A DNA stretch of 32,000 nt from positions 1,080,001 through 1,112,000 of the forward strand of contig NZ_CP011041.1 of NCBI RefSeq assembly GCF_002310835.1. Reading direction: 5' to 3'. This document shows, one piece after another, positions 1-32,000 of this stretch. Under the pieces are notes generated by a model. The model worked only from the letters and a program-made list of their open reading frames with translations. It was not told where the DNA came from and did not search any database. The position numbers and the translations under genes were made by a program. How positions within the stretch are numbered: the first letter of the stretch is position 1; each line of letters begins with the position of its first letter. The DNA is from Pseudoalteromonas tetraodonis (lineage in GTDB: Bacteria > Pseudomonadota > Gammaproteobacteria > Enterobacterales > Alteromonadaceae).

Positions 1-935
1 TGGGTGGCGTAATGTTTACCTATATTGGTATGAAAGTGACGACCCGCGATACGATGACAATAGGTGAGCTGCAAGAGTCTGGTCGATTAGCCATTAATAT
101 TATGCAACGCGATATAGAACAAGTAGGCTTTTGGGGAACATTTTATGATGATTCGTTTACTGCAATAAATACATCATCATTAACAAATCCTACAGGTGAT
201 TGCTTCGAAGGTCTCAACAATGGCAGCTTTCCTGATTTAACCAGCAGCAGTAATTTTAAAACCCTTTATGCAAAAACAGCGGCAAGTTCAAGTGAACTTA
301 ATTGTGTTAATAACCCTTTAGCGGGTACTGATATTTTACAGGTTAAGTTTTTACAAGGTCACCAACTAGAAGTTGATGCCGCAGGTGTTAATGAAACGCA
401 AAGTGATGAGAATTACTTTATTGCTGAGCAAGAAAATGCACGCTTTGTTCGAGGTGTTATCGACCCTGATAGTTTAAATGTTAATGCCAGTGTTTGGCCT
501 TACAGCCATCATAGTTATTATATTGCTGAGCAAACTTATACAGTCAATAATAAAAGTATTACTGTACCCGCACTCATGCGAAAACGTTTAGTAGCTGGTT
601 CTATGAATACAGAAACTATAATGGAAGGCGTGGAGAATATGCGTTTTGTGTTTGGTTTAGATACCACCACCGACAGTCGCGTGGATACCTATAAAAGCAT
701 TAATAACATGACAGCCACAGACTGGGAAAACCGCAAAGGTATTTTAACGGTACAAGTTTTTTTATTGATTAGAGCACTGCAACCTGATCCAGGTATTACA
801 CTCAAAAACCAAACCTATGTATTAGGGGAAGATGCTAATAAACGCACCCTTACTTTTTCAGATAACTTTAGACGTACTGTATTCACAACAACTATCCGTT
901 TAAATAACGTGGGAGCAAATTTATGGCGTATTTAA
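1..935 (+). CDS. pilW: type IV pilus minor pilin/assembly protein PilW, 5'-truncated by window edge
   Basis: The reading frame is open from the window edge to TAA 933-935. The 307 aa seen lack a prepilin leader, so the N-terminus lies upstream. PilW-like sequence (ELQESGRLAINIMQRDIEQVGFWG) and position directly upstream of pilX-pilY1-pilE. Confidence 0.7.
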   Translation, partial: GGVMFTYIGMKVTTRDTMTIGELQESGRLAINIMQRDIEQVGFWGTFYDDSFTAINTSSLTNPTGDCFEGLNNGSFPDLTSSSNFKTLYAKTAASSSELNCVNNPLAGTDILQVKFLQGHQLEVDAAGVNETQSDENYFIAEQENARFVRGVIDPDSLNVNASVWPYSHHSYYIAEQTYTVNNKSITVPALMRKRLVAGSMNTETIMEGVENMRFVFGLDTTTDSRVDTYKSINNMTATDWENRKGILTVQVFLLIRALQPDPGITLKNQTYVLGEDANKRTLTFSDNFRRTVFTTTIRLNNVGANLWRI

Positions 936-1426
936 TCCCGATGAAAAATAAACAGCAAGGTGTGGTGCTTATCACTGCACTAATAATGGTCATAGCCGTT
1001 ACAGGTATTGCAGTGACGTTAATGAGTAGCAGTAGTATAGATATTAAAATTACTAATTCAGCACAAGAGCGAGAAGTTGCCGAAAATGAACTTATCGGCG
1101 AAGTGCAGCGCATGATTGCCGATGAAGCGAGCAATGGTGCAACAAATCAATTTTTTTTAACGCCAGAGGAAGTAACTACCATGGCGTCTGGCAATGAAAA
1201 AGGCATGGTTATAGCCGAACATAATGATATGCAAAGTAGAATGATTAACTTAAATAAAGGCGTGCTTGATTTAGAATGTCCTCGTCGTTTTAGTTTTACA
1301 GCTGGGATCTCATGCAACATGGTACAAGTTTCAACAACTATTGAGTATGGCTCTAAAAGTAAGCACCAACTAACAATTGTGACAGGCGTAGCCCAAGAGA
1401 TGGCTAGCCTAAGCAAGGGGATTTAA
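923..1426 (+). CDS. pilX: type IV pilus minor pilin PilX
   Basis: 167 aa. GGGAG Shine-Dalgarno (SD) 7 nt before ATG 923; overlaps the pilW stop. PilX_N-type hydrophobic N-terminus (QQGVVLITALIMVIAVTGIAVTLM). An alternative ATG at 941 has no SD. Confidence 0.7.
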   Translation: MAYLIPMKNKQQGVVLITALIMVIAVTGIAVTLMSSSSIDIKITNSAQEREVAENELIGEVQRMIADEASNGATNQFFLTPEEVTTMASGNEKGMVIAEHNDMQSRMINLNKGVLDLECPRRFSFTAGISCNMVQVSTTIEYGSKSKHQLTIVTGVAQEMASLSKGI

Positions 1427-1427
1427 A

Positions 1428-4400
1428 ATGAAACTGATACTAAATAAAGCACTCATTTCTTTAATAGGAATAATGCTTAGCATGTCAGCAGGCGCTGAAG
1501 ATATAGAGCTGTATGTTAATCATAATGTACAAACCAATGAAAAGCCTCGCGTAATCATGATTTTTGATACATCGGGAAGTATGGCATGGGATGTAAATGA
1601 TGGTGATGCCTGTTATAAAAGAAGCGGTAATAGTTATTACGAGGTTGATTGCTTTGAAAGTAAAGACAGTTATAAACGAAATGAGCAATGTTATAAAAGA
1701 ACTAGTTACTACAATTATGAACCCACATGTAGTGATAGCCGCTTAAGAGTTGCGCAAAATGCTATCACCCAATTAGTGAACGATAACGATGATATTGAAT
1801 TTGGTTTAATGCGCTTTAATGGTAGTAATGGTGGGTATGTTTTAGCCAGAGTAGGGGCTGAAAAGTCATTTTTACTAAATAAAGTAGAAGAGTTACCTGC
1901 AAGTGGTTCAACTCCATTAACAGAAACACTCTGGGAAGCCTACCTGTATATCACGGGACAAAACGTATATTACGGGGGAAATACTAATGAACGAGATTTT
2001 ACAGCAGAGTCATCAGGGATATATAAATCACCCTTTGCGCCTGTTACTGGCGAGCCACTTAGGTGTGATAACAGTATTAATATTATTTTAATGACAGACG
2101 GCGATCCAACCAACGATTCAAATAGAAATAATGATATATACAACCTTCATAATAGTTATTTCTCTGGTAATCCGCCTGCTGTTAGTAACAGCTATTTGGC
2201 GGCGCTAGCAAAAATTATTCACGGTACAGATGATGTAAAAGTTGACTTGTATAGCAAAACTAAGAATGTACTTGACATAGGACGTGTATTTCCTATCGGT
2301 TTTGGTACGGGTATGAGTGACTCAGGTAAAAACTTACTTACTGAGACTGCAGATTACGGTGGTGGGCAATACTTACATGCGAATACAGCTGCGCAACTAT
2401 CTGATGCACTTAAAAATACGATTTCTCGTATTCGTGAAGTAAATGACAGTTTTTCATCGCCGTCAGTGGCGAGTAACAATGTAGATCAAACTCGAAGTCG
2501 TGATGCTATTTATTTTGCTATGTTTTATCCAGAAACCGGGGCGCGCTGGCGTGGTAACCTGAAAAAGTTAAAGGTATCGGGCAGCCAAATAGTCGATGCA
2601 ACCAACAAACAAGCCCTTAATAGTGACGGTTTAATTTCAAAAGAGGCAAAAACATTTTGGTTACCTGCGGGCCAACCCGCTGATGGTAACGCGGTTGCGC
2701 AGGGGGGGGTAAACCATTATTTAAGCACCATAGATCCACTTGCTCGTAATTTATTTACGGAGAATCAAGGCTCGATTATTAGTTTTGATACTTCGGCTGT
2801 TAGTGACATTCTCAGTGGCATTGTTAATAACCCGCTGACCTTATCCACTCAAGATGTTAATTGGGCAAGAGGAGTAGATGTTGATGATGAGGACAAAGAT
2901 GGCTCATCACAAGACCAACGCGCTGATATATTTGGTGATCCTTTGCATTCAAAACCAATTGCAATTGATTATGGTAATGATGATATTCGCATCCTCATAG
3001 GGACAAATGCTGGCTTCTTACATATGTTTAAAGATGCCGGTGAGACTGTAAGTGAAAGTTGGGCATTTATACCTTCAGCACTGTTTGACATTATTAAACC
3101 ACTTAGAAATAAACAAGCAGATAGTAAAGTATATGGTATGGATGGCCCTATCAGTGTCTACTTTAGTAATAAAAGCTTAAATAGTGAAGGTTTGAATGAC
3201 GGTATTATAGATGCTAGCAAAGGAGACGAGGTATGGGCTTTTGCTGGAATGCGCCGTGGTGGTAAAAACTACTATGGTTTAGATATTACAAATCCTAATC
3301 AGCCAAAACGTCTTTGGAGCAAACCAATTGAAGGGGGTAAAGGCGACTTTACTGAATTGGCACAAACGTGGTCAAAGCCACAAATAGCTTATATTAAAGC
3401 TTTTGGTAATAAGCCTTTGCTTGTGTTTGGCGCGGGTTACGATACAAATAAAGATGCGGCAATAAGAGCAGAGGACTCAAAAGGGCGTGGTATTTATATT
3501 GTTGAGGCAAAAACAGGCAGCTTAGTTTGGGCGTTAACCCCAGACAGTAATGGCTTTAAAGGTAAACACAGCATTGCTGCTGATTTAACTACGCTTGATT
3601 CAGATTATGATGGCTATATTGACAGAATATATGCTTCAGATACCGGTGGTAATATTTGGCGAATTGATATGCCTGGAGAAGATAGCAGTGAGTTTAGCCA
3701 TTTCAAACTTGCAGAGCTAGGTAGTAATCAAGATACTCAAGATAGACGCTTCTTTTATAAGCCATTGGTTGCGCGTACTTTGTTTAGTAAAGTAACAGAG
3801 ACCACGGTTAATGGTAATAAAGTGATTACTCGTTTAGATACTCCTTATGATGCAGTTGTTATTGGCAGCGGTAACCGTTCAAAACCAACGAATACAAACG
3901 AGCAAGATCAATTGTTTATGATCCGTGATGAGAATACTCTGACGCGTTCATTTAAAACTAATGCTCCTGCGCCAATTGTGCCTGCAGATTTAATGGTGAT
4001 GAATAGTGACCCCTTTGGTAATACTTTAGATGACTTAGATGGTTTCACCCTTGTTGAAGCTGAACTGGCGAAAAAGAAAGGGTGGCGTTATGAGCTAGCG
4101 AAAGGTGAAAAGTCATTAGCTGCAGCTACCGTTGTTGGTGGGGTTGCTTATTTTACCTCTTTCACGCCAGCATCTGATGAAGTTGTAGAGAATCAATGTT
4201 CTTTAAGTGGCGGTGGCGGCGCACTTTATGCTTTTCATTTGCATTACGGTACTAAAGTGTATGAACAACTAAAATTTGCAACCAGTTATGATGTGCCAGA
4301 TACACCACAGCTTTATTTTGGTGCGACTAATTCCTGTGCTGATTCTAACAATGATGGAAAATGTGATGATAATCCAGAGGAAGATGTTATCGAAGAGAGC

Positions 4401-4601
4401 CAGTTTTTTCTAATTGGTCCTGGGATCAAAGGGGAACAAGCTGAAAATCCACTTAAGCCAATAGAAATTACAGGACCTGGCTTAAAAGTGGTAGATGGTA
4501 AAATTAAGCTAGTGAATGATAAACAACCCATTGGCTTTGGTTTTAAAACGCAGCAAACATATATTTATAAGCGTGAAGAAAACGATGAGATCAACAATTA
4601 A
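1428..4601 (+). CDS. pilY1: type IV pilus tip adhesin/biogenesis factor PilY1 (vWA N-terminal domain plus PilC/PilY1 beta-propeller C-terminal domain)
   Basis: 1057 aa. SD AAGGGG 7 nt upstream; signal peptide ending SAGA. Complete MIDAS signature (DTSGSM, GSTPLTE, MTDGDP). C-terminal PilY1-type Ca loop DSDYDGYID followed by SDTGGNIWRIDM. Confidence 0.9.
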   Translation: MKLILNKALISLIGIMLSMSAGAEDIELYVNHNVQTNEKPRVIMIFDTSGSMAWDVNDGDACYKRSGNSYYEVDCFESKDSYKRNEQCYKRTSYYNYEPTCSDSRLRVAQNAITQLVNDNDDIEFGLMRFNGSNGGYVLARVGAEKSFLLNKVEELPASGSTPLTETLWEAYLYITGQNVYYGGNTNERDFTAESSGIYKSPFAPVTGEPLRCDNSINIILMTDGDPTNDSNRNNDIYNLHNSYFSGNPPAVSNSYLAALAKIIHGTDDVKVDLYSKTKNVLDIGRVFPIGFGTGMSDSGKNLLTETADYGGGQYLHANTAAQLSDALKNTISRIREVNDSFSSPSVASNNVDQTRSRDAIYFAMFYPETGARWRGNLKKLKVSGSQIVDATNKQALNSDGLISKEAKTFWLPAGQPADGNAVAQGGVNHYLSTIDPLARNLFTENQGSIISFDTSAVSDILSGIVNNPLTLSTQDVNWARGVDVDDEDKDGSSQDQRADIFGDPLHSKPIAIDYGNDDIRILIGTNAGFLHMFKDAGETVSESWAFIPSALFDIIKPLRNKQADSKVYGMDGPISVYFSNKSLNSEGLNDGIIDASKGDEVWAFAGMRRGGKNYYGLDITNPNQPKRLWSKPIEGGKGDFTELAQTWSKPQIAYIKAFGNKPLLVFGAGYDTNKDAAIRAEDSKGRGIYIVEAKTGSLVWALTPDSNGFKGKHSIAADLTTLDSDYDGYIDRIYASDTGGNIWRIDMPGEDSSEFSHFKLAELGSNQDTQDRRFFYKPLVARTLFSKVTETTVNGNKVITRLDTPYDAVVIGSGNRSKPTNTNEQDQLFMIRDENTLTRSFKTNAPAPIVPADLMVMNSDPFGNTLDDLDGFTLVEAELAKKKGWRYELAKGEKSLAAATVVGGVAYFTSFTPASDEVVENQCSLSGGGGALYAFHLHYGTKVYEQLKFATSYDVPDTPQLYFGATNSCADSNNDGKCDDNPEEDVIEESQFFLIGPGIKGEQAENPLKPIEITGPGLKVVDGKIKLVNDKQPIGFGFKTQQTYIYKREENDEINN

Positions 4602-4610
4602 GGGCTGTAT

Positions 4611-5030
4611 ATGAATAAGACACAACAAGGATTTACATTAATTGAGTTAATGATCACCGTTGCGATTGTTGGCATCATTGCCGCCATTGCAGTGCCTAAT
4701 TACAGTGAATATATAAAAAGGGCATCACGCGCAGAAGCCGCTTCTGCGCTTTTAGATGCGGCAAACAAGCAAGAGCAATACTTTGTGGATAACCGAGCAT
4801 ATTCAACTTCGTTTAGCGACTTAGGTATTCAAAGTAAAACTGAAAACGGTCATTTTGAGCTAACAATTAATGTGGTTAATAGCAATGAATTTACAATCAC
4901 TGCTAAACCCATTGCTGGTGCTGTGAAAGGGGATGCTGATTGCACGTCATTAACCATTAATGACGTTGGCTTAAAAGGAGCAACGGGTAGTAAAGGCAAT
5001 ACCGACATCAACTATTGCTGGGGTAGATAA
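4611..5030 (+). CDS. pilE: type IV pilin-like protein PilE (minor pilin)
   Basis: 139 aa with a class III signal peptide [31 protein letters not shown], Glu5, and a C-terminal Cys...Cys D-region. Lies directly after pilY1. Confidence 0.8.
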
Positions 5031-5036
5031 CATTAG

Positions 5037-5570
5037 TTATTTTTGGCATTTGTTAGTAGATTTTATTCGTATTCGCCCAGTTTGACTTATTGACAGAGCA
5101 AGCCCCTCAAGGCTTGCTTTTTCGTTATTTGGGCAATAGATAAAAGTACCGTTTTGAAAGCCGTTTAAAGAGCCATCGGGTCTAAAAGTGATGGCATCCC
5201 GAGGATACTCTAAGCTATCAGAGGGATGGATATGTTCAAAGGTACTAATAAGGCGCTCGTCATCATCTAAAGAGGTTGACTTGTCGTTATCAATAAAAAG
5301 TGACACCTGATTGTCCCAATCATCTTCTAAACACTCATTATTTTTCAAGGCACATAGAGTGACGTAGCTATTATTTTCTATTGCATAAAGACGTGCATAA
5401 TTAATGTTTCTGTGTAATAGATTAATCTGGTTATCTGCGCGATTGAGCGCCAAGAAATCAGGAAAAAACCATAATGAGAGTTGGCTTAGTATCGCTATAA
5501 CTGAAATGGTTACTAGTAATTCTAATAATGTAACGCCACCATTTTTGTGAGCACTTATAATTAACTTCAT
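5037..5570 (-). CDS. GspH/FimT-family type IV minor pseudopilin (FimT-like, C-terminal GRIR motif)
   Basis: 177 aa. Prepilin-type N-terminus KNGG/VTLLELLVTISVIAIL with Val at +1 and Glu5. GspH-like body; C-terminal TGRIRIKSTNKCQK. Confidence 0.7.
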   Translation of the reverse strand: MKLIISAHKNGGVTLLELLVTISVIAILSQLSLWFFPDFLALNRADNQINLLHRNINYARLYAIENNSYVTLCALKNNECLEDDWDNQVSLFIDNDKSTSLDDDERLISTFEHIHPSDSLEYPRDAITFRPDGSLNGFQNGTFIYCPNNEKASLEGLALSISQTGRIRIKSTNKCQK

Positions 5571-5648
5571 CCCTGAAGCCTTTCATTGAACAGTCCATTA
5601 TATTAGTTTAGTAAACAATCAAAAAAACGACAAAGTATGAAATGGCTT

Positions 5649-6194
5649 TTAACCACAGCTCTCTGTGGTATCCCCTAAATAAAAAGCGGTGCCTGATTGC
5701 GTTAATGTTAACGCTTTTTGGTTTTTGTTGTCGCCGTTAGGACAAAATATGAAGTTCCCAGGATTTGTAGTTATACGTCCGCTGGTATTAAATCGTATAC
5801 GGGTATCTGTAAATGAAACGCGATCATTAGGACTAATTTCCTCCATGACTCTGATCAAGCTATCTGTTTCATTATTATATTGGCCATTATTATTAGCATC
5901 TATAAAGGTAATAATTATTTGATCAACATCCCATTTACTTGAGCAAGTTAGGGTTTTATCATCACTTTTTACTTTTGTACCTGGAGCAGCGCACACAATT
6001 ACGATCTCATCGGTACTAGCCGCTTGTGAGCGTGCAAAGCTAATATTACGTTTAAGTTCTAATAAAAAATTTTCACCTCGGTTTTCTTCCAGCATATCGC
6101 TACTGTTCCACAACGCAATAGTGGCTATAATGCCAACAATGGCCACGGTGACCATTAACTCTAATAGGGTAAATCCACGGTGCTTAGTTTTCAT
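5649..6194 (-). CDS. GspH/FimU-family type IV minor pseudopilin
   Basis: I place the start at ATG 6194 ([27 protein letters not shown]), which gives a canonical prepilin leader. The 25 aa upstream in the track ORF (to 6269) have no support. GspH-like body. Confidence 0.7.
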   Translation of the reverse strand: MKTKHRGFTLLELMVTVAIVGIIATIALWNSSDMLEENRGENFLLELKRNISFARSQAASTDEIVIVCAAPGTKVKSDDKTLTCSSKWDVDQIIITFIDANNNGQYNNETDSLIRVMEEISPNDRVSFTDTRIRFNTSGRITTNPGNFIFCPNGDNKNQKALTLTQSGTAFYLGDTTESCG

Positions 6195-6247
6195 ATAAAT
6201 CTCATTAACTCGGTGATGTTTTAGTATAGTTATTTTTATTAAAATAA

Positions 6248-6691
<444 letters not shown>

Positions 6692-6705
6692 TCGAGTAAA
6701 CCTCG

Positions 6706-6742
6706 TAAAAAAGGCGCTAATTTTATAACTAGCGCCTTTTTC
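6706..6742. terminator. bidirectional intrinsic terminator between glnB and bamD
   Basis: A-run, GGCGCTA (6713-6719), 10-nt loop, TAGCGCC (6730-6736), T-run. Confidence 0.6.
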
Positions 6743-6745
6743 GTG

Positions 6746-7510
6746 TTATTTATTTCTGCTATTAAATTTACGCGTTTGCTCTGCATGCTGACTTAGTTCA
6801 GTCAAGCCAAGCTTCTCGTAACTTTTTTCCATCATGGCGAGTGCCGCATCAAGATAACTACTTTGTGAGTAGTGCTCTACCACATATTTACCGCGATTTG
6901 CGGCTGCTAAATAGGCTTCACGTTCGTAATAGTAAGTTGCCACTTTTAACTCATAACGTGCCATGCGGTTTAATAACCAAACTAAACGACGTTTTGCTTC
7001 TGGCGCATAATCACTTTCTGGAAAACGTTTAACCAAAGTTGATAAGTCGGTATAAGCAACACGGGTGCGTTTAGCATCTCTGTCAGCTCTGTCTACACCA
7101 AAGTATTCTTGGAAAGCATTTTTATCCGCCTTAATATTAACCAAGCCACGCATGTAGTACATGTAATCTAAATCTTTGTGGTTTGGGTTTAAGCGAATAA
7201 AACGGTCGATTGTAGCAAGCGCTTGCTCTGTATTACCTGATTGGTAATGTGCATACACTAAATCCATTTGGACTTGTTTTGAAAACGGACCAAACGGGTA
7301 GCGAGAATCAATTGCCGTTAATAATTCAATTGCACGAGCGTATAAACCAGAATCAAGCGTTTGTTTTGCATCTTCGTATAGTGCTTGTGCCGATCTGTTG
7401 GGTACGCGTTGAATATCTTCTTGGTCAGGTGCAGACGAGCAGGCCCCTAAACTAAGCACTGAAACTGAAAAAACAATGGCGAATGCACGTTTCCCTATTT
7501 TATTTATCAT
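6746..7510 (-). CDS. bamD: outer membrane protein assembly factor BamD (YfiO) lipoprotein
   Basis: 254 aa with lipobox LSLGAC and TPR-like body. Divergent from rluD, as in E. coli. Confidence 0.9.
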   Translation of the reverse strand: MINKIGKRAFAIVFSVSVLSLGACSSAPDQEDIQRVPNRSAQALYEDAKQTLDSGLYARAIELLTAIDSRYPFGPFSKQVQMDLVYAHYQSGNTEQALATIDRFIRLNPNHKDLDYMYYMRGLVNIKADKNAFQEYFGVDRADRDAKRTRVAYTDLSTLVKRFPESDYAPEAKRRLVWLLNRMARYELKVATYYYEREAYLAAANRGKYVVEHYSQSSYLDAALAMMEKSYEKLGLTELSQHAEQTRKFNSRNK

Positions 7511-7651
7511 TTTATTTGTTACCTTCGATGTCTTCGGCTAGGCCAAGTGGGTAAAACCGAGTAAACTATGCGTATTATGTTATGCTTTTATTAAAAGCGA
7601 TTCTAACCCAGTCAAGCAAAGCTTGCACTGGTAAATTGGGTAAAGTTACTA

Positions 7652-8629
7652 ATGTCAGAGCAAATATCTCTCCAAGCCGAGGTCCCAACAGACTTAGGTG
7701 GTAAACGTCTAGACCAAGTATTAGCACAATTGTTCCCTGATTATTCACGATCACGGATAAAAACGTGGATTTTAGATGATAAAATCACCGTTGATGGTGA
7801 AATTTTCAACACCCCGCGTGAAAAACTACTCGGTGGTGAAGTTGTAGCTGTTGAAACAACAATAGAAGCACCTCGTGAATACGAAGCACAAGATATCAAA
7901 TTAAACATCGTTTATGAAGACGATGATATTTTAGTGATCAACAAACCAATGGGATTAGTGGTTCATCCTGGCGCAGGTAACCCTGATGGTACGGTGTTAA
8001 ATGCTTTATTACACTACTATCCGGAAATTATTAACGTACCACGAGCGGGTATTGTGCATCGTTTAGACAAAGACACAACAGGTTTAATGGTTGTTGCTAA
8101 AACGATTCAGGCACAAACACATTTAGTTAAAGCACTGCAAAAGCGCGAAAACTTTACACGTGAATATGAAGCGTTATGTAATGGCACTATGACAGCCGGT
8201 GGTATGGTTGAAAAACCAATTGGTCGTCATGCTACGCAGCGTACGCATATGGCAGTACATGAAATGGGTAAACCAGCTATTACGCATTACCGTGTTGCCG
8301 AAAAATTCCGCGCCCATACACGTTTGCGTTTACGTCTTGAAACAGGGCGTACACACCAAATTCGTGTGCATATGGCATACTTAAACCACCCATTAATTGG
8401 CGATCAATCTTATGGCGGTCGTCCTCGTCCACCAAAAGGGGCAACGCCTGAGTTATTTGAGTTACTGCGTAGCTTTAAACGCCAAGCGCTTCATGCCGTT
8501 AAATTAAGTATTGCGCATCCAATCACCGGTGAAATGATGACCTGGCAAGCGCCTATCCCTGATGATATGGTCCAAATGACTCAAGCATTGCGCGAAGACA
8601 CAAAAGCAAACCCTGATATAGCGAGTTAA
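7652..8629 (+). CDS. rluD: 23S rRNA pseudouridine(1911/1915/1917) synthase RluD
   Basis: 325 aa with an S4 N-terminal domain and catalytic HRLDKDTTGLMVVAK. bamD/rluD/yfiH/clpB synteny. Confidence 0.95.
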   Translation: MSEQISLQAEVPTDLGGKRLDQVLAQLFPDYSRSRIKTWILDDKITVDGEIFNTPREKLLGGEVVAVETTIEAPREYEAQDIKLNIVYEDDDILVINKPMGLVVHPGAGNPDGTVLNALLHYYPEIINVPRAGIVHRLDKDTTGLMVVAKTIQAQTHLVKALQKRENFTREYEALCNGTMTAGGMVEKPIGRHATQRTHMAVHEMGKPAITHYRVAEKFRAHTRLRLRLETGRTHQIRVHMAYLNHPLIGDQSYGGRPRPPKGATPELFELLRSFKRQALHAVKLSIAHPITGEMMTWQAPIPDDMVQMTQALREDTKANPDIAS

Positions 8630-8631
8630 CA

Positions 8632-9363
8632 ATGTTTGGCTTATCAGCTACATGGCAATCTCTTCATGGTGTAGATACATTGAGTACTACACGTGAAGGG
8701 GGCGTATCTCAGCCTCCATTCGATAGTTTGAATTTAGGGTTGCATGTAGGTGATAACAGCCAAGATGTATTAAATAACAGAGCACGTGTAAATGCTCATT
8801 TGCCTAAACCGGCAATTTGGTTAAATCAGGTTCATAGCGCTGATGTAATTACAGTGGATGAGCGATTTGACCCCAATCAAATACTCACAGGCGATGCGTT
8901 ATATACGCAATTACGCAATCAACCTTTAGCCATAATGACTGCTGATTGTTTACCTATTTTACTCTCATCGAGTGACGGGCAAGAAGTGGCCGCAATTCAT
9001 GCCGGTTGGCGAGGGTTAGAGCAAGGGGTGATAAACAATACGCTGGCATGTTTTAAAAATACCTCGGCAAATATACATGCTTGGTTAGGTCCTGCAATAG
9101 GGGCTAATCAATTTCAAGTAGGCCAAGAGGTAGTCGAGTTATTTACAGCAAATAACCCCCTAATGCACAGCGCGTTCAAAGCTCAAAATAATGAAAAGTA
9201 TTTAGCTGATATCTATCTAATAGCAACTATTTTACTTAATCAACAGGGCGTTATAAACATTAGCGGGGGGGAATATTGCACTGTAACTCAAGCTAACTTG
9301 TTTTTTTCTTATCGGCGCGATGGCCAAACCGGTCGTATGGCAAGTTTGATCTGGCGCAAGTAA
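8632..9363 (+). CDS. pgeF: peptidoglycan editing factor PgeF (YfiH, DUF152 laccase-like)
   Basis: 243 aa with YfiH-family motifs (QVHS, MTADCLP, AAIHAGWRG). Lies between rluD and clpB. Confidence 0.9.
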   Translation: MFGLSATWQSLHGVDTLSTTREGGVSQPPFDSLNLGLHVGDNSQDVLNNRARVNAHLPKPAIWLNQVHSADVITVDERFDPNQILTGDALYTQLRNQPLAIMTADCLPILLSSSDGQEVAAIHAGWRGLEQGVINNTLACFKNTSANIHAWLGPAIGANQFQVGQEVVELFTANNPLMHSAFKAQNNEKYLADIYLIATILLNQQGVINISGGEYCTVTQANLFFSYRRDGQTGRMASLIWRK

Positions 9364-9396
9364 ATAATCATTAGGTGATTATTTTTCCCACAATAC

Positions 9397-9427
9397 CTTG
9401 AACAAACCCGCTAACATACCCATCTAT
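9397..9427 (+). promoter_or_regulatory. sigma-32 (RpoH) heat-shock promoter of clpB
   Basis: CTTGAA (9397-9402), 15-nt spacer, then ACCCATCTAT (9418-9427). Compare the consensus CTTGAA-N13-17-CCCCATNT. Lies ~30 nt upstream of the clpB ATG. Confidence 0.7.
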
Positions 9428-9459
9428 TAAGTAATTCGTTTTTTTATAGGTAAACCCCC

Positions 9460-12036
9460 ATGCGTTTAGATAGATTTACAAGTAAATTTCAGTCTGCGCT
9501 TTCAGATGCGCAATCATTAGCGCTAGGTCGCGATCATCAATTTATTGAACCTGTGCATCTAATGTACGCTTTGTTAAAACAAAGCGGCTCAAGTGTACGT
9601 GCACTATTTGCACAAATGAGCATCAGCGTTGATGAACTCAACACTAAATTATCACAAGAGATAGAAAAGTTATTTAAAGTGGAAGGTGTTGGTGGCGATG
9701 TACAGTTGTCAAATAACATGGTGTCACTGATAAACCTATGTGATAAATACGCCCAAAAGCGTAAAGATAAATACATTTCAAGTGAGTTGTTTGTATTAGT
9801 TGCGTGTGAAGATAAAGGTCCGCTTGGCAGTGTTTTTAAAGCACTTAACATTACTGCGAGTAAGGTTGAAACGGCAATTGAGGCGATTCGTGGTGGCCAA
9901 AAAGTTGACGATCCTAATGCGGAAGAAACACGCCAAGCACTTGAAAAGTACACCATCGATTTAACTGAGCGTGCAGAGCAAGGTAAGCTTGACCCTGTAA
10001 TCGGTCGTGATGATGAAATTCGCCGCACTATTCAAGTATTACAACGCCGTACCAAAAATAACCCTGTGTTAATTGGTGAGCCAGGGGTGGGTAAAACAGC
10101 CATAGCTGAAGGGCTTGCACAGCGTATTATTAATGGTGAAGTGCCTGAGGGCTTAAAAAACAAGCGCGTATTATCACTTGATTTAGGCGCATTAGTTGCT
10201 GGTGCAAAATACCGAGGTGAATTTGAAGAGCGTTTAAAATCAGTACTTAATGAGTTGGCTAAAGAAGAAGGCCAAGTTATTTTATTTATTGATGAAATTC
10301 ATACCATTGTTGGAGCGGGTAAAAGTGATGGCGCTATGGATGCGGGTAACATGTTAAAACCTGCCTTAGCACGCGGTGAACTCCATTGCGTAGGCGCAAC
10401 CACTTTAGATGAATACCGTAAGTACATTGAAAAAGATGCTGCGCTTGAGCGCCGTTTCCAAAAGGTATTAATAGAAGAGCCCTCAGTAGAAGACACCATT
10501 GCTATTCTGCGTGGCTTGAAAGAGCGTTACGAATTACACCATTCAGTGGAGATCACCGACCCCGCAATCGTTGCCGCAGCGCAGTTATCGCATCGTTATA
10601 TTAGTGATCGCCAATTACCCGATAAAGCAATCGATTTAATTGACGAAGCGGGCTCTTCTATTCGCTTGCAAATTGATTCAAAGCCAGAAGCTTTAGATAA
10701 ATTAGAGCGTCGCATTATCCAATTAAAAATTGAAGATAACGCATTGGCCAAAGAGAAAGATGAAGCAAGTCAAAAGCGCCGTACAGAAATGGTCGAGCTG
10801 ATCACTGAGCTTGAAGGGCAATACCGTGAACTAGATGAAGTATGGAATGCAGAAAAAGCGTCTTTACAAGGCACGCAGGTTATTAAAGCTGAGCTAGAGC
10901 AGGCGCGACTTGATTTAGAAGTGGCTCGCAGAGCAAGTGACTTGCAGCGTATGTCTGAACTGCAATATGGACGTATACCTGAGCTTGAGCGCAAACTCGA
11001 TTTAGCATCACAAGCAGAAATGCAAGAAATGAGCTTGCTTAAAAATCAGGTAGGCGAAGATGAAATTGCAGAAATTTTATCACGTTGGACCGGGATCCCA
11101 GTGGCGCGTATGCTCCAAGGTGAACGTGAAAAACTATTACAAATGGAAGAGCAGTTACATAACAAAGTCATTGGTCAAGATGAGGCCGTCGTTGCGGTGG
11201 CTAATGCCATTCGTCGTTCGCGTGCTGGGCTTGCTGATCCCAATCGTCCAATTGGCTCGTTCTTATTTTTAGGGCCTACAGGGGTTGGTAAAACAGAACT
11301 TACCAAGGCACTAGCAGGCTATATGTTTGATACCGAAAGTGCCATGGTGCGTATAGATATGTCTGAGTTTATGGAAAAACACTCAGTCGCACGTCTAGTC
11401 GGTGCGCCTCCAGGGTACGTAGGTTACGAAGAAGGTGGTTATTTAACCGAAGCTGTTCGTCGTAAACCCTATTCGGTTATTTTGCTTGATGAAATAGAAA
11501 AAGCGCATCCAGATGTGTTTAATATTTTATTACAAGTCCTTGATGACGGGCGTTTAACGGATGGCCAAGGGCGTACGGTTGATTTTAAAAATACGGTTAT
11601 CATTATGACCTCCAACTTGGGCTCAGATATCATTCAAGAGCAAGCGGGAAGTAATGACTATGACGAGCTTAAAGCAAAAGTCATGGGTGTTTTACATAAT
11701 GAATTTAGACCCGAGTTCATTAACCGTATTGATGAAACTGTGGTATTTCACTCACTTTCACATAGTCATATTAAAGAAATTGCAGATATTCAGTTAAGCA
11801 AATTACGTCAACGATTAACAGAGATGGGGTATTTACTTGAGTTGACAGATGCTGCTCTTGAGCGAATTGCTGCCAGTGGCTTTGATCCTGTCTATGGCGC
11901 TCGTCCGCTTAAACGGGCAATACAGCAAACCATTGAAAATCCATTAGCACAAAAACTGCTTAATAATGACTTTCAACCAGGTTGTATCATTGTCATTGAT
12001 GCTAACGAAGACGGCTTAGTGTTTACGAGTCGATAA
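9460..12036 (+). CDS. clpB: ATP-dependent chaperone/disaggregase ClpB
   Basis: 858 aa, collinear with E. coli ClpB. Two Walker A sites ([16 protein letters not shown]) and the coiled-coil middle domain. Confidence 0.98.
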
Positions 12037-12049
12037 TCTGAGCACAGCA

Positions 12050-12078
12050 AAAAGCCGCTGTTTACAGCGGCTTTTTTG
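12050..12078. terminator. bidirectional intrinsic terminator (clpB / chemoreceptor)
   Basis: AAAA-GCCGCTG (12054-12060), TTTA loop, CAGCGGC (12065-12071), TTTTTT. Confidence 0.8.
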
Positions 12079-12098
12079 TTTCTATTTTAGGGCGTTTG

Positions 12099-13151
12099 TT
12101 AAACTTTAAAAGTCAGTAATAAGTCATTCACTTTTCTTGAGCCTTCAACTAGTTCAGCCGCACCGCGTGCTACGCTAAAACTCAATTGTAAATTCTCATC
12201 CCCTAAGCCTTTAATCTTTTCAACATTACTACCAATGTCTTTACTTACAACCTGCTGCTGTTCTGCTGCGGCTGAAATATCCGTGGCGAGCTGTGAAATT
12301 TCACTAATTTGAATAAAAATACTATCAAGCTCTTGTTGTGTTTGTCCTGTTGTATTAACACAGTCATCGGCTTGTTGTTTTGTGCTCTGCATGATTTTAG
12401 ACCAGCTAAACAAGGTATCTTGAATTTCTTTAATTGAGCTATGAATTTGTGCTGTGGCGTTTTGAGTTCGTGACGACAGCGCTCTTACTTCATCGGCAAC
12501 GACGGCAAAACCACGCCCATGCTCACCGGCGCGTGCAGCTTCAATAGCCGCATTGAGTGCCAATAAGTTAGTTTGTTCAGCAATCCCTTCTATTTCACTC
12601 ATGACTTGGCCAATTTTATCGGCTTCAGAGGCAAGCCCCGTTGCTGTGGCGGCCGCTTGCTCAACTTGTACAGCTAAGTCAGACACCATTTTACTGTTAT
12701 CTGCAATATGATTTTTGATATCAGAGCAGCTTTGATAAGTAATGCCTACTTTATCAGCCGTGTTATTGGTATTGTTAGAGATTTCACCAATCGTGGTACT
12801 CATTTGTGACATCGCTGAAGCAATTTGTTCTAGCTGAGTGCCTTGAGAAGAAATACCTTGCTCGGTCAACGTCGATTGTTGATCTAACCCTTGGGCAATC
12901 GAATTAAAACTCAAGGTTGAATCTTTTACCCGCCCTAGTACCGTTCTTAATTTAGCACTGAGCATCTGCTCTCTATACTCACTAATACTATGTGGGTGCG
13001 AGCCACTAAACACATAACGAGATACAGAGTCTGCTTGGCTTTTTTGTTGTTTGAGGGTTGCAGGTGTTATTACCAGCTCATCATAATTTAAAACTAAAAT
13101 AACAATACATACTAATAAGTTAATCGCGGCAAGCGAAAGAGGGCCCCACAT
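12099..13151 (-). CDS. C-terminal ORF fragment of the disrupted aer-like gene (TM hairpin plus MCP signalling domain)
   Basis: 350-aa ORF from the track. It might be translated alone from ATG 13151, but it would then lack any sensor domain. Confidence 0.55.
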
Positions 13152-13644
13152 TGCGACACTGGCTAACCAAATTATAATCCCTAATGCTCAAACCTTGTCT
13201 TAATGATGTCCGTTCGCGCCAGCTGAATAATGATTTATTAGCGTTAATTTTGGCATAGAGCTTTTGCGCTCTGCGTTTTGCGCGTTGCTCTAATTTTATT
13301 CGTACAGACTGATAACCAATAAGTTGGCCATGCTCAAAAATAGGCGTTACAAATGCATCAACCCAATAATAGCGGCCGTCCTTACATAAGTTTTTTACCG
13401 CGCCACGCCACGAATGGCCTTGTTTTAAAGTGTCCCACATTTCTTTAAATGCAGCTTTTGGCATATCAGGGTGGCGAACGATATTGTGATTTTTATTTAT
13501 CAGTTCATCCATCTCGTAGCCTGCGATACTACAAAACTCATGATTGGCATAAGTAATAACACCGCGTAAGTCAGTGGTTGAAACCAACTCTTGGTGTTCT
13601 TCGAAGTTAACTTCTTCATCTATTAAGCTTTGATTACGACGCAT
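13120..13644 (-). CDS. N-terminal ORF fragment of the disrupted aer-like gene (PAS domain)
   Basis: 174-aa ORF. The PAS domain is intact; the last ~20 aa ([21 protein letters not shown]) are out-of-frame read-through. Confidence 0.55.
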
Positions 13645-14050
13645 AGTGACTCTTTATCATTCTTTATTATGGCGGCTATTGTAATTACTAAAACTAATGT
13701 ACGTTAGTGATATGTGTAAAATAGCAGGAATAAGACATTTTTTTTGATATTTATATGATCTTTATCAATATTAAGCGTAATTGAATTTTTCAGTTATGAC
13801 AAACTTTTAGGGTTTAACTCTATCTTATCAAAGTGTTTTAAAACGCCATGTCGTCAGCGGGGGGTTATGGCAAATAATATGTAAAAGAAATTGTATATTC
13901 GTAGTGGCAATGGCAAGATTATCTTTTATAGCGTGAAACAAAGCGTGTTTAAAATCCAGTAAAAACTATATCTAATAAATTCATATAGTTTTTTCATCGT
14001 TTAATCTTGAGTAAAGGTAAAAAGACCCCATAACCTTATGATTAAGCCAC

Positions 14051-15649
14051 TTGGCTCGAGGAAACTTTTTTTTGACAACTTATAATTTAAAGAACACGCT
14101 CAACGCGCTATCTAATGCAAATAATCAACAGGCTATTAAAGGCATTATGCGCGGTATTGAGAGAGAATCATTAAGAATTAACCACGATGGTTCTATTTCT
14201 AAACAGGCTCATCCTCAAGGTGTGGGCTGTGCGCTCACCAATGGGCATATTACCACTGATTTTTCTGAGTCTTTACTTGAGTTCATTACACCGGTTAGCG
14301 AGTCATCAACGCAAACTTTGCAGCAGCTAAAAGATTTACAAAAGTTCACCCTAGAACATATGGGCGATGAATTGTTGTGGCCAATTAGTATGCCGTGCTT
14401 TATAAATCATCAAGACGATATTGTATTGGCACAATTTGGCGACTCTAATGTCGGTAAAATGAAAACCCTATATCGCGAAGGCTTGAAGAATCGTTACGGC
14501 AGTATGATGCAAGCGATTGCTGGCGTGCATTTCAATATTTCTTTTCCACAAACGCTATGGCAGTCACTGCACTCATTAAAGCAAAGTGACGCGAAACTTG
14601 AAGATTTTATATCGGATAGTTACTTGGCGTTAATTCGTAATTTTAAACGCGAACTGTGGTTAATTAGCTACATGTTTGGCGCATCACCGGCATTATGTAG
14701 CTCTTTTTTACAAGGGCGTAAAAGCGACTTACCGTTTAAAAAACTCGGTAAAGGCACTTTATATTTGGAAGTGGGTACCGCATTACGGTTAGGTAACTTA
14801 GGCTATACCAATAGCGCACAATCGTCATTACGAGTAATGTATAACTCATTAGATGAATATGTTGCAGGACTTAAAAAAGCCATAAATACGCCTTCAGATA
14901 TTTACGGCAGTATTGACGATTACACCAGTTCGACGCCAAAGCAATTAAATAAAAACATTTTGCAAATAGAGAACGAGTTTTACTCGCCAATTCGTCCTAA
15001 ACGTAATGCAAAAAATGGTGAAACGCCCACCGATGCATTGCTAAGAGCGGGTATAGAATATATTGAAATTCGTGCATTGGATGTTAACCCGTTTAGTGAA
15101 GTTGGGATTGACTTAGAGCAAATACACTTTTTAGATGTGTTTTTAACTTATTGTTTATTAAAAGATTCAGCGCCTATGGATTGGCAAGAGCAAACTCGTA
15201 GCACTGAAAATCTTGATACGGTGGTTAACCAAGGTCGAGAACAAGGCTTGATGCTTAATTTTAATAATGAGCAGCGCAGCCTAGAATCTTGGGGTGATGA
15301 AATATTTAGTCAGCTGAGTGATGTTGCTCAGTGGATGGATACTGCTTACGATGTTGACTACTACTCAAACACTATTAAGCGCATGGCGACTTGGATTCAT
15401 GATCCGGCATTAACGTATTCTGGTCGTTATGTTGAGCAGTTAAAAGCGTCAGGGTTAGATAATGGCCACTTTGCACTGTCACTTGCTCAGAAGTACAAAC
15501 AAAGCCATGAAACAGCAAGTTATACTGAATTTTCAAAATCGTGGCTAGAGCAACAAGCTGCAGAGTCGTACCAAGCCCAAAAGGCAATTGAACAAGCTGA
15601 TAAACAATCATTTACCGCATTTTTAGATACGTATTTCAGGGTCTGTTGA
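14051..15649 (+). CDS. gshA: glutamate-cysteine ligase GshA
   Basis: Collinear with E. coli GshA from LKGIMRGIERESLRI onward. No ATG lies upstream of the conserved N-terminus, so the start is TTG 14051 or, more likely, TTG 14072 (GAGGA SD at 14058-14062, 9 nt upstream). The stop TGA 15647-15649 lies inside the inverted repeat of the element below. Confidence 0.92.
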   Translation: MARGNFFLTTYNLKNTLNALSNANNQQAIKGIMRGIERESLRINHDGSISKQAHPQGVGCALTNGHITTDFSESLLEFITPVSESSTQTLQQLKDLQKFTLEHMGDELLWPISMPCFINHQDDIVLAQFGDSNVGKMKTLYREGLKNRYGSMMQAIAGVHFNISFPQTLWQSLHSLKQSDAKLEDFISDSYLALIRNFKRELWLISYMFGASPALCSSFLQGRKSDLPFKKLGKGTLYLEVGTALRLGNLGYTNSAQSSLRVMYNSLDEYVAGLKKAINTPSDIYGSIDDYTSSTPKQLNKNILQIENEFYSPIRPKRNAKNGETPTDALLRAGIEYIEIRALDVNPFSEVGIDLEQIHFLDVFLTYCLLKDSAPMDWQEQTRSTENLDTVVNQGREQGLMLNFNNEQRSLESWGDEIFSQLSDVAQWMDTAYDVDYYSNTIKRMATWIHDPALTYSGRYVEQLKASGLDNGHFALSLAQKYKQSHETASYTEFSKSWLEQQAAESYQAQKAIEQADKQSFTAFLDTYFRVC

Positions 15650-15902
15650 CCTTTGCGGATTACAATTTGTTCAAACTAGGAGCGGTTTAATCGCGGCGCG
15701 AGGTTTGTAACCTAGTGGGCTAAGTAAAAACCGAGCAACAAAGAGTAAATCGCTTCTAGGCAGAACCCGAAGGGCAGCACCTGTTTGGCATTGATGCTGC
15801 GTTATCGCCTATTTATGGGGAATAACCACACCACATAGGCTTTGCCTTGCCTAAATACCAAACAAACTGCTGCAAATGCAACCTTGAAAGGTCAACAGAC
15901 CC
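15639..15902. repeat. 264-bp MITE/ERIC-like structured element bounded by perfect 16-bp terminal inverted repeats
   Basis: GGGTCTGTTGACCTTT at 15639-15654 and its exact reverse complement AAAGGTCAACAGACCC at 15887-15902. The interior is visibly GC-richer than the flanks, has no ORF, and has several internal complementary segments. No clear target-site duplication. Confidence 0.5.
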
Positions 15903-15917
15903 AAGTAAGTAGCAGGC

Positions 15918-15990
15918 AAAAAAAACGCAGCTCATAGTAGCTGCGTAAATATTCTTTAGGGATGAAACAATGCTGTACTGCTGCATTCAT
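15918..15990 (-). ncRNA. candidate sigma-E-dependent MicA-like small RNA (~73 nt)
   Basis: Minus-strand sigma-E-type promoter (next feature). A non-coding ~73-nt stretch ends in the hairpin ACGCAGCT/AGCTGCGT (15925-15946) followed by U8. No minus-strand gene exists that this terminator could serve. Convergent with gshA, as MicA is in E. coli. Contains an UCAUCCCU anti-SD-like core and an A/U-rich stretch. The 5' end is estimated, not determined. Confidence 0.5.
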
Positions 15991-15994
15991 AGAT

Positions 15995-16021
15995 TCAGAC
16001 CCACACTTTTTTAAAAAGTTC
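15995..16021 (-). promoter_or_regulatory. sigma-E (RpoE)-type promoter GAACTT-N16-TCTGA
   Basis: On the minus strand: GAACTT (16021-16016), exactly 16 nt, then TCTGA (15999-15995). Same hexamer, spacing and pentamer as the E. coli degP and rpoH-P3 sigma-E promoters. Confidence 0.55.
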
Positions 16022-16037
16022 AGTGAGATCTTAAAAA

Positions 16038-16646
16038 ATGAAAAAAAATATTATTACCTTATCTTTGCTGCTCACTATAGCTGGGTGTGCAACAGCTCCC
16101 CCAAAGCAACCAGAAGATATTTGTAAAATTTTCGAAGAGAAATCTGACTGGTATTTTGATGCCAAAGACGCGCAGGAAAAGTGGGGCTCCCCAAAACATG
16201 TGTTAATGAGCATGATGTATCAAGAAAGTTCTTTTCGCCACGATGCAGCACCGCCTATGGAATACTTCTTATGGATAATCCCTACTGGTCGTGCAAGCGA
16301 TGCCTATGGCTATTCTCAAGCTAAAACGCCTACTTGGTCTGATTATATTCGTGAAACAGGTAACAGTGGCGCCGACAGAGACGAATTTGAAGATGCGATT
16401 GATTTTATGGCGTGGTTTGTTTATAAAACCCATAAAGTTAATGGTGTGTCTAAGTGGGACGCCTACGCACAGTATTTAAATTATCATGAGGGATGGGGCG
16501 GTTATAAACGAGGCACCTATCGTAAGAAAAAATGGCTAATGAGCGTTGCCAATAAAGTAAAACATCGGGCAAGCCGTTATGGCGCACAGCTAAGACGCTG
16601 CGAAGATGATTTAGATAAAGGTTGGTTAGAGCGATTGTTCTTTTAG
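16038..16646 (+). CDS. lipoprotein, putative lytic-transglycosylase-like (SLT-related) protein
   Basis: 202 aa with lipobox LLTIAGC. MMYQESSFRHDA resembles the catalytic-Glu region of SLT-type transglycosylases. The functional assignment is tentative. Confidence 0.6.
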   Translation: MKKNIITLSLLLTIAGCATAPPKQPEDICKIFEEKSDWYFDAKDAQEKWGSPKHVLMSMMYQESSFRHDAAPPMEYFLWIIPTGRASDAYGYSQAKTPTWSDYIRETGNSGADRDEFEDAIDFMAWFVYKTHKVNGVSKWDAYAQYLNYHEGWGGYKRGTYRKKKWLMSVANKVKHRASRYGAQLRRCEDDLDKGWLERLFF

Positions 16647-16654
16647 ATTAGATT

Positions 16655-16682
16655 AAAAAGGAGCCAGCAGGCTCCTTTTTTA
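16655..16682. terminator. bidirectional intrinsic terminator (lipoprotein / corB)
   Basis: AAAAAGGAGCC, AGCA loop, GGCTCCTTTTTT. Confidence 0.8.
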
Positions 16683-16687
16683 TTGGT

Positions 16688-17956
16688 TTATTTTTTACGT
16701 TTGTTTGGTTGAATTTTAACTTGTTTAATCATGTTTTCTTTTACCTCAAGTACTTCAACCGGATAGCCTGCAATACGAATACTTAAATTAGCATCGGGTA
16801 TATCTTCTAAGTACTCAACAATCAAGCCACTTAATGTTTTAGGACCGTCTAATGGGAATTCCCAGCCCATTTCTTTATTTAAGTCGCGAACGTTAGCACC
16901 GCCGTCGACAATATAAGAGCCATCGTTTTGTGTGGTTACTTCTTCACTCGGTGTCCGAGTTTGAGTGGTAGTAAAATCACCCACAACTTCTTCAAGAATA
17001 TCTTCAAGAGTGACTAAGCCCTGAATGTCGCCATATTCATCAACAACAATACCAATACGTTCTTTTGATAACTGAAATTTTAGTAGTTGAGTGTTCAGCG
17101 AGGTGCCCTCAGGGATAAAGTAAATTTCACGTACCGCACGCAATAGCGAAGGCTTATCAAACTGCTCTTTAGTTAAAAGGCGAAGCGCATCACGAGAGTG
17201 AATAAAGCCAACAGCATCATCAATATTGTCGCGGTATAAAAGCACCCGGGTATGTTGAGCGTGAGTAAGTTGTTTACTGATTATTTTCCAATCGTCATTA
17301 ATATCAATCGCCACAATTTCATTGCGAGGGATCATAATATCTTCAACGGTAACTTGCTCTAAATCTAAAATAGAGGTCAACATACTTTGGTGACGAGCGG
17401 GGATCAGCGCCCCCGATTCATTTAGCACGGTTTTTAATTCTTCTTTACTCATGCTGTGCTCATCTATTTGTGCAGCGCTAATACCAAATAAGCGCAATAT
17501 ACCATTGGTCATCCAGTTAACAACGACAACAAATGGGAAGAGAATTTTTAGTAACCCTTTGAGTATCACCGAACTTGGAAAAGCGACTCGCTCAGGATAG
17601 AGGGCGGCCAGTGTTTTTGGCGTTACTTCAGCGAAAATCAGCACCACAAGTGTTAATGCACCTGTTGCTATAGCAATACCTAAATCACCATACAAACGAA
17701 TACCAATAATGGTGGCAACTTGGGCAGCCGCAATATTGACAAGGTTATTACCAATAAGGATAAGACCTATCAACCTGTCAGGTCGACTGAGTAATTTACT
17801 AACGCGTTTCGCAGCACGATGATTCTCTTTAGCGAGGTGTCGTAAACGAATACGGTTGATTGACATGATTCCGGTTTCTGACCCGGAGAAGTAAGCAGAA
17901 AAAAGTACCAATAAACCTAAAATGATAAACAGCGTACTTGTCGATATGTCGTCCAA
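16688..17956 (-). CDS. corB: CNNM/CorB-family transporter (DUF21-CBS pair-CorC_HlyC), E. coli YfjD orthologue
   Basis: 422 aa. DUF21 N-terminus (FSGSETGIMSINRIRLRHLA), CBS pair, CorC/HlyC C-terminal domain. Sits next to ypjD and divergent from ffh, as in E. coli. Confidence 0.85.
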   Translation of the reverse strand: MDDISTSTLFIILGLLVLFSAYFSGSETGIMSINRIRLRHLAKENHRAAKRVSKLLSRPDRLIGLILIGNNLVNIAAAQVATIIGIRLYGDLGIAIATGALTLVVLIFAEVTPKTLAALYPERVAFPSSVILKGLLKILFPFVVVVNWMTNGILRLFGISAAQIDEHSMSKEELKTVLNESGALIPARHQSMLTSILDLEQVTVEDIMIPRNEIVAIDINDDWKIISKQLTHAQHTRVLLYRDNIDDAVGFIHSRDALRLLTKEQFDKPSLLRAVREIYFIPEGTSLNTQLLKFQLSKERIGIVVDEYGDIQGLVTLEDILEEVVGDFTTTQTRTPSEEVTTQNDGSYIVDGGANVRDLNKEMGWEFPLDGPKTLSGLIVEYLEDIPDANLSIRIAGYPVEVLEVKENMIKQVKIQPNKRKK

Positions 17957-18017
17957 CGATGGATCCTTTTTTTATAAACCAATGCGTATTAAGCTAGAGT
18001 GAGCTTTCAGAGTCAAG

Positions 18018-18824
18018 TTAAAACTTATTTAGAACCACTTCTTGTATAAAACGGCTGCCAAAATAAGCGAGTGTGAGTGTAAATGCGGCAATCATAATAC
18101 TCACTACCACCATTTTCCCTCGCCAACCTCGTTTTACATGGCCAACGGCAATCGTAGCAAAAATAGCCCAAGCAACTAAAGATAAGATTGTTTTATGAAT
18201 AAACTCTTTGGCAAACATGCCATCAAGAAATACAAACCCTGTAATCAGCGCCACGCTTAATAATACTGTGCCTAAATTTAATAGTTGATAAAGTTGACGC
18301 TCTACCACCATTAGTGGCGGTAAATGGCTATGTACTATTGCTAAATCTTTACGTTTCAAACGTTTATCAATAAAGTAAAATTGTACGCCGTAAAGGGTGG
18401 CGATAATTAAGATACAGTAGGCTAATAACGACAGTGAAATATGCGCAACTAACGCAAGCTCTACATTAATGCTATGAAGTAAAACGTGATGAGGAATAAA
18501 CAGGCTAGCAATAGTTAACAGGGCAGCAAAGCCGTATACAACAGGTAATAGCAGTGTCGCAGGAAACTTCAAAGAGACGGTGGTGACACAAAGCACTATT
18601 ACCCAACAAGTCAGTAATGCAACATTAACAATACTTAAATCTTGGCCATCGGCTCTAAACACCGAGTTTACTAAAAGCAGCATATGCGCCAAAATAGCGA
18701 CAGTGCTCAGTATTATAGTAATTTTTTGGCTTGGTCCCTGACGATGAAACAATCGCGAAAGCACGTGAGACGTTGCTAACACATAAAATAAACTGGCAAT
18801 AATAGTTAAACTAATAATCAGCAT
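18018..18824 (-). CDS. ypjD: inner-membrane cytochrome c assembly (CcsA-like) family protein YpjD
   Basis: 268-aa polytopic membrane protein. Conserved position divergent from ffh. Confidence 0.8.
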   Translation of the reverse strand: MLIISLTIIASLFYVLATSHVLSRLFHRQGPSQKITIILSTVAILAHMLLLVNSVFRADGQDLSIVNVALLTCWVIVLCVTTVSLKFPATLLLPVVYGFAALLTIASLFIPHHVLLHSINVELALVAHISLSLLAYCILIIATLYGVQFYFIDKRLKRKDLAIVHSHLPPLMVVERQLYQLLNLGTVLLSVALITGFVFLDGMFAKEFIHKTILSLVAWAIFATIAVGHVKRGWRGKMVVVSIMIAAFTLTLAYFGSRFIQEVVLNKF

Positions 18825-19047
18825 TTTGCTTTGGCCACTTAATTGAAGTCAAATAATTCGTGTTCGTTATCTGGTCATTGTATTTTATAGCAACGCAAAT
18901 GCATAGACCCTGTAAAAAGAAACTCAATAAGCAGCACTTCAGCACTGTATTGTATGCCACCATTTACGGTATACTATTTTCAATTGAATTTTAATAACAT
19001 CGACCTTATTAATAGAGTTGATATAAACGTCTTTTCGGAACCGTTAC

Positions 19048-20427
19048 ATGTTTGAGAACCTCCAAGAACGATTAGGTAAAACCCTAAAAAATATTAGTGG
19101 CCGTGGTCGCTTAACTGAAGACAACATTAAAGATACACTTCGTGAAGTGCGAATGGCATTTTTAGAAGCCGATGTGGCGTTGCCTGTTGTTCGCGAGTTT
19201 GTAAAGCAAGTTAAAGAGCGTGCGGTTGGTGTTGAAGTCACCAAAAGCTTGAGCCCTGGCCAAGTATTTATAAAAATTGTTCGTGAAGAACTTGAAAAAG
19301 CCATGGGTGAAGCTAACGAAGAGCTAAGCCTTAACGCACAGCCGCCAGCGGTAGTGATGATGGCTGGTCTTCAAGGTGCGGGTAAAACCACCAGTGTGGG
19401 TAAGCTGGCTAAGTTTTTAAAAGAGCGCAAGAAGAAGTCTGTGCTAGTGGTGAGTGCCGATGTGTATCGTCCAGCGGCAATTAAGCAATTAGAAACCTTA
19501 GCAACAGAAGTTAATGTAGAATTTTTCCCAAGTGATATTTCGCAAAAACCAGTTGATATTGCAACTGCCGCCATTTCTCATGCGAAAAAGAAATTTATTG
19601 ATGTTGTATTAGTCGATACTGCGGGTCGTTTGCATGTTGATAGCGACATGATGGATGAAATTAAAGCCTTGCATCATGCAATTAATCCAATCGAAACGCT
19701 ATTCGTTGTTGATGCAATGACAGGTCAAGATGCGGCAAATACAGCAAAAGCATTTGACGAAGCTTTACCGCTGACCGGTGTGATACTGACTAAAACAGAT
19801 GGTGATGCCCGAGGTGGTGCTGCTTTATCTATTCGTCATATTACTGGTAAGCCAATTAAATTTATGGGTGTGGGTGAGCGCACTGATGCCCTTGAGCCTT
19901 TCCACCCAGACCGAATTGCTTCACGTATTTTAGGCATGGGTGATGTACTTTCATTAATCGAAGAAGTCGAGATGAAAGTAGACAAAGAACAAGCGGCAAA
20001 AGTAGCACAAAAAGTATTTAAAGGTGATGGCTTTACGCTGGATGACTTTGCTGATCAATTAAAGCAAATGAAAAACATGGGTGGCATGATGTCGATGCTC
20101 GATAAACTGCCTGGCATGCAAAACATCCCAGATGCGGTTAAAGGGCAAATGGGTGATAAAACCTTTATTCAAATGGAAGCGATTATTAGCTCTATGACCA
20201 AAAAAGAGCGTGCACGCCCAGAAATCATCAAAGGTTCGCGTAAAAAGCGTATTGCTGCGGGCTCTGGTACGCAAGTACAAGAGATCAATAAACTGCTTAA
20301 GCAATTTACGCAAATGCAAAAAATGATGAAGAAGATGAAAGGTAAAGGTGGCATGCAAAAAATGATGCGTGGCATGAAAGGGATGTTACCACCTGGCATG
20401 ATGGGTGGCGGTGGTCCAAAATTTTAA
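19048..20427 (+). CDS. ffh: signal recognition particle protein Ffh
   Basis: 459 aa. N-terminus near-identical to E. coli Ffh (MFENLQERLGKTLKNISGRGRLTEDN), GLQGAGKTT, DTAGR, TKTDGDARGG, and a Met-rich M domain. Confidence 0.98.
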   Translation: MFENLQERLGKTLKNISGRGRLTEDNIKDTLREVRMAFLEADVALPVVREFVKQVKERAVGVEVTKSLSPGQVFIKIVREELEKAMGEANEELSLNAQPPAVVMMAGLQGAGKTTSVGKLAKFLKERKKKSVLVVSADVYRPAAIKQLETLATEVNVEFFPSDISQKPVDIATAAISHAKKKFIDVVLVDTAGRLHVDSDMMDEIKALHHAINPIETLFVVDAMTGQDAANTAKAFDEALPLTGVILTKTDGDARGGAALSIRHITGKPIKFMGVGERTDALEPFHPDRIASRILGMGDVLSLIEEVEMKVDKEQAAKVAQKVFKGDGFTLDDFADQLKQMKNMGGMMSMLDKLPGMQNIPDAVKGQMGDKTFIQMEAIISSMTKKERARPEIIKGSRKKRIAAGSGTQVQEINKLLKQFTQMQKMMKKMKGKGGMQKMMRGMKGMLPPGMMGGGGPKF

Positions 20428-20470
20428 TAATTTAACCTTTAATACCTCCAATACGAGATAAAAAGTAATC

Positions 20471-20500
20471 AATAAAGAGGCAAAATGCCTCTTTATTGTT
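20471..20500 (+). terminator. intrinsic terminator after ffh
   Basis: AATAAAGAGGCA, AAA loop, TGCCTCTTTATT (perfect 12-bp stem), then GTT. Confidence 0.7.
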
Positions 20501-20593
20501 GAATAAACTATGCACAGAATAGCTTATTCATATACTTTTTCATCTTGGATCACGGTTTAATCTACTAAACTGCCTTTTTGCATCACTTCTTAC

Positions 20594-20621
20594 TTGCATT
20601 GTTGCTAAAAACTCGTACAAT
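20594..20621 (+). promoter_or_regulatory. putative sigma-70 promoter of the rpsP-rimM-trmD-rplS operon
   Basis: TTGCAT (20594-20599), 16 nt, TACAAT (20616-20621). Lies ~70 nt upstream of rpsP. Confidence 0.5.
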
Positions 20622-20688
20622 TCACCGGCTCCCTATACTGGGGAGTAAATCTTATTAATGAAAACAGTCAATCTATTTAGAGGACGGT

Positions 20689-20937
20689 ATGGTAACTATT
20701 CGTTTGCAACGTGGTGGCGCTAAAAAACGCCCTTTCTATCAAATTGTGGTTGCGGATAGCCGTTTCTCGCGTGACGGTCGCTTCATCGAGAAAGTAGGTT
20801 TCTTTAACCCAATCGCTTCAGGTCAAGAAGAAAAACTTCGTTTAGATTTACCACGTGTTGAGCACTGGTTAGGTCAAGGCGCAGGTCTTTCAGATCGTGT
20901 AGCTAAATTAGTTAAAGACGCTCGTAAAGCGGCTTAA
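20689..20937 (+). CDS. rpsP: 30S ribosomal protein S16
   Basis: 82 aa, [25 protein letters not shown]. Confidence 0.97.
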
Positions 20938-20954
20938 TAGGCGTAAGTGTAACC

Positions 20955-21491
20955 ATGAGTCAAGAGAACACCTCATCAATAATTGTCGTAGGAAAGCTCG
21001 GCGCCCCATATGGTATAAAGGGCTGGCTTAAGGTGCATTCATTTACTGATGATCCCCAAGGGATCTTCGATTTCAGCCCGTGGTTGATAGGGCAGCAAGG
21101 TAAATGGCAATCCTTAGAAGTGGTCGACTGGCGTCGCCACAACAAAGGCTTTATCGCTAAGTTTGCGCAAGTAAACGACAGAGACCAAGCAATGGCTTAT
21201 ACCAATGTTGAAATTTCTGTGGATTCAGCGCAGCTACCAGAATTACCGCAAGGTGAATTCTATTGGCGAGATCTCATTGGCATGTCGGTTGTAACTGATA
21301 AAGGTTATAACTTAGGCATTGTTGATGACCTTATGGAGACAGGCTCAAATGACGTACTGGTTGTGAAAGCAAACAGTAAAGATGCATTTGGCCAAGCAGA
21401 ACGTTTAATTCCTTTTTTAACTGATTCAGTTATTCAAGAGGTTAAATATGATGCGAAAGAAATTACTGTAGATTGGGATCCAAGCTTTTAA
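20955..21491 (+). CDS. rimM: ribosome maturation factor RimM
   Basis: 178 aa, [15 protein letters not shown]. Conserved operon position. Confidence 0.95.
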
Positions 21492-22258
21492 TGAGTCAAA
21501 CAAGTTCGTTGTGGGTAGGGGTTATCAGCCTTTTCCCGGATATGTTTGATGCAATTACAACGCAAGGTGTAACCGGTCGCGCTGTTAAAAAGGGTTTAAT
21601 CGACTTTAACTGCTGGAATCCACGAGACTATGCAACTGATAAGCATAGAACCGTAGATGATCGTCCTTACGGGGGCGGGCCAGGCATGTTAATGATGGTT
21701 GAGCCGCTTAAACAAGCCATTCTTGAAGCCAAACAGGCTGCAGGGGATGGTGCAAAAGTAATTTATATGTCGCCACAAGGGCGCAAACTAGATCAGCAAG
21801 GGGCTAGCGAACTCGCAAGCTCTGAAAAACTGATTTTAATTGCCGGTCGCTATGAAGGTATAGACGAGAGAATAATAGAATCGTACGTTGACGAAGAATG
21901 GTCAATTGGTGATTTTATTTTGAGTGGAGGTGAACTACCTGCCATGACATTAATTGACGCAGTAGCTCGATTAGTGCCAGGGGTGTTAGGACACAACCAG
22001 TCAGCAGAGCAAGATTCATTTTCGGATGGCTTGCTAGATTGTCCTCACTATACACGGCCAGAAACATTGGACGACAAACAGGTGCCTGCTGTATTACTCA
22101 GCGGAAACCACCAAGAGATAGCAAAATGGCGGCTTATGCAGTCATTAGGTAGAACTTGGCTTCGCCGTCCTGACTTGTTGCATAACCTAGCTCTGACTGA
22201 GGAGCAAGCGGTATTACTCGCGAAATTTCAGCAAGAGTACCAAAAAGCTTGTGGCTAG
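21491..22258 (+). CDS. trmD: tRNA (guanine37-N1)-methyltransferase TrmD
   Basis: I place the start at ATG 21491, overlapping the rimM stop (TAATG). This gives 255 aa, collinear with E. coli TrmD ([23 protein letters not shown]). The track start at 21473 is less likely. Confidence 0.93.
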
Positions 22259-22291
22259 AAGACAGTTACACCTAGGAAAGTGAGAAACATA

Positions 22292-22651
22292 ATGGCAAAA
22301 GTAAACCAAAATATTATTAAAGCGCTTGAAGAAGAGCAGCTTAAAACAGACGTACCTGCATTCGGCGCTGGTGATACAGTAGTTGTACAGGTAAAAGTAA
22401 AAGAAGGTGCTAAAGAGCGTCTACAGGCCTTTGAAGGTGTTGTAATCGCTAAGCGTAATCGTGGTCTTCACTCAGCATTCACAGTTCGTAAAATCTCGAA
22501 CGGTGAAGGTGTTGAGCGTGTATTCCAAACGCACAGCCCTCTTATTGATAGCGTAACAGTTAAGCGTCGCGGTGCGGTTCGTCGTGCTAAGCTTTACTAT
22601 CTACGTGAGCGTTCAGGTAAATCTGCACGTATTAGAGAAAAACTTAACTAA
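22292..22651 (+). CDS. rplS: 50S ribosomal protein L19
   Basis: 119 aa from ATG 22292 ([30 protein letters not shown]), which matches the L19 N-terminus. The GTG at 22280 is an unsupported extension. Confidence 0.93.
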
Positions 22652-22675
22652 TACGCGCTGTTTATCAACGCAAAA

Positions 22676-22716
22676 AAACGGGTTGCAACCTTTGGGTTGC
22701 AACCCGTTTTGGTTTT
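22676..22716 (+). terminator. intrinsic terminator after rplS
   Basis: ACGGGTTGCAACC (22678-22690), TTTG loop, GGTTGCAACCCGT (22695-22707), TTTTGGTTTT. Confidence 0.85.
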
Positions 22717-22843
22717 AATGCTATTGCAATTTTTATATCGCTACATTTAAAAACCAATACACACCTTAACCAGCATGCGTTAAAGTGTGGTTCACTTCAA
22801 AGCACAATATCTTCTCACTTCTTGCAAAAAATGATGTACAAAA

Positions 22844-23713
22844 ATGAATGATAAAACGATAGTTACGCACAACGGCAATTTTCATGCAGATGATGTTTTT
22901 AGTATCGCTGCGCTTAAAATTATTTTCCCTTCTTTTACCCTTATCCGCACACGCGATAATGCGATTATTAATGACGCTGATGTGGTTATTGATGTTGGCG
23001 GCCAATATGACCCAGAAACTGACCGGTTTGATCATCATCAGCGCGGCGGTGCCGGTGCTCGCGAAAATGGGATTCCTTTTTCGTCATTTGGCTTGGTGTG
23101 GAAAAAATATGGCTTAGCAATATGTGATGATAATCAAGATGTGGCGAATGCAGTTGATGCAGGGCTTGTATCAACTATTGATGCCATTGATTGTGGTCAT
23201 GTTGAAGGTGTTGCCACAGGAATTAGTTTAAGCCAAACAATTTCTATGTTTAACCCAACATGGGAAGAAGAAAGTAATTTTGATGCTGCTTTTGATCAAG
23301 CGGTTGAATTTGCACACACTTTGCTGCTTCGTTTTGTTGCCTCAGCGCAGGGTGGTTTAAATGCTAAAAAGATTGTTGCTCAAGCAATTAAACAGGCAGA
23401 CGATCCACGATTAATCGTACTAGAGCGTTATACGCCGTGGAAAAAAACCGTACATAGCTTATCAGAAGAGGCGCTATATGTAGTGTATCCATCGCATTCT
23501 GGTAAGTGGATAGTGCAAACGGTACCTGCAGAGCTAGGCTCGTTTGAAGACCGAAAGCCATTACCTGCACCGTGGGCTGGATTATCTGATAGTGAATTTC
23601 AAGCAGTGACCGGTATAGATGATGCTATGTTTTGCCATAATGGCCTATTTATCGCCGGTGCAGAATCATTTGAAAGTGTTATGTCGCTTGCGACTATGGC
23701 ATTGGAATATTAG
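22844..23713 (+). CDS. MYG1/UPF0160-family metal-dependent hydrolase (exonuclease-like)
   Basis: 289 aa, THNGNFHADDVFSIAAL...DVGGQYDPETDRFDHHQR, typical of the MYG1 family. Confidence 0.85.
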   Translation: MNDKTIVTHNGNFHADDVFSIAALKIIFPSFTLIRTRDNAIINDADVVIDVGGQYDPETDRFDHHQRGGAGARENGIPFSSFGLVWKKYGLAICDDNQDVANAVDAGLVSTIDAIDCGHVEGVATGISLSQTISMFNPTWEEESNFDAAFDQAVEFAHTLLLRFVASAQGGLNAKKIVAQAIKQADDPRLIVLERYTPWKKTVHSLSEEALYVVYPSHSGKWIVQTVPAELGSFEDRKPLPAPWAGLSDSEFQAVTGIDDAMFCHNGLFIAGAESFESVMSLATMALEY

Positions 23714-23725
23714 ATAAAAAGTGCT

Positions 23726-23758
23726 AATTAAAGTGGCTATTAAGCCACTTTAATTTTC
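23726..23758 (+). terminator. intrinsic terminator after the MYG1-family gene
   Basis: AATTAAAGTGGCT, ATTA loop, AGCCACTTTAATT, then TT. Confidence 0.7.
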
Positions 23759-23948
23759 ATTGTTTAAACTCGGCATAGACTTACATTTTTATATGCTTTT
23801 TAATTCACTTTACGCAAGCTGTGCTCTATTCATTTAATTATCCTACCTTGGTCGCAGTTGAGTGACTCATACTGATCTTTTCACTAATTAGCCTTTTAAC
23901 CCCTAACGTATCCTGTTAGTATTTATCGTATTGATTAGTTTACTTTTT

Positions 23949-23966
23949 TGTAATTATTAATTTACG
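23949..23966 (+). promoter_or_regulatory. TyrR-box-like operator upstream of tyrA
   Basis: TGTAAT-TATTAA-TTTACG matches TGTAAA-N6-TTTACA at 10 of 12 positions, ~30 nt upstream of the tyrA GTG. A weaker box (8 of 12) lies at 23927-23944, centre to centre 22 bp. Confidence 0.4.
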
Positions 23967-23994
23967 ATTTTGCTTTTTTGGATGGAATGAGAAC

Positions 23995-25128
23995 GTGGCA
24001 GAGATAAGTGATTTAGCGCAGCTAAGAAAAGGTATAGATGAATGCGATGCGCAACTGGTTGCCTTACTTGCAAAGCGCAATGGTATTACTCAACAAATTG
24101 GCGCAATAAAACAACAAACTGGCGCGCCACTACATGCACCCGATAGAGAAGCTGATTTATTAGCTGCACGACGCCAAGAGGCAATTAATCAAGGTGTAAA
24201 CCCTGATTTAGTCGAAGACATTCTCAGGCGCATGATGCGTGAAGCTTATCAAAATCAACAGGCCAAATTAGCTTGTGCCGACTCACAACTATCTCCGATT
24301 GTCATTGTTGGTGGTGAAGGGGCAATGGGGCAGCTATTTGCAAAACAATTTCAGCGCTCGGGTTACGAAGTTAAAGTTTTAGATAAAGCCCAGCAATCAC
24401 AGGCAGCAGAGATTTTAAAAGGCGCAAAACTGGTGATGATCAGTGTGCCAATTAATGCCCTCGAAACGGTTGTTAACGCGTTACCTAAACTCGATGATGA
24501 TTGTTTGCTGGTTGATATTACATCGGTTAAACAAGCGCCGTTAAATGTGCTCAAAAAAGTTCACAATGGCGCTGTTGTTGGCTTACACCCCATGTTTGGT
24601 CCTGATATTTCTCATTGGGTGAAACAAACCGTGGTGGTATGTGAAGGGCGTAATCCTGAAGTGGCACAAGGTTTATTAAAGCAGCTACAAATTTGGGGCT
24701 GTCAGTTAGTAGAACTTGATGCTAAAAAACACGATGAAGCGATGCAAATCATTCAGGTTATGCGCCATTTAACCACCTTTGTGTACGGTCAGTTTTTAGC
24801 AAAACAAGGACATACACTGGCAGAGCTGCGTAGTTGCTCATCACCTATTTATCAGTTAGAGCTGATGATGGTCGGTCGTCTCTTTGCGCAATCGCCAGAG
24901 TTGTATACTGATATTATGCTGGCGCAATTTGATAATGTAGAAAGCTTATTAGCGCAGTATCAGTGTTTGTTCTCAGAGACGCTTAAAAAGTTAAAAGCAG
25001 GGGATAAGCCAGCCTTAATCGATGCCTTTGCTGATGCAAAAGCCTACTTTTCTGACTCCACAGCGCACTTTTTGACACAAAGTCGCAGTTTATTAAATAA
25101 AGCGAACGACGCCAAAGTACTCGATTAA
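23995..25128 (+). CDS. tyrA: bifunctional chorismate mutase / prephenate dehydrogenase (T-protein)
   Basis: 377 aa, GTG start, collinear with E. coli TyrA (LRKGIDECDAQLVALLAKR, IVIVGGEGAMGQLF). Confidence 0.93.
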   Translation: MAEISDLAQLRKGIDECDAQLVALLAKRNGITQQIGAIKQQTGAPLHAPDREADLLAARRQEAINQGVNPDLVEDILRRMMREAYQNQQAKLACADSQLSPIVIVGGEGAMGQLFAKQFQRSGYEVKVLDKAQQSQAAEILKGAKLVMISVPINALETVVNALPKLDDDCLLVDITSVKQAPLNVLKKVHNGAVVGLHPMFGPDISHWVKQTVVVCEGRNPEVAQGLLKQLQIWGCQLVELDAKKHDEAMQIIQVMRHLTTFVYGQFLAKQGHTLAELRSCSSPIYQLELMMVGRLFAQSPELYTDIMLAQFDNVESLLAQYQCLFSETLKKLKAGDKPALIDAFADAKAYFSDSTAHFLTQSRSLLNKANDAKVLD

Positions 25129-25150
25129 ACGTGACAGATTAATTAAAACG

Positions 25151-25176
25151 AAAAAGGGCCCGCAGGCCCTTTTTTA
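25151..25176. terminator. bidirectional intrinsic terminator shared by convergent tyrA and pheA
   Basis: AAAAAGGGCC, CGCA loop, GGCCCTTTTTT. Confidence 0.85.
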
Positions 25177-25189
25177 ATGTTGCTTTAGG

Positions 25190-26347
25190 CTAGCTTTGTA
25201 CACTCACCGCTTGCAGTGATTCGCTTTGATAACAGCCTAATACGCGTACGTACTGGGTATGCTCTTTAAGCTCTTCTAACGCATGTTTCACTTGGCTATC
25301 AGCAAGGTTCGCTTCTAAATCCACATAGAATACTTCTTCCCATGGATTTCCTGGTACAGGGCGAGACTCTAATTTTACTAGATTTATATTATGCTGTTTA
25401 AAAATCATCAGCGCATCGGCGAGTGAGCCTGCTTGTTGCTTAGTTGCCATAATTAAACTGGTTTTAGTGGGGATTTGTTTAGATACATGTAGCGGTTTAC
25501 GTGCAACCACAATGAAGCGACTATGGTTTTCTTTTTGATTAGCAAGATTGGCCTTAATGACTTCAAGCCCTACATTTTTACCTGCTTGTGCAGAGCCAAT
25601 AGCCGCACTGTTAGGTGTTTCAAGTGCTGATTTTAATGCACTCGATGTTGAATCGCAGGTCTCATGCTGCAAATCGCCAAGCCCTTGTAAAAAACGGCTA
25701 CATTGAGCAAACGGTTGCGGGTGAGCAAACACTTTGGTTAATTGGTTAAGTTCTGTGTCTGGGGCGGCTAATAAACAATGCTCTACGCTGTGAGTGACTT
25801 CGCCGACAATAGAGACTTGCGCGTGCTGGAGTAAATCAAATACTTCATTAATACTGCCTGAGCTGGTATTTTCAATAGGTAACAAGCCAAAGTCGGCTTG
25901 GCCATTTTCTACTTTACCGGTGATCTCATCAAAAGAACTACAGCCAATTTCAATTAATTTGCCTGGTCGGCGACTAAAGTACTTATGACACGCAAGTTGA
26001 CTGTAAGATCCTTGTCCGCCTAAATAGGTCACCCGATGGGTTTCACTTAGCGCATCAGGGTTGAGGTTTTTTTGCAGCATAGCTTGTTGATGTAATACTG
26101 AGTCTTCTAATATGGTTTGAAAAACATTATTTACATAGTAGGCATCTAAACCAAGAGATTTACCATAACCGATTAATTTTTCGAGTAATGCTAATTCACG
26201 TGCTTCATCACGAATTGGTTTATTATTCGCTATCTTATATTCAACAACACCATGGCTAATACGGCGTCGCTTCGCTAATAACACAAGTAGGTCAGAATCG
26301 ATTTCATTTATATCGTGCCTAAGCGTGTCTAAAACATCATTGCTCAT
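25190..26347 (-). CDS. pheA: bifunctional chorismate mutase / prephenate dehydratase (P-protein)
   Basis: 385 aa with chorismate mutase, prephenate dehydratase and ACT domains (ESRPVPGNPWEEVFYVD). GAGGA SD upstream of the ATG. Confidence 0.95.
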   Translation of the reverse strand: MSNDVLDTLRHDINEIDSDLLVLLAKRRRISHGVVEYKIANNKPIRDEARELALLEKLIGYGKSLGLDAYYVNNVFQTILEDSVLHQQAMLQKNLNPDALSETHRVTYLGGQGSYSQLACHKYFSRRPGKLIEIGCSSFDEITGKVENGQADFGLLPIENTSSGSINEVFDLLQHAQVSIVGEVTHSVEHCLLAAPDTELNQLTKVFAHPQPFAQCSRFLQGLGDLQHETCDSTSSALKSALETPNSAAIGSAQAGKNVGLEVIKANLANQKENHSRFIVVARKPLHVSKQIPTKTSLIMATKQQAGSLADALMIFKQHNINLVKLESRPVPGNPWEEVFYVDLEANLADSQVKHALEELKEHTQYVRVLGCYQSESLQAVSVQS

Positions 26348-26393
26348 TTGGTTTTCCTCATTCCAAAAATGTCACTGTATTTAACAGCGTAAA

Positions 26394-26462
26394 CAAAAAA
26401 GCCTCCCAGTTGGGAGGCTTTACTATTCGATTGATTTTATCTCACAAACAGGGAAGCCTCTT
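26394..26462 (-). promoter_or_regulatory. pheA transcription attenuator (antiterminator/terminator alternative structures)
   Basis: Minus-strand terminator AAAGCCTCCC-AACT-GGGAGGCTTTTTT (26394-26421) lies ~45 nt upstream of pheA. Upstream GAGGCTT (26460-26454) can instead pair with AAGCCTC, the left arm of the terminator. Confidence 0.6.
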
Positions 26463-26516
26463 CTATATAAAGAAGCTAAAAAAAGATAAGAAAGTAAGTG
26501 AGTATTTTATATTCAT
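26463..26516 (-). CDS. pheL: pheA leader peptide (Phe-rich), MNIKYSLTFLSFFSFFI
   Basis: 17 codons plus TAG. 5 of the last 9 residues are Phe. Sits immediately upstream of the attenuator hairpins, an arrangement analogous to E. coli pheL. The SD (AAGGG) is rather close to the ATG. Confidence 0.6.
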   Translation of the reverse strand: MNIKYSLTFLSFFSFFI

Positions 26517-26703
26517 GCCCTTAATGTATGAAGAGTAACCTCTAATGTCAACAAGCACTTATATTAAATAGGTTTTTTACCTGATATATATACAAAACAT
26601 ATTGTTTTTTAAAAACTTTACAAATAATTTATAATTCTGATTTGAGATCTGGTATATTTCTACTACTCGCAAAAATAATAATTATAAATAAGGTTGGCCT
26701 TTT

Positions 26704-28596
26704 GTGTATCGACGCCCTCCATCTCGATTTGGAATAAACTCACTCAGTGTCAAGTTATCACTGTTGATCTCTGGCATTTGTTTAGTTGCAGGTATTTGTG
26801 CGGCTGCTTTAATGCTCAAATCAGAAGAGAAACAGCTTGTATTTGAAGAGCATGAGGTATTAAAGCAATCAAATGAATTATTAATAAACCAGTTTAATAA
26901 TTTGATAGCGACCAAAGTTAAAATAGCTGAGCAAGCTAATATTGTTGTTAGCGAGCAGTTATTTGAGGGGCAATTATCATTTAAGAATAACAATGCCCCG
27001 ACTATGCAAGTCACCAATGATGGTTCAGTGCGCAGCGCATCTGCCGATGGCTTATCTGCGGCGTTCATTCCCGAAAATGCTTATTCTCCTTTTTATAAAC
27101 AGTTAATTGCAGATTCTGAATCGCTTTGGAAAGTGATTTCCCCCACGTTAATTCAAGATTTTTATAATTTTTACCTGATCACCAAAGATAATTTTATCCG
27201 TGTTGCGCCACCAAATTGGGCACTTAATGTCCCCGGAGATTACACCTTTAATCAAAGCAAAAGTTTTAATTACGCAAAATCGTTAACAAACCCACAACGC
27301 GAGCCGCTGTGGTCACGAGTGTATTACGATGGCGTTTGGAATAAGTGGGTCGTTAGTTTAATTGTACCTATTTATAAAAATGATGAGTTTTTAGGAGTTA
27401 CGGGTAGTGATATTTCTCTCGACTCTCTCATATCGCAATTGCCCGTCGGCGGAAAAGAAAAACATTTAGTGGTGTTCGATAAGCAAGGGCAGCTATTGGC
27501 GCACCCTAATTTAGGAGCCGATAGTTATACCCAATACGGAGAGGCGGGTAAAAAGTTGCTACCTGGCGATTTTATTTCTCCTGAGCTAAAGCGAGTTATT
27601 GATAATGCAGGGCAAATACAATTGCCGGAATATGCCGACTCGTTTTCATTAAATGGTGAAGACTACATTATAAATATCCATAAAGTTGAAGGTGTAAATT
27701 GGTACGTGGGCGTATATAAAAAGCGCTCTTCTACACTATCGGCACTGAAAGACTTAAAACTGAAGTTTTTTGGCTTGTTTATTCTGTATGCCATTTTAGT
27801 TGCTTTGTTATTACATCAAGCACTTTATCAATTAGTTTTAAGACGCCTGCATTCATTGGTTTATGCGGTTACTAACTTTGGTAAAGGCCAGTTAGAAATT
27901 GATTTTCCAAAAGAAAATAAAGATGAAATCGGTACGCTTAATGGTTCATTTAAAGATATGACCATTGAAATCCGCAAACTCATCGATGGCTTAAACCAGC
28001 GCATAATAGAAAAAGAAATTGCAGAAAAGGCTGCAAATCGCTTGTCTAAAGCGGTTGCCTTCTCGGGCACAGGTGTGGTGATTACTGATGAAAACTTTGT
28101 GATTGAATATGTTAATCCAAAAATGCTGGAAATGACCGACTTTGCAGAAAGTGATTTCCTGCGCCAGCCACTTCTGACTATTATTGCTAATGAAATGACC
28201 ATGCTGGTAGAGGACATTGACATTGATTTGCGCAACCGTAATTACTGGCGAGGGGATACCCTTATTGAAGCGCAAAACAAGCCACCCATATGGGTATCGC
28301 TGAGTGTGTCACCTATTCGTGAAGATGGTGGAAAAATCACCAGTTACGTTGCTTCAGCGCAAGATATTTCATTTGTAAAAGAAAGCCAACGCAAAATGGA
28401 ACAGCTCGCTTACTTCGACACATTAACCGGGCTTGCTAATCGTACATTCTTTAGAATGCAGCTTAGAAAGTCGATGGCGCTTGCTGAAAGAGGGCGTTAC
28501 TCGTTTGCTTTATTTTATTTTGATCTGGATGAATTTAAGCGTATTAACGATACTTTAGGTCATGATGCAGGCGATCAACTATCAACTATTGGTTGA
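26704..28596 (+). CDS. N-terminal ORF fragment of the split sensor (dCache-HAMP-PAS plus first part of GGDEF)
   Basis: 630-aa ORF, GTG start. Ends 5 codons after the duplication. Confidence 0.55.
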   Translation: MYRRPPSRFGINSLSVKLSLLISGICLVAGICAAALMLKSEEKQLVFEEHEVLKQSNELLINQFNNLIATKVKIAEQANIVVSEQLFEGQLSFKNNNAPTMQVTNDGSVRSASADGLSAAFIPENAYSPFYKQLIADSESLWKVISPTLIQDFYNFYLITKDNFIRVAPPNWALNVPGDYTFNQSKSFNYAKSLTNPQREPLWSRVYYDGVWNKWVVSLIVPIYKNDEFLGVTGSDISLDSLISQLPVGGKEKHLVVFDKQGQLLAHPNLGADSYTQYGEAGKKLLPGDFISPELKRVIDNAGQIQLPEYADSFSLNGEDYIINIHKVEGVNWYVGVYKKRSSTLSALKDLKLKFFGLFILYAILVALLLHQALYQLVLRRLHSLVYAVTNFGKGQLEIDFPKENKDEIGTLNGSFKDMTIEIRKLIDGLNQRIIEKEIAEKAANRLSKAVAFSGTGVVITDENFVIEYVNPKMLEMTDFAESDFLRQPLLTIIANEMTMLVEDIDIDLRNRNYWRGDTLIEAQNKPPIWVSLSVSPIREDGGKITSYVASAQDISFVKESQRKMEQLAYFDTLTGLANRTFFRMQLRKSMALAERGRYSFALFYFDLDEFKRINDTLGHDAGDQLSTIG

Positions 28597-29713
28597 AGTG
28601 GCAACACGCTTAAAGCAGCGCTTACGAGCAGAAGATACTATAGCCCGTTTAGGCGGTGATGAGTTTGCGGTATTACTCAGTGGTATTGAGCATCAAAAAG
28701 AAGCATCGGAAGTCGCTGACACCATTCAAAAAACGTTAAATCAGCCAATAAAATTAGGTAGTAACGAAGTGATTGTTAGTGCCAGTATTGGTATTACTTT
28801 GGCGCCATTTGATAGCTTAGAAGAAGATCAGTTATTAAAACATGCCGATTTAGCCATGTATGAAGCAAAAGCGAAAGGGCGCAATACGTTCCACTTTTAT
28901 AGCCAAGATCTAAATGCAGCCGCCAATGAGCGATTATTCCTTGAAAATGAGTTGCGCCATGCAATTAAAGAAAAACAACTCACACTGCATTATCAGCCAC
29001 AAGTTGATTGTCGCGATAATAGTGTAGTGGGATATGAAGCATTGCTTCGCTGGTTCCATCCTACGCAGGAATTCATTCCACCTACCAAATTTATTCCTAT
29101 TGCTGAGGCAACGGGTTTAATTGTGGAACTTGGTAAGTGGGTATTACAACAAGCGTGTGAGTTCACTAAACGACTAGAGCAACAAGGTAGAGCGAGCAAC
29201 ATGTCGATAAACCTGTCAGCAAGGCAGTTTAAAGACGCAAGCTTAGTACCTATGCTGAAAAAAATAATCATAGAGACGCAAATTAATGCTAAAAGCCTGC
29301 ACCTTGAACTGACTGAGAGCATGCTAATGGGTAATGTTGAGGCGGCTATTGATCAGCTACATCAATTGAAAAAGCTGGGTATTTCAATTTCTATTGACGA
29401 TTTTGGTACGGGCTATTCTTCGTTGAGTTACCTTAAACGTTTTCCTGTTGATATTCTTAAAATTGACCGCTCGTTTGTTAAAGATATCCCTGAAGATGAT
29501 AATGATATGGAGATCACCGCTGCGATTATTGCGATGGCACAAAAGCTCAAGCTTGATGTGGTTGCTGAAGGGGTTGAAACAATAGAGCAAGTTGAATTTT
29601 TACAAAACAATAATTGTTTTATTGTGCAAGGCTATTACTTTAGTAAGCCCGTAGCCGAAGCCGATATCCCTGTGTTGTTTGATCAATTAGCTGCGTTAAA
29701 AGTCCCTGAATAG
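28562..29713 (+). CDS. C-terminal ORF fragment of the split sensor (rest of GGDEF plus EAL)
   Basis: 383-aa ORF. Its first ~10 residues are out-of-frame relative to the native protein. Confidence 0.55.
   Translation: MMQAINYQLLVEVATRLKQRLRAEDTIARLGGDEFAVLLSGIEHQKEASEVADTIQKTLNQPIKLGSNEVIVSASIGITLAPFDSLEEDQLLKHADLAMYEAKAKGRNTFHFYSQDLNAAANERLFLENELRHAIKEKQLTLHYQPQVDCRDNSVVGYEALLRWFHPTQEFIPPTKFIPIAEATGLIVELGKWVLQQACEFTKRLEQQGRASNMSINLSARQFKDASLVPMLKKIIIETQINAKSLHLELTESMLMGNVEAAIDQLHQLKKLGISISIDDFGTGYSSLSYLKRFPVDILKIDRSFVKDIPEDDNDMEITAAIIAMAQKLKLDVVAEGVETIEQVEFLQNNNCFIVQGYYFSKPVAEADIPVLFDQLAALKVPE
28574..28587 (+). repeat. 7-bp perfect tandem duplication ATCAACT-ATCAACT
   Basis: Read directly: GCG ATCAACT ATCAACT ATTGG. 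Confidence 0.9.
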
Positions 29714-29716
29714 AAC

Positions 29717-29747
29717 AAAAATTGCGGGTTAACCACCCGCAATTTTC
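29717..29747. terminator. bidirectional intrinsic terminator between the sensor gene and yciH
   Basis: AAAA-ATTGCGGGT (29721-29729), TAACC loop, ACCCGCAAT (29735-29743), TTT. Overlaps the last codons of yciH. Confidence 0.65.
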
Positions 29748-30058
29748 ACCTTAAACTTTAATCCTTCTAAAATCGCCTTTAACTTATCGCGATCATCACC
29801 TTGTACTTCAATAACTCCTTCTTTTACTGCGCCACCTTGGCCCATCTTACTTTTTATTGTTTTTGCTAACTTTTTTAAATCGTGCTGTTGGGGATCTAAT
29901 CCTACAACTAGCATTACGCCTTTACCTTTTCGACCTTTGGTTTGACGCTCTATGCGAATAGACCCGTCTTTAAATAGTTTTACATCCAGTTCTTTTTCTG
30001 GCTTTGGCTGGTCAATTCGCCCTGTTGCTGTTGAATACACTAAGTGATTATCACTCAT
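29729..30058 (-). CDS. yciH: SUI1/eIF1-family translation initiation factor-like protein YciH
   Basis: 109 aa from ATG 30058 (MSDNHLVYSTATGRIDQPK...RKGKGV...GGAVKEGVIEVQGD), collinear with E. coli YciH. The track start at 30106 is an unsupported extension. Confidence 0.9.
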   Translation of the reverse strand: MSDNHLVYSTATGRIDQPKPEKELDVKLFKDGSIRIERQTKGRKGKGVMLVVGLDPQQHDLKKLAKTIKSKMGQGGAVKEGVIEVQGDDRDKLKAILEGLKFKVKIAGG

Positions 30059-30293
30059 AATTAACCTATCTAAGATTGAATCTAATATTGGGCTAAATAA
30101 TAACAAATTTGTGACGCAAAGGCGTAATTTTTGCGCCTAAGCTGAACACCTTTTAATCCCGCAAAGATAAACATCCTCTGTTTAAGTACCGCAATAGTGC
30201 TTATGAATAAAAGTGCTTAAGGATTTTAAAAAGCGCTTTAAATTGGCTAGCGCTATAAAAATATCCATGCTACTATTTCGGCATTATAGATGT

Positions 30294-30965
30294 ATGGATG
30301 GCCAAATGATAAATTCTTATTTAGAGCAAGCTCAGCTTAATGTAGAGCAACAGTTAATTAATGCTGAGCTAGAAAAGCTTGAGCAGTACTTAAATAGCAA
30401 TGCTGCACCGGCCGTGCGTTGGCAGTATCAAATTCCAGAACTCGGTGAAGGTGGCGCATGTAGTTTATTCGGCTACTTGCAAGATGAGCCGTTTAATTTA
30501 AACGATTACGTTAGCCAAAATACGCAAACAACGGCAAAGTTAGCGCAACTTCAGTTGATTGTTGACTATGTAATCGAAAACACCCAGTTAGATTGGTATG
30601 GCATCTATCAAAATACGGCCACCCCTGAAGGCGAGCAGTTATTAAAGCTCGCTTATTTTGGTGCACCGAGTCGCCCTTTATTTCCGCTCACCGCTGAATT
30701 TGCAACCGGCAGTAATAATGTGCAAGTGGCACTCAGTGGTAAAGGACGTGTCATTAATAATGTTGAGCAATATTTAGCCGCGGGTGGTGAGTATTACACC
30801 TGCGATCCGAAAGTAAAAGCAGAGGCCTGTTTACCACTATTTAATGCGCAAAAGCAGTGCATTGGCATTGTCGATGGCGAAGCCTTTAGCACGGATTTTT
30901 TTGATAATGCGACACTCGCGTTATTAATTGCATGCTGTATTAAAATTCCTCACTTTTTAGTGTAA
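30294..30965 (+). CDS. GAF-domain protein related to free methionine-R-sulfoxide reductase (YebR/MsrC-like) with a ~110-aa N-terminal extension
   Basis: The C-terminal ~140 aa align by eye with the fRMsr GAF fold (DWYGIY, LKLAYFG, YYTCD, IGIVDGEAFS). The start is uncertain (ATG 30294 or 30306); the GTG at 30213 is unlikely. Confidence 0.55.
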   Translation: MDGQMINSYLEQAQLNVEQQLINAELEKLEQYLNSNAAPAVRWQYQIPELGEGGACSLFGYLQDEPFNLNDYVSQNTQTTAKLAQLQLIVDYVIENTQLDWYGIYQNTATPEGEQLLKLAYFGAPSRPLFPLTAEFATGSNNVQVALSGKGRVINNVEQYLAAGGEYYTCDPKVKAEACLPLFNAQKQCIGIVDGEAFSTDFFDNATLALLIACCIKIPHFLV

Positions 30966-31043
30966 ATAACACTGGTCAATCGAGTGAGTTTTTATGTTAA
31001 GCTTAGCGCAACAGCTAACCCCTAAATAACGAAGAGATAGTCA

Positions 31044-32000
31044 ATGTTCTCAGTATTAAAACCATTACCAACAGACCCTATTCTTGGCCTTATGGCGGCC
31101 TATAAGCAAGATACTAACCCTAATAAGATTGACTTAGGGGTTGGTGTATATAAAGACGAGCAGGGGAATACCCCGGTATTAAAGTCAGTAAAAAAAGCAG
31201 AAGCGTTTCGTTTAGAAAATGAAATGAGCAAATCTTACATTGGTCTTGCTGGTAACTTAGATTACTGTCAACAAATGGAAAATCTTCTTCTTGGTGAGCA
31301 CCCGGCATTATTAGCTAATCGCGTACGCACAGCACAAGCACCTGGTGGTACAGGCGCACTTCGTGTTGCAGCAGAATTTATTGTACGTTGTAACCCAGGC
31401 GCTACTGTATGGGTTACTAACCCAACGTGGGCTAACCACATTAGCTTATTTGAAGCTGCAGGCTTAACTGTTAAAGAATACCCATACTACGACTACGAAA
31501 ACAAAGATTTATTGTTTGATGAAATGGTTGAAACATTAACACAGGTGCCTAAGGGCGATGTTGTGTTATTACATGCATGTTGTCACAACCCAAGTGGTAT
31601 GGATTTAAACGAAACACAATGGAATACCATTGCTGAACTTGCAAAAGATGTGGGCTTTACGCCATTGATTGATATTGCATACCAAGGTTTTGGTTCTTCT
31701 TTAGAAGAAGATGCGAATGGTTTACGTATTTTAGCCAATGCGGTTGAAGAGTTGATCATTTGTTCATCATGTTCTAAAAACTTTGGCTTATACCGTGAGC
31801 GTATTGGTGCGTGTTCAATTATTGCAAAAGACAGTGCAACCGCTGATATTTCAAACTCGGTATTATTAAGTGTGGTACGTAGCATTTATTCTATGCCGCC
31901 AGCGCACGGTGCAGACATTGTAAACACCATTTTAAGCAGCACAGAGTTAACGCAGTTATGGCACAGTGAACTTGATGAAATGCGTAACCGTATTAATGGT
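31044..32000 (+). CDS. aspC: aspartate/aromatic-amino-acid aminotransferase (AspC/TyrB family), 3'-truncated by window edge
   Basis: Not in the ORF track because no stop is reached. My translation from ATG 31044 gives MFSVLKPLPTDPILGLMAAYKQDTNPNKIDLGVGVYKDEQGNTPVLKSVKKAE...HACCHNPSGMD...SSCSKNFGLYRERIGA...SMPPAHGA, collinear with E. coli AspC and including the PLP-lysine motif SKNFGLY. 319 codons are open to the window end. Confidence 0.9.
   Translation, partial: MFSVLKPLPTDPILGLMAAYKQDTNPNKIDLGVGVYKDEQGNTPVLKSVKKAEAFRLENEMSKSYIGLAGNLDYCQQMENLLLGEHPALLANRVRTAQAPGGTGALRVAAEFIVRCNPGATVWVTNPTWANHISLFEAAGLTVKEYPYYDYENKDLLFDEMVETLTQVPKGDVVLLHACCHNPSGMDLNETQWNTIAELAKDVGFTPLIDIAYQGFGSSLEEDANGLRILANAVEELIICSSCSKNFGLYRERIGACSIIAKDSATADISNSVLLSVVRSIYSMPPAHGADIVNTILSSTELTQLWHSELDEMRNRING

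Follow-up and report, generated by a model that had tools for sequence, protein, structure and literature searches.

The closest described counterpart of the element reported here is MicA (SraD; Rfam RF00078), a sigma-E-dependent, Hfq-binding small RNA of the Enterobacteriaceae that has been tied to this family and even to life in the gut (PMC4618604; again in PMC12235514, from 2025). The sequence-only reading of the present locus took the MicA family to be annotated only in Enterobacterales, and the searchable literature indeed reports it from Enterobacteriaceae only (PMC4618604, PMC12235514) and holds no paper linking it to Pseudoalteromonas or the Alteromonadales. The E. coli gene (positions 1303-1375 of locus L081) ends 8 nt from the gshA stop codon and is preceded by the promoter GAACTC-N16-TCTGA, with the +1 placed as in TCTGA-gtatat-G; the RNA also acts in cis on the luxS mRNA (PMC2956633). 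RybB and MicL, sigma-E sRNAs of E. coli as well, have the promoter class and the proposed place in the repressing arm of the envelope stress response in common with our element (PMC4618604), but their loci, sequences and seeds are different and neither was matched in the Rfam scans.

Two systems from outside the Enterobacteriaceae are also relevant. VrrA of Vibrio cholerae (together with MicV) is a terminated small RNA with a sigma-E consensus promoter from a non-enteric gammaproteobacterium, and its presumed role, as here, is to lower envelope-protein synthesis (PMC2628432). It is nevertheless 140 nt long and encoded between VC1741 and VC1743, away from gshA; its authors state that it is no homologue of MicA (PMC2628432), and no Rfam family of the VrrA/MicV kind matched our sequence. 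Bordetella pertussis, also outside the Enterobacteriaceae, has a small Hfq-dependent RNA, CT_532, that a 2025 paper links to MicA and calls a 'MicA homolog' (PMC12235514). However, its likeness to MicA is confined to the final 46 nt (about 60% identity), the pairing region of MicA is missing, and the RNA appears to be RpoE-independent. The element described here, known from sequence alone, has in common with MicA the type of promoter, the genomic locus and the core.

The element was found in a window of 32,000 nt from Pseudoalteromonas tetraodonis, between gshA and a divergent lytic-transglycosylase-like gene. We consider it probable that it is a stand-alone gene with a sigma-E-type promoter, encoding a trans-acting regulatory RNA of about 71 nt that is most likely a divergent MicA orthologue. 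The features of the locus are as follows.

14051-15649, plus strand: gshA (glutamate-cysteine ligase; Pfam Glu_cys_ligase, E 3.8e-162), convergent with the sRNA
15650-15917, no strand: spacer of 268 nt from the gshA stop codon to the 3' end of the sRNA, specific to the window and with no counterpart in relatives
15918-15988, minus strand: predicted 71-nt non-coding RNA, a divergent MicA-like sRNA, conserved in 34 genomes and 33 metagenome contigs
15918-15946, minus strand: intrinsic terminator with an 8-bp stem, ACGCAGCU/AGCUGCGU (15946-15925), a 6-nt loop and a U-run to 15918
15947-15953, minus strand: A/U-rich stretch AAUAUUU just before the terminator, as read from the sequence
15954-15967, minus strand: conserved core UUUCAUCCCUAAAG, the presumed seed, single-stranded in the MFE fold of the window RNA
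15969-15987, minus strand: optional 5' hairpin, AAUGC (15987-15983) with GCAUU (15973-15969), in most Pseudoalteromonas copies
15988, minus strand: predicted transcription start (G), placed at a 6-nt distance from the -10 as in E. coli micA
15995-16002, minus strand: sigma-E-type -10 GGGTCTGA, core TCTGA (15999-15995), 16 nt after the -35
16013-16023, minus strand: sigma-E-type -35 CTGAACTTTTT, core GAACTT (16021-16016), resembling the E. coli sigma-E motif
16038-16646, plus strand: SLT_4 lytic-transglycosylase-like gene (Pfam PF19489, E 5.8e-79), divergent from the sRNA

The layout of gshA and the sRNA matches that of gshA and micA in E. coli, with SLT_4 in the position that luxS has there. 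The slot was thus recognized properly by the sequence-only reading: the RNA converges on gshA and diverges from the gene on its other side. As in Budvicia, a yfjD-like gene follows farther out. The distance of about 10 bp between terminator and gshA stop that the same reading gave for E. coli (8 nt by our count) does not apply to the window, where it is 268 nt. In the relatives the median distance from the gshA stop to the RNA 3' end is 15 nt, and the stop codon often overlaps the U-tail of the RNA. A search for sequences similar to the 268-nt spacer in the related loci gave none, nor was it found to be a repeat, and its fold z-score of -2.2 is modest. The window copy is atypical in this unusual spacer and in a G-to-A change within the otherwise invariant core, and both weigh against the main reading. 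On the other side of the sRNA, the SLT_4 ATG lies 16 nt past the -35 hexamer of the sRNA promoter, and should the SLT_4 5' leader exceed about 50 nt, it would run antisense to the sRNA. The N-terminus of the SLT_4 product, MKKNIITLSLLLTIAGC, carries what by our own reading is a lipobox-like signal, so that the product may be a lipoprotein. The minus strand upstream of the sRNA holds no real gene, and the only ORFs there are small ones antisense to SLT_4; it was rightly noted before that no minus-strand protein gene could use the terminator. We found no sigma-70-like promoter in 15400-16400, and no control sigma-E promoter elsewhere in the window, for instance upstream of bamD.

The element is a conserved non-coding unit at a syntenic position. 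Convergent with gshA, it recurs in 34 reference genomes that represent four families or groups (Pseudoalteromonas, Idiomarina/Aliidiomarina, Alteromonas alba and Rheinheimera/Arsukibacterium/Alkalimonas). Its make-up is a promoter of the sigma-E type, followed by a variable 5' part, a core of the form U-rich-CAUCCCUG(A/G)A and a terminator. Conservation in the matching spacer downstream of gshA had been put forward as a check, and promoter, core and terminator are indeed kept there in related genomes; more specifically, conservation is limited to the -35, -10 and start region, the core, and the capacity to form a terminator hairpin. A metagenome scan with a pattern composed of promoter and core only yielded 37 matches, 33 of which have a terminator and gshA, SLT_4 or yfjD-like neighbours. 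Moreover, model R1, built from RNA bodies alone with the promoter left out (the window RNA scores 91.2 bits with it), matched at the syntenic spot in Idiomarina (E 9.5e-6), Alteromonas (0.014) and Rheinheimera (about 0.02), and every one of these matches has the promoter in front. Since only RNA bodies went into R1, RNA body and promoter represent independent finds. The RNA is retained in Rheinheimera genomes that have lost SLT_4 (L017, L020, L023-L026) and is therefore more than a control element for SLT_4. The distribution is patchy, because the element is absent at the locus in Shewanella, where a minus-strand ORF fills the gap between gshA and SLT_4, and in Pseudidiomarina, where the spacer is shorter than 100 bp. 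Nothing recognisable was found downstream of gshA in Serratia microhaemolytica, a 'Klebsiella' MAG and Gilliamella. Two further model matches, a second one to R1 and R2 (see below) in L017 (1250-1316) and one in L079 (5050-5112), were rejected; both are ordinary terminators after a gene and lack the core.

The promoter elements were all in place as previously read, with GAACTT at 16021-16016 on the minus strand, exactly 16 nt, and TCTGA at 15999-15995. The -35 region matches the E. coli sigma-E motif GGAACTTTT, and sigma-E prefers a discriminator of 5 or 6 nt (PMC1312014). The promoter as a whole agrees in form and spacing with this motif (PMC1312014) as well as with the promoter of micA. By analogy with E. 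coli (a 6-nt discriminator and a G at +1) the RNA runs from 15988 to 15918 and has 71 nt rather than the roughly 73 nt estimated before; models R1 and R2 both put RNA position 1 at the predicted start, 15988. Taken by itself the motif is only mildly unusual: the exact form GAACTT-N16-TCTGA is expected 0.02 times per shuffled window and the form with one mismatch 0.42 times per window. It goes beyond chance because it precedes a terminated non-coding stretch and, above all, because it is conserved in other genomes. Among the 34 genome copies, GAACTT is present in 33 and forms the most informative column block of the alignment, while the -10 at spacing 16 reads TCTAA, TCTGA, TCTTA or TCATA in 28; the information peaks at cTGAACTTTTT, TCTnA and the start region, and the 16-nt promoter spacer is not conserved. 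By its motif and its phylogenetic footprint the promoter is of the sigma-E type, and it may depend on RpoE.

Within the RNA body it is the core and the terminator that stand out. The perfect 8-bp stem followed by U8 that had been described is present, the T-run being 8 when the closing T of the stem is included and ending at 15918. A stable hairpin with a U-run was found in 34 of the 34 genome copies, with 30 different stem sequences that all fold; in the Pseudoalteromonas-type alignment 97.4% of the cells are paired and three pairs have changes on both sides. Read on the plus strand, the hairpin constitutes a weak terminator. The combination of an A/U-rich stretch and a U-tail is the established architecture of Hfq-dependent sRNAs, and by this analogy AAUAUUU and the U-tail form a plausible Hfq-binding module. 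All 66 other copies have the core sequence CC[C/U]UG, and position 15957, an A in the window, is a G in every one of them. The core is unpaired in the MFE folds of the window RNA and of several relatives, and sits in a weak hairpin in others. As to the 5' hairpin, its arms are where the sequence-only reading had them, but the single-sequence MFE fold favours a slightly different pairing. The hairpin is optional: it is deleted in some Pseudoalteromonas copies (L007, L021, L099), shows no covariation among those that have it and is replaced by a different small 5' hairpin in the Rheinheimera-type copies. Taken together, at the level of sequence the element has what characterizes the sigma-E sRNAs (MicA, RybB, MicL, VrrA, MicV) as a class, i.e. 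a consensus promoter, a predicted short, terminated non-coding transcript and a conserved unpaired seed.

A direct comparison with MicA revealed likeness in architecture and in sequence. Both occupy the gshA-convergent slot with a divergent next gene, and in most of the relatives the terminator abuts the gshA stop; both have a promoter of the sigma-E type in which the spacing is 16 nt and the discriminator 6 nt, a length of around 70 nt (about 72 for MicA, a predicted 71 here) and an A/U-rich stretch followed by an intrinsic terminator. A block of 14 nt that spans -10, discriminator and start, TCTGAGTATATGAA, is identical in E. coli, in Idiomarina zobellii (L048, the most E. coli-like copy) and in six Pseudoalteromonas copies from metagenomes. 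The core 11-mer UCAUCCCUGAA corresponds to nt 23-33 of E. coli MicA, whose sequence had been given correctly in the earlier reading, and lies at an equal distance from +1 in L001. It is identical in most relatives and carries one substitution in the window; in a shuffling test on seven lineages, four (L001, L007, L048, L023) gave a p of about 1e-3 and the window one of 0.02, and L014 and L022 did not reach significance. In Pseudoalteromonas the 11-mer is preceded by GCAUU-GUU. The differences concern the flanks of the core. The ompA-pairing part upstream of UCAUCCCUGAA is mostly not conserved, the target-pairing 5' region of MicA (...GCAUUUGUUAUCAUCAUCCCUG) being only partly similar here and replaced by variable 5' hairpins. 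The internal stem-loop 1 of MicA (CAUCCCUG...CAGAGAUG) is lacking, as neither the window nor the relatives have a complementary 3' arm, and in the alignment to R2 the 3' arm of the E. coli stem-loop is an insertion. Finally, the neighbour is SLT_4 here versus luxS for MicA, and the hosts are marine and freshwater Alteromonadales and Rheinheimera instead of Enterobacteriaceae.

The profile searches gave a mixed picture. The check with the Rfam MicA covariance model, proposed with the sequence-only reading, came out negative: there was no match at E<=10 in the window region 15600-16100 or in I. zobellii. At the gathering threshold (41 bits for RF00078) the model matched none of 17 loci except Budvicia (42.7 bits), with E. 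coli as positive control scoring 83.9 bits. In fact, no known Rfam family was found in the window at the gathering threshold or at E<=10; the best sub-threshold match, the alphaproteobacterial mmgR/suhB (21 bits), was dismissed as just a C-rich motif plus a terminator. In the reverse direction, the profile HMM of promoter plus RNA had E. coli micA as its top match among the enterobacterial loci (E 9.8e-4), and the RNA-only and promoter-only nhmmer profiles were not significant alone against these loci; the RNA-only profile missed E. coli micA. The covariance model R2, built from 21 Alteromonadales-type RNAs only, matched E. coli micA (1303-1378) end to end with 22.2 bits (E 0.015 for 319 kb, 5.6e-4 for 12 kb) and Budvicia micA (5022-5094) end to end with 15.1 bits, scores that come in part from a generic terminator, seeing that unrelated terminators reach 12-22 bits and one spurious match also had 22.2 bits. 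The homology to validated micA genes detected by R2 and the combined HMM must thus be considered borderline. The earlier suggestion of a MicA orthologue or analogue is partly supported, namely by the slot, the sequence likeness and the R2 match, but not by the Rfam model and the internal stem-loop.

These mixed results leave some room for a genuine sigma-E-type sRNA that is no descendant of MicA, i.e. an independent analogue in the gshA-downstream spacer that converged on a short C-rich seed. The failure of both the Rfam MicA model and the RNA-only HMM would fit this, as would an RNA body of which only about 11-20 nt are MicA-like and which is without the internal stem-loop. Moreover, sigma-E promoters are all alike whatever gene they drive, and promoter similarity therefore is no proof of common descent; non-homologous functional analogues do exist, such as VrrA in Vibrio (PMC2628432). 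We nevertheless regard an independent origin as unlikely, for it would have had to produce exactly the same slot, orientation and size, as well as an identical 11-mer at an equal distance from +1 and an identical 14-nt block. In addition, R2 aligns end to end with micA of E. coli and Budvicia at the annotated coordinates, and the yfjD-like flanking synteny is common to Budvicia. A divergent MicA orthologue, retained in several Alteromonadales families and the Rheinheimera group, thus seems the most likely reading of the sequences.

Another possibility is a mainly cis role, in which the transcript would act by antisense or transcriptional interference on SLT_4 and/or gshA read-through, and not as a seed RNA in trans. 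With the SLT_4 start codon 16 nt from the -35, the promoter or leader of SLT_4 must overlap the sRNA gene, and the lack of a sigma-70-like promoter in 15400-16400 means that read-through from gshA is possible; the action of E. coli MicA on the luxS mRNA (PMC2956633) provides a precedent, and P. fuliginea has a small minus-strand RNA, sRNA0356, antisense to the gshA 3' end. However, the RNA is fully kept in the Rheinheimera genomes without SLT_4 and has a different neighbour in E. coli, and a purely cis-acting element needs no invariant short single-stranded core amid variable flanks. We consider a mainly cis role quite improbable; cis and trans roles are compatible with each other. Only a very slight chance is left that there is no RNA gene at all, just a bidirectional gshA terminator next to a chance sigma-E-like motif or a promoter remnant. 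A one-mismatch motif is indeed expected 0.42 times per window and the hairpin doubles as a weak plus-strand terminator, but for the exact motif the expectation is 0.02; the hexamers, their spacing, the start region and the core are conserved across families where the spacer and flanks vary, and the full architecture and context recur in 33 of the 37 unbiased metagenome pattern matches. That the unit encodes a small protein is hardly conceivable. The window does have a 57-aa ORF (ATG at 15986, to 15813) and an ATG occurs close to the 5' end of many copies, yet the window ORF reads through the terminator, frames from the 5' ATG end after 2-61 aa in differing frames, 9 of the 34 copies have no ATG, one-base indels are tolerated and no frame is conserved; with the ATG at +3 of the transcript there is no Shine-Dalgarno either. 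The coding hypothesis was rejected accordingly.

Among the start regions in the window, one came forward as a tentative target of a trans-acting RNA:

5564-5578, minus strand: CTTCAGGGATGAAGT, covering the start codon (at 5570) of a gene for a FimT/GspH-like type IV minor pilin, best of 33

The predicted pairing of -19.2 kcal/mol is the best of the 33 start regions, and 7% of shuffled seeds do as well. Apart from the sRNA gene itself, the complement of the consensus core is matched at this site only, with 0.06 expected. A comparison based on one protein search and seven contigs showed it to be conserved in eight lineages, half of which carry a mismatch, with no compensation or covariation. The block is also equal to the CsrA-binding core, CARGGAUG. 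The pilin start region may therefore be regarded as a weak lead only. As to transcripts, the RIP-seq table of P. fuliginea lists sRNA0356, antisense to the gshA 3' end, as the only neighbouring fragment (PMC11882849). We rejected it as the sRNA, as it lies inside the gshA 3' end, about 60-100 nt past the expected terminator; it could at most represent read-through. In P. fuliginea BSW20308 the sRNA gene is estimated to lie just past gshA on the minus strand, around CP013138.1 1301650-1301780.

By analogy with the described sigma-E sRNAs, a mechanism can be proposed. Envelope stress would release sigma-E (RpoE), upon which the RNA would build up and be bound by Hfq via the A/U-rich stretch and the U-tail. 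The largely unpaired C-rich core, U-rich-CAUCCCUG(A/G)A, would then pair with G-rich translation-initiation regions of envelope-protein mRNAs, possibly including those of outer-membrane proteins, so that ribosome binding is blocked, mRNA decay is promoted and the envelope load is lowered. The sequence comparisons show a conserved non-coding unit with its promoter footprint, terminator, synteny and sequence link to MicA; sigma-E dependence, Hfq binding, repression by base-pairing and this class of targets are what we infer. Because of the position of the sRNA, an added action in cis on divergent SLT_4 transcripts or on gshA read-through may be envisaged, like that of MicA on luxS.

It is quite possible, although we would not go so far as to call it probable, that MicA is much older than has been assumed. 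In that case a sigma-E sRNA would already have been encoded behind gshA in the common ancestor of the Enterobacterales and the Alteromonadales/Rheinheimera, with the core UCAUCCCUG(A/G)A as its sole universal part and CAGGGAUGA-like sites at start codons as its targets, and stem-loop 1 and the ompA-pairing 5' extension would have been added later. The FimT-like type IV minor pilin may be an example of such an ancestral CAGGGAUGA-like target.

Base-pairing sRNAs are generally regarded as quick to turn over. The advance made here is an extension of a well-understood system and not a new principle. If correct, the element would be the first candidate sigma-E sRNA of Pseudoalteromonas and its relatives, a family that is currently missed by Rfam, and the about 67 divergent copies would be available for comparative target prediction. 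The ancient core of the RNA could then be separated from the lineage-specific additions, and, with a syntenic MicA-like gene in marine and freshwater Alteromonadales and Rheinheimera, this branch of the envelope stress response would go back much further.

A promoter of the form GAACTT-N16-TCTGA, followed by a terminated stretch on the same minus strand, had been described in the sequence-only reading, and both were found again when the sequence was re-read. The elements and the neighbouring genes are:

14051-15649, plus strand: gshA, neighbour of the sRNA gene
15918, minus strand: end of the T-run that follows the terminator hairpin
15946-15925, minus strand: terminator hairpin ACGCAGCU-ACUAUG-AGCUGCGU, closing the sRNA stretch
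15988, minus strand: G after ATCTAT, opening the non-coding stretch
15999-15995, minus strand: -10 element TCTGA, 16 nt after GAACTT
16021-16016, minus strand: -35 element GAACTT
16038-16646, plus strand: SLT_4 transglycosylase-family gene, the other neighbour
beyond the SLT_4 gene, minus strand: yfjD-like CNNM gene, flanking the locus

The promoter is unique in the 32 kb scanned; a shuffled window is expected to hold 0.02 exact copies and 0.42 copies with one mismatch. It matches the E. coli sigma-E motif (PMC1312014) in sequence, 16-nt spacing, 5/6-nt discriminator and A/T-rich upstream region. Promoter and terminator are both intact in the window copy.

The sRNA is a conserved gene and not a coincidence. 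An alignment of the gshA-downstream spacers of relatives had been suggested earlier, and among 80 gshA loci taken from reference genomes the promoter, the C-rich core and the terminator were indeed kept in 34, as a unit just downstream of gshA on the minus strand. These copies belong to nine Pseudoalteromonas (window included), Alteromonas alba, six Idiomarina/Aliidiomarina, and 18 Rheinheimera/Arsukibacterium/Alkalimonas and related MAGs (Rheinheimera is classed by NCBI in Chromatiales). The unit starts with cTGAACTTTTT, a free 16-nt spacer, TCTnA and a 6-nt discriminator, and continues with an RNA of 59-87 nt. The 5' part of this RNA varies, a U-rich run then leads into CAUCCCUG(A/G)A, and the terminator comes after an A/U-rich stretch. 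Over the 34 copies, information content is highest at the -35, the -10 and the region of +1, and the spacer holds almost none. A stable terminator hairpin is present in every copy, with 30 different stem sequences; in the model-based alignment of the Pseudoalteromonas type 97.4% of the cells are paired, with both-side changes at three pairs. No conserved reading frame was found in the 34 copies: ORFs from a 5' ATG span 2-61 codons in differing frames, the ATG is missing in nine copies, and one-base indels occur.

A covariance model (R1) built from the nine Pseudoalteromonas RNA bodies, promoters left out, matched the copies of Idiomarina, Alteromonas and Rheinheimera in their syntenic position (E 9.5e-6 to about 0.3). 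All of these matches turned out to have the promoter upstream, so that the evidence from the RNA body and that from the promoter reinforce each other. A metagenome scan with promoter plus TTTCATCCCTG, a pattern that includes neither terminator nor neighbouring genes, yielded 37 matches, 33 of them with a terminator and gshA, SLT_4 or yfjD-like neighbours; chance accounts for the remaining four, which are bare matches.

The sRNA is also kept in Rheinheimera genomes that have lost the SLT_4 gene. In six loci of the Rheinheimera group (L017, L020, L023, L024, L025, L026) this gene is absent and the sRNA gene therefore has gshA and the yfjD-like gene as its immediate neighbours; the RNAs of these loci carry an additional segment of ~15 nt, UCUCCCUAUCCUUAG, able to form a small GGAU/AUCC hairpin. 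The sRNA was not found in Pseudidiomarina, nor at the gshA locus of Shewanella. In five Shewanella loci (L029, L036, L040, L045, L058; ~5070-5650) a minus-strand ORF of some 150-170 codons fills the gap between gshA and SLT_4.

The window copy has peculiarities of its own. Its core carries A at 15957 (minus strand) and reads CCCUAAAG, whereas G, within CC[C/U]UG, stands in the 66 other copies without exception, 33 from genomes and 33 from metagenomes; this is a lineage-specific G-to-A change at the most conserved RNA position. From the gshA stop to the terminator of the sRNA there is a spacer of 268 nt (15650-15917) found only in the window, the gap in relatives having a median of 15 nt. This spacer folds to -81.8 kcal/mol (z -2.2), has no similarity in any fetched locus and no Rfam family match, and may represent inserted DNA or an element not yet recognised. 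Elsewhere in the window, the phenylalanine leader model (Rfam RF01859) scores 58.1 bits at 26392-26514 on the minus strand, which exceeds the gathering score; the leader is presumably the attenuator of pheA.

MicA and the sRNA share the same slot and the same orientation relative to gshA: in E. coli the micA end lies 8 nt from the gshA stop, and the sRNA U-tail overlaps with the stop codon of gshA in many of our genomes. The order in Budvicia is gshA-micA-luxS-yfjD-like, versus gshA-sRNA-SLT_4-yfjD-like in the sRNA genomes. The E. coli MicA sequence quoted in the sequence-only reading agrees with the E. coli locus. E. coli micA shares the string TCTGAGTATATGAA (-10, discriminator and first bases) without a difference with I. 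zobellii and with six Pseudoalteromonas copies from metagenomes, and UCAUCCCUGAA, likewise identical, forms nt 23-33 in both E. coli MicA and the Pseudoalteromonas locus L001. The shuffle p for the likeness is ~1e-3 for the loci L001 and L007 (Pseudoalteromonas), L048 (I. zobellii) and L023 (Rheinheimera group), 0.02 for the window, and non-significant for the loci L014 and L022.

With the Rfam MicA model, E. coli reaches 83.9 bits and Budvicia 42.7; the search with it, proposed earlier as a check, gave no match at E<=10 for the window or Idiomarina zobellii. Comparison of folds showed the MicA internal stem-loop to be absent from the window and its relatives, and an RNA-only HMM search did not reach E. 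coli micA. The promoter-plus-RNA profile of the 34 copies had E. coli micA as its best match (E 9.8e-4) among 63 kb of loci from enterobacteria and Orbales. A second covariance model (R2; 21 RNA bodies, enterobacterial sequences left out) recovered long Rheinheimera forms outside its training set (E 1.7e-5 to 5e-4). It matched micA end to end in E. coli (1303-1378, annotated 1303-1375; 22.2 bits) and Budvicia (5022-5094; 15.1 bits), yet these R2 and profile scores on micA are borderline, with terminators alone reaching 12-22 bits and model E-values being rough. Scores, position and synteny considered together, the sRNA is quite probably a MicA orthologue.

The best-conserved RNA segment is short, C-rich and unpaired in several MFE folds, which to judge from the sequence is the signature of a seed, and the layout of the RNA is, at the same level, the usual one of Hfq-sRNAs. 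Combined with the sigma-E-type promoter, these features lead us to propose a sigma-E-induced, Hfq-assisted repressor. Sigma-E would induce the sRNA and Hfq would assist its action, and the RNA would pair with G-rich translation-initiation regions of envelope-protein mRNAs and repress them, for which MicA, RybB and VrrA serve as models (PMC4618604, PMC2628432). Every step past a conserved gene with a sigma-E-type promoter is one that we infer. A cis role on SLT_4, a putative lipoprotein as read from its N-terminus only, is plausible as well: its start codon lies 16 nt from the sRNA -35, which means that the promoter or leader of SLT_4 has to extend into the sRNA gene. A parallel can be drawn with luxS, the mRNA of which is affected by MicA in a cis-type manner (PMC2956633).

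Among the 33 start regions of the window, the best duplex with the sRNA is formed by a minor pilin:

5570->5037, minus strand: FimT/GspH-like type IV minor pilin ORF
5564-5578, minus strand: CUUCAGGGAUGAAG across the pilin start codon, complementary to the sRNA consensus core

The site pairs perfectly with the consensus core over 13 nt; against the window's own core variant there is one mismatch. Eight Pseudoalteromonas lineages retain the block TTCA[G/A]GGATGA; half of them have the A that creates a C-A mismatch, and no compensatory change in the sRNA was found in these eight. Moreover, the duplex is equalled by 7% of shuffled seeds, and the block coincides with the CsrA-binding core, CARGGAUG. 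Weakened by the mismatch, the shuffles and the CsrA likeness, the pilin is a lead as target and not a result. The Shine-Dalgarno-to-AUG spacer TTCA[G/A]GG is better conserved in the eight lineages than the Shine-Dalgarno sequence itself. The ORF lies in a type IV pilus minor-pilin cluster (1428-6269) encoding a PilY1-like protein (1057 aa), a ComP/DUS-receptor-like pilin and two GspH/FimT-like pseudopilins.

In the RIP-seq table of P. fuliginea (PMC11882849 supplement) the sRNA gene itself is unlisted, and the locus is represented only by a small antisense RNA lying within the 3' end of gshA. This sRNA0356 (47 nt, minus strand, 1301592-1301546; strain BSW20308, L121, CP013138.1) lies just downstream of the expected MicA-like terminator and may be read-through from the sRNA promoter.

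According to a 2015 review MicA is confined to Enterobacteriaceae (PMC4618604), and a 2025 paper, which proposes for Bordetella a 'functional homolog' that is RpoE-independent and non-syntenic, still keeps this limit (PMC12235514). No paper in the searchable literature links MicA to Alteromonadales or Pseudoalteromonas. The sRNA described here genuinely and neatly extends a well-known system.
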